Assembly: GCA_020696385.1 (NCBI GenBank)
Contig: JAEHCQ010000002.1
Location: forward strand, 192,001 to 256,000
DNA: 64,000 nt
Direction: 5' to 3'
Source: Methanobacteriota archaeon
Lineage (GTDB): Archaea; Thermoplasmatota; Thermoplasmata; SG8-5; JAGLSY01
Both the position numbers and the translations under genes were made by a program. The notes under the pieces were generated by a model, which saw only the letters and a program-made list of their open reading frames with translations, was not told where the DNA came from and made no database searches. This document shows positions 1 to 64,000 of this stretch, one piece after another (the first letter of the stretch is position 1; every line of letters begins with the position of its first letter).

Positions 1-64
1 AAACTAATTTCCTTCGCAACATCCAAACCTCTGTCATAATTATTTGATATTGTTTACTTATGGA

Positions 65-502
65 TCACAATGGGCGGTAACTATCCACAGCCCCATCTTT
101 GAATATGATCATGTAATGTCTGTTAGCCTTCTGCGTGTTTTTAATGAGAAATTCAGTCAAATTACTACTTTTTTCACTGCTTTTCACAAGTTCAAGTTCT
201 TCCTGGGTGGCATCAAGATTCTCCGCTATCCAGTTCTTGACCTTTTCGAGATCGGCTTGCCATTGGATCGAGTCAATGACAACCAGTTTCGCACCGTCAT
301 TGATTATCGAATCGGTTATCACTATCTCAGGTTGCATGATATTGGTTCCACATTTAACGCCATACTTCTTTTCCTTGTCCAGTCCCCAGTATCCGACAGC
401 GGTTTCGATTATGCCACTGACCTTCTCGCCTGGCTCTACCTCACACTGTATGCTCGATCTGTCCTCGGACAATGCATTGCTTAAAAGTATGCGAATTCCC
501 AT
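65..502 (-). CDS. Protein with N-terminal ubiquitin-like (beta-grasp) domain and uncharacterised C-terminal domain
   Basis: ORF 65..565, likely start ATG 502 (MGIRILL). Pattern IQCEVEPGEKVSGII...GTNIMQPEIVITDSIINDGAKLVVI parallels ubiquitin; no terminal GG. Confidence 0.55.
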   Translation of the reverse strand: MGIRILLSNALSEDRSSIQCEVEPGEKVSGIIETAVGYWGLDKEKKYGVKCGTNIMQPEIVITDSIINDGAKLVVIDSIQWQADLEKVKNWIAENLDATQEELELVKSSEKSSNLTEFLIKNTQKANRHYMIIFKDGAVDSYRPL

Positions 503-581
503 ATTCTCACTGTTAATCCATATACCCGATACGATTAAAAACTTTCCTATATGCTGCACTTTCACTTATTGATCTTCAATA

Positions 582-1520
582 TCACAATCCATTGAAAATA
601 AGGGTCATGACATTACCAATGACGAAGCTGAATATGAACCCTAGGAGCATGGGAACGATGAAGGGTAATTTGGGGGTCACCCACACTTTTTCCAGCCCCC
701 TTTCCTTTAACTTTTCAAGTTCTTGTTTGATATTCACATTGCGTTTGGGGAATAGTACCATCACAAGTTCCCCATCCTTGACGAATTCCATCGGCCACAC
801 GAAATTCTTCGATATATCATCAATATCCATCGTGTACCCCAGTAACATCTCGGGAAACCCATAGTCCTTTCGCATGATATTCCTGAGGAACATGAACAAA
901 GGCAATACGAAAGCAGTGATAAGAGCGGCATTCATCAATACCAGGAAAGCAAAGGGGAACATGACGGACATTGCCTCAGTCATATGATCCGGGTACTGGA
1001 TCGCAGGTAGAACATCACCGATAACTGGAAGGAAGGGTACGAGAACGGCGATGGCCATGAAAGCCTTCGCGTCAGCTCCACCATGAAGAAGACCTGTGTA
1101 GAAGAATATGTATCCGATAATGATCATAACTGGTATGGACAGTAATTGGATCGTCTCAATGTTCAATCCATTATCGTATATGACATAGAGAGCGGATAAG
1201 CCTCCTATGATGAAGGCGAACAATGCGGTGAAGTTCACTCCTTCATCCCCCACCAATGGCTCACGGTCCCAGAAAACATCGTAGAACATTATGGTTGCTG
1301 GTATCAAAGCCAGCAAATGTCCCATATTATAGCCAGGGAAGTCACTTGAACCTATATTTGCATAGAATAAGATCTCGAAAGCCAGCAATATGAGGCCGAT
1401 CGTCCCCATTATTATCCAATATTTATTGTCCACTGTTCTTGTTTTCAGGTCACTCAAGGAAGCGAGGCCCATAATGGCCACGCCCACTATTATCCTGGCA
1501 ATGGAGAACCAATCACTCAT
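582..1520 (-). CDS. A24 family prepilin/preflagellin peptidase (FlaK/PibD-like)
   Basis: Multi-TM; SDLKTRTV and GGADAK aspartate motifs; C-terminal VWVTPKLPFIVP. Confidence 0.9.
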   Translation of the reverse strand: MSDWFSIARIIVGVAIMGLASLSDLKTRTVDNKYWIIMGTIGLILLAFEILFYANIGSSDFPGYNMGHLLALIPATIMFYDVFWDREPLVGDEGVNFTALFAFIIGGLSALYVIYDNGLNIETIQLLSIPVMIIIGYIFFYTGLLHGGADAKAFMAIAVLVPFLPVIGDVLPAIQYPDHMTEAMSVMFPFAFLVLMNAALITAFVLPLFMFLRNIMRKDYGFPEMLLGYTMDIDDISKNFVWPMEFVKDGELVMVLFPKRNVNIKQELEKLKERGLEKVWVTPKLPFIVPMLLGFIFSFVIGNVMTLIFNGL

Positions 1521-1704
1521 CTTGTTTGGATTGTCTCGCCCATATATATAAATGTCGAATTTCTTGCTGAATGATCTTTGTCACTGAATATTTGCAAATG
1601 ATGATATCATCCATAGAATTCTGAGCATCATATGCAAAATACTAATAGTAAATCCAATCATGAACAATATTTAAATAACACCAAATCGATTACTTTATAT
1701 TAAC

Positions 1705-4653
1705 ATGGTTAACATTGAAATTGGGCAAAAGCAGGGTGCCTCGTGGGCTTTTCTGGTCATTGTGATAATGATGTCCAGCTTGCTATTTCCTCCTATGACC
1801 ATCGGAACAGGAGATTTAGTAATTGATTCTATTATTCCAATAAATTCACCAATCGATAATTCCCCTGCTGTTGACATGACAACTGAGATAGAGAATATTC
1901 TCAATAATATAACAGAGGATCTCGTGCAGAGCCGTATACAGGAATTGCAGGACTTTGGAACACGATATTCTTATGCTTTGGAAAAAAATTATGCTGCTGG
2001 TGAATACATCTACGAATCCTTTTTATCAAATGGCCTGGAAACAGAATATGATACATTTGTTTATAATGGACATCCGGCTAGAAATGTGGTCGCTGAGCTT
2101 CCTGGAAAAACGGCTTCGGATCAGATATTCATAATCTGCGGCCATTATGATTCCACTTCAGGCATACCTTATAAACTGGCTCCTGGCGCGGATGATAATG
2201 GAAGCGGCACCGCGGGAGTCATGGTCGCTGCCGAGGTATTATCGGATTACGAGTTCAACCACACTATAAGGTTTATAGCTTTCTCTGTGGAAGAACAGGG
2301 GATGAAAGGCAGTGTGGATTATGTGAATAACGCGCTGATATCTGGAGATAATATCAGCGGTGTTATCAATCTCGATATGATAGCTTTCAACCCAGATACT
2401 GGAACTAATTTTGTAAATATCTGTCCAGATTTCGATGATGCTGGTGTTTCCACAGATCTGATAAATTTCGCAAACCAGACCGCTCAAAAATACGAGCATA
2501 TTTCCAATATACGAACATTTGACAAGCCTTATGGAAGCAGTGATCACGCTCCTTTTGCCCCATCTTTTCCCGCCTTCATGTTCATCGAGAAAGAGTGGCA
2601 ATCCAATCCGAATTATCATCAACCCACAGACACATTGGCAGCATTGAACATGACCTATTGTGCCAATGTCACTCAGGTGGCTGTCGCCATCATGGCTGAA
2701 CTTGCAGAAATGCGAAGTTCAGATAATTCATCTCCCTCCATGCGCGATATATTCCCGGATGATGGAGGATACGGCAGTGAGAACACTACGATCTCATTGG
2801 AAATTTTAGATCCATCTCTTATTGACCCAACCAGTGTCAAGCTCTTCGTGAATGGCACAGAAATATCTCCATTATTGACGCCCATTCCATTGGGATTCAA
2901 TGTCTCTTTCACCAATCCAGTTGACTTCCACGATCTGGATATCATCACGATCAATATAATCGCCAATGATACAGCCGGTAATATATTGAACCACAATTGG
3001 ACCTTCGGTATTGATGGAGTGTGTCCATCAATACCGACAGATATCAATATAGATCTCGTAAGGATAGAGATGGATAAACAAGGCCTGGTTCTGGATAGAG
3101 GGGCTTCAGGAGAATATGATGACACGCATGTTATCGGCCCAAGTGTGATATTCCAGGATGATGAATACAAGATGTGGTATGCGGGCCATGATGGTTCAAG
3201 ATATAGGATATTGTATGCGAATTCATCGGATGCGATCAATTGGGTGAAGTATGGGCTTGTCCTTTCCATTGGATCAGCTGGCGACCCTGATGATTATCAT
3301 GCCACATATCCTTCGGTGATCTTCCAGGATAATGAATACAAGATGTGGTACTCGGGCTATGATGGAGCGATCTGGCGAATACTGTATGCGAATTCCACAG
3401 ATGGGATAACATGGGTCAAGCACGGGATATCTCTCGATCTTGGATCAATTGGTGATGATGATTATATGGCTGTCTCTGGTTGCTCCGTGATGTATGATAA
3501 TAATGAGTACAAGATGTGGTATTCCGGATTGGGGGATGTCAGAACCATACTGTATGCGAATTCCACAGATGGGATAACATGGGTCAAGTATGGTAGCCCA
3601 GTATTGAGGAATAGCATTGACGGAGAATACGATACCATGATCGTTATCTCACCATCAGTAGTAAGGACACTGGATGGGTATAGGATGTGGTATACCGGAT
3701 GCTCGAATGATGTCGTGTACAGAAATCTATATGCGAATTCCACAGATGGTGTTAATTGGATAAAACAGGGTTTGGCCATCGATATAGGTGCGGGTGGAGA
3801 TGCCGATAGTAGATATGCATATAAATCAACAGCTCTGATCAAGGACGATGTTCTTCATATTTGGTATACTGGCTATGATGGATCTTACTGGAGAATATTA
3901 TATTCCAAGCTAACTGGTAACGAGCCGATGACAGACATCTCGATCAGCTGGCCAGTATCCAGCTCTAACGATGTGCAATATTATGATCTCATAAAGGCCA
4001 ATACACCTGCAGAATTGGGAAGTGCGGGGAGTTTCATGAAGCTCAGATCCAATGCTTATGTAGATACGGGGATTGGCGAGGGAAATTCATCAAATTATTA
4101 TTACACATTGAAAGTAGTGGATAAAGTTGGGCATGTGAGCCAGCATAGTATCATGGTCGGAAAGATAGGGGTTGAGACCATGTTTGGATGGAATCTTTTA
4201 TCATCCCCATTTTTTGAAGGAGATGTCCCTGTGGAAGATGCCCTGAGCTCCATTAACTGGTTTTCCCTCCAGTATTATGATGCGATGGACGTGGATGATC
4301 ATTGGAAATCGAATTACCTTCCATGGCCCGATGCATTTGATGAAATCGATACAGTGAATGATACGATGGCGATCTGGGCATATATCAATGCCGGCTTCTT
4401 TGTCACAGTCGGGGAGGTATCGAATATCACGATAGAAATGCATGCTGGCTGGAATTTCGTATCGTATCCATTCCATGAAGAACGGCAAGTGCAGGATGCC
4501 CTTTTTGGCTTACCCTATGATATGGTAGAAGGCTATAATTCCGCAATGGCCTACAATTTAGAGGTATTAACCGATACCAGCATGATGGTGCCTGGTCAGG
4601 GTTATTGGGTGCATTGTACATCAGCCTCGACCTGGCAGGCCATCAATACCTGA
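1705..4653 (+). CDS. Secreted M28 metallopeptidase with beta-propeller repeats
   Basis: Signal-like N-terminus; GHYDS, GADDNGSG, EEQG, NLDM, YHQPTD motifs; five xxxWYxG...xLY blades; two GWN(L/F)xSxP C-terminal repeats. Confidence 0.85.
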   Translation: MVNIEIGQKQGASWAFLVIVIMMSSLLFPPMTIGTGDLVIDSIIPINSPIDNSPAVDMTTEIENILNNITEDLVQSRIQELQDFGTRYSYALEKNYAAGEYIYESFLSNGLETEYDTFVYNGHPARNVVAELPGKTASDQIFIICGHYDSTSGIPYKLAPGADDNGSGTAGVMVAAEVLSDYEFNHTIRFIAFSVEEQGMKGSVDYVNNALISGDNISGVINLDMIAFNPDTGTNFVNICPDFDDAGVSTDLINFANQTAQKYEHISNIRTFDKPYGSSDHAPFAPSFPAFMFIEKEWQSNPNYHQPTDTLAALNMTYCANVTQVAVAIMAELAEMRSSDNSSPSMRDIFPDDGGYGSENTTISLEILDPSLIDPTSVKLFVNGTEISPLLTPIPLGFNVSFTNPVDFHDLDIITINIIANDTAGNILNHNWTFGIDGVCPSIPTDINIDLVRIEMDKQGLVLDRGASGEYDDTHVIGPSVIFQDDEYKMWYAGHDGSRYRILYANSSDAINWVKYGLVLSIGSAGDPDDYHATYPSVIFQDNEYKMWYSGYDGAIWRILYANSTDGITWVKHGISLDLGSIGDDDYMAVSGCSVMYDNNEYKMWYSGLGDVRTILYANSTDGITWVKYGSPVLRNSIDGEYDTMIVISPSVVRTLDGYRMWYTGCSNDVVYRNLYANSTDGVNWIKQGLAIDIGAGGDADSRYAYKSTALIKDDVLHIWYTGYDGSYWRILYSKLTGNEPMTDISISWPVSSSNDVQYYDLIKANTPAELGSAGSFMKLRSNAYVDTGIGEGNSSNYYYTLKVVDKVGHVSQHSIMVGKIGVETMFGWNLLSSPFFEGDVPVEDALSSINWFSLQYYDAMDVDDHWKSNYLPWPDAFDEIDTVNDTMAIWAYINAGFFVTVGEVSNITIEMHAGWNFVSYPFHEERQVQDALFGLPYDMVEGYNSAMAYNLEVLTDTSMMVPGQGYWVHCTSASTWQAINT

Positions 4654-4758
4654 GCGGCTTTGTTCCTCTTTAGACCAAAATAGTATTGTCTTTTCTTCTC
4701 AATTTCATTTGGGTCGGTAATTGTTAAATCCCAGCATGGCTTATGCTTCCAAGAGTGA

Positions 4759-5832
4759 GTGAATATGTCAAAAATAAGAGATAATGCTGAGGAGATCTTC
4801 AAGAGCATGCTGCTGGCAGAGTCAGAGCCAGATATGCCAAAGAACAGGATATTGAATGTAGTATTTCCCCTTCTGGACGATCTCGGTATGGATGTGACAT
4901 CTCATGACAATGATGGGAATCCATGCATCTACGCATCTACCGTGAATTCCCGGGTATTGCTTAGTGGTCATCTGGATACTGTGAAAATGGGAGCCGGCTG
5001 GCACCATTCTCAGGCAGAAGAGATCGATGGAAAGATATACGGAAGGGGATCGCTGGACATGAAAGGACCATGCGTATCGATGTTAATAGCGGCCGAGCAG
5101 TTGATATCGGAAGGAATAGGAGTGACATTGGCCTTCACGACAGATGAAGAGGTGGGAATGGCCGGAGCCAAGATCATGGCGTCCCAGCATCCGGAAATAT
5201 CAGATATTCCCCTTATCATCATCTGCGAACCCACTGACCTCAAATTAATGGTGGAAGAGAAGGGACTTGTACAATTCAAGATCATCGCGCATGGAAAGAA
5301 CGCTCATGGAAGCATGCCGGAAGAGGGACGCAATGCGATCACCGATCTCACATCCGCGGTGAATGAACTTATGAACTCCGGCATATTTGGAAAGTCCGGT
5401 AAAGACCCAGTAACTGCGAATCTTGGTATATTCCAGGGCGGGACCCTGATAAACATGATACCGGACAGAGCGGAAGCTGAATTCGATGTACGATATAGTC
5501 CCGATCACACTGGGCAGGATATACTGGATGTTGTAAAGGAAATACTTGACAGCACTGGCATTGATTATGAAATTGAGATCACAAGAGAGATTAGAGCCGC
5601 GAAGTCCGAACTGGACCCAAAATACCAGGGATCTCTGGAAGACATATTTGGACCTGGAGAATCGGTGCCATATGCCACGGAGATGGCAGTTTTCTGTGAG
5701 TTAAATCCTCGCGTTTTCATCATGGGAGCTGGAGAGACCACCAGGGCGCATAAGCCAGATGAATTCATGAGCATGGACGAGATAATGGAAGGGGCGGAAG
5801 CCATCATCAAGTGTGCGAGACTTATCAAATGA
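4759..5832 (+). CDS. M20/M25/M40 metallohydrolase (ArgE/DapE-like)
   Basis: GHLDTV, GRGSLDMKG, DEEVG, EPT, AHKPDE motifs. Confidence 0.9.
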   Translation: MNMSKIRDNAEEIFKSMLLAESEPDMPKNRILNVVFPLLDDLGMDVTSHDNDGNPCIYASTVNSRVLLSGHLDTVKMGAGWHHSQAEEIDGKIYGRGSLDMKGPCVSMLIAAEQLISEGIGVTLAFTTDEEVGMAGAKIMASQHPEISDIPLIIICEPTDLKLMVEEKGLVQFKIIAHGKNAHGSMPEEGRNAITDLTSAVNELMNSGIFGKSGKDPVTANLGIFQGGTLINMIPDRAEAEFDVRYSPDHTGQDILDVVKEILDSTGIDYEIEITREIRAAKSELDPKYQGSLEDIFGPGESVPYATEMAVFCELNPRVFIMGAGETTRAHKPDEFMSMDEIMEGAEAIIKCARLIK

Positions 5833-5850
5833 AAATATATTGATTTCTGA

Positions 5851-6054
5851 GATGATTGGATTAGCTATGTTCAATCAATATTTGCTAATCTACATCCGTA
5901 GCTGATTAGATTGGTTGTATTCAATCATTATTTGCTAATCTACATCCGTAGCTGATTAGATTGGCCGTGTTTAATCAATATTCGACAATCTACATCCGTA
6001 GCTGATTAGATTGGCCGTTTTTAATCAATATTCGCCAATTTACATCCAGAGCTG
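5851..6054. repeat. 50-bp tandem repeat, about 4 copies; last copy is the 3' end of ORF 6021..6665
   Basis: Units start at 5871, 5921, 5971, 6021 (tyaatcawtattygmyaatytacatcc...), partial unit at 5851. Confidence 0.9.
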
Positions 6055-6665
6055 GCGAGGATCTCCGTCACCTCATCAGCTCTTTCATAATCCACCACTA
6101 ACATCACACGTTCGAACTTTTTGGATAGTTCATTGACCTCTCTGGAGATCTTATTAACCCTGGCCTGTTCGATGCTTTTCATTCCTTTGGTCCCATTCAT
6201 GAAGGCATCCCATTCCAATGCAAATTCCTCCGGGGTCTGACTTGTAAATTTCTTTCTAGCCAGTGATCTTTGTTTGGAAGGCTGTTTCAACCATTCGACA
6301 CCCGTGACATGGTGGCAATATAGATCTGTGAATTCGACATCATCCAGATCAACAGGTATTATTGATATGGCCTTCTCCACGCTCAACTCCCAGGCCCTCA
6401 CAAAGCTGGGAGGTGGTTTGCTGACATCGCCAAAGCGTTCCAGGGATTTGACATAATATTCTTCCTCGATATTATCAGGGGCGACATCCTCAGTGACATC
6501 ATCTGAGCCAAGGTGCTTGATCATCGCCTCCAGGCCTTCTTTGGAAACAGATATGGCTATGACATCAGGATCGAACCTGGTAAAGTGATCCTGAATTTTT
6601 TGAGATTCTGATACCAGGCCTTTTACGGTTCCAGTTATCAGTATCTTTCCCTTCTCCTTCTTCAT
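6021..6665 (-). CDS. Hypothetical protein (possibly TraB-like fold)
   Basis: 214-aa ORF directly downstream of HTH regulator; GTVKGLVSE, PDVIAISVS. Confidence 0.7.
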   Translation of the reverse strand: MKKEKGKILITGTVKGLVSESQKIQDHFTRFDPDVIAISVSKEGLEAMIKHLGSDDVTEDVAPDNIEEEYYVKSLERFGDVSKPPPSFVRAWELSVEKAISIIPVDLDDVEFTDLYCHHVTGVEWLKQPSKQRSLARKKFTSQTPEEFALEWDAFMNGTKGMKSIEQARVNKISREVNELSKKFERVMLVVDYERADEVTEILASSGCKLANID

Positions 6666-6669
6666 ATGA

Positions 6670-7620
6670 TCATCCTCTTTCCTTTATGAGCTCCAATATC
6701 TTCTTCTTGTCATAAATCTTTCCAAGCTCTATATTGGATATCAGGGGCGTGCCTTCCAGGTTTGTCTTCGTTCCCCTGTTCTCGACAAAGAAGACCGCAT
6801 GCCGATCCAGTAATTTCGAGATATTGGCCATGGCCATCGCTCTTCTTTTGATATTCCTGTCTATCCTCCCTATGCCGGTGAACAATAGATTTTCCCTATC
6901 AGAGGTAAGGGCATCGAAGGGACATCTATTGGTTGGCTCGACCATATACCCCATTTCATTCAGCTGCTCGAAGATATTCGTCACCATCTCATCATCATCG
7001 ATATCCCCGCATAATTCCATATTCTCACTTTTCATCCTCACAGTCAATGGATCTATGGGGATTATGAGGTCAATCCCAAAAGCATTCTCCAGGCGTATGG
7101 CCGCGGTCAATTTCGCACCCATTCCCTCTTCATACATCTGTATCGTCCTTCTGGAGACACCGGCTGTTTCAGCCAGTTCACCTAAAGAGATGCCCTGCTG
7201 TCTCAATTTCCCCATTCCCTCTGTGTCCAGTCTTACATAGAAGCCTCCTGGAGCGGAATAAACAAGAGGCGGTACTTCCTCAATGAAAAGATCATGCAAT
7301 GAGTTAACGGACATCAGAGATATACCGTACCTGGAATAGACAACGCCATCCTCTATATTACCGGATGATTTGCCCACACCGATCATTAATGGAACACCCT
7401 CGACAGCACGAGCCAGTGCGACCATTCCGTTTATTGAATCGGCTTTCACGGACTCTCTGCTGGAGATCGCTTTGATGACCAGTATGAGGTCACCTCTTCT
7501 TGCGACTATGTCGAATCCAGAATGTACGAGGAAAGAAGGATCCGAGGTGGAGAAATCGGCTTTCTCCAGTATGCTGATGACCATCTTGACAAGGTCGTCC
7601 CTTTTCATCGAGATTTCCAT
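6670..7620 (-). CDS. Archaeal HTH transcriptional regulator (COG1395-like)
   Basis: FDIVARR, PPLVYSAPGGFYVRLD, HTH SLGELAETAGVSRRTIQMYEEG, CPFDAL. Confidence 0.9.
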   Translation of the reverse strand: MEISMKRDDLVKMVISILEKADFSTSDPSFLVHSGFDIVARRGDLILVIKAISSRESVKADSINGMVALARAVEGVPLMIGVGKSSGNIEDGVVYSRYGISLMSVNSLHDLFIEEVPPLVYSAPGGFYVRLDTEGMGKLRQQGISLGELAETAGVSRRTIQMYEEGMGAKLTAAIRLENAFGIDLIIPIDPLTVRMKSENMELCGDIDDDEMVTNIFEQLNEMGYMVEPTNRCPFDALTSDRENLLFTGIGRIDRNIKRRAMAMANISKLLDRHAVFFVENRGTKTNLEGTPLISNIELGKIYDKKKILELIKERG

Positions 7621-7753
7621 AGCCTCCTCCCTTTATAAATTTTCTTCTACTGAATCATCAGGCATTGATATCGCTTTATTGAACTAAGTCTATGTCATTA
7701 CTTTAGAGATGATCCAATACCATAATTATTTGGTTGGTATGGTGTACAAGTAG

Positions 7754-10700
7754 GTGTTTTGCGCCATATCTATTTATATAATTTACAAATATTTGAATAA
7801 TATGTCATATTCTGAAGGATCCAGAAAATCTTTGGTAGTTTGCATAACATTCATATTCATGGCCATGCCTTTTTTGGCCATGTCAACCCCGATTGTTGCG
7901 GAAAATCAGATAGATAATGAGATATCGCCAATGCTCGATGATATGGATAATTCAATATCAAGTGTAAATAGAACCAATGTGATAGAAGATATTCTATTCC
8001 AAGTGGATGAGGAACTTCTGGGGAATCACATAGAGGAATTACAGAACTTCGGGACCAGGTATTGCTATGCGGTGGATGAGTGTTATGCGGCGGCCGATTA
8101 CATTTATTCGGTCTTCGAAAGAAATGGCCTCCAGGTGAGCTTTGATGATTTCGTAGCTGGCGGACATCCAATGCGGAATGTTGTTGCTGAGCTTCCTGGC
8201 AAGACCGCATCAGATCAGGTCTTCATTATATCTGCCCATTATGATTCTTACACCAGCGATCCATATGATTTCGCTCCCGGTGCTGATGATAACGGGAGCG
8301 GGACAGCGGGGGTGATGGCCGCCGCTGAACTCCTTTCAGATTATGAGTTCAATTACACCATACGCTTCATCGCTTTCTCGGGGGAGGAAGAGGGGCTCTA
8401 TGGAAGTTATCACTATAATGACATGATGCTTCAGAACGGGGAGAATATCTGTGGCGTGGTGAACCTGGATATGATCGCCTATAATCCAGATCCTGGATCG
8501 CTCTTCGTGGAGATGGACACAGCAGGTTCCAATGAGATATCTGAACCTCTGGCTGACTTCACAGAGGGCATTGCGGAGAAATACGAGCATATATCCAAGC
8601 TCGATATATGGAAGACCAGAGGGGTTGATGGTAGCGATCATGTAGCTTTCTGGGATGATTTTCCCGCCTTCATGTTAATTGAAAGGATATTCAATTCTCC
8701 CAATTATCACCAGGCCTCGGACACTATAGACAAACTGAACCTCACTTATTGCTCGAATGTGACCCAGATCGCCATAGCGACATTGGCAGAACTGGCAGAA
8801 TTGGATGCCACCGATTCTTCCCCTCCAGATCATTTTGATGAATATCCAGTAGATGGAGGTTATGGTCCCGGAGACGCAGAGATATCCATTGATATCATAG
8901 ATTCATCACAGATCAATTATTCCAGCATCGAACTTCATGTACTGGGCTCGCCAGTAGTCTCCAGTTTGACACCCACTCCAACTGGTTTTACTGTTTCCTA
9001 TTTGTATATTCCAGGCTATGCTGATGAAGATGTCGTGGAATGCAATATCACGGCTGCCGACATACATGGTAATACGATGTATTTCAACTGGTCCTTCACA
9101 ATCGACGCGATACCACCAGCTCCCCCGACGAACTTCGAGATAGATATTGACAGAATAGAGGCGGTGAAGTACGCCTGTGTTCTTGCCAGAGGACCCTCAG
9201 TATATGATGCTAATGGCACATCGTCCCCATCCATCATCTTCCATGACAATGAGTACAAAATGTGGTATGCTGGCCGAGATACAGGATTACAGATTATCTA
9301 TGCGAACTCCACGAATGGTATTTCATGGAACAAACATGGGATAGTATTGCCCCATGGTGGTACAGGCACTCCGGACTATGCCGGAGCCCACTCACCATCT
9401 GTTCTATATGAGGGTGGCGAATACAAAATGTGGTACACTGGGGACAATGGCACCGCATCGAGAATACTTTATGCAAATTCTACAGATGGCATCAGCTGGA
9501 TGAAGCAAGGTGTTGCTCTGGATCTTGGCACTATTGGCGAATATGATGATGCTCAATCACTATCACCATCTGTTCTTTATGAAAGCGGTGGATACAAGAT
9601 GTGGTATACTGGCATTCATGATTCGATTCATCGCATATTGTATGCGAATTCCACAGATGGCATAACTTGGACCAAATACGGTATGGTACTGGAAGCCTCA
9701 CAATATGCTGAGTTCGACACACAAGAGGTCAAGAGTCCCTGTGTGGTCATGACCCAGGATGGCTATGAGATGTATTACTCTGGCTCTAAATACGATACCT
9801 TCAGGGTTCTACTCGCGAACTCCTCGGATGGCATCAACTGGAACAGACAAGGCATGGTTATTGACAATGGAGACCCTCAAGAATATGATGGTATTCAAGC
9901 CAGTGATTGCACCGCGCTTTACCATGATGGCGAGCTCAAAATATGGTATTCGGGATTTGATGGTCAATACTGGAACATCCTGTATTCCTATCTTTCAGAT
10001 AATGAACCAGATACGGATATCTCATTGAACTGGTCGCCATCTCCATCTGAAGATATAGCTTATTATGAACTGGCCAGATCTTACAGTCCATTCTCCGATA
10101 GATGCGGGAAAGGAGTTCTGACAAATGTCACAATAGGAGATTACTTACAAGGTGGCCAGAACTCATTCGATCTGGGATATAGCAACATAATTTACTGTGA
10201 TCTATGGATCGACGATTATTTGGGAGTCACCGAGCCCTATGATTGGTGGCATCTGGATGAGGTCGGAACAGGGGGCTTTGATGATTATGTTCTCGATTAT
10301 ACATCTGGCCATGTGACCATGACCTGGTCCTGGATGGACTGGGGCTCGGAATCATATATCCATGCTTGGATTTACTATATTGGTGACAATGTTATGAAGA
10401 CCACTGGCACATCCTTGGTTGATATAGGAGTCGGTGATGAGAACACCGACAATTACTACTACACATTGACAGCAGTCGATAAAGCTGGCAATAGGGCCGA
10501 ATGTGTATACAAAGCAGGCAAAGTGGGCACAGAAACATCCACTGGCTGGAATCTGATTTCATCTCCTTTTGTCGAAGGAGATGTCCCGATCCAGGATGCT
10601 CTCGGATCTGTGGAGTGGACCGAGATATTGTCCTATAACTCATCCAATCATGCAGACCACTGGAGAATGAACTCAACTTCCATGCCTGACATCCTGAATG

Positions 10701-11014
10701 ACCTGGATACCATAGTAGATGGTGCAGCATATTGGGTCAATGTTCCACCTGCCGAGGTTTATGTTTCAACAGGCATTGTGGCCAATACCACTATCCAATT
10801 GGATGCAGGCTGGAACCTGATATCATATCCATATCATGAAAGCTATCAGGTAATGAATGCGCTTGCTGGCCTTCCCTATGACAGGGTGGAGGGTTTTGAT
10901 ACTGTCGGGGCTTATGGATTGACACCGATGTCAGATACGGATATAATGGAACCAGGTTGTGGATACTGGGTGCATCTGAACTCCGCGGCCACGTGGAATG
11001 TTGTTAATGCGTGA
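7754..11014 (+). CDS. Secreted M28 metallopeptidase with beta-propeller repeats (paralog of 1705..4653)
   Basis: Same motif order (AHYDS, GADDNGSG, EEEG, YHQASD, five blades, GWNLIS repeats); true start may be ATG 7802. Confidence 0.85.
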   Translation: MFCAISIYIIYKYLNNMSYSEGSRKSLVVCITFIFMAMPFLAMSTPIVAENQIDNEISPMLDDMDNSISSVNRTNVIEDILFQVDEELLGNHIEELQNFGTRYCYAVDECYAAADYIYSVFERNGLQVSFDDFVAGGHPMRNVVAELPGKTASDQVFIISAHYDSYTSDPYDFAPGADDNGSGTAGVMAAAELLSDYEFNYTIRFIAFSGEEEGLYGSYHYNDMMLQNGENICGVVNLDMIAYNPDPGSLFVEMDTAGSNEISEPLADFTEGIAEKYEHISKLDIWKTRGVDGSDHVAFWDDFPAFMLIERIFNSPNYHQASDTIDKLNLTYCSNVTQIAIATLAELAELDATDSSPPDHFDEYPVDGGYGPGDAEISIDIIDSSQINYSSIELHVLGSPVVSSLTPTPTGFTVSYLYIPGYADEDVVECNITAADIHGNTMYFNWSFTIDAIPPAPPTNFEIDIDRIEAVKYACVLARGPSVYDANGTSSPSIIFHDNEYKMWYAGRDTGLQIIYANSTNGISWNKHGIVLPHGGTGTPDYAGAHSPSVLYEGGEYKMWYTGDNGTASRILYANSTDGISWMKQGVALDLGTIGEYDDAQSLSPSVLYESGGYKMWYTGIHDSIHRILYANSTDGITWTKYGMVLEASQYAEFDTQEVKSPCVVMTQDGYEMYYSGSKYDTFRVLLANSSDGINWNRQGMVIDNGDPQEYDGIQASDCTALYHDGELKIWYSGFDGQYWNILYSYLSDNEPDTDISLNWSPSPSEDIAYYELARSYSPFSDRCGKGVLTNVTIGDYLQGGQNSFDLGYSNIIYCDLWIDDYLGVTEPYDWWHLDEVGTGGFDDYVLDYTSGHVTMTWSWMDWGSESYIHAWIYYIGDNVMKTTGTSLVDIGVGDENTDNYYYTLTAVDKAGNRAECVYKAGKVGTETSTGWNLISSPFVEGDVPIQDALGSVEWTEILSYNSSNHADHWRMNSTSMPDILNDLDTIVDGAAYWVNVPPAEVYVSTGIVANTTIQLDAGWNLISYPYHESYQVMNALAGLPYDRVEGFDTVGAYGLTPMSDTDIMEPGCGYWVHLNSAATWNVVNA

Positions 11015-11043
11015 AGGCCTGATATTCACGCATTAACAACATT
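10997..11043 (+). terminator. 19-bp perfect inverted repeat spanning the stop codon
   Basis: aatgttgttaatgcgtgaa - 9 nt - ttcacgcattaacaacatt. Confidence 0.6.
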
Positions 11044-11111
11044 TCATCATACACCTCATAACCAATACTTCGACCCCAAACATTTATTATGAATTGATAT
11101 TTCCTTTGCTC

Positions 11112-12419
11112 ATGAAGCTATTCGGATCTTCAGGGATTAGAGGAACATTTGGTGAGAAGATAACCACACAGCTGGCTAACGAAGTAGGTCTTGCAGTGGG
11201 TACGGTCTATGACTCGGTCGTCATCGGATGGGACACAAGGACAACCAGCGAGCTTATCAGCAAGGCGCTTGCCGCCGGGCTCATGAGCGCGGGAGCCCGG
11301 GTGGGCATTGCGGGGATGACCTCCACACCCACACTGGCAAATGAGACAAAGAATTTCGCAGCTGGTCTCATGATCACAGCCTCTCATAATCCGGCACCTG
11401 ACAATGGAATAAAGTTCTGGAATCCAGATGGATCCTCTTTTGGAAGCCAGCAGATGGAAGAATTGGAGGACATACTGGCAAATAAGAAATTCGCCCATGT
11501 TTCCTGGGATAAAGTCGGCAGATCTTTCGAGATCGTCGATGCCGTGGAAAAACACATGCAATCCATCGAATCCAAGATGGGCAAGCTCAGTGGAAAGGTG
11601 GTCATAGATTGTGGAAATGGTGCCACGACCAATATCAGCCCATATCTGTTAAGAAGAATGGGATGCGAGGTCATAACTATCAATTCACATCCAGATGGTA
11701 CTTTCCCCGGGCGTGGTTCGGAACCAACTACTGAGAACACCAGGCTTTTGGCCGAGTGCGTGAAAAGCTCCGGAGCAATGTTAGGCATAGCTCACGATGG
11801 TGATGGAGATCGAACATTAGCTGTTGATGAGAAAGGCAGATTCCTGAATGGCGACCTTCTTTTACCAATTCTGGCCAAGCTGGAAGGTAAGACCAGCATC
11901 GTCGTGCCGCTAAATGTATCCATGGGAGTGGACACATACCTCAAGGGCGTGGATGTTATCAGATGCAAAGTGGGCGATGTGTACGTCGCAGAGAAGATGA
12001 AGGAAGTGGGAGCGAATTTCGGTGGTGAGGAATCCGGAACCTGGATCTTCCCAGAGAATTCCTTCTGTCCGGACGGGGTCTTCGCAGCTGCCAAGCTCGT
12101 CCAGATCGCCATGGAGCGACCGCTTTCGGAATATCTGGATGAGTTGCCCAAGTTCGATATTATGAGAAAAAGAATAGACTTCGGCACAAGGGATAAGGTC
12201 GAAGTTATGAAACAGATCCGCCCATTGATGGAGGCCTGGAACCCTGTGGACATATCCGATATGGATGGTCTGTATGCGAAGTTCGAGGATGGCTGGATAT
12301 TGATGAGGCCATCGGGTACCGAGCCTAAATTGAAGATCGTTATTGAAGGTGAAAATGAGGCAAGGGCCAATGAGTTCATGACAATGGCAATGGCCGCGGT
12401 CGAGAAGGTGCTCGGATGA
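11112..12419 (+). CDS. glmM: Phosphoglucosamine mutase
   Basis: MKLFGSSGIRG, TASHNP, DGDGDR, GEESG, RPSGTEP; ATGA-coupled to glmU. Confidence 0.88.
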   Translation: MKLFGSSGIRGTFGEKITTQLANEVGLAVGTVYDSVVIGWDTRTTSELISKALAAGLMSAGARVGIAGMTSTPTLANETKNFAAGLMITASHNPAPDNGIKFWNPDGSSFGSQQMEELEDILANKKFAHVSWDKVGRSFEIVDAVEKHMQSIESKMGKLSGKVVIDCGNGATTNISPYLLRRMGCEVITINSHPDGTFPGRGSEPTTENTRLLAECVKSSGAMLGIAHDGDGDRTLAVDEKGRFLNGDLLLPILAKLEGKTSIVVPLNVSMGVDTYLKGVDVIRCKVGDVYVAEKMKEVGANFGGEESGTWIFPENSFCPDGVFAAAKLVQIAMERPLSEYLDELPKFDIMRKRIDFGTRDKVEVMKQIRPLMEAWNPVDISDMDGLYAKFEDGWILMRPSGTEPKLKIVIEGENEARANEFMTMAMAAVEKVLG

Positions 12420-13651
12420 AGGCCTTTATTCTGGCAGCTGGCGAAGGAACGAGAATGCGTCCTCTGACCTCGAAAATATCCAAGTCATTACTGCCAATTG
12501 CCGGTAAGCCCTTCATCGAACATACTCTGGACGCTCTCAAAGCCAATGGGATCAGCGAAATATCCATACTCATTGGTTGGGGCGCGAAAGAATTGGAATC
12601 ACATTTCGGGAACGGCTCCAAGCTGGGCCTGAAGATCAGATATATTCATCAGAAAGACAGGCTGGGGACAGCCCATGCCATTGGTTATGCCAGGAAGCAT
12701 ATGAAGACTGATCCTTTCCTCGCAATAAACGGGGATGTGGTCATCACCAAGGGAACTATCAAAAGTGTACTGGCCAATTTTAAAAAGTATGGTGACATGA
12801 TAATAACCGGGGCAGAGGTTCCCAATCCCTGCGATTATGGAATAATAAAGCTGGGCAAGGGCAATTGCCTATCATGTCTTATAGAAAAACCGAAGAATCC
12901 ACCAACCAATCTGGCCAATGCTGGCCTTTACCTATTCACGCATGAGATTTTCGACGCCATTGACAAGACCGAGCTCTCCATGCGTGGTGAATACGAGGTA
13001 ACGGATTCGATCCAGATGCTGACCGATGATCAGAAGAAGTTCAGGTGCGTGACCATCAAGGACGACTGGGTGGACGTAGGTCGTCCATGGGATCTCCTGA
13101 AGGCGAATTCCATACTCATGAAAGACCTCGAGGAGAAGATCGAGGGCAAGGTCCAGCCATACGCCACTATCGAAGGGCCAGTGGTCGTCGGTAAAGGAAC
13201 TGTCATTCGAAATGGTTCCTATATCATCGGGCCAGTTATAATCGGCAAGAACTCGGATATTGGGCCAAATTGCTACATCAGACCTTCCACATACATAGGT
13301 GACAAGTGCAAGGTGGGCAATGCGACAGAAGTAAAAAATTCTGTCATAATGGATGGGAGCAAGGTTCCACATCATAATTACATGGGCGACAGTGTGATCG
13401 GCCGAAATTGCAATTTCGGATCAGGAACAAAGGTGGCCAATCTACGTCTGGATGGTAAGAATATCATTGTCAATATCAAGGGCCAGCATGTGAACACCGG
13501 CATTAGGAAGTTCGGAGTAATTGCGGGCGATAATGTCAAGACCGGGATCAATGCGACCATCGATCCAGGCACTATCATTGGCGAGAACTCGTTTATCGGA
13601 CCAGGGGCTATAATCAAAGGCATAATCGCGCCCGGTAGTAAGGTTCATTAA
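12416..13651 (+). CDS. glmU: Bifunctional sugar-1-phosphate nucleotidylyltransferase/acetyltransferase (archaeal GlmU)
   Basis: LAAGEGTRMRPLT plus C-terminal hexapeptide repeats, GRPWDLL. Confidence 0.88.
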   Translation: MKAFILAAGEGTRMRPLTSKISKSLLPIAGKPFIEHTLDALKANGISEISILIGWGAKELESHFGNGSKLGLKIRYIHQKDRLGTAHAIGYARKHMKTDPFLAINGDVVITKGTIKSVLANFKKYGDMIITGAEVPNPCDYGIIKLGKGNCLSCLIEKPKNPPTNLANAGLYLFTHEIFDAIDKTELSMRGEYEVTDSIQMLTDDQKKFRCVTIKDDWVDVGRPWDLLKANSILMKDLEEKIEGKVQPYATIEGPVVVGKGTVIRNGSYIIGPVIIGKNSDIGPNCYIRPSTYIGDKCKVGNATEVKNSVIMDGSKVPHHNYMGDSVIGRNCNFGSGTKVANLRLDGKNIIVNIKGQHVNTGIRKFGVIAGDNVKTGINATIDPGTIIGENSFIGPGAIIKGIIAPGSKVH

Positions 13652-13726
13652 ATGAGGGCTCCCAGCCCTAAAGGGGTATCCCTTCTGCTAAATCATTGAA
13701 AGTTAACAGGGATATGAGCCCTTATT
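13651..13726. other. Nested inverted-repeat structure between convergent glmU and pheT
   Basis: aatgagggctc/gagcccttatt outer arms; tatccct/agggata inner arms. Confidence 0.5.
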
Positions 13727-13851
13727 GTGATTAAACATTTTTCTGCTAAGCCATAGGCTCCAGAAAATTGTTTAATTTATATTTGCGCATTGGCCAATTG
13801 GAAAGCGCAAATACAATTCTTCCCAAGCTAATACACAGGCGCTCTTGGTGA

Positions 13852-15507
13852 TTATTCAATAAACTTATCAGCGAACAATTCGAAGCCCGCTATCGGACAA
13901 CCCAGGTCGAAGTTAGTTATGACCTGGGGGTGCAATTCCCCGAAGTGGCCGACCATCTCTCCCTTCACTATTATTTTGGCCGCCCTTCCATCGATATAGG
14001 CCGGCTCGTCATGGCCTTCTATTGTGAATTCCACATCCAAGTCTCTCATCAAGGACTGGACGAGAGATTTAATGCCTGTGTAACTGGCCTTTGGGTGGAT
14101 GGTCATCGCTCCCATGAACCGCAGGTTTCGATGATTGATAACGACATTCCCTGCCTCGAAGATGCTCTGAGGCAGGTCTCGATGTTTATTCACACTGAGA
14201 ACCTCCAGAAGACTGGGGTAAATTGACTGTCTGGCACATGTCAATTCCTCATTGATCGGATTGAGTATGACCGTGAGATCTTCGGGTATCTCACGCTGAA
14301 GCAAGATGAACTGCTTCCTCTGGCTTGAAATTGTAAGACCCATGGTCTCCTGATACCCATAGCCAGTCATCAGATTTCTCAAAATATTGGAATAGGCTTC
14401 GATCTCCCTTTCCTTTGCGAATGTGAGATTGGTTGGAAGCCTACCTTTGAAATTCTCAAAGCCGTGGGCGATGGCGATGTCCTCCACCAGATCGACTGGG
14501 TGGATGACGTCATTTCGGTAAGCTGGAACCTGAACTTTCACGGTTCCATTTGGATCTCCTTCGACAATACTGGCTCCGAATCTCATCATCCGAAGATATT
14601 CGACAATATCTTCGGATCCAAGTCCAATACCCAGAATTTTATTCACGTATTCCGGGGTTACCTCTCTTTCTCTGGGAGCCAGGTCTGGCAATGTGAGGGT
14701 GGAGTCCTTGTATTTCACTTCCACTGTCTTTATCTGCCCGCCTCGCTCTGCCAGCATGGTGGCCAGGATATTGAGCGCGGTCTTGAGAGTTTCAAGATCC
14801 GTGCCAGTCATGTCCAGGAAAATATTTTCTGTATTTTCCGTCACAGTGGTATAAGTTCCATTGATAATTGGGGGAAAAGATAGTACTTTTCCTTCAGAAT
14901 CCTGGATGATGGGATATTTCTCCTTGCCTTCGAGAACCCAGGCATATTCCATTCCCTTCTCGTGTTTCTCCAATATCTCATCCAGATCCAGTTCTTTGAA
15001 ATGACCCAGTGGTATGAACTTCATGGACTTTGGATCAACAGCTTTGTACGTGAATGGTGGTTTCAGATCCTTGAAATCATGAACTCCAATGGCCAGTTTT
15101 TTTCTCTTTCTGCCCATTGTGAGATGCAGTTTCTCCTGTATCTCCATGAGGGACTTGATCAGGCTGTCGTCCATCTGGACATTCTGAATGTAAGCCGCGA
15201 CTATGAACGGTCGTACTTCTTCGACAGAAGGGTCAACATTCAGCACCATGCCACTGCTGGACATTGGATAATCCACCATGCCCTTTTCCAGGCCGAAAAA
15301 ACCACGTAATGCACGAGCGACTCCTTCCACCGAGTAAAGGTCTGGCCTATTGGGGAAGAACTCGATGTTCATCGTGTCTCCTTCTATCGAGTCAATATCG
15401 GAGCCGATCATCGGTAATCTCTCGATGATCTCTTCCTGCGGAATGTCCTTGCCAATGAGGGCGATGAGGTCATGATAATCTATTGTTATAACTGCCATAT
15501 GGATCAC
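13852..15507 (-). CDS. pheT: Phenylalanyl-tRNA synthetase beta subunit
   Basis: PNRPDLYSVEG, QEKLH..GRKRKK, PPIING, YRNDVIHPVDLVEDIAIAHG, GELHP. Confidence 0.95.
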   Translation of the reverse strand: MIHMAVITIDYHDLIALIGKDIPQEEIIERLPMIGSDIDSIEGDTMNIEFFPNRPDLYSVEGVARALRGFFGLEKGMVDYPMSSSGMVLNVDPSVEEVRPFIVAAYIQNVQMDDSLIKSLMEIQEKLHLTMGRKRKKLAIGVHDFKDLKPPFTYKAVDPKSMKFIPLGHFKELDLDEILEKHEKGMEYAWVLEGKEKYPIIQDSEGKVLSFPPIINGTYTTVTENTENIFLDMTGTDLETLKTALNILATMLAERGGQIKTVEVKYKDSTLTLPDLAPREREVTPEYVNKILGIGLGSEDIVEYLRMMRFGASIVEGDPNGTVKVQVPAYRNDVIHPVDLVEDIAIAHGFENFKGRLPTNLTFAKEREIEAYSNILRNLMTGYGYQETMGLTISSQRKQFILLQREIPEDLTVILNPINEELTCARQSIYPSLLEVLSVNKHRDLPQSIFEAGNVVINHRNLRFMGAMTIHPKASYTGIKSLVQSLMRDLDVEFTIEGHDEPAYIDGRAAKIIVKGEMVGHFGELHPQVITNFDLGCPIAGFELFADKFIE

Positions 15508-15698
15508 ACACTGATAGGTTATGGAAATATGATATTCTATAATTATGTTTGTAATAGAAGAATTGTGGGATTTATGATCGACAAATTAGCATAATAAATT
15601 CCCTTATTTTGAGGTGTCTGGCTATATAAAGATAGTCCTCATCCTAAATCTTATATACTCCACCCAAATATCCAGGTCGAAATCTCAGGGTGAGGTGC

Positions 15699-15863
15699 AT
15701 GGAAGAATCATTATGCAATGTGGAGTTCCTTAAGGGACCAAAAGGCTATATCGCGAAAGTTCAGAGCGATCTTGGCGGTTTGAGAGAATACAGAGGCGAG
15801 TCATTCGAAGAAGTACTGGAACAGATAATTATCGATGTCCAGGAAGAATTCGAGGCCTCCTGA
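15699..15863 (+). CDS. Small acidic 54-aa protein (absent from ORF track)
   Basis: MEESLCNVEFLKGPKGYIAKVQSDLGGLREYRGESFEEVLEQIIIDVQEEFEAS; SD gaggtg, TATA cttatata near 15650, downstream hairpin. Confidence 0.75.
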   Translation: MEESLCNVEFLKGPKGYIAKVQSDLGGLREYRGESFEEVLEQIIIDVQEEFEAS

Positions 15864-15903
15864 TATCGATCATACCCTATCATTGATCTATACTTTCTAA
15901 AAT

Positions 15904-15933
15904 CGAGCGCGTTTAAAACGCGCTCGTTCTTTT
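15904..15933 (+). terminator. Hairpin plus T-tract
   Basis: cgagcgcgttt-a-aaacgcgctcg then ttctttt. Confidence 0.6.
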
Positions 15934-15981
15934 ATATTAAGTAATCTAATATGTTTTTATATTCAAATTCAGTATGATGTA

Positions 15982-17118
15982 TTACCTGATCAGATCCCCA
16001 CCTTTCATTATGATCTCCGAGCTTCGATCTGGGTAATTCAATTCTATGGTGGGTTTCAGTATCAGGCCATCCAGATGGATCAATGCCTTCGCATCATTGT
16101 CATAGTTCGCGCCTATCGCGATGTGGCAAGTTGAATACACTTTCTCATCCTCCAGCATATTGCCGATTATATCAGCATTGTGATTGAGCCCGATACCCAG
16201 TTCCCCAAGGTTCCTGGCATTCTTAATGTACTCATCAGCCTGTTCCTGATCTATCTCGCCCTTTGCCAGCATTTCCTTGGCATTGTCCTCGCCAGAGCGC
16301 AGAGAAGCTTCAAGAAGTCGCGCTTCCTCGCCCCCTTTGAGATCGATGACTAAATTGTCCTTGACCATGGCCATAATGGGCTCCTCTATGATTATCTCGC
16401 CATTCGTGGCAGATATGGAACCATCGAAAGCGATGACACCATTGGAGCTGCCCAGGGCCGGAGATATATACACCTCTCCGGCAGGAAGATTGCCTCCTTG
16501 GCCGGGCTTTCTGAAATCACCATCATCCGATTCGCCCAGTCTTCCTTCAAGTCCCAGAAGGATGTCCGTCCCAACAGCGGTGGTTATACGAGCACTGGTG
16601 GCTCTATCCAGCTTCTCTTTGAGATATGCGCATTCATCCCTCAGCTTTGCATAATCAATTGGAACCGTCCTTGAGAACATATCCAGTGTCGTGCTTGGGG
16701 ACCAGAAAGCTCTTAATTTCTTATCTTTAAGGTGCAGATCGAACACATGCTCGTATTCCTGGCCATCCAGGCCTTTGTACGGCTTGGAAATACCACCCCT
16801 GTCTTTACCCAGCTTTTCCGCGCTCAGGGAAATCGCAATATCCGGTATGGTTGCCAGAGCCCCGACCACTCCTTCTTCTGCATAATCCAGCTGTGTCTTG
16901 TACGGCTGGACCAATATCAGTGGCTTGCCACCTGCGGAAATTGCCGCGTCATAAATGGCCAGTGCGATCGTGTAAACTCCCTTTTCCGGATTGGTTATGA
17001 TATGCAGGGTCTCGCCAGGCTGTACAGCCAGCACTTCCTTCACTGCCACCTCCGCTGCTTTTTTAATATCATTCATACCTTCAACAAAATCAGAGAATTT
17101 AGAGTTTTCATCAGCCAT
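15982..17118 (-). CDS. M29 family aminopeptidase
   Basis: GNLPAGEVY, LGELGIGLN, LEDEKV, HIAIG, IHLD. Confidence 0.85.
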   Translation of the reverse strand: MADENSKFSDFVEGMNDIKKAAEVAVKEVLAVQPGETLHIITNPEKGVYTIALAIYDAAISAGGKPLILVQPYKTQLDYAEEGVVGALATIPDIAISLSAEKLGKDRGGISKPYKGLDGQEYEHVFDLHLKDKKLRAFWSPSTTLDMFSRTVPIDYAKLRDECAYLKEKLDRATSARITTAVGTDILLGLEGRLGESDDGDFRKPGQGGNLPAGEVYISPALGSSNGVIAFDGSISATNGEIIIEEPIMAMVKDNLVIDLKGGEEARLLEASLRSGEDNAKEMLAKGEIDQEQADEYIKNARNLGELGIGLNHNADIIGNMLEDEKVYSTCHIAIGANYDNDAKALIHLDGLILKPTIELNYPDRSSEIIMKGGDLIR

Positions 17119-17177
17119 ATTGATTCCTCCATTACCATTACGGAATCTTGAATGCGCGAATGGATTCGCTCATTCAA
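17119..17177 (-). promoter_or_regulatory. Structured pre-start-codon element, copy A (short)
   Basis: ttgaatgagcgaatccattcgcgcattcaa gattccgtaatggtaatggaggaatcaat then ATG. Confidence 0.75.
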
Positions 17178-17238
17178 ATCATCCTTATGATCTACATAAC
17201 CTAAATAAATCCCATTGATATAAATCTACTGGCCATCT

Positions 17239-17871
17239 TCATGAAAAGGGAAACATCACGAAAGCAATGAGATCCCAGAAGGCATGGCTGATGATATTCA
17301 CCCACAGGTTCTTGTAATAATGGTATAACAATGCCCAGAATAACCCTGCGGAAAAAGCGGCCAGAATTAGCATCGGGTTCCCCGATGCTAAATGGACACC
17401 AGCATAGGCCAGCACACCGAACAACACCCCAATTCTACCATATTGCCTTACAAAGGTCTTCTGCAGATATCCCCTCCAGAATATCTCCTCGCCTGGACCG
17501 ATGATGAACAGGAGGAGGAAGGCGATCATTCGGGGATCCATATTGTCCCCGAAGTCGTATATTCCTCCTACGCCCGCCTTGCCAAATGATATGAAATGAG
17601 CGGCCAGATCATTCCCTATCATGAAGATGAAGTAGAGGAAGACACCAGAAAGTAGTCCCAGGGTTATGATGTAAGGTAGCTGTTCCTTTGAAATAACCAG
17701 CTGCTTTCTGATATCATCATTTCTGAAGAAAAAGGCCAATGCCGTCAGCACCAGGGCCGTGATGGCCATCTGTCCCCAGAAATGAAAGAAAATACCGCCA
17801 AATATTAATGAGAATCCCACGGCTGCCACGAATAGAGAGAATAAAGCCTTGTTAAATTGGTCTTTGTTCAT
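17239..17871 (-). CDS. CPBP (CAAX/Abi) intramembrane metalloprotease
   Basis: EEIFWRG, YAGVH, SHAFWD motifs; multi-TM. Confidence 0.9.
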   Translation of the reverse strand: MNKDQFNKALFSLFVAAVGFSLIFGGIFFHFWGQMAITALVLTALAFFFRNDDIRKQLVISKEQLPYIITLGLLSGVFLYFIFMIGNDLAAHFISFGKAGVGGIYDFGDNMDPRMIAFLLLFIIGPGEEIFWRGYLQKTFVRQYGRIGVLFGVLAYAGVHLASGNPMLILAAFSAGLFWALLYHYYKNLWVNIISHAFWDLIAFVMFPFS

Positions 17872-17872
17872 A

Positions 17873-18820
17873 TCACAGCATCTCTGTTATGTATGGGGAC
17901 ACGAAAAGTCCAATGGTCAGCAATATGCCGAACTTCATCTGCATTTGGGCCGTGATACCATCCAGCATCATGAACTTCTGCATGTCATCCTCCTTCTTGA
18001 ACTTCGCAAGTTTCAAGGCCGTTGGGAAGGCCAGGAAAACAATGAGGGCCAACAAAGGTGATGGAGTCATTATGTCCAGGCCAGGTATGAGGCCGATGAC
18101 GACATAAAGACATACAAGAATGAAGGGGGCCAGCATGAGCATCTTGTAGTATTTGGACGAACCTTTGTGACCGAGTTTGGAGGCCACAGTCACACACCCC
18201 TTCTCAGTATCGGTCTCGATATCATGCCAGTTATTGGAATGCAGTATGCCGACCGTGTATAGTACAAGAGGAATGCTCCACAATATTGGTAAAATGCTGA
18301 AAGTCTGTGTCTGAACCCAGAAAGTGCCAAATACGGGAAGGATACCATACAGGAAGAAAAAGCTCAGATCCCCCAGTGCGGCGGATTTCAGAGAAAATCC
18401 AGGTGTGGTATACAGAAGAGTGAGTACGATGCCGATCAGGCTTATCGCGAGGATCATCCATCCGATGGTGAATACAAGATATAAGCCAATGGCAAATCCT
18501 ATGGCCAAAAACATAATCGCGGCCCTTTTCACCTGCTCAGGCGTGAGCCAACCACGAACTACAGCCCCACTAACTGGAAGTACCACGGTATCAACCCCGT
18601 TCTTGAAGTCATAGACATCATTGAGGAGATTGGCGGCAGTGTGTATGCTCACAACTCCGACCAGGGTTATGATGAAATGTAGCCAGTTGATGTCAAAACC
18701 AGCATAGTGTGATAGAGCCAGTCCCAATACCACTGCAGATACTGAAGCCGTGTAGGCAAATGGTCTTACTGCTGTTATCCATATCTTGAGCTTGCTTGGT
18801 GGAATATCATTTTCTGACAT
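17873..18820 (-). CDS. menA: MenA/UbiA family prenyltransferase
   Basis: NLLNDVYDFKNGVD and NNWHDIETD; likely start 18820 (MSEND). Confidence 0.75.
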   Translation of the reverse strand: MSENDIPPSKLKIWITAVRPFAYTASVSAVVLGLALSHYAGFDINWLHFIITLVGVVSIHTAANLLNDVYDFKNGVDTVVLPVSGAVVRGWLTPEQVKRAAIMFLAIGFAIGLYLVFTIGWMILAISLIGIVLTLLYTTPGFSLKSAALGDLSFFFLYGILPVFGTFWVQTQTFSILPILWSIPLVLYTVGILHSNNWHDIETDTEKGCVTVASKLGHKGSSKYYKMLMLAPFILVCLYVVIGLIPGLDIMTPSPLLALIVFLAFPTALKLAKFKKEDDMQKFMMLDGITAQMQMKFGILLTIGLFVSPYITEML

Positions 18821-18880
18821 ATTGAACTTCTCCATTTCATTTCGAAGCTTTGAATATACTTATTGCATTCGCACATTCAA
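18821..18880 (-). promoter_or_regulatory. Structured pre-start-codon element, copy B (short, degenerate)
   Basis: ttgaatgtgcgaatgcaataagtatattcaa agcttcgaaatgaaatggagaagttcaat then ATG. Confidence 0.7.
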
Positions 18881-18996
18881 TTCACCTCAGATACAACCCC
18901 AAAATATGCTCTATGATAAATAAGTGATGATTGTTAGGATAAGATTATTATTATCCGAGGTCATAACCCATGATATAGATTATGTAAGGTGAGAAG

Positions 18997-19311
18997 ATGG
19001 AAAAAGATCAGGGATATGAAAAAGTCATCACGGAATATTACGGGGAAGATCAGGTCGTGTCATTGATAATGCTCAAAATAGACACGCAGCAGGCGGAAAT
19101 GATTGCCAGACGGGTTTCTGGATACGACATAGTCGAGGACCTGTTCATGGTCACTGGCGAGGTGGATCTCATTCTCAAGGCAAGATTTGAGAATTACACT
19201 GCCATGAAATCCTTCGTGCTTGACAAGCTGGCACCTATTCAAGGCATCAAGGATACCAAGACCATGATGGTGGTCACACCCTTCAAAGAGGGCGGGAAGA
19301 TAATGGTCTGA
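18997..19311 (+). CDS. Stand-alone Lrp/AsnC ligand-binding domain protein
   Basis: VTGEVDLILKA...IQGIKDTKTMMV; no HTH. Confidence 0.85.
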   Translation: MEKDQGYEKVITEYYGEDQVVSLIMLKIDTQQAEMIARRVSGYDIVEDLFMVTGEVDLILKARFENYTAMKSFVLDKLAPIQGIKDTKTMMVVTPFKEGGKIMV

Positions 19312-19426
19312 TATTTCAGACATATCATCGATCAATTGCATAATATAGGGTCAATGATAGATATCAGAGCCTGAATCATGGGAAAGGCTTAATTGCATAA
19401 TGGTGTTATCCGGCTAAAAATACAAG

Positions 19427-19693
19427 GTGATTATTATGGATTCAGAGGAAAAACTTCAGCAGGTGATCTCAGTCCTTGACCAGCTGACAGAAGATACAAC
19501 GGTCCCCAGGAACATCAGAAGGGGAGCTTCAGAGTGCAAGACCCGTCTTTTAAAGAGGGATGAGGCACTTGATGTAAGGACAGCTGGAGCCATCTACGTC
19601 ATGGACGAGTTGGCCAATGATCCAAATATACCACTTCATGGCCGAACCCTCATATGGAATATAATCAGCCAGCTTGAGCAGGTCAAGCAATAG
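19427..19693 (+). CDS. UPF0147 family protein
   Basis: DTTVPRNIRR, DPNIPLHGRTLIWNIISQLE. Confidence 0.9.
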   Translation: MIIMDSEEKLQQVISVLDQLTEDTTVPRNIRRGASECKTRLLKRDEALDVRTAGAIYVMDELANDPNIPLHGRTLIWNIISQLEQVKQ

Positions 19694-19766
19694 ATCTCAT
19701 TTTCTTAGCAGAATTGTGTGTTATTAGCAGAGCGTTTTGATAGTGGACATGCTAAAAAATGATATA

Positions 19767-19839
19767 TGCAGGTGCCGGGATTTGAACCCGAGCGACAAGC
19801 TTGGGAAGCTTGAATCCTACCAGACTAGATCACACCTGC
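19767..19839 (-). tRNA. tRNA-Gly(CCC)
   Basis: Cloverleaf GCAGGTG...CAAGC TT CCC AA GCTTG...TTCAAAT...CACCTGCA. Confidence 0.95.
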
Positions 19840-19873
19840 ATGAGTGAATTCCATTATCGCAATGTGGGTAATA

Positions 19874-20668
19874 TTACTTTTCATCCCAGCCATCGGGCTT
19901 CTTCCCCATGACAACGGGAATGTCACCATCCATTCCTATTTGCTCATTATCATCTTGATATTCACTTGGACTGGCCCGCGTACCTGCCTGCTGTCCATCT
20001 AAATTAGGATCTGAGGATATGACTGGCTGAACTATCGGGTCCGCATCATTCTGAATCTGAATGACACTGGGAGCATTCATAGTATTCTGTATCACATGCT
20101 CGTATTCTTTCAATTCCCTCTTGTGCTGGAGGGAGAGTATACCACCGACATAACCAAATAGAACAGTCAGAATATAAGGAGCCAACCATGCATTGTCCAG
20201 GCCGATATAATCCGATAGGAAGCCCATGTACTCGAAGGAAAAGTCCGCAATGGGGCCGATCAGTGGTATGCTGGATACTGTATTGGACATGGATTCTGAA
20301 GTGTTGTTCCAGAAATCCTCCACGCTTGAAAGAGCCCCGAGACTGGCCAGACCGAATACCAAAAATATTATCACAACAGGGACAAGGGTGGCGAAAATAC
20401 CCTTTGTGGGTGTGCCAGCTTTCCTTCCACCCACATAGCCAGCGATCACCTGGCCGAAGGGGGGCATCCAGAAGAGCAAAATGGAAAGAATGACAGTGTA
20501 CTTGAGACCAGGCCAGAAACCATATATCTTCTTTTTCTTGATGGCTTTGGAATCCATGTGGAAGGGGTGGTCGTACATTTGATTGGGAACATGGTACACA
20601 CCCTGCTTCATCAACAGCTGGGTTGATCCATCTCCCTTGACCTTATCCTTAGTATTGAACAAATGCAT
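19874..20668 (-). CDS. Membrane protein, unknown function
   Basis: TM segments, PPFGQVIAGYVGGRKAG motif, acidic low-complexity tail. Confidence 0.7.
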   Translation of the reverse strand: MHLFNTKDKVKGDGSTQLLMKQGVYHVPNQMYDHPFHMDSKAIKKKKIYGFWPGLKYTVILSILLFWMPPFGQVIAGYVGGRKAGTPTKGIFATLVPVVIIFLVFGLASLGALSSVEDFWNNTSESMSNTVSSIPLIGPIADFSFEYMGFLSDYIGLDNAWLAPYILTVLFGYVGGILSLQHKRELKEYEHVIQNTMNAPSVIQIQNDADPIVQPVISSDPNLDGQQAGTRASPSEYQDDNEQIGMDGDIPVVMGKKPDGWDEK

Positions 20669-20768
20669 CCCTACATTGGAATATTGATATTTTGGTATTT
20701 AGCGTTATCTCTTAATGATTAAAACCTAAATTAACTAATATTCATATTCACTTATCAGATGAAGAGGG

Positions 20769-21419
20769 TTGTTAATGACTTTGCCCAGTATTGATAAAAT
20801 GGAAAATGATGGAGACATCGAAGGTCTGAATTTCTCTTTGAAAAATTCAGATGTCAATGTGCGCCGTGATGCCACACTGGCCCTTAGCCATCTTGCCGAG
20901 AAAGGAGTGCATGATAGATCGTCCATCGAACACTTGAACATTGCCTTGAAAGATCCCGACGAGGAAGTACGTGAGCAGGCGGGATTCGCCCTCACGGACC
21001 TTGCCAGAATGGATGTTTATGACAGGTCGTCCATCGAACCTCTGAATGCCACCCTGGAAGATCCTGATGAATTAGTGCGACGGAGTGCGGCCTCCGCCCT
21101 CGGGGCACTTGCGGATAAGGGCATCTGTGACAGATCGTCCATCGAACTACTGAATTTCTCTTTGAAAAATTCAGACGAAGGGAATATCTGCTGCCAGGCT
21201 GTGTTCGCTCTTGGCAGTCTTGCTGAAAAAGGTGTTTATGACAAATCATCCATAGATCTGCTGAATACTGCTGTTAATGAATCAGATGGGTGGGTGCCAG
21301 AGCTTGCTGCGGATGCTCTTGAAAAGATGAAGCCGCATATTGAGGAAGAAAGAAAGGGAGCATCAAAGGATAAGAAAAAGCCAGAGTCAGGACTTGAGAA
21401 AGAAGAAGAAAAAAAGTAG
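20769..21419 (+). CDS. HEAT/PBS-lyase repeat protein
   Basis: Repeats of LKDPDEEVREQAGFAL...DRSSIE.LN. Confidence 0.85.
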   Translation: MLMTLPSIDKMENDGDIEGLNFSLKNSDVNVRRDATLALSHLAEKGVHDRSSIEHLNIALKDPDEEVREQAGFALTDLARMDVYDRSSIEPLNATLEDPDELVRRSAASALGALADKGICDRSSIELLNFSLKNSDEGNICCQAVFALGSLAEKGVYDKSSIDLLNTAVNESDGWVPELAADALEKMKPHIEEERKGASKDKKKPESGLEKEEEKK

Positions 21420-21488
21420 TCCCGAGCGGATTTGAACCGCTGTCGCTTGCTCCAAAGGCAAGCATGATAACCGCTACACCACGGGACT
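21417..21488 (-). tRNA. tRNA-Gln(TTG)
   Basis: AGTCCCG...CTTGC CT TTG GA GCAAG...TTCAAAT...CGGGACTA. Confidence 0.95.
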
Positions 21489-21511
21489 ATTGTGTTCTTT
21501 ATCGTATTGTT

Positions 21512-21653
21512 GTCCCGTGGTAGCACCTCGGGACCATATCCGCTCATTCTTTCTGTATCCTCGACCCTTGGGCCAGGACCATTCTGTTCACTGTCTTATT
21601 ATCGTCCTGTGGTTCGCACCTCGGGACCATATCCGCTCATTCTTTCTGTATCC
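21512..21653. repeat. Two-copy direct repeat with hairpin
   Basis: 38-bp identity gcacctcgggaccatatccgctcattctttctgtatcc at 21523 and 21616. Confidence 0.9.
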
Positions 21654-21739
21654 CCAACCACCTGATCAGGAAATATTTATTATGAAACGAGCACACCACC
21701 AATAATGAATTCATATATTTCGTTTTTGGGTGTTTATTC

Positions 21740-22336
21740 TCAAAAAGATGGATTATCAATGACCTGTGGTTGTCCATCCACTTCCATCACGATGGACCTG
21801 AATCCTTTATCCTCAATGGCTCCATAATCATGGCCAGCATCCTTCGGGAAGATGGCCAAAAGAATAAAATCCTCATCTCCGACATTGATGGTTCTATGAG
21901 CCCATCCAGATGGTACATAGACCCCGCCACCTTCATTCAGAGGCATATGCCTTATTTCATCATCCTCGGACTGCATGATGATCATCCCCTTGCCAGATAG
22001 ACAAAAATAATACTCGTCCGCACTCTTAGATTCATGAAAATGACCCTTAGTCATGTGGAATTCCTTACCAACCTTTCCGGGCTTCATGATCGTGAGCCCC
22101 ATATCGGTCGAATGTGGTCCACGTATCTCGTAGACCTCGTATATGAGCTTGTCTGGATCGGCTGATTCTTGAAAGAATCCTTTCATGTCCCCACCCTTCC
22201 TGATGATATAATTATCACTGTTGCTGATGAAAGTATCTACATCTTCCTTGTGAAGACTGAATGGATCCAATGTGTTGGATTTGACCATAATCACGTGTAG
22301 AAGCTTCTTACATAATAAGATAACGCATTTATACAA
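21740..22336 (-). CDS. Cupin-type glucose-6-phosphate isomerase
   Basis: PGKVGKEFHMTKGHFH, EYY, HRTINVG, AGHDYG; start may be later (MVKSN). Confidence 0.9.
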   Translation of the reverse strand: MYKCVILLCKKLLHVIMVKSNTLDPFSLHKEDVDTFISNSDNYIIRKGGDMKGFFQESADPDKLIYEVYEIRGPHSTDMGLTIMKPGKVGKEFHMTKGHFHESKSADEYYFCLSGKGMIIMQSEDDEIRHMPLNEGGGVYVPSGWAHRTINVGDEDFILLAIFPKDAGHDYGAIEDKGFRSIVMEVDGQPQVIDNPSF

Positions 22337-22344
22337 ACAGCTGT

Positions 22345-24210
22345 ATGGAGTCGCATATGGCCGAGAAAAATAAGCCTATCTCCAATCCAATAACTCGGGT
22401 GATGAGACGGGGTCAGAATATGATCCACAAACACCATAAACAGGAGGTGAGAGAGTATATCATCCTGGGCTGGCTGGCTGTGATCGTTGGTATGATCGCA
22501 GGTATCGGGGCTGTAGTGTTCAGGTACCTGATCAATGGTGTCGGTCGCCTTTTTGGTTTTTATTCGGACGGCCCATTTTCTTTTCTTGAGAGCGATCTTG
22601 GAAATTTAGTCTTCCTGGCACCCGCTATCGGTGGTTTGATTGTGGGTCTCTTGGTCTACAAATATGCCTCTGAAGCAAAGGGGCATGGAGTACCAGAGGT
22701 CATGGGGGCCATGATAGCCAATGAGGGTAAAATAAGACCCCGAGTGGCTATTGTCAAGATATTCACCTCCGCCATCTGCATAGGTTCTGGAGGTTCTGCA
22801 GGACGTGAGGGACCCATAGTTCAGATCGGAGCAACAGGCGGGTCAGCTCTCGGGCAGGGCCTGGGGCTATCAGCTAATGATACCAGGACCCTTCTGGCTT
22901 GTGGAGCAGCTGCTGGAATAGCGGCCACTTTCAATGCACCTCTGGGAGCCATGATGTTCGCCATCGAGCTGATTCTTCTGGAATTCAAGACACGTTCCTT
23001 CATTCCACTTGTCATATCCTCGGTTACAGCGACCATAGTCGCTCATGCTGTATTCGGTGTGGAGATCGCTTTCCCTATAAAGGACATCTACACCCTGACC
23101 CAGCCTCTCACAGAGATACCATTGTACATCTTCCTTGGGATCTTGAGTGGATTGGCCGCGATCTTATTCGTTTATCTTCTTTACAAGTTCGAAGATGCCT
23201 TTGATGATATGAAAATGCCCGAGTATGTCAAGCCCATGATCGGTGGTCTCGCGCTTGGTATTGTTGGTCTTATATCATATCAATATCTTGGGCATTACTA
23301 CATATTCGGTACTGGTTATGGGACAATGATGCCAATACTCGATCCCATTAATTATGGGGCACTGGGTACTGATGCGACATATTCTCTTCTATTCCTCTTA
23401 GCAGGCCTGGCACTTCTCAAGATATTCTCGACCAGCCTCACACTTGGATCGGGTGGATCGGGTGGAGTGTTCGCCCCCTCATTGTTCATCGGGGCGGCCG
23501 TTGGCGGAGCTTTTGGAGTTGGCGTCAATATATTCTTCCCCTCACTTCCAGTTCCATATGGGGCTTATGCCCTTGTGGGTATGGCGGCAGTGTTCGCAGG
23601 CACTAGTAGAGCCACACTCACCGCCATCCTCATAATGTTCGAGATGACCAGTAACTATCAAATCATTCTGCCCCTCATGTTCGCCTGCGTGGTCAGTGAT
23701 GGTGTTGCCAAGATAATATCCAAGGATACTATCTACACCAAGAAATTGAATAGGAAAGGCATCAAATACTCTTATGAAAGGGAGATCAATATTCTGGAGA
23801 CCATATCTGTGGAGGACGCGATGGTGAAGAATGTGACCACCGCGAGGGAGAATATGAAGGTCAGAGAGGTATCGGATATAATTCTGGAATCTGGATTCCA
23901 GGGCTTCCCATGTATATGCGAGGAGGGAAAGCTCGTTGGAATTGTAACCCATTCAGATGTGAGGGAGGCAATGGCCAATGGTCTGGCAGATTCCAATATA
24001 TGCGATATTGAGACAAAGAAGGATCTTCAGGTGGTTCATCCGGACATGACCCTGGAGGATGCGATGGAATTGATGTCATCCATGGAATTAGGTCATTTAC
24101 CAGTTGTGTCAAGGGAGCACCCAGACGAACTTGTTGGATTCCTTTCAAGGAATGATATAATCAAGGTTTATAAAGACAAAAAAGGCGAGAGGAAGCAGAC
24201 ATGGCTATGA
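22345..24210 (+). CDS. ClC chloride channel/antiporter with CBS pair
   Basis: GHGVPE, GREGP, GGVFAP, IYT; C-terminal CBS domains. Confidence 0.93.
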   Translation: MESHMAEKNKPISNPITRVMRRGQNMIHKHHKQEVREYIILGWLAVIVGMIAGIGAVVFRYLINGVGRLFGFYSDGPFSFLESDLGNLVFLAPAIGGLIVGLLVYKYASEAKGHGVPEVMGAMIANEGKIRPRVAIVKIFTSAICIGSGGSAGREGPIVQIGATGGSALGQGLGLSANDTRTLLACGAAAGIAATFNAPLGAMMFAIELILLEFKTRSFIPLVISSVTATIVAHAVFGVEIAFPIKDIYTLTQPLTEIPLYIFLGILSGLAAILFVYLLYKFEDAFDDMKMPEYVKPMIGGLALGIVGLISYQYLGHYYIFGTGYGTMMPILDPINYGALGTDATYSLLFLLAGLALLKIFSTSLTLGSGGSGGVFAPSLFIGAAVGGAFGVGVNIFFPSLPVPYGAYALVGMAAVFAGTSRATLTAILIMFEMTSNYQIILPLMFACVVSDGVAKIISKDTIYTKKLNRKGIKYSYEREINILETISVEDAMVKNVTTARENMKVREVSDIILESGFQGFPCICEEGKLVGIVTHSDVREAMANGLADSNICDIETKKDLQVVHPDMTLEDAMELMSSMELGHLPVVSREHPDELVGFLSRNDIIKVYKDKKGERKQTWL

Positions 24211-24680
24211 TAATTGGTTCCAAACACACCATAACGGATATAGATCAGACACTTGAAGAAGTGAATGGCATATCGAAAAACATGGGAATCGGTATCCAGA
24301 TCCTGGATGCTGGCCTGATCTTTGGCAAGGAACATTTGATGGTGGCTGTGGAGAAAGCCGAAAGAGCCTTTGCTCAGAATATGAACATATCAAAATCCAT
24401 ACCCACGGAGGTCATGCTATACGCAGGAGCGGAGAGGCAGATATCCAAAGCGATACAGAAAATGGGTATCAAGAAGGATTTGGAAGAGCTGGCCATAATA
24501 TTGCACGGGGATGTGGATCCGATTGTATTTTTATCCAATATTGGATGGAAACGCGATGATACAGTTCTGGAGCCAGATATTGATCGAGCCAGTGATTTTG
24601 GAATCACGGCTCAGGTGGATGAGAATAATATCACGGATCTGGTACTTGAGAGGATGGCCCTTTCAGAGCTGGACAGGTGA
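24201..24680 (+). CDS. cgi121: KEOPS subunit Cgi121
   Basis: HLMVAVEKA, EVMLYAGAERQISKAI..MGIK, LERMAL. Confidence 0.9.
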   Translation: MAMIIGSKHTITDIDQTLEEVNGISKNMGIGIQILDAGLIFGKEHLMVAVEKAERAFAQNMNISKSIPTEVMLYAGAERQISKAIQKMGIKKDLEELAIILHGDVDPIVFLSNIGWKRDDTVLEPDIDRASDFGITAQVDENNITDLVLERMALSELDR

Positions 24681-24789
24681 ACAAATACTCCGAATAAATA
24701 ATGAATATGAACGTATTAGTTCTTCTAATCGCTAGTGAGATATATAACAGAGGCGATTAGAAAGAATATAGGCGATCGGAAGATCATTA

Positions 24790-25110
24790 TCACAATAATA
24801 CTAAAATGAACCCAATAATGATCTCCGCCAATGCTAGGCAGAAAACGAAAACTGTTGAATTGACACCTGATTTTTTTTCTTCCACATTCTTATTTGTTTC
24901 ATTAATTCTGTAGGAGGATTTATAGAGGGGGGATCTCCCATCTCGCTTCATCCTTTGTTTGTGTGGATTTCCACCATATGCATCTATGGAGTTCCAAACA
25001 ATTAGTAATAGCAGGGCCCCAAATCCTATTGGGAATATGGGATTGACCAGCACGCCAAGTACTATCATTATTATGGTGATAATTATCAAGCCCTTCATCT
25101 TTCCATTCAT
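24790..25110 (-). CDS. Small membrane protein
   Basis: 106-aa ORF with three hydrophobic segments. Confidence 0.6.
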   Translation of the reverse strand: MNGKMKGLIIITIIMIVLGVLVNPIFPIGFGALLLLIVWNSIDAYGGNPHKQRMKRDGRSPLYKSSYRINETNKNVEEKKSGVNSTVFVFCLALAEIIIGFILVLL

Positions 25111-25174
25111 ATACTGATTAATGCGATATATGTATTTAAATGAGTTTCGGGAAAGCCCTGGGGTTTCCGCAGGA

Positions 25175-26227
25175 TTATATTAGAACCTCGATGTGTAAGT
25201 ATTCTCTGTTATTGTTATCACTATCGATTTCATCGATATTGTCACCGCCAATCATATTATTCAACTGGTTTTCCACACCAGTTTCATACTCAATATAATC
25301 CACCTGGACAATTATCTTCCTGTTCAACAATGTTCCATCATTTTCCAAATCATGATGTAGATAATCCACCACTCTCCATGGTTCATTGGCTGTGACTGTA
25401 ATTTCTGCATAAGGTGCTAGTGGTTCGATAATTATTGGTTCCCCTATCTGCCTGGTCTCATTTTTATCAATTAAATAATCAATGAATCTAACTCTAATAA
25501 TTCCATTGTCCTCGCCTATACCATCTACCCATTTGGCATTAGGGTCATTGGTGGCGAGGTTACCAAAATTTTTTATAACCGCGGAAACTGAATAGCCAGG
25601 TGGAACAAAAGGAGTTGACATCTCGGGCTTATATTCTGCCCATTCATCATCGGTCAATTCATAAGCATCCTCAATTGGATTATCAAACACCGTGATGGAG
25701 CCCACAAACAGGTCTGGCATCTTCACCTCGCCTTCTTGACCCTTAACCATGATCACGACAAAATCTGTGAAACCTATAGTATTCTTCTGGATTACCAACT
25801 CCCATTTATCATATCCATCCAATACCAGGGCGCTGTTGTCTGGAGATGTTATCGGGATGTTAGGATTGGTGATAGTGGCATGTTTCCATGCAGAGTCATA
25901 TTCATATGATATCGTAGATAGATTGACACCTGGGTGTTCTCCTATTCGATCTCCTATTATTATCGATTCAAGATCAGAGAATCTTGAATTGCTAAAATCA
26001 AGAGTCACTTCTTTTGATTCGAGTGTGCCCTGGCCATATACGAAGCGAATGGAGGCCATCAATTCATCCATAGCATTCTGTAGATCGGTCTTTGTTTGAT
26101 TCTGTATATTCACTTTCATACCATGATATGCTATGGGTACAATGAAGCATACAGCGACCAAGATAACAAGAAGTTTCATCGGTATTTTTTCGATTCCGCT
26201 CCAGTCTCTGTTAATTTCACATCCCAT
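25175..26227 (-). CDS. Pilin-like surface protein with C-terminal CARDB-like domain
   Basis: SG|IEKIPMKLLVILV class III-like signal; PDL, IKNFGN, EIDSDNN. Confidence 0.6.
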   Translation of the reverse strand: MGCEINRDWSGIEKIPMKLLVILVAVCFIVPIAYHGMKVNIQNQTKTDLQNAMDELMASIRFVYGQGTLESKEVTLDFSNSRFSDLESIIIGDRIGEHPGVNLSTISYEYDSAWKHATITNPNIPITSPDNSALVLDGYDKWELVIQKNTIGFTDFVVIMVKGQEGEVKMPDLFVGSITVFDNPIEDAYELTDDEWAEYKPEMSTPFVPPGYSVSAVIKNFGNLATNDPNAKWVDGIGEDNGIIRVRFIDYLIDKNETRQIGEPIIIEPLAPYAEITVTANEPWRVVDYLHHDLENDGTLLNRKIIVQVDYIEYETGVENQLNNMIGGDNIDEIDSDNNNREYLHIEVLI

Positions 26228-26287
26228 ATTATCAATTCTCCAATTATTTCAATTGAGGAAAAATTCGTCCCCTTCTGTCTATTGGCC

Positions 26288-26728
26288 TCATTTGCTCACT
26301 GCAATACTTTGAGTGACAACATTACTACCATCAGATACAGTCACCTGGATGAAATCCGAGTTCGTGTTCGGGGGCAATGTAGGCATAATATCCACAAATG
26401 TGTATGAACCATCATCGCCTGTGATGGCTTTCATATCTATTCCAGCGCCATCAATAGTTATCTCACAACCACTCATCCCTCCATCAGTATTGTAGGCAGT
26501 TACAGTTATATTAAAAGTAGAATTTGAATTGGCATTGTTGAGAGTTGTAGGTGTGACCTCGATATGATCGAGAGGAGGAGTTATGATTAACATCCAAGCT
26601 AGTATAAGACCTACGGATATAGCTGCGGCTATGATAAAAATAAGGAGGTTGGGTGGTAGCCCTGATTCACCTTTATTATCTTCTCTCATATTTCTTTGGA
26701 TACTAATTTTTTTTCTGAGATCGATCAT
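26288..26728 (-). CDS. Type IV pilin-like protein
   Basis: MREDNKG|ESGLPPNLLIFIIAAAISVGLIL followed by a beta-rich domain. Confidence 0.65.
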   Translation of the reverse strand: MIDLRKKISIQRNMREDNKGESGLPPNLLIFIIAAAISVGLILAWMLIITPPLDHIEVTPTTLNNANSNSTFNITVTAYNTDGGMSGCEITIDGAGIDMKAITGDDGSYTFVDIMPTLPPNTNSDFIQVTVSDGSNVVTQSIAVSK

Positions 26729-26888
26729 AATATCACAAACATGAAACCTAAATAATGTATTTGTTTATTTCTTATAAATATATGCATTTTTACACCTGGT
26801 GATTTAATACTGGCTCAGTTGAAGACGATACAATTCCCGAACGAGCAGGCCTGGCGGGTTTTTCTTTATTTGTCCGTCTTTTTTCTTT

Positions 26889-27128
26889 TTGGAGCCAGGC
26901 CAGCACAGTGAGGGTTATAAAAAGAAAATAAGTGGGCCGGTATACGATTGGGCCCTCTGGATAGAATACGGCAATATCAGAATGTCGATGAACAGGACCT
27001 CCATCGACATGGCACCAAACTTTGATAATTTCAAGAGTGAACTTGGTGATGAAGTTCATGCATCCTCATGGAATTCATTGGCATTCGGTGGAGATGGCGA
27101 GGTCAAGATGCACTTCTACACCTGGTGA
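26889..27128 (+). pseudogene. Probable 3' gene fragment ending MHFYTW
   Basis: Coding-like 3' part, no convincing start; its last 21 bp recur at 26782. Confidence 0.35.
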
Positions 27129-27143
27129 GAGACTGTTTTTGAA

Positions 27144-28070
27144 TTAGATCAAATAGCTACCGACATATTCGTATTGATCATTGATCTTCTTTATATCAGG
27201 TTCCTCAAATACCCATTTTCCTGCCTTTCCGAGCTCTATTGCCGAGACCTCGAAATGACTCATGGCGATCCCAATATCAAGTTTCTGAATGGGATATCCC
27301 AGCTTAGTATTGCCAGTGTATTTTGGGTCAAAATCCAGATAAAAATGAATTGATCGTATGCCCTGTTCCTCAACCAACACAAGTCGCCAGGGTTGTTTGT
27401 TGGATGCTGACGGTCCCCATCTCACCATTTCGAATGCGATCTCCAATTCCCTGGCATCTTCCCTTTTCAGCTCCGTTGAAAAATTATTTTTGAAAAATAC
27501 CTGATCCCAGGGTTTTCTATTGTCGGAACCTGCGGTTCTTCTAATAATTTTTTCTTTTATTCTATTGTTATCTGAACCATAACCAATTGGTGAGATGGCG
27601 CCAATAAATTCATTGTCTTTTAGATCGATGAATTTCATGAAAGATTCTCTGCTGAATGTGCCTCCGATCCAGCATGTGCCCAATCCCATCTGTGTCATGT
27701 TCAGGATCGCCTTCTCAAAAGAATATCCCATATCGATTATGGCATCGTTCTCTTTCGAGCATATTGCCACAAGATAGGCCATATGGCCTTTAATAAAACC
27801 ATAAGTGCCCAGTTTGACTCCTTGGTGAGACTCTTCTTTATCGAGCTTCAGGATCTGAAATCTTGAATAATTTCCAAAAGGGCCTGGCTCTGTCTCCAAC
27901 TTCTTTAGTATGATCGTTATTTTTTCAAAAATCTCTTCTGTTATTTTTTGCTCATCATATGTTCTAACAGATGTCCTTTTCTTGATAGTTCCGATCATTG
28001 ATTCATTTGAGTCTAACACAGCATGCACCATGCCTTCAAATGTAACATTCAGTACTTGAGGCTTTTCCAT
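27144..28070 (-). CDS. Nitroreductase family protein (two-domain)
   Basis: IKKRTSVRTY, GLGTCWIGGTF, PSASNKQPWR, DIGIAMSHF. Confidence 0.9.
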   Translation of the reverse strand: MEKPQVLNVTFEGMVHAVLDSNESMIGTIKKRTSVRTYDEQKITEEIFEKITIILKKLETEPGPFGNYSRFQILKLDKEESHQGVKLGTYGFIKGHMAYLVAICSKENDAIIDMGYSFEKAILNMTQMGLGTCWIGGTFSRESFMKFIDLKDNEFIGAISPIGYGSDNNRIKEKIIRRTAGSDNRKPWDQVFFKNNFSTELKREDARELEIAFEMVRWGPSASNKQPWRLVLVEEQGIRSIHFYLDFDPKYTGNTKLGYPIQKLDIGIAMSHFEVSAIELGKAGKWVFEEPDIKKINDQYEYVGSYLI

Positions 28071-28303
28071 GAAAAACCAAAACGAATGAATGCTGGATAG
28101 CCTTTTACTAGTGGCATGAACTTATAATAAGTAAAGTGGGCACGCCCACTGTACTAATTACGCAATTGGCTACCCATCTTTGAACAATAATATATAGAAT
28201 ATAAAAACAAAGATGGCTACGACTTGAAGTCATCACTGAGAAATGTAACGCTTCAAGTCTTGCCATTTTTCTATGAATGTATATAAAATATAGTAAAGAA
28301 AAA

Positions 28304-28416
28304 TGGGCCCGTCCGGATTTGAACCGGAGATCTTCGCCATGTCAAGGCGACGTCATTTCAGGGATCAACACGGTATCGTTTTTCGTGTTGATCAAACCTG
28401 TCTAGACCACGGGCCC
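28304..28416 (-). tRNA. tRNA-Val(GAC) with 38-nt D-loop intron (28357..28394)
   Basis: GGGCCCG...TCGCC TT GAC AT GGCGA...CGGGCCCA; removing the intron restores D-arm GTCTAGACAGGTTATGAC. Confidence 0.9.
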
Positions 28417-28639
28417 CTACTCAGATGACTTGTGTCATCCGCCTTGGTGAGAAATAGCATGGGGTTGAAATACTTTTTGATTGGTTTTTTTGTCCATATG
28501 AGACTAATGGGTATTTTGTCATCAAAAATCATTGCTTTGATATTCAATTATTATTTTGATACTATCTGGCATTGTCGATGTCCGAAATTCATTTATATAG
28601 GTTCGGAGTTAAGCATTAAGAGAATAGTGGGGACGTGTC

Positions 28640-28939
28640 TTGAATAATTTGGATCCCGAATCAGCAGAACAGATTTATCGCGAACTCTATCGTACCTTGG
28701 GAAAGGCCATAGGGTTCCAGATGGCCAGAAACATCGTTAAAATGGGCGAGGAGGGCTTTGATAAGGATAAGCCACTTGAATCCATCGCGGAATTGAACGA
28801 ATCTCTGGTGAGCGCCTTTGGAAAAGCCACTGCGAAGATCATGCTGACCACTTCGGTCAGATGTTGCTTTGATCCAGATAGATCCTCCCTAATCCTAGAA
28901 GAACTCCAGCATAATGGATTGCTTGGTGACGGGAAATGA
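28640..28939 (+). CDS. Small helical protein in KaiC-like operon
   Basis: 99 aa, ATGA overlap with next gene. Confidence 0.7.
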   Translation: MNNLDPESAEQIYRELYRTLGKAIGFQMARNIVKMGEEGFDKDKPLESIAELNESLVSAFGKATAKIMLTTSVRCCFDPDRSSLILEELQHNGLLGDGK

Positions 28940-29184
28940 ACAAGCTAGGTGAAAGTGTTCTCAGTATAATGGAAGAAAGCAACCTGGGGGTTATGAGTAT
29001 CCACGTACTGAAGAAGCAGAGCATGGACGCAGGTCTTGATCTGAATGCATTGAACCCTAGAGATATCAATATATTGACAGAGAAGCTCAGGATCGTGCTT
29101 CCCTTCTTTATCGGATCTGAATCCGATGATGTCCTCATGAAGGTAAACAGATTGGGTGACAATGGAAAAAAAATAGGAGTATGA
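28936..29184 (+). CDS. Small helical protein in KaiC-like operon
   Basis: 82 aa, coupled to neighbours. Confidence 0.7.
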   Translation: MNKLGESVLSIMEESNLGVMSIHVLKKQSMDAGLDLNALNPRDINILTEKLRIVLPFFIGSESDDVLMKVNRLGDNGKKIGV

Positions 29185-29188
29185 ATAG

Positions 29189-29914
29189 ATGATTAAAGGT
29201 AGAGTACCAACAGGCATAACGGGATTGGATGAATTAATCAGCGGAGGATTTCCGGAGGATTCGGTCAACCTCGTTAGTGGTCCAGCAGGTAGCGCAAAGA
29301 GCTTGATATCCATGCAGTTTATTTACAACGGGGTTGTAAATCATGGAGAAACAGGGATCTATCTCACTCTTGAAGAGCCTAGGGAGAATATCATCAGGGC
29401 GATGACCTCGTATGGCATGGACATAGAGAAATACGAGAAAGAGGGAAAACTTCTTCTGCTGGATATGGGAGAGGTTAGAAGGAGAAGTGGTAGTGATGAA
29501 GAGGTCGATGTCGTTGGCTTCGAGGGATTGATGACGATGCTGGATAATCTTCTTAAATTCAGTGGGGCAAAGCGCCTGTCCATTGATTCCGTTACTGCTA
29601 TCGGACTCCACTATGAAGATTCACCAGGTAGACTGCGAAGAGAATTATTCAAATTCGCATCATTCCTCAGGGAGAAGGAATTGACCTCCCTCATGATCAC
29701 GGAATCTATTGAAGGTACACAGCTTACAAGATATGGGATAGAGCAGTTCATCTCTGACTCATTCATCGTCCTTGGATTGGAGGATGTTAAGGGAGAACTG
29801 AGAAGAACATTGACCGTGAGGAAGATGAGATTCACCAAGCATGATACAACGAAGCATCCGCTTTTGATCACCAGCAATGGAATTAATGTGTCAGCCGAGT
29901 CCAAGGTGTTTTGA
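29189..29914 (+). CDS. Single-domain KaiC/RAD55-like ATPase
   Basis: TGITGLDELISGGFP, GPAGSAKS, TLEE, IDS, VRKMRFTKH. Confidence 0.9.
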   Translation: MIKGRVPTGITGLDELISGGFPEDSVNLVSGPAGSAKSLISMQFIYNGVVNHGETGIYLTLEEPRENIIRAMTSYGMDIEKYEKEGKLLLLDMGEVRRRSGSDEEVDVVGFEGLMTMLDNLLKFSGAKRLSIDSVTAIGLHYEDSPGRLRRELFKFASFLREKELTSLMITESIEGTQLTRYGIEQFISDSFIVLGLEDVKGELRRTLTVRKMRFTKHDTTKHPLLITSNGINVSAESKVF

Positions 29915-29945
29915 TGAAAATATCCCAAATGTGGGATATTTTCAT
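29914..29945. promoter_or_regulatory. 14-bp perfect inverted repeat within the KaiC cluster
   Basis: atgaaaatatccca-aatg-tgggatattttcat. Confidence 0.5.
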
Positions 29946-29970
29946 TTAATAGAACTCAGAGGGCTCCAAA

Positions 29971-32547
29971 ATGAGCGAAAGTAACCGGATAACCGTATGT
30001 GCCAGTCTACTTTCGACAATAATTGATAGCAATAAAGAACTTCTTGTAGAGCTTCAATTCACCAATGCCATTGGCAGATATAGAAAAGAACATCCGGTAC
30101 TGGACAGGCTGGTCATTTCGGATGATCTTGTCATAGATGCGACCCAACTACCTGATTCTGAAGCCGCGGTTATCGGTATTAAGGCTCTTATAAAAGCTGC
30201 CAAGGGTATCATGGAAATATTCCTTGGTAGTAAGGAAGCTGAAGAGGCCATCATGGAACCTGCGAAGAAGTTCCAAGATGTGCATGGTCCAGATATAGAG
30301 AAATATGAGCTTATGAATTTCTTTCCAGAATTGTTCGGATATTCTGGCGGAGTGGATCTTGAAGGATTGAGGGGGGAAAATGAACTTGAGCAGATATCTG
30401 CTATTTTCTCCAGATTGTTCTCCACCACATTAAAAGCTGAGGGTATAGGTCGATTGGGTATCGAAAATGTCGTGAGAGATCTGAAGTTCATCAAGGGCAT
30501 ACAGATAAATGGTGAGGATGTGAGGATATATCTTCTTCCAGATTCAGACATTGAGAATGTTCTGGATGGTTTATCCGACTCCTTCAATGCCCTGGAAGTT
30601 CCGGTGCATATCGTTACTCCGGAAATAAAGAAATTCGGATCGCTCATCGAAGAACTGGGCGTGCTCAAGAAACTATATGGGGGTCTTCTTTCCACAAAGG
30701 TCGAGTTTGGAATATCGGTACTGGATGATGCTCTGGGAAATGAGATATCCAAGGAATACGTCATGCTATTGCGTGGACCAAAAGGCATGCCGAAAGATAT
30801 GGTATCCATGATATATGCCAAAAAAGGACTGGAAAGTGGAGGGGATGTGGTTTACGTATGTTCTATGGAATCGCCAAAAAGTGTGATGAAACGATTTGAA
30901 CTTATAGGGGTGGATGCAAACCAGTATATTGAGGATAAAAAATTGGTTTTCATAGACTGGTACAGCAAGAACATGGAACGTGTTCAGGGTGTGGAAGTTG
31001 AAGGAGGGGTCATCAAATGCTCTGATGATCTTACCAATGTCGGGGTCGCACTGGACATCGCTTTCCGTAATCTGGAAGATAATCCATCCAGAAGGGCCAT
31101 CGTGGATCTTATCTCGCCCGCCAGTGTGGTGCATGATTTCGAGACCACACTTGATTTTCTTACCGCCCTGTGTGCGAAATTGAGATCAAAGGATTGCTTC
31201 AGTCTCGTGACTCTGAGTGACGCCATGCACGATAGGCGGGAATTGAGCGCGATGCAGGATAATTTTGATGGTGTTCTGAAAATAGACAGAAAGGTGAAGA
31301 ATGGGGTTATCAAGCACAGCATCAATGTCATGTCATTCTCCGGCATGTTCAATTCAGAGAAGATGGATATTGAGATAGACGCTCGCGGTATCACCTTTGG
31401 TGATCCCGTGATCGGAAGATCGAGCTACGAGGCTTTTGTGGGACCGGGGATCGATAGATTATCCACGGGTATTCCGGGATTGGAAATTCTAACCGGTGGA
31501 GGACTTCCCCGGAAAGGTTCCTTCCTTGTTCTGATCCCTGCTGGTCTTTTCCCTTCCGAGATAATAACACAGTTCTCGGTAGATTGTCTAACAAAAGATC
31601 ATAGCCTTGTCATGGTGGTTTCCACGACATCGCCAGCGGAGTTCATCGCCAAGATACAGCAGAAAGGCATCCTGACACCTCCCTTGATGGAGAGCAATCA
31701 TATGAGGATCGTGGATTGGCATAGCCAGAGGAACCAGAGGATAATGGGTGTGGAGGACAGAGGAGGTGTTCTATGCTCCTCTGTTGACATCATGCATCTT
31801 GGTGTGGCTGTCGATCTTGCCCTGAAGCAGATGGATTATGATAAAGAAACGCAGGCTGTTGTCGATACTTTGTCCTCTTCCTTGAGGGATTATGATCTTC
31901 GAACAGTGTATCAATTCACCCAATCACTGAGGGCGAAATTCCATAAAAGAGGGATTACGTCTTTCATGATACTGGAAAAAGGAACACAGAATGAAAAAAT
32001 ACTGGCCACCATGGAAGAGATCTTTGACGGAACCATCGATATTTCGGACATCGATGGGCAACTGGAAATTGGAATTCTTGGATTGAAGGACTCGCATTTC
32101 GACACGCAGTACAGACCTTTGCTCAAGATGAGAAGTGGAATGTCGATAGATATCACTGGGAAGGTCAACAGGATGGAGGATCTGGCCTCCGCATCCATGG
32201 GAGGAGGTGTCTCGGATGACGTGGTCAAATCCATAAATGCGGAATTGAACACAGTGCATAAGGACAGGGAGAAACTGGAAAAGAAGGCGCTTGAATTGGA
32301 AGAGAAAGAAAAAGAATTCAAGGACAGGATCGAAATGCTTCAATTCAAGATATCACAGCTTGAGGATGATAAGATGATGAGAGATCAGGGCCATGATGAA
32401 CTTGCCAGGATCTTCACGATACTGGATGATATGCTGGATGATCTTCCGGACAAGACGATTGAAGAATTTGCGAAAAGTGATAAGTTCAAGCTTTACAATA
32501 AAGTGCTCGATAAATACCTGGGTGATGAAGATGATGGATCCGATTGA
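29971..32547 (+). CDS. Protein with two degenerate KaiC-like domains and C-terminal coiled coil
   Basis: FGISVLDDALG..GPKGMPKD and STGIPGLEILTGGGLP..; IDWY/VDWH repeats; heptads near the C-terminus. Confidence 0.75.
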   Translation: MSESNRITVCASLLSTIIDSNKELLVELQFTNAIGRYRKEHPVLDRLVISDDLVIDATQLPDSEAAVIGIKALIKAAKGIMEIFLGSKEAEEAIMEPAKKFQDVHGPDIEKYELMNFFPELFGYSGGVDLEGLRGENELEQISAIFSRLFSTTLKAEGIGRLGIENVVRDLKFIKGIQINGEDVRIYLLPDSDIENVLDGLSDSFNALEVPVHIVTPEIKKFGSLIEELGVLKKLYGGLLSTKVEFGISVLDDALGNEISKEYVMLLRGPKGMPKDMVSMIYAKKGLESGGDVVYVCSMESPKSVMKRFELIGVDANQYIEDKKLVFIDWYSKNMERVQGVEVEGGVIKCSDDLTNVGVALDIAFRNLEDNPSRRAIVDLISPASVVHDFETTLDFLTALCAKLRSKDCFSLVTLSDAMHDRRELSAMQDNFDGVLKIDRKVKNGVIKHSINVMSFSGMFNSEKMDIEIDARGITFGDPVIGRSSYEAFVGPGIDRLSTGIPGLEILTGGGLPRKGSFLVLIPAGLFPSEIITQFSVDCLTKDHSLVMVVSTTSPAEFIAKIQQKGILTPPLMESNHMRIVDWHSQRNQRIMGVEDRGGVLCSSVDIMHLGVAVDLALKQMDYDKETQAVVDTLSSSLRDYDLRTVYQFTQSLRAKFHKRGITSFMILEKGTQNEKILATMEEIFDGTIDISDIDGQLEIGILGLKDSHFDTQYRPLLKMRSGMSIDITGKVNRMEDLASASMGGGVSDDVVKSINAELNTVHKDREKLEKKALELEEKEKEFKDRIEMLQFKISQLEDDKMMRDQGHDELARIFTILDDMLDDLPDKTIEEFAKSDKFKLYNKVLDKYLGDEDDGSD

Positions 32548-34021
32548 ATCAAAAGTTCTTGACATAAATTCAGAGGCTTATGGAATAAGAACTGACCAGC
32601 TTATGACCAATGCTGGAAATGCACTGGCTGATGAAATAAATATGAGATATCCTGGCGGGAAGATCTCCATTATTTGTGGAACAGGCAACAATGGGGGCGA
32701 TGGTTTTGTCGCGGCCAGAAAACTGCACGAGCTCGGTAGAGATGTGATCGTCCTTCTTGTGAAAGGAAAGGATGATGTGCGTGGAGAAGTGGCCAGGTAC
32801 ATGCTCCAGCAAATAGAGGGGAAGATACAGATAATGGAAAATGCCAGGCCAGAGGATATTGGAGAGGCTGAAATAATATTGGATAGTAATCCAAATATAA
32901 TTTCGGATAGTGATCCAGGGGTAATCCTGGATAGTATGCTGGGCACTGGAATGAAAGGGAACATCAGGGAGCCTTTCAGAGCCTGGATAGAGGCCATCAA
33001 TGCAAGTTCCAAGATAATTATTTCAACCGATATTCCAAGTGGTCTTGGAGCTGACATATGCGTCAAGCCTGCCATGACCATCACCTTCCATGATGTGAAG
33101 GATGGAATGGATGCGGTTAATTCCGGAGAGATCATTATCATAGATATTGGGATCCCAAAGGAGGCTGTTGATATCATTGGACTGGGGGAGTTCGAGTATT
33201 ACCCCAGACCTTCAACGGATTCCCACAAGGGAGAGAATGGAAGATTACTGATAATTGGAGGCGGACCGTACACTGGAGCTGCAGCTTTGGCTGGCCTGGC
33301 CGCGTACAGAGTGGGGGCGGATCTTGTGACCATCGCCACCCCGGAGAATTGTTTTGTTCCAATCGCATCTTACTCGCCAAATTTCATTGTAAGACCATTA
33401 TCGGGAAATATCATCCAGCCAGAACATGTGGAGGATCTTCTGGAAATGGCCGAGAATAAAGATGCTGTACTTATCGGTCCTGGCATCGGTAGAGATAATA
33501 GAACATTGATAGCGGTTCGGGAATTCCTGGCAAAAATACAGAAGCCAGTGGTGGTAGATGCTGATGCTCTAACTGCGATATCAGGACACCTTGACCTGTT
33601 TGAGAAGGTCAAGTCACATGGCGTACTGACACCACACGGCGGTGTATTAACACCGCACAGTGGTGAATTCCAGAAGCTTGTGGAGGATCTTGAGGATGCG
33701 TCGATTAAGAAGCTTGCTGATAAAGTGGGTTTAACGGTCATTCTGAAGGGGAAGACCGATCTGGTATCCGATGGTCGCATGACGAAGAAGAACCTCACAG
33801 GAAACCCCGCAATGACGGTTGGCGGGACAGGCGATGTGCTTGCAGGGCTTGTAGCCGGGCTCGTGGCAAAAGAGATAGACCCTTTTGCCGCGGCCAGGAT
33901 GGGTGTTTTCATATCGGGAGCGGCTGGCGACAATGCATTTGAAAAACTGGGCTATTCATTAACAGCAATTGATATCATTGAGGAAGTGCCGATGGTGCTG
34001 AAGACTTGCCTGAAGATGTGA
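32531..34021 (+). CDS. nnr: Bifunctional NAD(P)HX epimerase/dehydratase
   Basis: GTGNNGGDG, DIPSG, HKGENG, GPGIG, DADAL, GGTGDVLAG; SD ggtga before ATG 32531. Confidence 0.92.
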   Translation: MMDPIESKVLDINSEAYGIRTDQLMTNAGNALADEINMRYPGGKISIICGTGNNGGDGFVAARKLHELGRDVIVLLVKGKDDVRGEVARYMLQQIEGKIQIMENARPEDIGEAEIILDSNPNIISDSDPGVILDSMLGTGMKGNIREPFRAWIEAINASSKIIISTDIPSGLGADICVKPAMTITFHDVKDGMDAVNSGEIIIIDIGIPKEAVDIIGLGEFEYYPRPSTDSHKGENGRLLIIGGGPYTGAAALAGLAAYRVGADLVTIATPENCFVPIASYSPNFIVRPLSGNIIQPEHVEDLLEMAENKDAVLIGPGIGRDNRTLIAVREFLAKIQKPVVVDADALTAISGHLDLFEKVKSHGVLTPHGGVLTPHSGEFQKLVEDLEDASIKKLADKVGLTVILKGKTDLVSDGRMTKKNLTGNPAMTVGGTGDVLAGLVAGLVAKEIDPFAAARMGVFISGAAGDNAFEKLGYSLTAIDIIEEVPMVLKTCLKM

Positions 34022-34081
34022 ATTAGGATATCAATAATTTAAGATCACATATACATGAATTATACTAGAAAATATGAAAGG

Positions 34082-34107
34082 AATGCCCCCGATATCTCAG
34101 GGGCATT
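34082..34107. terminator. Hairpin between convergent genes
   Basis: aatgcccc...ggggcatt. Confidence 0.5.
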
Positions 34108-34116
34108 ATTCCGCGA

Positions 34117-34593
34117 CTACTCAAAATGCTTATCGAACTTGCCACGTCTCATCTGGTCCTGGAATTGCTTGGGGTCAAGTCCTTCAACTTCCACACCCAT
34201 GGACACACATGTGCCAGCGACTTCCATAACCCTTTCTTTCAGAGTAGTGCCCAGCAAGGAATCCTGCTTCATCTCACCAACCCTCTTTATCTGGTCGATG
34301 GTCATACTCCCCACCTTGACGTTCGGCGCATTGCCGGATCCGCTGGCCAGCTTGAGTTCTTTTAGGACTAGCGCACTGGTCGGTGGTGTTCCCACAGATA
34401 TCTCATAAGCCTTGGTCTTTGGGTCGATCGTTAGCTTGACTGGCACCTTCATTCCCACGAAGGCCTTTGTCTTTTCATTTATAGCGCCGACGATCTCCAC
34501 AACATTTACTCCCAATGGGCCAAGTGCTGGTCCCAATGGTGGTCCTGGTGTGGCCTTTCCGCCGTCCACAAGTACTTCTATTTTTTCTGCCAT
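34117..34593 (-). CDS. rpl11: 50S ribosomal protein L11
   Basis: GGKATPGPPLGPALGPLG, GTCVSMGV. Confidence 0.97.
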   Translation of the reverse strand: MAEKIEVLVDGGKATPGPPLGPALGPLGVNVVEIVGAINEKTKAFVGMKVPVKLTIDPKTKAYEISVGTPPTSALVLKELKLASGSGNAPNVKVGSMTIDQIKRVGEMKQDSLLGTTLKERVMEVAGTCVSMGVEVEGLDPKQFQDQMRRGKFDKHFE

Positions 34594-34615
34594 TTGTTCA
34601 ACTCCTGAATTGTAA

Positions 34616-35527
34616 TTATCTATCCTTTTCTATCACCCGAACACTGTCACCCTTGACAGTCACTGGTATGGGCACGAGAGCCTCGAAAAGCTCCACTGTT
34701 ATTTCTTCCTTGCCCTCATCTATCATCTGAACTCTCGCCTTCTCACCCTTGAATGGTCCGGCAATGAGCTCCACTATGTCCCCTTCGACAATTCCTGATA
34801 CCAATGGTTTCGGTGTCAGATAATGCGTTATCTCGTCAAAGGTCATCTCACCTTCCACAACACCTCTGGCTCTCTTGATCCCGCGCACGGTCTCAGCCAA
34901 ACGATCTGTGTTCATTGCTTCGACAATGATGTATCCTCTCAAAGCATTGGGGCATAATATGGATTGCACTCCCAGGTCCTTACTTCTGGCAGACAGTGTA
35001 TCGGCCACAGTTCTTTCATGGCCTATCTGGGTCTTTATTGCCAGAACAGATTGCTGAGCTGTTGTTCTTAAGGTTATCGAATCTGATATCGCTCTATTGG
35101 TTAGGGATGTGGCAGTTACGACGACATTCATCGTATCTCCATATCTCGCACCTCGTGGTGAAGAAACGGCTAATACAAGCTCTATGGATTCGCCACCAGG
35201 CAATTTCAATTCCTTGCCTTTCAGGCTTCCCTTGATGACTTCCCAGGGCTTGCCGCCCTTCTGCCTCAAGGACACATGCCATTCTGCGGCATCTTCGCCA
35301 AGGCTTGTTGCCGCCAAAAGATCCGCAGATATTTCTATAGTATCTTTGCTGGAACCTTCATTCTTCAATAAAAAGCGATAATTGCTCTCTATTCCAGTGG
35401 TGATAGTTCTCCTATCCTCGCCAATTGTTATCAATGATACTGTTCTCTGAACATATGGCTCATGGGATGCCACGGCCTTATCATTGTCTTCCTCATTGTC
35501 CTTTTCAACACCATCTAATAATGACAT
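34616..35527 (-). CDS. spt5: Transcription elongation factor Spt5 with N-terminal extension
   Basis: NGN (KTQIGHE, LRGYIIVEA) and KOW (GDIVELIAGPFKGEKA) in the C-terminal half. Confidence 0.92.
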   Translation of the reverse strand: MSLLDGVEKDNEEDNDKAVASHEPYVQRTVSLITIGEDRRTITTGIESNYRFLLKNEGSSKDTIEISADLLAATSLGEDAAEWHVSLRQKGGKPWEVIKGSLKGKELKLPGGESIELVLAVSSPRGARYGDTMNVVVTATSLTNRAISDSITLRTTAQQSVLAIKTQIGHERTVADTLSARSKDLGVQSILCPNALRGYIIVEAMNTDRLAETVRGIKRARGVVEGEMTFDEITHYLTPKPLVSGIVEGDIVELIAGPFKGEKARVQMIDEGKEEITVELFEALVPIPVTVKGDSVRVIEKDR

Positions 35528-35549
35528 AATATCACCTTAAACATAAATT

Positions 35550-35786
35550 TCAGAACAGGGCCCATCCAAGATGGATCGGAAGCCTGTACCATAGCCAGTA
35601 TATCAGGAATCCCAGGCCGCCCATAAGGATCAGGCCAAGGCTGGTTATCTGCAATATCTTCACGTATTCCTCTGTCTCTGGTTTTCTGGCCATCTTCAGA
35701 ACTCGGCCATACTTGCCCTTACCAAGATTTCTGGCTTTATCTTCGATCTTGTTTTGAACTTTCCATGATTCATCGACTATATCCAT
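35550..35786 (-). CDS. secE: SecE/Sec61-gamma
   Basis: YGRVLKMARKP..EEY then TM; position between ftsZ and spt5. Confidence 0.92.
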   Translation of the reverse strand: MDIVDESWKVQNKIEDKARNLGKGKYGRVLKMARKPETEEYVKILQITSLGLILMGGLGFLIYWLWYRLPIHLGWALF

Positions 35787-35818
35787 TGTGTTCAGCTCCT
35801 TTGAGTTTTTGTATTTAC

Positions 35819-36931
35819 CTAGTTGATCAGGTCCAGACCTACCTTGCTGGTCTTGGCTCCTTCCTCGCGAGAGTACATCTGATTGGATTTAACACCAGTG
35901 ATGACCACCATTACGCGTATCTTTCCCTCTAATTCCGGATCCACGGCAGCTCCCCAGATGATCCGGGCATTACCGCTTATTCTGGATTGTACGATCTCGG
36001 CCACTTCTTCAGCTTCAGCAATGGACATGTCCGGGCCGCCAGTGACATTTACCAAGGCACCAGCCGCATCTGAGATATCCACGTCTATAAGTGGGGAATT
36101 GATCGCTTCATTGACAGCTTCTGATGCTCTGTCCTCGTCCTCGGCTTCACCGAGTCCGATCATGGCCACGCCTCCGCCACGCATGATGGTCTTGAGGTCA
36201 TTGAAGTCAAGATTGACCAAACCAGGTTTGGTCACAACTTCCGTTATGCCCTTGATGGATCTCATCAAAACCTCGTCCGCAACCTTGAAAGCTGCTGTAA
36301 CTGACAAGCGTGGAACAAGATCCAGTAGCTTGTCATTTGGTATGACTATGACCGTGTCTGCCACGTCCCTTAGCCTTTCCAAACCATAATTCGCATTCTC
36401 TTGTCTGATATTGCCCTCTGCTTTGAAGGGGGCTGTGCAAATAGCAATGGCAAGTGCTCCCATTTCCTTCGCCATCTGAGCAACGACCGGTGCAGAGCCA
36501 GTGCCTGTACCACCGCCAAGACCGCATGTGACAAATACAATATCTGCTCCTGTCAGGGCTGCTTTGATCTCTTCTTCAGCTTCCCTTGCAGCCTCTTCTC
36601 CAACCTGTGGAAGTGCTCCAGCGCCAAGTCCTCTTGTAGCTCTTCTACCAAGGAGGATCTTGTGTGGAACATGCACTGTCAGGAGATGCTGGGCATCCGT
36701 GTTCAATGCATAGAGCTCCGCGCCCATTATTCCAGAATCGACAAGCCTATCGACGGTATTGCTACCGCCACCACCGCAACCAAATATCTTGATATTGGTC
36801 TTCAAACCTGCCAGTATTCTCTCTAATTCTTCGTCCTGCGCACTAAGGCCTCCAACTTTGGCAGTTGGGGATTCTTGTGGCATGGTCTCTGATGTGGACC
36901 GGGATAATACCTCTTTTACAATAGAGCTCAT
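35819..36931 (-). CDS. ftsZ: Cell division protein FtsZ
   Basis: GGGGSN, GGGTGTG, NLDFNDL. Confidence 0.96.
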
Positions 36932-37110
36932 ATGTACACCTACCGTATTGATTTACGATGTTAGCATGACATGAATGATGATATATTAAAACATCGGTAA
37001 TGCCTTACCAACTATCACCCTTAATTAATTTAGCTATATAAAAGGTTTCGTTTGATGGGATACTGATATATCAATGATATCGAGGTGTGGATTGAGCCTG
37101 GAAATCCTCA

Positions 37111-38433
37111 TTAGTCGGATTCCGGTAAAGAGAATGATGTTCGCATTCTCTTCAACGGCATCGCCAGATGTCTAAGGGCGCTGGTCGTAGGCTCGTACCA
37201 TTTCTCTTCCAGATCTCTGATCTCTTCTGTGAACTCCGCATCCTGCTCCTTCGCCTTCTTACCACACTTGGCGCATCTGTAACCTTGACCACGACCGATG
37301 GACTTCATGGCCTTGGAGCAGTTCTGGCATATGGGATTGGATGTCTTTATCCTGTGAGGTGCTAAAGAATCCACATGGATCTTCTCCACATTGATGGTGA
37401 ATGGCTCTTCCCGCACACCACCGAGAACTGTCAGTACATCGCCCACCCTCAATTTCATGCCAATATCCCTGAACTTTTTGGCTGGCTCGTATATGGTGCA
37501 ATCCACCTCCTTGCCTCGTGAGGATATGCCGAATACCAGATGTCCGCCACCTATCATGACTGGGTGTTTTGACACCATTCCCGTCGTCATAACGGAAGAA
37601 TATGGCTCCAGACCTCCCAGGGGTTTGGGAACAATGTGGTCGTCCGTGCCCTGATTGCTCAGATACAATAGCCAACGGTCTGGCCTCTCGGATTTGATAA
37701 TGTCCATGGCCTTTGGGAGAATGGGTTCGCTGTCTCCCCTGATCCCAAATAGAATTGGACATGGAGAGTTGGGGGCGATAATCATGTGCTTTTCCTCATA
37801 GTCATAATTATTGAAGGTGGAATAGAATTTCTTGTCCATGGCGATGACACTGGCCTCGTCGATCTCCCTCTTTGTCCCCCACCTTTCCTTCTCACGGTAG
37901 GCGATTAGCTCGTATGTGCGATCCCGGGGCTTCCACGCAGTTGCCGCGGTCGCGCCTATCAGTCCGCGACCGTTCTTGTATCCACGTTTGAACTTGGGCT
38001 CGGTGATTATCCACAAGCCCTCCTGTGTCACGATATTTCGAACCGCTTGCCAGTATATCCTTTCCGAGGGTTTGGTATCGTACATCACGATACCAGGATT
38101 TGTCTTCTCATCCTCGAACATGGACAGTTCTTTCACCACCGCGCACGCCCTCTCGAAATCTTCTTCTGTCGAAGGAGTGGAGGCACCGTAATAATAGCCC
38201 CAGATATCCTTACCGTCAATATTACCGACGATCTTTTTCTCACCCTGGCCCTTGCCAAAAAGTATGGAGACCGCGGCATTACCCCGGGTCTTCCACGGAA
38301 CATTCGGGTTCAGTCGTACAAGTCGAGGATTTCCAATTATATCGTATTCACTGAACTCCCTGATCAATTCAGTGGCCAGGTACGTGGTGCACATCCCGCT
38401 TGTGGAATCAGTGTCGTCTACCCCGATGTAAAT
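37111..38433 (-). CDS. tiaS: tRNA(Ile2) agmatinylcytidine synthetase
   Basis: YIGVDDTDS upstream of track start, RLNPNVPWKTRGN, NQGTDDH, Zn ribbon, RHLAMP; start inferred at ATT 38433. Confidence 0.9.
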   Translation of the reverse strand: MYIGVDDTDSTSGMCTTYLATELIREFSEYDIIGNPRLVRLNPNVPWKTRGNAAVSILFGKGQGEKKIVGNIDGKDIWGYYYGASTPSTEEDFERACAVVKELSMFEDEKTNPGIVMYDTKPSERIYWQAVRNIVTQEGLWIITEPKFKRGYKNGRGLIGATAATAWKPRDRTYELIAYREKERWGTKREIDEASVIAMDKKFYSTFNNYDYEEKHMIIAPNSPCPILFGIRGDSEPILPKAMDIIKSERPDRWLLYLSNQGTDDHIVPKPLGGLEPYSSVMTTGMVSKHPVMIGGGHLVFGISSRGKEVDCTIYEPAKKFRDIGMKLRVGDVLTVLGGVREEPFTINVEKIHVDSLAPHRIKTSNPICQNCSKAMKSIGRGQGYRCAKCGKKAKEQDAEFTEEIRDLEEKWYEPTTSALRHLAMPLKRMRTSFSLPESD

Positions 38434-38567
38434 GATACTACCTCATCAATAGGAATGTGATGGGAGTCATATAATTTTGCATTCCAAATGGTAGTTGACT
38501 TAGCAATAAAGCTTTTATAGAAGTTCAAACTCTTGGGGGAGTCCAAATTCCCATATGGGGAGGTAAA

Positions 38568-38627
38568 TTGAAAGCGAGAGCGTGGCGATTGCTTTCAAAT
38601 TTCCGTAATGAAATGGAGGAAATCAAT
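38568..38627 (+). promoter_or_regulatory. Structured pre-start-codon element, copy C (short)
   Basis: ttgaaagcgagagcgtggcgattgctttcaa atttccgtaatgaaatggaggaaatcaat then ATG. Confidence 0.75.
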
Positions 38628-40277
38628 ATGCAAGGACAACAACCAATTATAGTATTAAGAGAAGGAGCGAAGGACATGAAGGGCAGGGGCGCCCAGCTCA
38701 ACAACATAGCGGCAGCAAAAGCTGTAGCTGAGGCAGTGCGCTCGACCTTGGGTCCAAAAGGAATGGACAAGATGCTTGTCGATGGAATGGGAGATGTCGT
38801 CATCACAAATGATGGAGCCACCATCCTGAAGGAGATCGACATCGAGCACCCGGCCGCCAAGATGGTCGTCGAGGTTGCCAAGACCCAGGACAATGAGTGC
38901 GGGGATGGAACAACATCCGCAGTCGTACTGGCTGGCGAATTACTGAAGAAAGCTGAAGATCTTATCGAACACAATGTGCACCCGACAGTCATAGCAAATG
39001 GATACAGACTGGCTTCTATCGAGGCCATCAACATCCTGAACAAACTGGGTATCAAGGTCAGCCCAACAGATGGGAAGGCCCTGAAGAGTGTGGCTATGAC
39101 CGCGATGACCGGAAAGAGCATTGGAACCGAAAAGGTCTATCTCGCAGACATAACTGTCAAGGCAGTGAAGGCAGTTGCCCAGAAGTCTGGATCAAAATAC
39201 GTTGTCGACATCGACAATATAAAGATCGAGAAGAAGACTGGTGGAAATGTCAGTGATTCAGAGCTCATCGAGGGTATCATACTGGACAAGGAAAAGGTCC
39301 ACCCAAGGATGCCAAGCTCTGTTAAGAACGCGAAGATCGCACTCATCGATTCCGCTCTCGAGATCAAGAAGACCGAAGTGGATGCTAAGATCCAGATCAC
39401 AGACCCAACACAATTGCAGGCTTTCCTGGATGAGGAAGAGAAGACACTTAAGAAGAAAGTGGACCTCATCAAGAAATCAGGCGCAAATGTCGTCTTCTGC
39501 CAGAAGGGCGTGGACGATCTGGTCCAGCACTACCTGGCCAAGGAGAACATCTTCACCATACGCAGGATAAAGAAATCCGACATGGAAAAACTTTCCATGG
39601 CGACTGGTGGTCACGTCGTCACCAACCTCGAGGACATCAAGAAGTCCGACCTCGGAATTGCCGGCATGGTGGAAGAGAGGAAGGTCGCTGACAGTGACAT
39701 GACATTCGTCACTGGCTGCAAGGATGCAAAATCTGTATCCATACTCATCCGCGGAGCAACAGAACACGTCATCGATGAGAGTGACAGGGCTCTGCACGAT
39801 GCTTTGAAAGTAGTGGCAGTCGCAGTCGAAGATGGAATGGTCATACCAGGCGGTGGATCAGCCGAGATCGAATTATCAATGGGCTTGACAAAGTTCGGAA
39901 CCAAGATCGGTGGCAGGGAACAGCTGGCCATAGAGGCTTATGCAAAGGCCACAGAGATCATCCCATGGACATTGGCAGAGAACGCTGGTCTGGATTCTAT
40001 CGACATCCTCATCAAACTGAGAAGCGAACATGAAGGAAAGAAGATGAAGACAGCCGGTATCAATGTGGATAATGGTAAAGTGGTTGATATGAAGAAGCTC
40101 AATATCATCGAGCCACTCAGGGTCAAGACCCAGGCAATAGAGTCAGCTACCGAAGTGGCAAATATGATCCTCAGGATAGATGACGTCATAGCCGGTAAGA
40201 AGATGGCTGGCGGCCCACCAGGCGGCGCAGGTGGCATGCCTCCAGGAATGGGCGGCATGGGCGGAATGGACTTCTGA
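38628..40277 (+). CDS. Thermosome (group II chaperonin) subunit
   Basis: [27 protein letters not shown] tail. Confidence 0.97.
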
Positions 40278-40332
40278 GTTCGTTCGAACTCCTGAGTTCA
40301 TACCTCACATACCAACCATCAAAAATGAGAAT

Positions 40333-40360
40333 AAAACCCCGCTGAAAAATGCGGGGTTTT
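40333..40360 (+). terminator. Hairpin downstream of thermosome
   Basis: aaaaccccgc-8nt-gcggggtttt. Confidence 0.6.
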
Positions 40361-40444
40361 CCCCTTTACCTTCTGATTTTATCGATAATATGGGCTTTGG
40401 GAAATCCCAAATAAGTAATATATATCGACCAGCCATTCTGTTGT

Positions 40445-41245
40445 TTGATGGTGGAAGCTGGTTGTGGAGTGCCAAAAGGTGTTATCCAGGGACTCACTGA
40501 GGATAAGATAAAAGAGATCATTCTACGACAAGGATTGAAAAAGGATGAAGTTAAGATAACCAAAATATCTGCATTGAAGATTATCGGGAATGTGGGATTC
40601 ACTGGATCAGAGCAGCGTTTGAATGAAAAAGATGAGAAAAAATCTGTGACAAAATCAAAGACAGATAAGTCAAAAAAAAGCTCCCCTGCATCTGATGCCA
40701 TTGATGTCCTTGCCAATCTACCATGGGATATTATCTTTCTGGATGCGGAATTCTTATTGATCATCGGTGTGGCAATATTGATCATCATTCTCCTTTTGTT
40801 CCTGTGGGTTTTCATCGCCATACCTTTATTATTACTTCTTCTGAGCATTCTATCAATGGGCGATGCTTGGAAGATGCTCAGGGTCTTTATCATAGAGTTC
40901 AAGCCGGACACTGATGTCGATCTGGATAGAATGATCCGTAATGTTCATTCACAGGGCGGCATGGTTTCAAGTAATTGGAGAGACTGGGTATCAAATAAGG
41001 GGCTTAAGATCAGAGCGGATATAATTAGAAAGAACTACATCTGGTTCATGAAGAGCGTGACCATAACATCCTACAGCTTATTTGGCCTATCTTTGTTGAT
41101 ATCCATTGAGCATCTGTTCAGTATCTTTGGTGCAGACATCATGAAAACAATCTGGCTGGTCTTTGGTTGCTTGGCCTTAGGTGGATTTGGCTTTTCAGTG
41201 TTTACACTTATTCAAAGACGCGCTGTCCGAGGAACTGCTCATTGA
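40445..41245 (+). CDS. Membrane protein, unknown function
   Basis: 266-aa ORF with several hydrophobic segments. Confidence 0.6.
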   Translation: MMVEAGCGVPKGVIQGLTEDKIKEIILRQGLKKDEVKITKISALKIIGNVGFTGSEQRLNEKDEKKSVTKSKTDKSKKSSPASDAIDVLANLPWDIIFLDAEFLLIIGVAILIIILLLFLWVFIAIPLLLLLLSILSMGDAWKMLRVFIIEFKPDTDVDLDRMIRNVHSQGGMVSSNWRDWVSNKGLKIRADIIRKNYIWFMKSVTITSYSLFGLSLLISIEHLFSIFGADIMKTIWLVFGCLALGGFGFSVFTLIQRRAVRGTAH

Positions 41246-41423
41246 TGAATAAGACAAGGCTTCTTTGGCCATCATTCAGGATATCTGTATGGTCTGGATA
41301 TGATACTCATTCTGCCTCACTCTCTCAAGATAGAAAGGCATTGTCATTGATAAAATATATGAATGAAAAGTGGGGATCTGATATCAAATCCCCATTAGCG
41401 TCATTATTCACCAGACCGTGTGA

Positions 41424-41750
41424 TCAGTCTTCAACAGAACCTTTTGCCTTGGCCTGTTTGATAGTGCCAGATGTCACAATGGTCTCGATCTTCACCTGTA
41501 GGTTATCATCGCCCAACTCGGTCACCGAAGTGAGAAGCTCTATCGCGATGTCCTTGTCCACATGCGCACATCTAAGAACACCTCGATTGTCCTTGTAAGT
41601 GGTCAACCAAGGGCGGGCAAGGCCTTCTCCGGCCATGCCCATCTTCTCAGCCCTTCGCTGCAATGCCCCGATCAATTCCCATCTTTGGATATTCCTGGGT
41701 GCATCTATCTTGAATGCGACATATCTTTTTCTGTATTCCCTGACAGGCAT
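41424..41750 (-). CDS. RNase P protein Pop5/Rpp14
   Basis: RKRYVAFKI...GVLRCAH...TSGTIKQA. Confidence 0.85.
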   Translation of the reverse strand: MPVREYRKRYVAFKIDAPRNIQRWELIGALQRRAEKMGMAGEGLARPWLTTYKDNRGVLRCAHVDKDIAIELLTSVTELGDDNLQVKIETIVTSGTIKQAKAKGSVED

Positions 41751-41770
41751 ATTTGATCCACCATCGATGG

Positions 41771-42862
41771 TTACTGAACCATGTCCATGGTGGAGGCTGG
41801 ACGGCCTGTACCCTCTACAAGTGAAGGTGCGGAAACACCGGTTATTACCAGCAAGATCTGAACTTCCTTACTGATAGTTGGATCCACGGAGCAACCCCAG
41901 ATGATCCTGGCATTTGGACTGATCTTCTCACCGACAAGTTCGACCGCGCGCTCTGCCTCGGCCAATGTCATGTCATGGCCACCGACGACCCTGACCAACG
42001 CACCCTTGGCATTGGAGAGATCTACATCGCCCAGAAGTGGTGAAGTCAGTGCTTCATTCACAGCCATGTCCACACGCTCTCTGTCATCGTCAGATGAGCC
42101 TATGCCTATCATCGCGACACCACCATTTGTCATGACGGTCATAAGGTCGCTGAAGTCCAAGTTAACGAGACCTGGTTTGGTCACGGTCTCGGTTATTCCT
42201 TTAATGGAATTCATCAAAATCTCATCCGCAACCTTGAAGGCCGCGTCCAATGGTAATCTTGGCACCAATTCCAGAAGCTTGTTGTTCTGGATAACGATGG
42301 TCGTATCACAGTGCTGTCTCAGCTTGTTCAGGCCCTTGAGAGCATTGTCATATCTCATATGTCCCTCTGCCTTGAAAGGCATGGTGACTATACCCATGAC
42401 CATCGCATTGCTCTGCTCCTTGGCCATCTGAGCGACGACTGGTGCTGAACCTGTTCCTGTTCCACCACCCATTCCTGCTGTAACGAATACCACATGGGCA
42501 TCATCCAAGAATGCTTTGATATCCTCTTCATTCTCACGTGCCGCGGCCTCTCCGACCTCGGGCAATGCTCCAGCTCCCAGGCCTTTTGTGGCCCTTTTTC
42601 CAATAAGTATCTTCTTTGGAACATGCATGTGTAGAAGGTGTGTGGCATCGGTGTTTATGGCAGCCATCTCGGCTCCCGTCACACCTGTGTCAGTCAAACG
42701 GTTGACTGTATTACTTCCGCCTCCACCGCAACCCACGATCTTGACACTGATCTTCAATGTCTCAACAAGTGCGCGGAGCTCGGCGTCATCCGGTGAACCG
42801 AATTCAGGTTTTGCCTGTTCTGTCTCATGCCTGGCTAATGCTTCATCTATTATCGACTTCAT
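41771..42862 (-). CDS. ftsZ: Cell division protein FtsZ (second copy)
   Basis: GGGGSN, GGGTGTG, NLDFSDL. Confidence 0.95.
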
Positions 42863-42986
42863 TTTATTCCCATCCCTATGAAATTGAATTCAATCAGTAA
42901 TGGAATTTCGCGTATTTAAATATATGTCTATTATTATATTAAAGAACTTAGGGATAAATGGCGGAGATATTGTCGAGTGCTGAACA

Positions 42987-43982
42987 TCAAACGATCTCAT
43001 CAAAAACATAATCTTCCCATTCGCGTTTTCCCAGGATGATATCCAGTTCTGGCGGGGTTATTATCGGCCTATTGTACGCGAGATGGTCATCGATTGCCAG
43101 CCTGGGGCAAGCTGTGGACACCCAGGCTGTCGCACTGAATGAATCCAGTATTTGGGGAGATGTGTTCTCCATCTCCACAACAAATGCTTTCTTTCCTGCT
43201 TTTCTAAGATCCTTGACAATGTCCCTGGCCAAAATCTGACGCCTCTGGCCAGGTTTGGTCGATAATATCACGCCAAATATCTCCGCATCCTTTGCCTGGG
43301 ATATGACCGCGTGCCTTTGCCGTAGAACTCTGTCTTTCAGATCATTTATTCTGCGTATTTCAGCAATATCTGGATCGACAATGATGATGTCCTTGTCAGT
43401 TCCCAGAGCGAGTGCCAGTGGATGGAAATTACCAGCGCCTATGAAGAGGATCATGTCAATGTCTTTGGATATCGACCTGGCTGCCGAGATATTGCATCCA
43501 AGTACCTGACCTTTCTTGAATATACGATCATCGCCCTTACTGACGAAGGGTATGATGTTATTATTTGAAAGAAAATCCACGATCTCCGACACACGATGGA
43601 TATACTGGGGGGTGGACACCACTCCGACTGTTCCTTTCAGCTCGGGAAGCGCCTTCCTGACGATCGGGATGGGGTCTGTATTGGATCTGGCTGGAATGAA
43701 TATAACATCGCCCTCATGCGTCAAATTGGGAATGGGATAATGACCGAAATTGACGACCAGACCTTCCGGATGATGTGGAAGATCGCAGGCTCCGAAACAT
43801 GGCTCGCCGGATATCTGGACATCGACATCTTCCAGCTGTCCTTCTAGCTGGAAGGCGACATCTATGGCATTTCTTTTCAAGCCCTCTGGGAATTGCAAAA
43901 GTACAGAGGTGTGGCCGGCATTTTTAACAGCGGCCACTATTCGTGGTATTTCGAAATCAAATGGTGCTGTATCGGATGTCAA
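42987..43982 (-). CDS. dph2: Diphthamide biosynthesis protein Dph2
   Basis: LQFPEGLK, CFGACD, QVLGC, ACPRLAIDD, FDEI; TTG start overlapping mfnA stop. Confidence 0.92.
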   Translation of the reverse strand: MTSDTAPFDFEIPRIVAAVKNAGHTSVLLQFPEGLKRNAIDVAFQLEGQLEDVDVQISGEPCFGACDLPHHPEGLVVNFGHYPIPNLTHEGDVIFIPARSNTDPIPIVRKALPELKGTVGVVSTPQYIHRVSEIVDFLSNNNIIPFVSKGDDRIFKKGQVLGCNISAARSISKDIDMILFIGAGNFHPLALALGTDKDIIIVDPDIAEIRRINDLKDRVLRQRHAVISQAKDAEIFGVILSTKPGQRRQILARDIVKDLRKAGKKAFVVEMENTSPQILDSFSATAWVSTACPRLAIDDHLAYNRPIITPPELDIILGKREWEDYVFDEIV

Positions 43983-45118
43983 ATCACGACCTCCAGCTCC
44001 TTGAATAATAGATCCACATGTCGTTTTTCGACATGTGGCATCACTACCAGTCGGATACATTTGGGATCCTCCACCCTGGAGACCATCCAGCCTCTTTGTT
44101 TCAGCAGGGCCTGTACTTGCTCCGGCTCCTTGCCTTCGGGTAGATGGATACCAAGAACATTCATGACTGGCTCCTTGACCAGTTCGAGGCCAAGCTCTCG
44201 GGCTCGAGTGGCCGCATGGTAAGTGGTATCCATGCAGTTCTTGACTATCTGGCGGTATCCGACGCGGCCAAGATTTCGCATGGCCGCGTACGTGGATGCG
44301 ACTGCCGCGCTACATCTGGTACCGGACAAAGTGGTCTGTTTCAGCAAAGTGAGATAAGGTGCCCTGGTCGCGATATTATCCGAAGCTCCTATCTTTCTTG
44401 TCAAGAAAGCCCCGGAAGGCATGGTGGACATCCCCATTTTATGCGGGTCGATGGTGATGGATGTTACTTCTGGAATTTTAAAATCAAAGTCCGGCATTTC
44501 ATGCCCCAAGTCCTTCAGAAAAGGTATGACGAAGCCTCCGAAGGCCGCGTCCACATGGAAGAATGTTCCTTCAGGGATCAGTTCTCCCAATTCCCTTAGA
44601 GGGTCGATAAGCCCAAGCTCCGTGGTCCCGGCCATCCCGATAACGATGGCCGTTCTATCATTTATTACTCGTCTGGCCTTGTCTATGTCGATGGTGAGAT
44701 CGTCGCTGAGTGGGACACTTACGGGCTTCATATCCAGCAGGTCGCAGGCCTTGGCGAAAGAGAAATGCGCGCTTTCTGGAAAAACAACTTCTTTTTTACC
44801 TGTTGTATTTCTGGCTATCCAGAGGGCCATGATATTTGATTCCGTACCTCCATTCACAATATGACCGGATATGCCCGTGCCATTCATCAACTGACCAAGC
44901 TGGTCGATCACCTGGGCTTCCAACTGGCTTGTGCCTGGGTACAAGCCAGAATTACCAAGATTACTTTCTATAAAATCCATATGAGCCTTCAATGATAATG
45001 GCGGAGGGGCGGTGCACATGGAACTAATTATCCGACCATCTGAAAAATGCATATCTTCGGCTCTGGCCTTATCCAATTCAGCCATGACCACTTCTTCAGA
45101 TAATCCAGTTTCCCACAA
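43979..45118 (-). CDS. mfnA: PLP-dependent tyrosine/aspartate decarboxylase
   Basis: SSMCT, GGTESN, HVDAAFGG, IDPHKMG, RLVVMPHV. Confidence 0.88.
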   Translation of the reverse strand: MWETGLSEEVVMAELDKARAEDMHFSDGRIISSMCTAPPPLSLKAHMDFIESNLGNSGLYPGTSQLEAQVIDQLGQLMNGTGISGHIVNGGTESNIMALWIARNTTGKKEVVFPESAHFSFAKACDLLDMKPVSVPLSDDLTIDIDKARRVINDRTAIVIGMAGTTELGLIDPLRELGELIPEGTFFHVDAAFGGFVIPFLKDLGHEMPDFDFKIPEVTSITIDPHKMGMSTMPSGAFLTRKIGASDNIATRAPYLTLLKQTTLSGTRCSAAVASTYAAMRNLGRVGYRQIVKNCMDTTYHAATRARELGLELVKEPVMNVLGIHLPEGKEPEQVQALLKQRGWMVSRVEDPKCIRLVVMPHVEKRHVDLLFKELEVVI

Positions 45119-45121
45119 GGC

Positions 45122-46951
45122 TTACACCTGTCCTCTCTCTGCGATGACCTTCGCCTCCAGGGATCTGGCTATCTGGTTAACAAGCTCCAATTCATCCCTG
45201 GAGATGCACATGATGTCGATCTCCCGTCTGATGAGGGATTCAAGAAGCGCGGGGTTCCCAGCAAAGCCCGGGGTGTGGATGGCCAGTTTTTTATTACTGT
45301 TCCTGACATGATCTATGAAATGAGAGAGTGCTTCCTTCATCGCGTGATCGTCATATCTCTGCCCGAGACCATGTTCAGAACTCTGGCCAGCTGGTCCGGT
45401 GTACCGGCCTGCTGGTCCGGTGTACCGGCCTGTAAGATGCATGGCCAGGGATTCCAGGTCCGCCGATATGACATCGACATCTCTCGTCATCTCCCTTACG
45501 AAAAACAAATTGCTGGGGTATGCCAGGCTGGCCCAAACTAAAGGTCGGAAGGATGAAGCTGGCATGATGTTTTCCAGGAAACTTATGAGCCTGACATGGT
45601 CCTTCAATGTCCTGGTTGTTGGGAGCATGATGCTGAACCTAGAACCTCCAGAGCCACGCTTGATTATCGCCCTCAGGCATTCCCTGATCCAGGCCTCGTC
45701 ATCCTGTAACTGGACGACAATCTCCGTCGAGGGATATAATCGAACCATCTCTTCAATAGCGTGTTCGATACCTTCTGGCCCTGGCCAGTTACCAAGAAGC
45801 AGAATACCTTCAGCATTGGATACATCCAGGGTTTGTAGATTGGCAAGACTATTGGCCTTGACAAAAAGTCGAGTCCTTGGCTTTCTTGGCCGAGGTGCGT
45901 CGTCACTACCACGTACTTTTTCAATGGCCCTGTGCAATTGTAAGGGATCCACTTCATCCGGTATCTGGGAAGGGATAGCACCGAGCGGGGTCTGATCTCG
46001 CCCGCCACCGGATACAATGCCATTGGGAATATTATCCGGAATTATGATCTGGCTCTTCTCCCTGGGCCTGATCGTCAGTGGCTGTAAATTGTTGTTCTCC
46101 ACCTTGATGTCCATGATAAGCTGGGTGCCGTCGATAGTGACTAGGAGAACCTCGGAAATAGAGGTTCTTTCCAGCATGTAGCTCATTATGCTGATGAGGC
46201 TGTCCAGTTGTTCTGGAGAAGCCTTCGGTTCCCCTCTGAAATCTTCCTGAACATCCACACGTTGGATGCCACTGGCTCCCGAAATATGCTGAAACTTCTG
46301 TTTTTTCTCCTCCGAGCTTGTGAGTTCCAGGTTATTATTGAAATGATAATAATCGCTTGAAATAGCGGGGTCGAACAAACCCTCTGGCAGGCCGAATACC
46401 GCCCTGGCGACGAAGCCGCCATCCTTCTTTCTCTTGATCTCGATACTGGACTCGGCATCGACAACCTCTTGAATAACGAGGGCGGGCATCTCTTTCTCGA
46501 TATCATGCGGCGGGCAGGAAAAGAGCCATTTGTCGATCGAGCTGGCTATCCCGTTTATAAAACTGGATTCTGAATATGCGAATACAGGGGCCAGGCGTCT
46601 TCCGGATGGGGTGGATATCCTGATACTCACCAGGCCATCGAGGTCCCTGAACCTGGTAATGGCTTCCATCTCCGCTGACCAGTCCAGTCTGGATTCGAGG
46701 ATCATGGCGGATAGATGTTCCTTCGGGCCGGCATCGTCTTCGCCTGGATCATTACAGGCCCCGACATACTGGCTCAGGGCATTTCGTGTGTCATCGGATC
46801 GAAGAAAAAGGCCTATGGCATCCCGGGAGATCATGAACCCCCTGGCTACCCTGAAACCCTCGCCTGAAAAGGACGATATGGCGGCTCCACTGCACCCGGT
46901 CACGCTCTCCTGGGTGGACTCGATATCTGAGAATCCAAGTACTTTGCTCAT
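45122..46951 (-). CDS. Degenerate PEP-synthase-like protein
   Basis: GFRVARGFMIS, LVIQEVV, AVFGLPE and a C-terminal barrel-like region; no phospho-His motif seen. Confidence 0.55.
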   Translation of the reverse strand: MSKVLGFSDIESTQESVTGCSGAAISSFSGEGFRVARGFMISRDAIGLFLRSDDTRNALSQYVGACNDPGEDDAGPKEHLSAMILESRLDWSAEMEAITRFRDLDGLVSIRISTPSGRRLAPVFAYSESSFINGIASSIDKWLFSCPPHDIEKEMPALVIQEVVDAESSIEIKRKKDGGFVARAVFGLPEGLFDPAISSDYYHFNNNLELTSSEEKKQKFQHISGASGIQRVDVQEDFRGEPKASPEQLDSLISIMSYMLERTSISEVLLVTIDGTQLIMDIKVENNNLQPLTIRPREKSQIIIPDNIPNGIVSGGGRDQTPLGAIPSQIPDEVDPLQLHRAIEKVRGSDDAPRPRKPRTRLFVKANSLANLQTLDVSNAEGILLLGNWPGPEGIEHAIEEMVRLYPSTEIVVQLQDDEAWIRECLRAIIKRGSGGSRFSIMLPTTRTLKDHVRLISFLENIMPASSFRPLVWASLAYPSNLFFVREMTRDVDVISADLESLAMHLTGRYTGPAGRYTGPAGQSSEHGLGQRYDDHAMKEALSHFIDHVRNSNKKLAIHTPGFAGNPALLESLIRREIDIMCISRDELELVNQIARSLEAKVIAERGQV

Positions 46952-47125
46952 ATGTCCGAGTGTAAGTGGTGAGGTTAGAAATATGTTTTGTTCGAGGAAT
47001 TAAGAAAATCACATATCCACTCCGAGCAGGGGTTTAACGAAACCTCTATAAAGGCAGTGAGTGATTTAAGGACGAGTGGAAGAGTGCCCAAAAATTACCA
47101 ATTGGGCCCAAAAGAGGTGGAAGAA

Positions 47126-47671
47126 GTGGACATAGACAAATCAAAATTATATTTAAAAAAGAGTCTAATAGCGTTTTCCATCCTAATGATTATCGTTATT
47201 GTAATTATAGCTATATTGATATTAAGCTTCTGGGGATCAGGTACGTGGTATTATTATTCATCTGCTGGATACATCGAATTTGAGTCTGAAAATCTTACAA
47301 TTCAAAATTCAGATGAAAACTACAACTTATTGATTTCAGACATCGAAAATGAAGGATACGTTATCGATTGGAGTGAGTATAATATCACTGAGGCTTCCTT
47401 TTCATTTCATCTTAATAATCTCAACATTAAAGGTGATTATTTTATGTGTGGAATAGCCATTAATAATTCAACCATTAAAGTTCATTATTCTTATCATAGA
47501 GGCGATGGAGGATATAAAACAAATGAGTCATTTCAATCTTTTCTCGATATTGATACTCAGATGTTGAGTGTTTACACAGATTCAATAAAATATAATATTA
47601 TAAAAGTTTATGATGTTAAACTATTATTTGAGAATATAGAATTGCTTGAAGGTGCAATAGCTGTAGATTAA
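47126..47671 (+). CDS. AT-rich membrane-anchored hypothetical protein
   Basis: Track ORF 46988..47671; likely GTG start 47126 after gaggtg; one TM then an Asn/Tyr/Ile-rich domain. Confidence 0.6.
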   Translation: MDIDKSKLYLKKSLIAFSILMIIVIVIIAILILSFWGSGTWYYYSSAGYIEFESENLTIQNSDENYNLLISDIENEGYVIDWSEYNITEASFSFHLNNLNIKGDYFMCGIAINNSTIKVHYSYHRGDGGYKTNESFQSFLDIDTQMLSVYTDSIKYNIIKVYDVKLLFENIELLEGAIAVD

Positions 47672-47787
47672 TTAATAGCCAGTCCGCTCCGAGCAGGCCA
47701 ATGGGGGACGGGATTGGCCAGAGGAGGAGCGGGGTGGGGGGTTACAGATAGTTGGGGTGGGCGATTAAAACTAAACAAAATTAAAAC

Positions 47788-49479
47788 TCAAACACCCAGA
47801 CTTCCCAATACCTGGGCTATGATGCCCATCGCGGTCGAGGTCTCCAGCGCGATGTTCCGACCTGTCAATTCCATGTGATGGTCCACGCTGTCCAAAAGCG
47901 ATTGGGGCAGGCCTTTCTTGCCAAGTCCCATGATCATGCAAATGTGCTTTTTCGGATGGCTGGCTATCGCTTCCTCCAGGACTTTTTCAAGGCAAGTTTC
48001 CTTATTATTAGCAGGTTTGGAAGTGGTGGCGATTGGAAGGCCAATATCCTTCCAATTTTCTTTGGTTGGCGGTATCTGCTGGGAGCAGGATATCAGAGAA
48101 ATACGGCCTTGTTTCTGGAGGTCTTTGAGATACTTCCCCCCCTTGCCGATATTCGTGTCATTGAGAACTTTCTTGATCAGCCTGGGCAGGTCTTTTTCCG
48201 GGAATCCGAAAAGAGCCAGATCGAGATCGTAAGCCACACACAGGGGAGCGGCTCGAGCCACCATTCGGATATGCGCGGGCTTCAACCCGCCCTCGTAAGT
48301 ATCGTAGAGCCCGAGAACATGCCGATTGACATTCGAGCTGATTATTTCGAATGGCTGGCTTTCCTGATGAATCGTATCTTCTGAAGGTGTGCCAATGGCC
48401 TTCCGCACCTTGGCAATTATCTTCTCATCGCCCTCGGCATCCTCCAGGGCTTTCTCAAAGGTCTTGGTTGCCAGTTCCTGATTTCCAAGTCGCCTGATAC
48501 CGCTGGCTAGTTTGATCCTGGCCAGTGCGCGGGTTTTCTGGTCTTGGACATCTTCGAGAATGTCCAAACCAGTAGTGAACCAGTCCAGTGCCAGATCCTT
48601 GTGCCCGGCCTTGTCCGCATTCGCGGCCAGTGTGCTGAAAAGACTGGCCTCGTTTTCTGGCTCGCCGAGCTCGGTGATCACTGTCGCGATCAACTCCAGT
48701 TCGTCCAGATTGGATGACTGGTCTGCCAGGTATTTGATGCCCTGGATCCTATCATCCTCAAGTAATTTAAGAGCATGAGCCAGTGCGTTCTCCAGAACTA
48801 TCATATCTTCATTTCCAGACCTCGCGAGCTGGATGTGCAGGTAACCATGAAGCTTCACTTTCATCAGACTGGCTGGCATGGCCTCCAGTATCTTGACAAT
48901 GTCATCCAGAGAAGTGTTTGGGAAAGAAAGGCAATCCTTCGCCCATTGGCGAAGCAATGGCTTACAAGTCTCCATCTCGAAGCCAGAATTCTTGGCGGCC
49001 AGCTTGATAAGTCCGTGCATGTACGGGCAGCCGAGGAAACTGGCGCAGCCGATCACTGCGTCGGACTGGCCTTTGCCTTTTGGAAAATTCCAAATATTTT
49101 CCATGACTTCATTTCTGATAAGATCGTGCGTGCTGGGTGGACTATTTTTGGCTTTCTTGCACATCGTGGTGAGAAGTTCCGCCCTTCTCCACGATCTCGG
49201 CTCCTTGTTCGAGATCATGACACTGTCCTTTATCAGGGTCTTGGCCATGTCCTCAGATGCTCTTCTATCAGCCGATATTCCAAAGAGAGCCAGTGCTTGA
49301 TAATATGGATCAGGTATGGATCTCGCTTCCTCCACGAGTTTCGCAACTGGCTTACCCTTGCCAGACTTGGATTCCTGGATGATCGACCGATATTTGGACG
49401 GGGTGTGTTCTTTGCCACTCATTGGTCGATAATCAAGACTTGGTGGTATATAGGTTTCTATGTCCGGATGATCGAACAT
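47788..49479 (-). CDS. DUF531-like domain fused to a long helical/TPR-like N-terminus
   Basis: LGLYDTY, ARAAPLCVAYDLDLALFGFP, GLGKKGLP, LETSTAMG. Confidence 0.7.
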   Translation of the reverse strand: MFDHPDIETYIPPSLDYRPMSGKEHTPSKYRSIIQESKSGKGKPVAKLVEEARSIPDPYYQALALFGISADRRASEDMAKTLIKDSVMISNKEPRSWRRAELLTTMCKKAKNSPPSTHDLIRNEVMENIWNFPKGKGQSDAVIGCASFLGCPYMHGLIKLAAKNSGFEMETCKPLLRQWAKDCLSFPNTSLDDIVKILEAMPASLMKVKLHGYLHIQLARSGNEDMIVLENALAHALKLLEDDRIQGIKYLADQSSNLDELELIATVITELGEPENEASLFSTLAANADKAGHKDLALDWFTTGLDILEDVQDQKTRALARIKLASGIRRLGNQELATKTFEKALEDAEGDEKIIAKVRKAIGTPSEDTIHQESQPFEIISSNVNRHVLGLYDTYEGGLKPAHIRMVARAAPLCVAYDLDLALFGFPEKDLPRLIKKVLNDTNIGKGGKYLKDLQKQGRISLISCSQQIPPTKENWKDIGLPIATTSKPANNKETCLEKVLEEAIASHPKKHICMIMGLGKKGLPQSLLDSVDHHMELTGRNIALETSTAMGIIAQVLGSLGV

Positions 49480-49487
49480 TCTCCATA

Positions 49488-49940
49488 TTATCGGCCAGTC
49501 CAGGCAGGCCAGTATATATTTCTGCCTGGTATGGTTGGCTTGAACCAGCTTGGAACATCCATCGTTCTTGGCAAATGGTATATACCTCCATCCAGATGAT
49601 CGAGAGCCAGATGGGTCGTGTAGGCCAATATAATAGCCACGAACGTGGCATGGTCATAAGTCATACCCAGATATGTGTCCATAGATCTGAGGATCACATA
49701 TCCGACATATATCCAGATCATCGCGAATCCTATGGAATGCCCTATGGGGCTTCGTTTTTCCACATTATTGCTACCGTTTATCTTGAATGTGGACATGCCG
49801 CCGAACCTATCCAGATTTATCAGCATGGCTATTATGGCTGCCAGGAAGACATTGGCATCCAGCATTGGTCTTTCGAGTATCAGATTAAGGGCGCATTGGG
49901 CCGCACTGGCCGCCATTCCGTGTATGAGTTCATTCGACAT
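49488..49940 (-). CDS. Membrane metal-dependent hydrolase-like protein
   Basis: H..., NLD, RSPIGHS, THLALD motifs. Confidence 0.6.
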   Translation of the reverse strand: MSNELIHGMAASAAQCALNLILERPMLDANVFLAAIIAMLINLDRFGGMSTFKINGSNNVEKRSPIGHSIGFAMIWIYVGYVILRSMDTYLGMTYDHATFVAIILAYTTHLALDHLDGGIYHLPRTMDVPSWFKPTIPGRNIYWPAWTGR

Positions 49941-50104
49941 ATTATCGGACTCCTGATTTTTGCTTCATGATATAAAGGAGCAGATGTGCATGTAATGTAA
50001 ATGTAGGGAAGATGAGAGAAAATAAGGAAGAGCGAACTTCAAAAGGAGGGGGAAATATCCTCATTAAGTTTTAATATCTAAATGAACTATTATGGGATGT
50101 GATA

Positions 50105-50214
50105 TTGAAAGCGAGAATGTAGTGATTGCTTTCAGAACTTCGATAAATTCGAAGTTTTGAATGCACGAATGAATTCGCGCATTCAAATTTCCGACTCGAA
50201 ATGGAGGAAATCAG
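50105..50214 (+). promoter_or_regulatory. Structured pre-start-codon element, copy D (long, four stems)
   Basis: tgaaagcga/ttgctttca; aacttcga/tcgaagtt; ttgaatgc/gcattcaa; atttcc/ggaaat overlapping the SD. Confidence 0.8.
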
Positions 50215-50583
50215 ATGATGCCTGGAATGAGAGGGATGAACCCACGTCAGATGCAGCAAGCCATGAAGAAGATGGGCATAAAGACCGAAGAGATGAATGA
50301 TGTCGAGGAAGTTATAATCAAAATGCAGGATCGAAGCCTCGTTATCAAGAAGCCAGAGGTCACCCTGATGGAAGTTCAGGGGCAGAAGACCTTTCAGGTA
50401 GTTGGCGATCCCGAGATAGTTCATGGAGAGGTTTCCAGTGAGCCTGTCGGCCTGATAATTCCCGAAGAGGATATCGAGCTTGTAGCGGCTCAGGCCAATG
50501 TCTCATATGAAAAGGCAAAGCAAGCTCTGGAAGAGTGTGATGGAGAGCCTGCAGAAGCTATCATCATGCTGATGACTGGCTAG
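50215..50583 (+). CDS. nac: Nascent polypeptide-associated complex protein
   Basis: MNPRQMQQAMKKMGI, EEVII, EEDIELVAAQA, AEAI. Confidence 0.95.
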   Translation: MMPGMRGMNPRQMQQAMKKMGIKTEEMNDVEEVIIKMQDRSLVIKKPEVTLMEVQGQKTFQVVGDPEIVHGEVSSEPVGLIIPEEDIELVAAQANVSYEKAKQALEECDGEPAEAIIMLMTG

Positions 50584-50695
50584 ATATAGATAATATACAA
50601 TCGCCAGTCATACCGATGAGCAGCTAATATTCGATAATATACGATAGCTGGTCATACCGATGAGTGGCTGATCACTAATCATATGATGACTGGAC
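50572..50695. repeat. Tandem 44-bp hairpin units starting in the nac 3' end
   Basis: Units at 50572 and 50616 both end in tcataccg; partial units at 50660 and 50686. Confidence 0.75.
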
Positions 50696-50801
50696 GAGAA
50701 ATATCGCCCATATAGCCATTTATCGATGATGAAAGTGTATGGACAAACTTTAAATCCATTGAAAGAATCAAGGTATTATTAAAATATAGATCTGGGGAGG
50801 A

Positions 50802-51023
50802 ATGCCCTTGGCTATGCCATTGCATGTACTTGAAAAATCCGTAATGAGAAAAGTAACCCTTTTACTAAAGGACGGCAGAATACTCGAAGGAAAGCTGACA
50901 GGCTATGACGAATATATGAACATGGTCCTAGAGGATACAGAAGAGACCCACAATGACAGTTTGAAAAGAATTGGCATGGTCATCCTCAGGGGCAATAACA
51001 TAGTCTCGATATCGCCAAAATAA
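50802..51023 (+). CDS. Sm-like protein (SmAP/LSm)
   Basis: GKLTGYDEYMNMVL, ILRGNNIVSISP. Confidence 0.95.
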   Translation: MPLAMPLHVLEKSVMRKVTLLLKDGRILEGKLTGYDEYMNMVLEDTEETHNDSLKRIGMVILRGNNIVSISPK

Positions 51024-51055
51024 TATCGAATACCCTGCAATTGAGTTGGTGAGCA

Positions 51056-52414
51056 ATGACTCGATTATTTGGAACAAATGGTATCAGGTGGCGTCCTGAC
51101 AGCGAGAAGGATCACAATTTCCCAGTGGAACTGGGATTGGCGATCGGCACTTATTTTGGAAAAGGTAGCACTATTTGTATGGGCAGGGACACCAGGATCA
51201 CCGGGCCAGTGATATCGGCCGGTGTTGCATCTGGAATACTATCAACAGGTTGTAGTATCATTGATGTTGGTGTTGTACCCACACCAACAGTTCAATATGG
51301 CGTCCGAATACTGGGTGTCGCAGGGGGTGTGATGATCACAGCCTCCCATAATCCTCCCGAGTTCAATGGTCTCAAATGTATTGACAATGACGGCACGGAG
51401 ATGGCCAGAGATAAGGAAGAGGAAATAGAAAAGATCTATTATTCCAAGGAATTTCAATATGCCAGATGGGACGAAGTGGGTAAATTCAAGGCCAATGATG
51501 AGATTAGTTTCGCCCACATGGATCATATTTCATCACTTATAGTTCCAGACTCTGGATGGAAGAAATTGAAAGTGGTGATCGATTGCTCCAATGGGCCAGC
51601 AGGAAAGTTCACACCCAAAATCCTCAGAGATATGGGATGCGATGTCCACACGATCAACGCACAGCCAGATGGAATGTTCCCTGGCAGATTGCCCGAACCA
51701 TTGGAGAAGAACCTAAGCGGCCTCATGAATGCGGTTGTGAATGCGGGAGCTGATCTTGGTATAGCTCATGATGGAGATGCGGACAGAGCGACATTCGTTG
51801 ATGAGAAGGGAAATTACATCAACGGGGACGAAAGCCTCGCCGTGTTCACGATAGACAGCCTGGCAACGGAGAAAGGAAAGGTCGTTGTACCCGTCAATAC
51901 CTCCAGAAAGGTCATTGACTCCATAGTTGAAAACGATGGAGAGGTTGAACTCACCCCCATTGGATCTCCCGTGATCGCCCGAAGGATGAAGATGGTCAAT
52001 GCCAGAGTGGGTGGGGAAGGCAATGGTGGAGTGATATTCCCCGAGAACATGCTATGCAGGGACGGCATCATGACCGCGGCAAAGATGGTGGAGATACTGG
52101 CCACTAGCGATCTGAAGCTTTCCGAGATGGTGGAGAACCTTCCAGATTATACCATAATAAGATCCAAGTTCACCTGCCCTGATGATCTAAAGACCAAGGT
52201 ACTGGACGATGTCAAGAAGGCGATGTCAGACCTCGAGGTCATTGACATTGATGGGGTAAAGATAGAGGGGGAGAACTGGTGGGTTTTGCTCAGACCATCA
52301 GGTACCGAACCCATATTCAGGGTCACTGCCGAAGCAAAGGATCCAGAGATGGCGCAGAATAAGCTGGACGAGTTCAAAGTCCTGCTGAAAAAGATAATTG
52401 AAGAATTATCTTGA
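51056..52414 (+). CDS. Phosphohexomutase (PMM/PGM or second GlmM)
   Basis: LFGTNGIR, TASHNP, DGDADR, GEGNGG, RPSGTEP. Confidence 0.9.
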   Translation: MTRLFGTNGIRWRPDSEKDHNFPVELGLAIGTYFGKGSTICMGRDTRITGPVISAGVASGILSTGCSIIDVGVVPTPTVQYGVRILGVAGGVMITASHNPPEFNGLKCIDNDGTEMARDKEEEIEKIYYSKEFQYARWDEVGKFKANDEISFAHMDHISSLIVPDSGWKKLKVVIDCSNGPAGKFTPKILRDMGCDVHTINAQPDGMFPGRLPEPLEKNLSGLMNAVVNAGADLGIAHDGDADRATFVDEKGNYINGDESLAVFTIDSLATEKGKVVVPVNTSRKVIDSIVENDGEVELTPIGSPVIARRMKMVNARVGGEGNGGVIFPENMLCRDGIMTAAKMVEILATSDLKLSEMVENLPDYTIIRSKFTCPDDLKTKVLDDVKKAMSDLEVIDIDGVKIEGENWWVLLRPSGTEPIFRVTAEAKDPEMAQNKLDEFKVLLKKIIEELS

Positions 52415-52508
52415 ATTATCTTGAATTATCTCTGATTATATTTTTCAGGAATTGTCCTGATCTTCTTTGGTTTTAATATTTTTTCTTTCCTTGAAGATCA
52501 TTGAGTGA

Positions 52509-54929
52509 TTAAGTTAATTTATCCAATTCAAGTAGTTCAAGCATATCTTTCATTTCTTGTGCCAGTTTTTGCTTGTTCTCGTCCGAGATAGAGCTGTCAA
52601 TTACGCCAGACATGGCCTTGATCTCATTTGTGAGAATATTGGCAAGGTCTTCTCTAACTGCCTTCGAGGTTTCAGCATGGGTGCTTGGCTCCTTAAAGAT
52701 GTTCACGCTATTTTCGAGCCATTTTGAACATGCTCTAGAATGATAGCAAAAAAGATTATGGGTCAATGCAAGTAAATCACCCTCGCCTGTTTTTTTGGCC
52801 ATTTTATAGGCCTCCATATTCTTTTCATGGGACAGATTTTCCTTGCCAAGCTTAATGTACATGACCGAAAGCACGCTCAGGGTGTTTATGGTCTGGGACC
52901 ATCGCCCAGATTTGTAAGTGATGTCCAGTGCCTCTTTACAGTGCTCAACCCCTTTTTCATATTCCTCCTGGTGATATGAAAGCATAGCCATATGCCATAA
53001 AATATCAGGTTTGGAAGAAGCAATTCCAGCATTATTGGCAATACCATATGCTTCTTTCAGTATCTCATCAGAGCCCTGCAAATCACCCTGAGACATCTGA
53101 ATATAGGCCATATTTACCATCACCTTGATTTTCAGATTGAGGTTATTATGTAAATCACAAAGCTTTACCAATTCTTGGAATATTTTCCATGCAATTTCGT
53201 TTTTTCCTTTCCGTAGGTAAAACACCCCTTTTGTGTTGATAACCCATGCAAGATTATCATAATCCTTTGCAGAACTTAGAGCCTCTTCAGCTATTTCCAA
53301 ATATGATATTGCTGTACTAAAATCGCCTGCTTTATTGGTAATATGTCCCAGGTACTTGTATGCAAGGCCACGATATTTATCAGATTTACTGATTTCTAAT
53401 AGGTTTAACAGTTCATTTACATGCTTCTCAACATCATGCCAGTGACTGTCTTCCTCTAGTTCTATGGCATTCAATAAGAATTGGGATTTATCATCAATAT
53501 CATGGGAAAATTCATAGGCAGCCAACCACATTCGAGTGGCCCCCTCCCGGTTGAAATTATTTATATATATCTCGGCGCAGGAAGAAGCATGTTTTACTGC
53601 TTTGCTTTTGTACTCTGGCTTCTTTTCAGCAAGCCAGCAGAACAATTCAGCCAATACTATTGTTTTCTCCGGATTATTTATCTCCAGAGCCAGTGCCCCG
53701 GATTCTGTGATTTTCATTATTTCGTCCTTTTCCATTTCATCCAGAACACTTTCTCCAATTGATGGGGTCAGGTGCTGGCCGGAGCCTGAAATAAAACCAG
53801 ATCTAATCATTTCTTCAAGAGCGTTTGAAATAATGTTTCTATCAAGCCTGGTGGAATCTTTAAGTGTGTTCGTATCCAGGGTTCCCAATATGGCCCCATG
53901 ACGAAGAATGACATTCACTGTTCCCCTGTTCTCCTGAGATATTTTTTCGATCATCTGGCTTATATCGATCTCTGATTCCTGCCTCATTGATGTTGAATAT
54001 TCTAGAGCTCCTATCAAATTTATTATTTCTTTCAAATTGCCATCCAGAGAGTCTAGAGCTCCATGGGTTCCCAAAAAAAGAACCTTGGAGGATTCAAGGT
54101 TTCTAAGAACATATGAAAGAAGCTGTAATGACGTAATATCTGCCTTGTCCAGATCCTCGGCAATGATCACAAGAGTTCCATCTCTGGATTGTTTTTCCAC
54201 TATGTTCAGAACATCATCATACATCTTCGATCTGTGCTGATTCATTTGTTGGAAGTCCCATTCACCCTCATATTGTTTTGATGCGAAGAAGCTGTCAAAT
54301 ACCGGGGCCTCAATGCCTTCAACGTCGCTGACAGAACCATTCCATTTTGCAAGCATATCTTGGTTCGCCCCTTCGATCTGAGCAAGAATCCTTCTCATCT
54401 CCGAAATAAGCTGGTCCGGGGTGGAGCCTGATAAGATCAAAGTAAGATTTAGCAAATTACCAGAGCATACAAGTATTTTATATCCCTGCATTTCAAATCT
54501 CTCAACACCCTGTTCTGAAAGTTCCTTGCCAGCATGCATTGACAAGGAATCCTTGACAAAATTCCGAACTGCGGCCATCATGGCACTTATTATATCAGGA
54601 TCCAGTGAACTATTGTCCCTACTTACAGTTCCCAGGTTCATTCCATTTTCATCAGCAAGCAATGCCAATTCAATTCGAGGAGGTTTTTCAATGTTTAGGA
54701 TCTTTTTCTTATTTCCTGGAAGTAATTGTTCAAAGGGAAGCTGGCTTCTGTCTCCAAAATAGGCATTCCAGATATTCGCACCTGCCATATCAGCGGTGTC
54801 CATGGCGTTCATCACAGGCAATATCGATGCGCCTGGTTCCTTTTCAATAAGAATTATCTGGGGTTCACTGGCCTCTGCCTTGTCAAAATATTCGATAAAC
54901 AATTTTTGAAACTCATCAGAAAAAACCAT
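52509..54929 (-). CDS. TPR protein with degenerate P-loop region and inserted roadblock/longin-like domain
   Basis: LDPDIISAMMAAVRNFVKDS; IAEDLDKADITSLQLL; C-terminal TPR-like helices. Confidence 0.6.
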   Translation of the reverse strand: MVFSDEFQKLFIEYFDKAEASEPQIILIEKEPGASILPVMNAMDTADMAGANIWNAYFGDRSQLPFEQLLPGNKKKILNIEKPPRIELALLADENGMNLGTVSRDNSSLDPDIISAMMAAVRNFVKDSLSMHAGKELSEQGVERFEMQGYKILVCSGNLLNLTLILSGSTPDQLISEMRRILAQIEGANQDMLAKWNGSVSDVEGIEAPVFDSFFASKQYEGEWDFQQMNQHRSKMYDDVLNIVEKQSRDGTLVIIAEDLDKADITSLQLLSYVLRNLESSKVLFLGTHGALDSLDGNLKEIINLIGALEYSTSMRQESEIDISQMIEKISQENRGTVNVILRHGAILGTLDTNTLKDSTRLDRNIISNALEEMIRSGFISGSGQHLTPSIGESVLDEMEKDEIMKITESGALALEINNPEKTIVLAELFCWLAEKKPEYKSKAVKHASSCAEIYINNFNREGATRMWLAAYEFSHDIDDKSQFLLNAIELEEDSHWHDVEKHVNELLNLLEISKSDKYRGLAYKYLGHITNKAGDFSTAISYLEIAEEALSSAKDYDNLAWVINTKGVFYLRKGKNEIAWKIFQELVKLCDLHNNLNLKIKVMVNMAYIQMSQGDLQGSDEILKEAYGIANNAGIASSKPDILWHMAMLSYHQEEYEKGVEHCKEALDITYKSGRWSQTINTLSVLSVMYIKLGKENLSHEKNMEAYKMAKKTGEGDLLALTHNLFCYHSRACSKWLENSVNIFKEPSTHAETSKAVREDLANILTNEIKAMSGVIDSSISDENKQKLAQEMKDMLELLELDKLT

Positions 54930-55067
54930 GCCAATCCTCGTAACCTATACCAGTAAATCGATTGACTATATTTATACATTGGGGGTTTTGTTTGGTACTT
55001 CGATATATGAATATCCGAGTTCTATATTATTGGATCTCTGTATTGAGCCAGTTATATTATCCTACTC

Positions 55068-55742
55068 CTATTTTTCCTTCATATTCTTAGTCATTTTCCT
55101 TTCCTTTGATATGAGTGAGAACTCGCCAACAATATACCCCAGGGCGATGCCGATCACAATACCCGCGATCATGCCTGTTATTAGCCTTATAAGATTAGTG
55201 CTCTCATAACTGTCGAACAACATCTGGGTTGTCCCATCTATGCCCATCGGCACCAGGCCAAGAATTATCCAGAAGATATTCAATTCCATTGAGAAAAAGA
55301 CAATGGCGAAAACACCTATGGCCAGACCCATGAATATGGCAATATCTCGAGCGCAGAAGGGCATTTGATTATCATTCAGGAAATAAGAACGGCTAGCTTT
55401 TTGATGACAATTCACATCCCCTGCATCGTAGAAGAATTTAGCTAACGGATTGTCTATCTGGGATATGGTGTAAGTGAAATCCCTGGTACCCACGACACCA
55501 TCGTCGCCAAGGTCGATGGTGCCAGCATCCACAAGGTATGGGGAAAAGGCAGACCCCAAGAACCATAGTAGAGTTAGAACGAATACGATGAGGATGGGGA
55601 CATGTGGGCTTTCTCTCCGGAATATCTCTGGACGTTCCAGTAATTCTTTCAGAGATGCCATTATGTCCATGCTGTCTTCAAGGTCATTTTGATAGATAAC
55701 TCTTGCCCAGAGAAAGAGGTATGAGCCGATGGAACCGCTCAC
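55068..55742 (-). CDS. DUF2085 membrane protein
   Basis: CHQKASRS, MPFCARD, PMGIDGTTQ, ESTNLIRLITG. Confidence 0.85.
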   Translation of the reverse strand: MSGSIGSYLFLWARVIYQNDLEDSMDIMASLKELLERPEIFRRESPHVPILIVFVLTLLWFLGSAFSPYLVDAGTIDLGDDGVVGTRDFTYTISQIDNPLAKFFYDAGDVNCHQKASRSYFLNDNQMPFCARDIAIFMGLAIGVFAIVFFSMELNIFWIILGLVPMGIDGTTQMLFDSYESTNLIRLITGMIAGIVIGIALGYIVGEFSLISKERKMTKNMKEK

Positions 55743-56914
55743 TCGCCGATCTTCTCACCGCATTCTTTACAGAACTTGGCATCACTGGCCAGCTCGGCAT
55801 TGCACTTTGGGCATTGAACCTTGGTTGGTGCTCCACATTCATCACAGAACTTAGCATCACTGTCTATCTGAGCATCGCATTTCGCACAGTTGGCCGTGTC
55901 CTGAGAGGTTATCGTGTTTCCGCATTCCTTGCAGAATTTCGCGTCACTGGCCAGCAGCTCTCCACAATGTGGGCATTTGACCTTCACCTCGGTTTGTGGT
56001 TCAGATCCTTGTTGCATCCCCTGGCTCATCGCGCCTCCCATTCCAAGACCCATTCCGGCTCCCGCGCCGAGGCCTGCCAAAGCTGTGGCTCCACTATCGC
56101 CGCCTTTGGCCGCACCTTCTCCAACACCCTCAATGGCCTTCCCGGTCTGGTATTGCATATAATTGACACCCAGAGCACCCATCGCACCCCTCTTGTCAAT
56201 GGCTTCCTGCACTTCCTTTGGAGGTGTGATCGTCAGGCCAGCCAGGTTCATGATCTTCAGACCGTATTGAGATATTTCCCCGGTCATTTTGCTGAGTACC
56301 AATTGCTCGATCTCCTGAAGATAAGCTGGCATCTCGACAAGTGCCATATTCTTGTCCTTCTTCAGCTCGCCGAGGGCGTCGTTCACGGTCTGGATCAGTT
56401 CGGTCTTCAGCCATTCGATCACCTGCTGGCTGGAACTGTATCCCCGTGTTCCGATGAATTGTGTTATGAATTGTATGGGGTCTGTCACCTTGTATGCGAA
56501 ATTTCCAAATACCCTTATTCTCACCATGCCGAAATCCTGATCTTTGAAGACCAGTGGCTCGGCTGTGCCGAATTTACCTCTGAACTCCCTTCTCTGAAGA
56601 TAATAAACCTCTCCCAATTGCTTCACACCAGTGATCGCTGAGCCAAGTGATGTGAGGATCGGTAGGTTCTGGGTCGTGAGTGCGAACCTTCCTGGCTGGT
56701 CGAAGACATGCATTGCCTTTCCATCCCTGAAGAAGACCGCGAACTCATCCTCATTTACCACGATATTGTCATTGTAATAGATATTCGTGGGTATCTTGTA
56801 AAGGATATTCTCACCTTTGTATTCCAATGGCCATGAGTATGTGTTCCTGGCCACATCGCCTTTCGTGCTCTTTCCTCTATTGAATATTCCCAATTTATCA
56901 CCTCTCCATTTCAC
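55739..56914 (-). CDS. SPFH/band-7-like protein with double zinc ribbons
   Basis: AVFFRDGK, KFGTAEP, repeated CxxC...AKFCxECG. Confidence 0.88.
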   Translation of the reverse strand: MKWRGDKLGIFNRGKSTKGDVARNTYSWPLEYKGENILYKIPTNIYYNDNIVVNEDEFAVFFRDGKAMHVFDQPGRFALTTQNLPILTSLGSAITGVKQLGEVYYLQRREFRGKFGTAEPLVFKDQDFGMVRIRVFGNFAYKVTDPIQFITQFIGTRGYSSSQQVIEWLKTELIQTVNDALGELKKDKNMALVEMPAYLQEIEQLVLSKMTGEISQYGLKIMNLAGLTITPPKEVQEAIDKRGAMGALGVNYMQYQTGKAIEGVGEGAAKGGDSGATALAGLGAGAGMGLGMGGAMSQGMQQGSEPQTEVKVKCPHCGELLASDAKFCKECGNTITSQDTANCAKCDAQIDSDAKFCDECGAPTKVQCPKCNAELASDAKFCKECGEKIGE

Positions 56915-57453
56915 TCCAGTACAAGCAATCCCGCAATTGCTTCCCGTCTTTTATCAAATAATTCCTCGAACTTGTTAAGGGCTTCCTTCGCGATATCGAT
57001 GCCTTTGCACGCATCATCCTTATTACTGGATGATGTGGCATTTTTCAGTTTTTCCGATGCGCCTTTGACATTATCAATATTGTATATGAGGCTAAGATCC
57101 CAATCATACATATTGAAAAGCTGGCCTTGCTGTATACGATAGTCTGGAGATACACCAGTGTATCCCTGTTCCGCATGCCTTATCTTGTTCATGGCGGCTG
57201 ATGTGAGGTTTATCAACTTCCCGATATCATCCAGGCACTCGATATCATTGTTGGATACTAAATTATCCCTGGATGCCTCGAGGTCTTTGACCGCGTGGCC
57301 CAGCTTATCAGCCAGTTGCTCCCTGAGGAGGCGATCGGCTATCCGCAGGTCCTCTTTCTCCCTGTAACCCTTGAAACCTGGAATTACCAGCTGTATCTTC
57401 TTCAATAATCCTCTGTCATCCTCAACTTTCTGTCTGAGATCCGTCATTTTCAA
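56911..57453 (-). CDS. Helical protein associated with the SPFH gene
   Basis: IPGFKGYREKEDLRIADRLLR; coupled to SPFH gene. Confidence 0.75.
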   Translation of the reverse strand: MKMTDLRQKVEDDRGLLKKIQLVIPGFKGYREKEDLRIADRLLREQLADKLGHAVKDLEASRDNLVSNNDIECLDDIGKLINLTSAAMNKIRHAEQGYTGVSPDYRIQQGQLFNMYDWDLSLIYNIDNVKGASEKLKNATSSSNKDDACKGIDIAKEALNKFEELFDKRREAIAGLLVLE

Positions 57454-57541
57454 TCCCCTATCTAATGAAGTTAAGCCTGATTGAGTATATTAACTTTGTT
57501 TCGGCATGCCCATGATTCCGATCATCGAAAGCTGTATCATA

Positions 57542-58675
57542 TCAACCCTTTTTCTTCAAAGATATGACAGCCAGTGCTAGAAGGACCAATGCGAATATCA
57601 CCAATGCCACCATATCCATCCATATCATGTCCAGACCCCAACCCCTTATCATGACGGACCTTGCGGCCGTTATTGAATATGAAGGAGGAACAAAATAGCT
57701 GGCGGGTCTGAGCCATGCAGGTATTGCTTCCAATGGCCAGAACACTCCCGAAAGAAGGAAGGCGGGCATGACTATCAATGGAAGGAACTGGGCTGCTTGG
57801 GCTTCTCTTTGCGCAAATGATGATAGTAGAATTCCCAGGGCCTGGCAAACTATAGCCAGCAGGGCGACGACCGCGAATACCAAGAGAATATTACCTTCTA
57901 TCATGACATCGAATGCCAGAATACCCACGACTATCATGAATATCGATTGGAGAGTTCCCACAATGCTGAATGTCAATGCATAACCTGATACTATCTCCGA
58001 TTCTCTGAGTGGTGTGGCCAGTACTCTTGACAATGTACCACTGACACGCTCGCCGATGAAGGCCATGAGCGTGAGGAGAGTGGTGAATAAATAGACAGCG
58101 AAGCTGACTATCCCGGGAACGAAGAAGTCCATGAATTCCGCGTTCTGGCCGTATACCTCGGTTCTTTCCACGGTGACTGGCAGGCTCCCTCCATTCTCTT
58201 CCATGGTTGCCATTAATGCGGAATTGACCTCTATGATTATTGCCTCTGCCAGGTTCACATTGCTCATATCGATATACAGCTCGATCTCCGAGCTGGCATT
58301 GGTGAATGGGATTATACTAGCCATTGTATTTGCCGTATAATTCTCTGAGAAATATATGACAGCCCAGGCATCTCCAGCCTCTAGGCTATCAATTGCCGTG
58401 GCCAGATCATCACTTTCCTGAATATCCAGCGTATCATGGTCTATATTATCTATCACCTGATCTGCAAAATCAATGTTTCCCACTACCGGAATGTCCATGC
58501 CATTATCGTGATTGACAATAATGACGCCTATATTCTCCACCTCTCCACTGAAGGCCAGTCCAAAAACTGCCATTGAGAAAAGAGGGGCGATGATTATCAG
58601 GGCAAGACTTCGTTTGTCATTCTTCAGGTCGATGAAAACTCTTTTACTGACTGCCAGTATTCTTCCAATATCCAT
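57542..58675 (-). CDS. ABC-2 type exporter permease
   Basis: ERVSGTLSRVLATPL, LSGVFWPLEAIP; multi-TM. Confidence 0.9.
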   Translation of the reverse strand: MDIGRILAVSKRVFIDLKNDKRSLALIIIAPLFSMAVFGLAFSGEVENIGVIIVNHDNGMDIPVVGNIDFADQVIDNIDHDTLDIQESDDLATAIDSLEAGDAWAVIYFSENYTANTMASIIPFTNASSEIELYIDMSNVNLAEAIIIEVNSALMATMEENGGSLPVTVERTEVYGQNAEFMDFFVPGIVSFAVYLFTTLLTLMAFIGERVSGTLSRVLATPLRESEIVSGYALTFSIVGTLQSIFMIVVGILAFDVMIEGNILLVFAVVALLAIVCQALGILLSSFAQREAQAAQFLPLIVMPAFLLSGVFWPLEAIPAWLRPASYFVPPSYSITAARSVMIRGWGLDMIWMDMVALVIFALVLLALAVISLKKKG

Positions 58676-58789
58676 TATGGATCACCTCTCTCTGTTCGGA
58701 GATCTCGTATGTGAGAACTGTGTTCACACATATGAAGCTTCGAACCACGCTCGAAGGTCTGAATGCGATCGCCATGCTCTCTCATTCAA
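58676..58789 (-). promoter_or_regulatory. Structured pre-start-codon element, copy E (long)
   Basis: ttgaatgagagagcatggcgatcgcattca gaccttcgagcgtggttcgaagct tcatatgtgtgaacacagttctcacatacga gatctccgaacagagagaggtgatc cata then ATG. Confidence 0.75.
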
Positions 58790-59540
58790 CCCCACCTCCA
58801 TCAGGCATGCGACCGTCGGAGGTCTCCCCAATGGTCGCATAATGAAGGAAAGCGTCCTCCAAATTATCCGTGCCAGTGTCTTTCATTATCTCATACGGTA
58901 TGCCTTCGGCAATTAGCTTCCCCTGGCGCATGAAACCCACTCTATCACAGTTCCTGGCCTCGTCCATGTAATGGGTGGTGATAATCACGGTCGTTCCATT
59001 CTCCTTGAGCTTATTGAAATACTTCCAGAAGTTGGCCCTCAATTTCGGGTCAACGCCAACTGTTGGCTCATCAAGAAATAGAACATCGGGTTCGTGTATC
59101 AAAGTACATGCCAGACTGACACGATGTTTCATTCCGCCGCTGAGGTTCTGCACGAGTTCGTCTTTCCAATCTTCCAGATCAACAAACTTTAGCAATTCCG
59201 CTTCTTTGATAGCTATCTGCTCTTTCGACATACCGAATAATTTTCCGAAGAATTCCATATTCTGATGGACCGTGAGACCGATGTACATCGCGGTCTCCTG
59301 AGGCATGAAGCCGATATTACTGGCTATCTGCTTGTTGGGGATCTCAGCATCAAGAACCTGAGCCGTGCCCGATGTCTTTTTCAGCAAACCCACAAGGACC
59401 TTGATGGCCGTTGTCTTCCCGGCACCATTCGGGCCAAGTAGTCCATATATCTCGCCCTTGATCACTTGCAGTTCCAAACCATCCAGTGCCTTGAAGTCTC
59501 CATAGTTCTTTGTCAATTTATCTGTCTTAACTGCCAACAT
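58782..59540 (-). CDS. ABC transporter ATP-binding protein
   Basis: GPNGAGKT, LSGGM, LDEPT, TTHYMDEA. Confidence 0.95.
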   Translation of the reverse strand: MLAVKTDKLTKNYGDFKALDGLELQVIKGEIYGLLGPNGAGKTTAIKVLVGLLKKTSGTAQVLDAEIPNKQIASNIGFMPQETAMYIGLTVHQNMEFFGKLFGMSKEQIAIKEAELLKFVDLEDWKDELVQNLSGGMKHRVSLACTLIHEPDVLFLDEPTVGVDPKLRANFWKYFNKLKENGTTVIITTHYMDEARNCDRVGFMRQGKLIAEGIPYEIMKDTGTDNLEDAFLHYATIGETSDGRMPDGGGVE

Positions 59541-59541
59541 C

Positions 59542-60138
59542 TCAATCGCTCCTTTTTGCTACACCATTTACGAAGATCTCTGCAAATTGTCTCATTCCAT
59601 CATCTGTTCTATTTTTCATAAATATGTCATCACCCAGGAAGGCGGTGGTCACTAGGATTCTGAATAAATAACTGAAGAAAGCGATGGCCATTATCTCGGA
59701 ATCCACATCATTTCTCACAATGCCCATCGTTTTGGCCTTGTCGAAGTATTTTTCCAGCATGTCGATGGCCGCCATTGGTACAGCTCCAATATGATCGAAT
59801 ATCTCCGGGTATCTATTAACTTCCATCACCATTAGTTTGAAGAAGTTGGCCTTTCCCAACATTCCTCGGGACATGAAACTGCCTATCATTGTCAATTCAT
59901 TAACAAGATCACCCGATGGTTCGATCTCATGTTGAATTATCTCAAACCTGACCATCGCCTCACGGTCGATCACTGCCAGAAACAGTTTCTCTTTGGATTC
60001 AAAATGCCTGAAAAGTGTAACTTCATTCACGCTGGCCTTTTCTGCAATTGCCTTTGTCGTTGTGGCCTTTAATCCATCTTGAGAAATCAATTCAAGTGCC
60101 GCGTCCAGTATCTGAGTCTTTGTGTCTGTTTTTGCCAT
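59542..60138 (-). CDS. TetR/AcrR family regulator
   Basis: TTKAIAEKASVNEVTLFRHFESKEKL; likely start 60138. Confidence 0.92.
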   Translation of the reverse strand: MAKTDTKTQILDAALELISQDGLKATTTKAIAEKASVNEVTLFRHFESKEKLFLAVIDREAMVRFEIIQHEIEPSGDLVNELTMIGSFMSRGMLGKANFFKLMVMEVNRYPEIFDHIGAVPMAAIDMLEKYFDKAKTMGIVRNDVDSEIMAIAFFSYLFRILVTTAFLGDDIFMKNRTDDGMRQFAEIFVNGVAKRSD

Positions 60139-60157
60139 ATTATTATCCCGTTTTTGC

Positions 60158-60200
60158 ATGCAAGTGCTTACTTACATTATGGCAGATGAGGTATATAAAT
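60158..60200 (-). promoter_or_regulatory. TATA box and candidate TetR operator
   Basis: TTTATATA (60193..60200, minus) and imperfect palindrome atgcaagt-gctt-acttacat (60158..60177). Confidence 0.6.
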
Positions 60201-60252
60201 CTATTTATTCAATCCTCTAGGAGGGCAATTAAATGGAGAAATACTCAGCCAT

Positions 60253-60894
60253 TTACTCGAAAGGCTGACGTATGATCGTTTTCAATTTTTCCGGAGCCGT
60301 TCTCCGGAAATCACTCAGGTAGATCTCATGATGCCTGCCTCTTGGCCTACACACATTCTCTCCGATATGGTCATGGATCCTTTCTATCGTAGGCCCTTCC
60401 TCCGAGAAGGGGCCTATGTGCATTATCTGGGCTGATGGTCCTTCCTTATATTTTTCAAATCTCAATTTAGGTAATGCTGGCAGGTCTTTTTTCTTTTCTA
60501 CTTTCTGTATAGATGCCTTTACAATTTCATTGGTTATAGAAAATTCCCCATTACCAGGCTGCATTATCATAGCGGTCCATTTCCAATCATCCTTCTCATT
60601 GATATTGAACTTACTCATGTCATCCACCCACCAAAGGCCTTCCAAAGGCATGACTCCATAATCAATAGCCAGTGGGCCTTTCTTTATACTGAATTTGATA
60701 TCATAAGATACCGAGAACAAAGCCTCTATCGCGTCCTTGTAATCCTGAGAAGTGTTGGGATCTCCCTCTCCATCGATCATCAGAAAATTCAATTCCGGAA
60801 CATCTACGATTATAACGTCTTTTTTTCCGGGGCTGTATAAGTGCTTCAATTCCTTTTTGAAATCAATTTTTTTCATGCTATTACCAATATACAT
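60253..60894 (-). CDS. GyrI-like small-molecule-binding protein
   Basis: PLEGLWW, HIGPFSEE, HHEIYLSDFRR, KTIIRQP. Confidence 0.9.
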   Translation of the reverse strand: MYIGNSMKKIDFKKELKHLYSPGKKDVIIVDVPELNFLMIDGEGDPNTSQDYKDAIEALFSVSYDIKFSIKKGPLAIDYGVMPLEGLWWVDDMSKFNINEKDDWKWTAMIMQPGNGEFSITNEIVKASIQKVEKKKDLPALPKLRFEKYKEGPSAQIMHIGPFSEEGPTIERIHDHIGENVCRPRGRHHEIYLSDFRRTAPEKLKTIIRQPFE

Positions 60895-61053
60895 ATCTGA
60901 TAAAAGTAAATAAAATTACTGGGCGAATATGGGTTCGAACTTAATGGCCAGGCTGTGGCCTATGTCATACGCTACATCGTATCCATTAAATGAAAGGGGC
61001 CCCAAACTCAGTATTTGGCTTGGGGCGATTCGTTATTTTGACCGAATATTCGA

Positions 61054-64000
61054 TCATTCCTCTTCGGATGGTGTTTCCGGCATATCCGCATCCTCGAACT
61101 CATCCCTGCTTGGCTTGTCCTCCATGCTCGAAGCCAATTCCTTCTTGGTATTATTCAGTGATATCGCACTAAGAAGGAAGAATATTATACTGGCTATCAG
61201 GACTATGATGAGGAAGATGAGATTTGTGGAAATGCCATCATTGTTCTCCTCAATGCCAGAATTCGTCTCATCAGCTTCTTGTCCGATCGTACTGGAAAGC
61301 TGAGCCTCCGCATCTTGCAATGCCAGATCCAGTTCTTCAAGGTCGGTGATTATACCGTTCAGCTTGTCCAGATCCCCCAGGGTTTCGTCGATGAGCTCTA
61401 ACTTCGCATCCATATCGGTCTGGAATGTGCCAATATCATCATTCACATCCAGTAGGTCTGCTCCAATAGCACTGTCATGGGCTGAAAGGTTGTTTGCCAG
61501 CTCAGTGACGATGAAACTCGTTGCTTCAAGACTCTGCTGATCCAGGGTGCTCATCAGATCTGACATGGTGGTGATATCTTCCTTTATATCATCGTCATGA
61601 GCTATGATGCTCTGGTCGAGGGCCAATATATCAGCGAGTATCTGGGTGGTCTCAGCCAATAGTTGACTACGGGTCATACCCCCTTGGTTCTGCACCAGGG
61701 CGTCCAGTGCGGCTAACAAGGCCTGTATATCAGTATCATGGGTCGTCATGTTATCATCCAGGCTGTCCAACAGAGCGTAGCTGATATTCACCGCATCCAG
61801 TATCTCGGATCTTGTCTGATCGTGCTGATCACTGACCGCGACGGATAATACTCCTATGGTGTCATTCAATGCAGTATGCTGAGCCGACAGGTTTGTTTCC
61901 AGATCGGCCAGCTGATCCATCACATCCACAAGATCAGCTGTCAGATTGTCATAGAAGTCCGTGGTCATGGTCTCCAGGTCCGCCATGTGCTGATGGAGCG
62001 TGTTGTTTGTCTGTGTCAGATTGGAATCTATAGCCGTCAACACGGTGTCCAACCAGTCATTGAGATCTGATATATTGCCTTCCATAACTGTTAGCTGTGT
62101 GGTGAGGTTGCCTTCTAGTATTACCAACTGGTCAGCTACTGTCAAGTTCATTCCAGTAATATCATTGGTAACACTTGTCAATAAGTTCTGGATATCAAGA
62201 GCGAGAGTGGCATTCACACCCGCAAGTTCTGCCAAGAAATCATTCTCCAGATCGGTCAGTGTGGTATGCAGGGATATATTCACTGCATCCAGCTGGTCAG
62301 TCAGATCATTGGTCAGATCAGCAAGGGTGATGTTCATTCCAGCAATATCGCTGATTATATCGAACAATGTGGTATTCATAGATGTTAGATCACCCCTTAT
62401 CAGAGTGATATTCTCCAAAATACTGCTGATATTTCCTTCCGTGCTCACAAGAGTGTTCCACACATCCTCCAAGGTCTGGTTCATATCATTTATAGTATTA
62501 TTCATGTCAGTCACGGTATCATTGGTGTCCGTCACCGTGGTGTTCAGATCATCCAACCATTCCTGCACACTCTGGCCCACGACATCGAATTGGGTTGTGT
62601 CATTGGCCGTCCAGACGAGCATCTGGCCCACATACCCATAGGCTTCTGCTGTGACATCGTAGGTTCCAAGGGCTGCGTCACTTGGCAGAACCAGAGTTAT
62701 CTGATACTGAGCATTGTACGGGATAGCGAGAGCACTCGTGTACTGTGTGTATCCTCCTGGCTCGGCATAGCCCACCACAAGGTCAAGATTATCGAACATT
62801 GGTGGTGCATTGATGATATCGATCAATACAGCAACATCTTCGTCCGGAGAATATTCAATCTTCGGAGTACTGGCTGCGATATAATTTCCAGCATTCACAA
62901 AGTTGTTCGGTATCAGGGTCACAGTTGTGGTGATGTTTATGCCAGACGAGAGCATGGCTTCTGCCATTACTACAATAGGTACATCCTCTGCCAATACTGT
63001 GGTATCCAGAACGAACTGATAGTCGTTCGTGGGGTCATGAGCCATTATGGTTCCGTCAACATAGAAGCTGACACCTATTACATCCGCACCAGTTGCTGCG
63101 GCCTCTATAAGTGTAATGCCAGATACAAGATCGCCGTCACTGTGGCTCGTTACCATAACACTGTGGACGGCTATGGGATACGCATCAATTGCCCCCATAC
63201 CCCCACCGATGAGCATGTATGGTGTATCTCCGATCTCATCATGACCAAGCACATCCTGGTTAGAGCCAGAGAATATGTCAACGCCAGTGTAGTCATAATA
63301 GTAGTTACCGCCTGTGGGGTAGGATTCGTTCCATAGGTTGGCGCCTGTGTTATCATAGGCACATGTTCCAGTCCCGAGGAAGCTGTTGTAATAAACGAGA
63401 CTGTTATAGGAGTTCCTGAGGTTCAGGCCATAACTGTCGAAGCCCGATACCCTGTTAGCGTATATCGTGCAGTTCTCAAAAGCTTCTATGTAAATACCGT
63501 CAATAAAGCCATCGATGATATTCTTGGATACTATTGCATCGCCCACAGTGGAGGTGGCGGTTGGACTGTTAATATTATAATCCGCCCTCATGTATATTCC
63601 ATATCCGCTGCCACCATAGACAGCATTGTCCTGGATGAGTATTCTGTCTATGACCTGTGTTGAAGAACCATAGACCTCCGAGCTTTGCCACACAAAGATG
63701 CCGCTCCAGCTGCAATTATAGATGGTGTTGCCAGTTATTCTACATTCACCAACGATTACTGAAGAGGTATCGGAAGAGTAGACATCGTAATATTCCACAT
63801 CTATTCCAGAAGAGCACTCGAATATCACATTGTCAGCTATGGTGAGGTCACCCACTACGAGTGTTGAATCATCCTCAAGATAATCTCCCAGATAGTCATA
63901 ACAAATATAGATGGCGTCACCACCGGTAGTCATGATATTGTTGGTTATTGTGTGATCGCCCAGCACCGTCGCGCTTTGATCATAGTTATCATAACATATA
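61054..64000 (-). CDS. Large surface protein (5'-truncated): beta-helix repeats, Ig-like domains, long coiled-coil stalk, C-terminal TM
   Basis: Frame open to window edge; NosD-like GGNYY.DY.G.D...GDTPY; many NxT/S sequons; TM LIFLIIVLIASIIFFLL. Confidence 0.75.
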   Translation of the reverse strand, partial: ICYDNYDQSATVLGDHTITNNIMTTGGDAIYICYDYLGDYLEDDSTLVVGDLTIADNVIFECSSGIDVEYYDVYSSDTSSVIVGECRITGNTIYNCSWSGIFVWQSSEVYGSSTQVIDRILIQDNAVYGGSGYGIYMRADYNINSPTATSTVGDAIVSKNIIDGFIDGIYIEAFENCTIYANRVSGFDSYGLNLRNSYNSLVYYNSFLGTGTCAYDNTGANLWNESYPTGGNYYYDYTGVDIFSGSNQDVLGHDEIGDTPYMLIGGGMGAIDAYPIAVHSVMVTSHSDGDLVSGITLIEAAATGADVIGVSFYVDGTIMAHDPTNDYQFVLDTTVLAEDVPIVVMAEAMLSSGINITTTVTLIPNNFVNAGNYIAASTPKIEYSPDEDVAVLIDIINAPPMFDNLDLVVGYAEPGGYTQYTSALAIPYNAQYQITLVLPSDAALGTYDVTAEAYGYVGQMLVWTANDTTQFDVVGQSVQEWLDDLNTTVTDTNDTVTDMNNTINDMNQTLEDVWNTLVSTEGNISSILENITLIRGDLTSMNTTLFDIISDIAGMNITLADLTNDLTDQLDAVNISLHTTLTDLENDFLAELAGVNATLALDIQNLLTSVTNDITGMNLTVADQLVILEGNLTTQLTVMEGNISDLNDWLDTVLTAIDSNLTQTNNTLHQHMADLETMTTDFYDNLTADLVDVMDQLADLETNLSAQHTALNDTIGVLSVAVSDQHDQTRSEILDAVNISYALLDSLDDNMTTHDTDIQALLAALDALVQNQGGMTRSQLLAETTQILADILALDQSIIAHDDDIKEDITTMSDLMSTLDQQSLEATSFIVTELANNLSAHDSAIGADLLDVNDDIGTFQTDMDAKLELIDETLGDLDKLNGIITDLEELDLALQDAEAQLSSTIGQEADETNSGIEENNDGISTNLIFLIIVLIASIIFFLLSAISLNNTKKELASSMEDKPSRDEFEDADMPETPSEEE

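What the first reader, a model, noticed from the sequence alone, without database searches (positions are those of the whole stretch)
50105..50214. Repeated structured element directly before start codons of five unrelated genes, with a covarying stem over the Shine-Dalgarno
Seen: related sequences end at the ATG of the M29 aminopeptidase (17119..17177, -), menA (18821..18880, -), thermosome (38568..38627, +), nac (50105..50214, +) and the ABC permease (58676..58789, -), always in the gene's orientation. Long copies have four stems. Short copies keep one TTGAA..TTCAA hairpin plus the last stem, as expected if the two similar hairpins recombined. Pairing is preserved while sequence changes: stem 1 tgaaag/ctttca vs tgaatg/cattca; last stem atttcc/ggaaat, gattcc/ggaatc, agcttc/gaagtt, gatctcc/ggtgatc. 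The last stem overlaps the GGAGG/GAGGTG SD. Just upstream of each copy sits another SD-like sequence (ggaggt, gaggtga, ggaggtg, ggatga, gatgtga), as if the element inserted between an old RBS and the ATG and brought its own RBS. Inference: either a start-codon-targeting MITE-like element or a dispersed cis-regulatory RNA (thermometer/riboswitch-like). Three of the five targets act in proteostasis. I do not recognise it as a described family.
Basis: partly seen in the sequence, partly recalled or inferred. Interest (0 to 1): 0.88.

Follow-up and report, generated by a model that had tools for sequence, protein, structure and literature searches.

The report
Mobile hairpin repeat at archaeal start codons
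A small hairpin-rich repeat has inserted itself between the ribosome-binding site and the start codon of about forty genes in this archaeon, and it brings its own ribosome-binding site and often a tiny relay reading frame that should keep the gene translated, much like the MIRU repeats of mycobacteria.

Summary
All five copies lie at the stated coordinates, in gene orientation, each ending at the start codon. The genome holds 40 such loci and no copy elsewhere. Both the first and the last stem are kept by compensatory changes: 15 of 16 pairs, and 93.7% of cells paired against 76.5% in shuffles.

It is not an ancient conserved leader. In a congeneric genome the thermosome, dnaK, menA and ABC-permease sites are empty. 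Conversely, 23 of 32 element sites of that genome are empty here. The indel always falls between the native Shine-Dalgarno sequence (SD) and the ATG.

An ATG in stem 1 sits where the native start used to be and opens a small reading frame that stops at or overlaps the gene's start. This relay frame is intact in 18 of 21 copies that abut an upstream gene, but in only 3 of 19 others (p=2e-5).

Best reading: a lineage-restricted, non-autonomous mobile repeat that preserves translation by termination-reinitiation. It is an archaeal analogue of mycobacterial MIRUs. I found no transposase partner, terminal inverted repeats or target duplication. No Rfam, plasmid or phage match turned up. Regulation by the SD-masking hairpin remains possible.

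The parts
50105..50214 (+). Long (four-hairpin) copy in front of nac. Hairpin 1 spans about 50106-50134, hairpin 2 about 50135-50157, hairpin 3 about 50158-50185. The last stem pairs 50187-50192 with 50206-50211. The element's own SD is at 50203-50207 and the gene start at 50215-50217. This copy belongs to the subfamily with no ATG in stem 1 and has no relay frame.
   Evidence: (MFE -42.1 kcal/mol, z -4.6); Pfam NAC domain. The same site in the congener G002 holds a short copy (L080).
58676..58789 (-). Native SD is at 58799-58793. The upstream stop at 58784-58782 overlaps ATG1 at 58785-58783. The relay frame of 36 codons runs 58785-58675, and its stop at 58677-58675 overlaps the permease start at 58675-58673.
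   Evidence: The site is empty in G002 with a clean 110-nt indel inside the SD-ATG spacer. Pfam ABC2_membrane.
38568..38627 (+). Short (two-hairpin) copy in the thermosome 5' leader. Native SD is at about 38557-38564; the gene start is at 38628-38630. There is no ATG in stem 1. A TATA-like box at about 38513-38519 lies upstream of the element.
   Evidence: The site is empty in 5 of 5 relatives examined (G002, G004, G005, G006, G007), which keep the same promoter-like box.
17119..17177 (-). Short copy in front of the M29 peptidase. ATG1 is at 17173-17171 and its frame stops early, 22 nt before the gene start at 17118-17116. No upstream gene abuts this copy.
   Evidence: In G002 the same site carries a copy of another subfamily, placed behind a remnant of one like this (L064).
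18821..18880 (-). Short copy in front of the UbiA-family prenyltransferase. ATG1 is at 18876-18874 and its frame runs 43 nt into the gene. The gene start is at 18820-18818.
   Evidence: The site is empty in G002 by exactly 56 nt, and also empty in G003.

Best explanation
It is a lineage-restricted, non-autonomous mobile repeat.

Size and build. The unit is about 56 nt. Composite forms of about 107 to 170 nt are built from extra hairpins or tandem units.

Placement. It lands in the few bases between a gene's native Shine-Dalgarno sequence (SD1) and its start codon, always in the gene's orientation.

What it carries, 5' to 3':
- a stop/start cluster in the first stem arm (motif TTGAATG, often followed by A), which offers TGA in two frames and an ATG (ATG1) at the distance from SD1 where the native start used to be;
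- one to four hairpins;
- an anti-SD-like arm that pairs with the flank of the element's own SD (SD2);
- a short spacer that ends at the gene's ATG (ATG2).

Inferred mechanism at operon junctions. The ribosome finishing the upstream gene restarts at ATG1 and reads the small frame through the hairpins. It stops at or overlapping ATG2 and restarts there with the help of SD2. Translational coupling therefore survives the insertion.

In 5' leaders the relay frame is dispensable and is mostly absent or decayed, and SD2 alone serves the gene.

Shown here: the insertion polymorphism, the placement, the covarying stems, the relay frame and its dependence on context.

Inferred only: that ribosomes use the relay, how the element moves, and whether the SD2 hairpin also tunes expression.
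For: Placement. 40 of 40 loci lie directly upstream of a start codon in gene orientation, with no copy elsewhere.

Mobility.
- The thermosome site is empty in 5 of 5 relatives examined.
- The dnaK site is empty in the congener G002 and in G005-G007.
- The ABC and menA sites are empty in G002.
- Of 32 G002 element sites with an orthologous site here, 23 are empty (one keeps a 3' remnant) and 9 are filled. This comes from reading. The automatic count gave 24/8 and misjudged three loci.
- Indels are mostly about 46-65 nt for short units and up to 161 nt for composites. A few pairs with poorly aligned flanks gave 27-35 nt.
- At filled-filled sites the copies often differ: another subfamily or hairpin type at M29, hydA and C11:690857, and a 51-nt long/short difference at 3 sites.
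- Two units stand in tandem before rpL10e, the second starting right after the SD2 of the first.

Distribution. All 4 other genomes of the family carry it (30-63 model matches each). 4 of 13 genomes of one neighbouring family carry 1-5 matches each. 0 of 43 other genomes of the order and class do. One search repeats this for the 22 genomes of the order.

SD2 belongs to the element. Two unrelated G002 copies share an identical SD2-plus-spacer that differs from the native sequence of both empty sites (L084 and L093).

Relay frame.
- When the stop of an upstream ORF of at least 80 codons lies within 12 nt before to 2 nt after ATG1, the frame from ATG1 ends between -9 and +5 of ATG2 in 18 of 21 copies here and 12 of 17 in G002.
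- Otherwise it does so in 3 of 19 and 0 of 16 (Fisher p=1.8e-5 and 2.3e-5; some loci are orthologous, so the two tests are not independent).
- The 51-nt long/short difference is a multiple of three.
- Composite copies keep frames of 36 and 56 codons ending on the gene's start.
- Copies in another family (G020, G019) have the same layout.

Structure. Covariation is shown. The anti-SD arm fits its own SD2 flank better than arms from other copies do: -5.16 against -3.70 kcal/mol, with 0 of 300 permutations as low.

Precedent. A 2025 review (PMC12548453, passages read) says MIRUs appear to be mobile, insert at start codons and couple an internal ORF to the gene.
Against: No machinery or classical transposon hallmarks were found.
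- Flanks of ATG1 and ATG2 are no more alike within a copy than between copies (53 copies, p about 0.4). There is therefore no target duplication beyond the ATG.
- There are no convincing terminal inverted repeats.
- The only Y1 (IS200-type) transposase hit is a single copy. The family also occurs in 13 of the 22 searched genomes without the element, and was not found in G003, G004, G016 and G021, which have it.

Polarity is established by outgroups only for the thermosome site. Other 'empty' sites could be deletions. Two empty sites (menA in G002; the L093 site here) carry the element's own 5' motif before the ATG. That motif precedes only 7 of 831 crude gene starts. This fits either a target preference or a deletion footprint.

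The S8e copy is identical in two species whose flanks are about 91% alike, which hints at constraint beyond neutrality.

About half of all copies lack an intact relay frame.

No expression or ribosome data exist.
Confidence: 0.68

Rival explanations
1. A dispersed cis-regulatory RNA (thermometer, riboswitch-like or protein- or sRNA-bound leader). It would control translation of a regulon of highly expressed genes by masking and unmasking the Shine-Dalgarno sequence. Mobility would be secondary or absent.
For: The SD2 hairpin is kept by compensatory changes and is specific to each copy. Targets include chaperones, ribosomal proteins and core redox enzymes. Some orthologous copies are highly conserved, with S8e identical in two species. 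In silico the anti-SD arm can pair with either SD1 or SD2: 30 and 24 of 68 copies respectively exceed 0.5 on an approximate pairing index. That would allow a switch.
Against: Only 9 of 32 sites are shared between two species of one genus. The element was not found in 52 of 60 relatives searched. Loops are poorly conserved and there is no Rfam match. The last stem has only 6 pairs, and mean predicted SD2 occlusion is 0.46. Pairing of SD1 with the arm is no better than with arms of other copies (113 of 300 permutations as low). The relay frame depends on gene context, which a pure RNA switch does not predict.
Confidence: 0.17
2. The repeat spreads without a transposase. Spread would occur by template switching or gene conversion between leaders, using the shared SD and ATG words as microhomology. 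Loss would occur by deletion between ATG1 and ATG2.
For: There is no target duplication, no inverted termini and no partner enzyme. Junctions always fall at the SD and at the ATG. Copies at one site are replaced by other subfamilies. The menA empty site equals the filled site minus exactly the 56 nt between the two ATGs.
Against: Microhomologies of 3-7 nt are very short to direct about 40 precise events per genome. Left junctions vary within the spacer. SD2 plus spacer is carried along rather than retained from the target (L084 and L093).
Confidence: 0.12
3. The small frame encodes a functional peptide, either a leader peptide that senses amino-acid supply or a micro-protein.
For: The frame is open and preceded by an SD in many copies. 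Peptides resemble each other because the DNA is homologous.
Against: Variability is the same at all three codon positions: 0.94, 0.84 and 0.85 bits. Single-base indels in loops change the frame and the peptide in several copies. About half of the copies lack the frame.
Confidence: 0.03

Closest known systems
Mycobacterial interspersed repetitive units (MIRUs; Supply et al. 1997, as described in PMC12548453 and PMC3184786, passages read)
   Same: Tens of copies of a 40-100 bp repeat. Copies lie in gene orientation between genes of operons. An internal small ORF overlaps the stop and start of the flanking genes. Filled and empty sites occur between related species. Tandem units occur in both.
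   Different: This element is archaeal (a Thermoplasmata-like lineage by best thermosome matches) and is presumably unrelated in sequence, which was not tested. It is built of hairpins kept by covariation and includes an SD-masking stem. It is also frequent in 5' leaders, where the relay frame is missing. The tetranucleotide direct repeats reported for a MIRU site have no counterpart here.
Neisseria REP2 and Borrelia upstream inverted-repeat sequences (as described in PMC3184786, passage read)
   Same: These are repeats located immediately upstream of genes. They carry a ribosome-binding site and a start codon, and have two internal stem-loops near the 5' end.
   Different: Those are said to carry a promoter as well, and no relay ORF is described for them. 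Here the thermosome promoter-like box lies outside the element and is conserved in relatives that lack it.
REP/BIME elements with RAYT, and IS200/IS605-derived palindromic elements
   Same: Short hairpin-forming repeats without inverted termini or target duplication, inserted in one orientation.
   Different: No co-occurrence with the Y1 transposase family was seen. Placement here is before start codons, whereas by recall REPs lie mostly downstream of genes.
RNA thermometers such as ROSE and fourU (recalled, not searched)
   Same: A hairpin pairs with part of the Shine-Dalgarno sequence directly before the start codon.
   Different: Those are vertically inherited leaders of particular genes. 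This is a mobile multi-copy unit with a second SD and a relay frame.

Membership tests
MIRU-like coupled intergenic repeat (functional class, not sequence family) | Tens of dispersed copies of a 40-100 bp unit in gene orientation | tested here: met
   There are 40 loci. The unit is about 56 nt, and all copies are co-oriented with the downstream gene.
MIRU-like coupled intergenic repeat (functional class, not sequence family) | Internal small ORF whose ends overlap or abut the stop of the upstream gene and the start of the downstream gene | tested here: met
   Met in 18 of 21 copies that abut an upstream gene here and in 12 of 17 in G002. In the 21 such copies here the upstream stop overlaps ATG1 (7 copies) or directly precedes it (7 copies).
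MIRU-like coupled intergenic repeat (functional class, not sequence family) | Filled and empty orthologous sites in related species | tested here: met
MIRU-like coupled intergenic repeat (functional class, not sequence family) | Short direct repeats flanking the insertion (tetranucleotide, per PMC3184786) | tested here: not met
   No similarity beyond the shared ATG (53 copies, permutation p about 0.4).
MIRU-like coupled intergenic repeat (functional class, not sequence family) | Sequence relatedness to mycobacterial MIRUs | not tested
   No MIRU sequence was on hand.
Classical MITE | Terminal inverted repeats, target-site duplication, and a related autonomous IS | tested here: not met
   There is no target duplication. 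Only a weak, poorly conserved 6-7 nt similarity between the ends was seen by eye in some copies. No longer element carries the hairpins: 0 of 62 hairpin hits lie outside the 40 loci.
REP/RAYT or IS200/IS605-derived element | Co-occurrence with a Y1 (HUH) transposase whose flanks carry the same hairpins | tested here: not met
   PF01797 is a single copy here, with unrelated flanks. It is present in 13 of 22 searched genomes without the element, and was not found in 4 of 9 that have it (those four genomes are 59-83% complete).
Rfam cis-regulatory RNA families | Match at or near a family's gathering score | tested here: not met
   In the window, only 2 tRNAs reach gathering score. On the nac copy the best match is 23 bits against thresholds of 53-101.
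RNA thermometer / SD-masking leader | Hairpin occluding the SD, conserved at orthologous genes | tested here: inconclusive
   The hairpin is present and covaries. However, only 9 of 32 sites are shared within the genus, and predicted occlusion is moderate (0.46). Temperature response cannot be tested with these tools.

The most novel reading that the evidence does not exclude
The element may be an 'RBS-homing' mobile unit. It would find its target by base pairing between its own arms and the Shine-Dalgarno/start region of expressed genes: the anti-SD-like arm and the 3' half of stem 1 pairing with the target. This would be a nucleic-acid-guided choice of start codons. Some copies may have been taken over by the host as a shared translational control of highly expressed genes.
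Probability: 0.12. Interest if true: 0.85.

Novelty: new variant of a known kind. Interest (0 to 1): 0.62.

Why it matters
Repeats that home to start codons and spare the gene through a built-in relay frame have been described for mycobacteria (MIRUs). My four literature searches found no archaeal case.

This element offers about 40 natural constructs per genome, with intact, decayed and absent relay frames in different contexts. That makes termination-reinitiation and SD masking in archaea directly testable.

It also matters for annotation. The element places a second SD and a false start upstream of many core genes. It changes the C-terminus of some upstream genes: their stop codon is supplied by the element.

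Finally, it poses an open question: how can a 56-nt unit without inverted ends or target duplication find the few bases between SD and ATG?

Tried and rejected
Rfam. The window at gathering score gives only 2 tRNAs. The nac copy in E-value mode gives 4 weak chance-level matches.

Transposase partner. The PF01797 search shows no correlation with the element, and the flanks of the single local copy are unrelated. Other transposase, reverse-transcriptase and recombinase families were not searched.

Target duplication. The permutation test was negative.

Pairing of SD1 with the anti-SD arm. It appears in the minimum-energy folds of the thermosome and ABC copies. It is not copy-specific, so I treat it as generic SD/anti-SD complementarity.

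Peptide constraint. None was found.

Wider occurrence.
- A degenerate pattern of the hairpin-1 loop found 0 viral contigs and 1 metagenome contig (L187, a copy cut by the contig end).
- There was no blastn match in plasmids or phages.
It served only to place the lineage among Thermoplasmata-like archaea.

Expression. No RNA holder was listed. Laying four DNA runs at 80% likeness gave only thermosome fragments of other organisms, and nothing that bridges the element. Neither is used as evidence.

Exact junctions. Flanks between the two species are only about 77-94% alike, so the breakpoints inside the 5-9 nt spacer could not be fixed. Whether the 5' motif in two empty sites is a target or a footprint stays open.

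Not done: R-scape, archaeal promoter or transcription-start prediction, and a check of the orthologous G002 sites for the remaining G000 loci. Only 14 of the 40 loci have a known state in G002: 5 empty and 9 filled.

Supplementary files of papers were not consulted. For the two reviews I read only the passages found. Supply et al. 1997 itself was not seen.

Full report
**What is there**

Each is on the strand of the gene it precedes and ends at that gene's start codon. Pfam confirms the genes: Peptidase_M29, a UbiA-family prenyltransferase, a TCP-1/cpn60 thermosome, NAC, and an ABC-2 permease.

The window is part of a 2.28-Mb, 50-contig assembly (94.5% complete) of an archaeon. Its thermosome is closest to those of uncultured Thermoplasmata and Methanomassiliicoccales-like genomes (at most 69% identity, because near kin were left out by the tool).

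**Structure**

I aligned 23 short copies: 3 of the window and 20 others of the genome. They were chosen from an iterated nhmmer search; long and atypical copies were left out.

- They share a first hairpin and a last hairpin whose 3' arm overlaps the element's own Shine-Dalgarno sequence (SD2).
- 93.7% of cells pair, against 76.5 +/- 1.1% in 500 shuffles (none reaches the observed value) and 26-45% with slid partners.
- 15 of 16 pairs have changes on both sides.

Thirteen long copies (10 from this genome, 3 from relatives) give four helices with 32 pairs, 16 of them with compensatory changes. Single-sequence folds have z-scores of -2.0 to -4.6. No Rfam family matches.

**Census**

A covariance model built on the 23 copies finds 68 matches at E<=1 in this genome. 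This count includes both strands of the palindromic hairpins and the separate modules of long copies. Together with nhmmer and pattern hits they collapse to 40 loci.

All 62 hits of a hairpin-1 HMM lie within 260 nt of these loci, so no copy lies anywhere else.

- 38 of the 40 loci end exactly at an ATG (36), GTG (1) or TTG (1) that opens an ORF of at least 90 codons.
- The other two loci have an uncertain start. One is followed by an 18-codon ORF. The other is a five-hairpin composite before a third ABC-2-like gene.
- Of the 38 proteins, 35 have Pfam hits.
  - 5 are in proteostasis: thermosome, Hsp70, NAC, and M29 and M20 peptidases.
  - 6 are ribosomal proteins or RNase P p29.
  - About 17 are redox or central-metabolism enzymes. 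Examples are both subunits of a 2-oxoacid:ferredoxin oxidoreductase, NiFe hydrogenase, NuoF- and NuoG-like proteins, transketolase, isocitrate/isopropylmalate dehydrogenase, carboxyl transferase, 3-hydroxyacyl-CoA dehydrogenase, enoyl-CoA hydratase, glycine-cleavage P protein and desulfoferrodoxin.
  - The rest are mixed.

The proteostasis bias seen in the window does not hold genome-wide.

**It is an insertion, not an old leader**

Distribution. The model matches all 4 other genomes of the same family (30-63 matches each). It matches 4 of 13 genomes of one neighbouring family (1-5 matches each). It matches none of the 43 other genomes of the order and class that were searched. The order holds only 22 genomes in the collection.

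Sites filled here.
- The thermosome site is empty in the congener G002 (98% protein identity) and in G004, G005, G006 and G007. All five keep the same TATA-like box and a plain SD before the ATG. The copy here is therefore derived.
- The dnaK site is empty in G002 and in G005-G007.
- The ABC-permease site in G002 lacks exactly the 110-nt element.
- The prenyltransferase site in G002 lacks exactly 56 nt.
- The rpL31e element is also missing in G002.

Sites filled in G002. I fetched 33 element loci of G002 and mapped them onto this genome. 32 have an orthologous site.
- 23 are empty here, one of which keeps a 3' remnant.
- 9 are filled.

These figures come from reading the alignments. The automatic count gave 24 and 8. 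It was misled at L061 by a neighbouring element, and at L068 and L081 by variant hairpins.

Where the indel lies. It always falls between the native SD, which stays upstream as SD1, and the native ATG. SD2 and its spacer travel with the element. Two unrelated G002 copies (L084, L093) have the same SD2-plus-spacer, and it differs from the native sequence at both empty sites.

Turnover at filled-filled sites.
- The copy is of another subfamily or hairpin type at M29, hydA and C11:690857.
- Long and short forms alternate through a 51-nt indel at three sites (transketolase, nac, S15).
- Before rpL10e two units stand in tandem, the second beginning right after the SD2 of the first. The element's own 3' end therefore looks like a target.

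**The relay frame**

In most copies the 5' arm of stem 1 holds an ATG (ATG1) 4-8 nt behind SD1, which is where the native start used to sit. The frame it opens lies 56 nt (short form) or 107 nt (long form) before the gene's start. It typically stops 2-5 nt before the gene's ATG or overlaps it.

The window's ABC copy is the clearest case.
- The upstream ORF's stop overlaps ATG1.
- A 36-codon frame runs through all four hairpins.
- Its stop is the native stop codon, which still overlaps the permease start.

A five-hairpin composite elsewhere keeps a 56-codon frame that ends on the presumed start.

Whether the frame is intact depends on context.

| Context | This genome | G002 |
|---|---|---|
| Stop of an upstream ORF (at least 80 codons) within 12 nt before to 2 nt after ATG1 | 18 of 21 intact | 12 of 17 intact |
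| No such upstream stop | 3 of 19 intact | 0 of 16 intact |

'Intact' means the frame ends between -9 and +5 of the gene's start. Fisher tests give p=1.8e-5 and p=2.3e-5. Nine loci are orthologous between the two genomes, so the tests are not independent.

Other points on the frame:
- A whole subfamily lacks ATG1 through a compensated change in stem 1. It sits mainly in 5' leaders: thermosome, nac, desulfoferrodoxin and rpL10e.
- The peptide itself is not constrained. Variability is equal at the three codon positions.
- Copies in the neighbouring family have the same layout, including a 33-codon frame ending 1 nt before the start.

**The SD-masking stem**

The arm that pairs with SD2 is anti-SD-like, so in folds that include SD1 it can pair with either SD.

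- Pairing with its own SD2 flank is copy-specific: -5.16 against -3.70 kcal/mol for arms of other copies, with 0 of 300 permutations as low.
- Pairing with SD1 is not copy-specific: -3.67 against -3.62, with 113 of 300 as low.
- Mean predicted occlusion of SD2 is moderate, at 0.46.

The stem is therefore real and selected, or it is inherited as subfamily structure. It is weak. It could hold SD2 closed until a ribosome reading the relay frame opens it. It could serve mobilisation. It could tune expression. These options cannot be separated here.

**How it moves is unknown**

- There is no target duplication beyond the shared ATG, and there are no convincing inverted termini.
- No longer element carries the hairpins.
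- There is no plasmid, phage or viral-contig match.
- An IS200-type Y1 transposase is present once, but its flanks are unrelated. The family is found in 13 of the 22 searched genomes without the element, and not in four that have it.
- Two empty sites carry the element's 5' motif directly before the ATG. That motif precedes only 7 of 831 crude gene starts. This is either a target preference or the footprint of a deletion between ATG1 and ATG2.
- Template switching at SD/ATG microhomology is a possible enzyme-free route.

**Comparison with what is known**

MIRUs. [quoted passage not shown] It suggests this minimises the effect on expression. A 2011 review (PMC3184786; passages read) adds filled and empty sites, tetranucleotide direct repeats and internal inverted repeats for MIRUs.

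REP2 and Borrelia repeats. The same 2011 review describes Neisseria REP2 and Borrelia repeats as lying immediately upstream of genes, with a ribosome-binding site, a start codon and two stem-loops.

The present element works like a MIRU in every feature tested except the flanking direct repeats. It differs in three ways:
- it is archaeal;
- it is a covarying hairpin module with an SD-masking stem;
- it also colonises 5' leaders, where the relay frame is dropped.

Four full-text searches brought up no archaeal counterpart. Subscription journals are not covered, and supplements were closed.

**Verdict**

The 'inserted between old RBS and ATG, bringing its own RBS' reading is supported. I rate it a new variant of a known kind: an archaeal, hairpin-built, MIRU-like start-codon repeat with a context-dependent translational relay. 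Confidence in the mobile-relay explanation is about 0.68.

A primarily regulatory role is the main rival, at about 0.17. The two are not exclusive.

Noticed in passing
L057 (G004 dnaK locus), about 70 nt before the dnaK start: The dnaK leader of the other genus of the family has an insert of about 50 nt with the same layout: SD, an ATG opening a 15-codon frame, a second SD, a stop, then the gene's ATG. Only its 3' part resembles this element. It may be a diverged relative or an independent solution.
   Followed up: no
window 38569-38630 (+): In the thermosome copy a TTG at the start of stem 1 is in frame with the thermosome ORF and there is no stop between them. A 20-codon N-terminal extension is therefore formally possible. 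The glycine-cleavage P-protein copy (G000 C33, start near 93068) has ATG1 in frame with the gene in the same way.
   Followed up: no
G000 C48:89040-89061, C22:309948-309969 and C33:229982-230004 (all outside the window): Three gene starts carry only the element's 3' module (loop, SD2, spacer) without any hairpin 1. At the first of them G002 has a full copy. They look like remnants left after loss of the 5' part.
   Followed up: partly
G000 C48, orthologous to L082 of G002 (near C48:48900): This empty site holds a 9-nt tandem duplication spanning the start codon. The first copy matches the first bases of the element in G002. It is a possible excision footprint.
   Followed up: no
G000 C50:2010-2357 (-) and its 3' flank: A single IS200-type Y1 transposase gene (143 aa). 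About 130 nt of its C-terminal end and 3' flank are repeated roughly 600 nt downstream, with a tRNA-like stretch in between.
   Followed up: partly
G000 C11:83238-83272: A perfect 33-nt palindrome uses the same outer arms as stem 1 but has another core. It lacks the SD module and the following start codon, and it did not score with the hairpin HMM.
   Followed up: no
window 19767-19839 (-) and 21417-21488 (-): Two tRNA genes. They are the only Rfam matches at gathering score in the window.
   Followed up: no
G000 C22:310000-310040 (outside the window): A short tandem repeat of an 11-nt A/T-rich unit lies upstream of one of the remnant-type starts.
   Followed up: no
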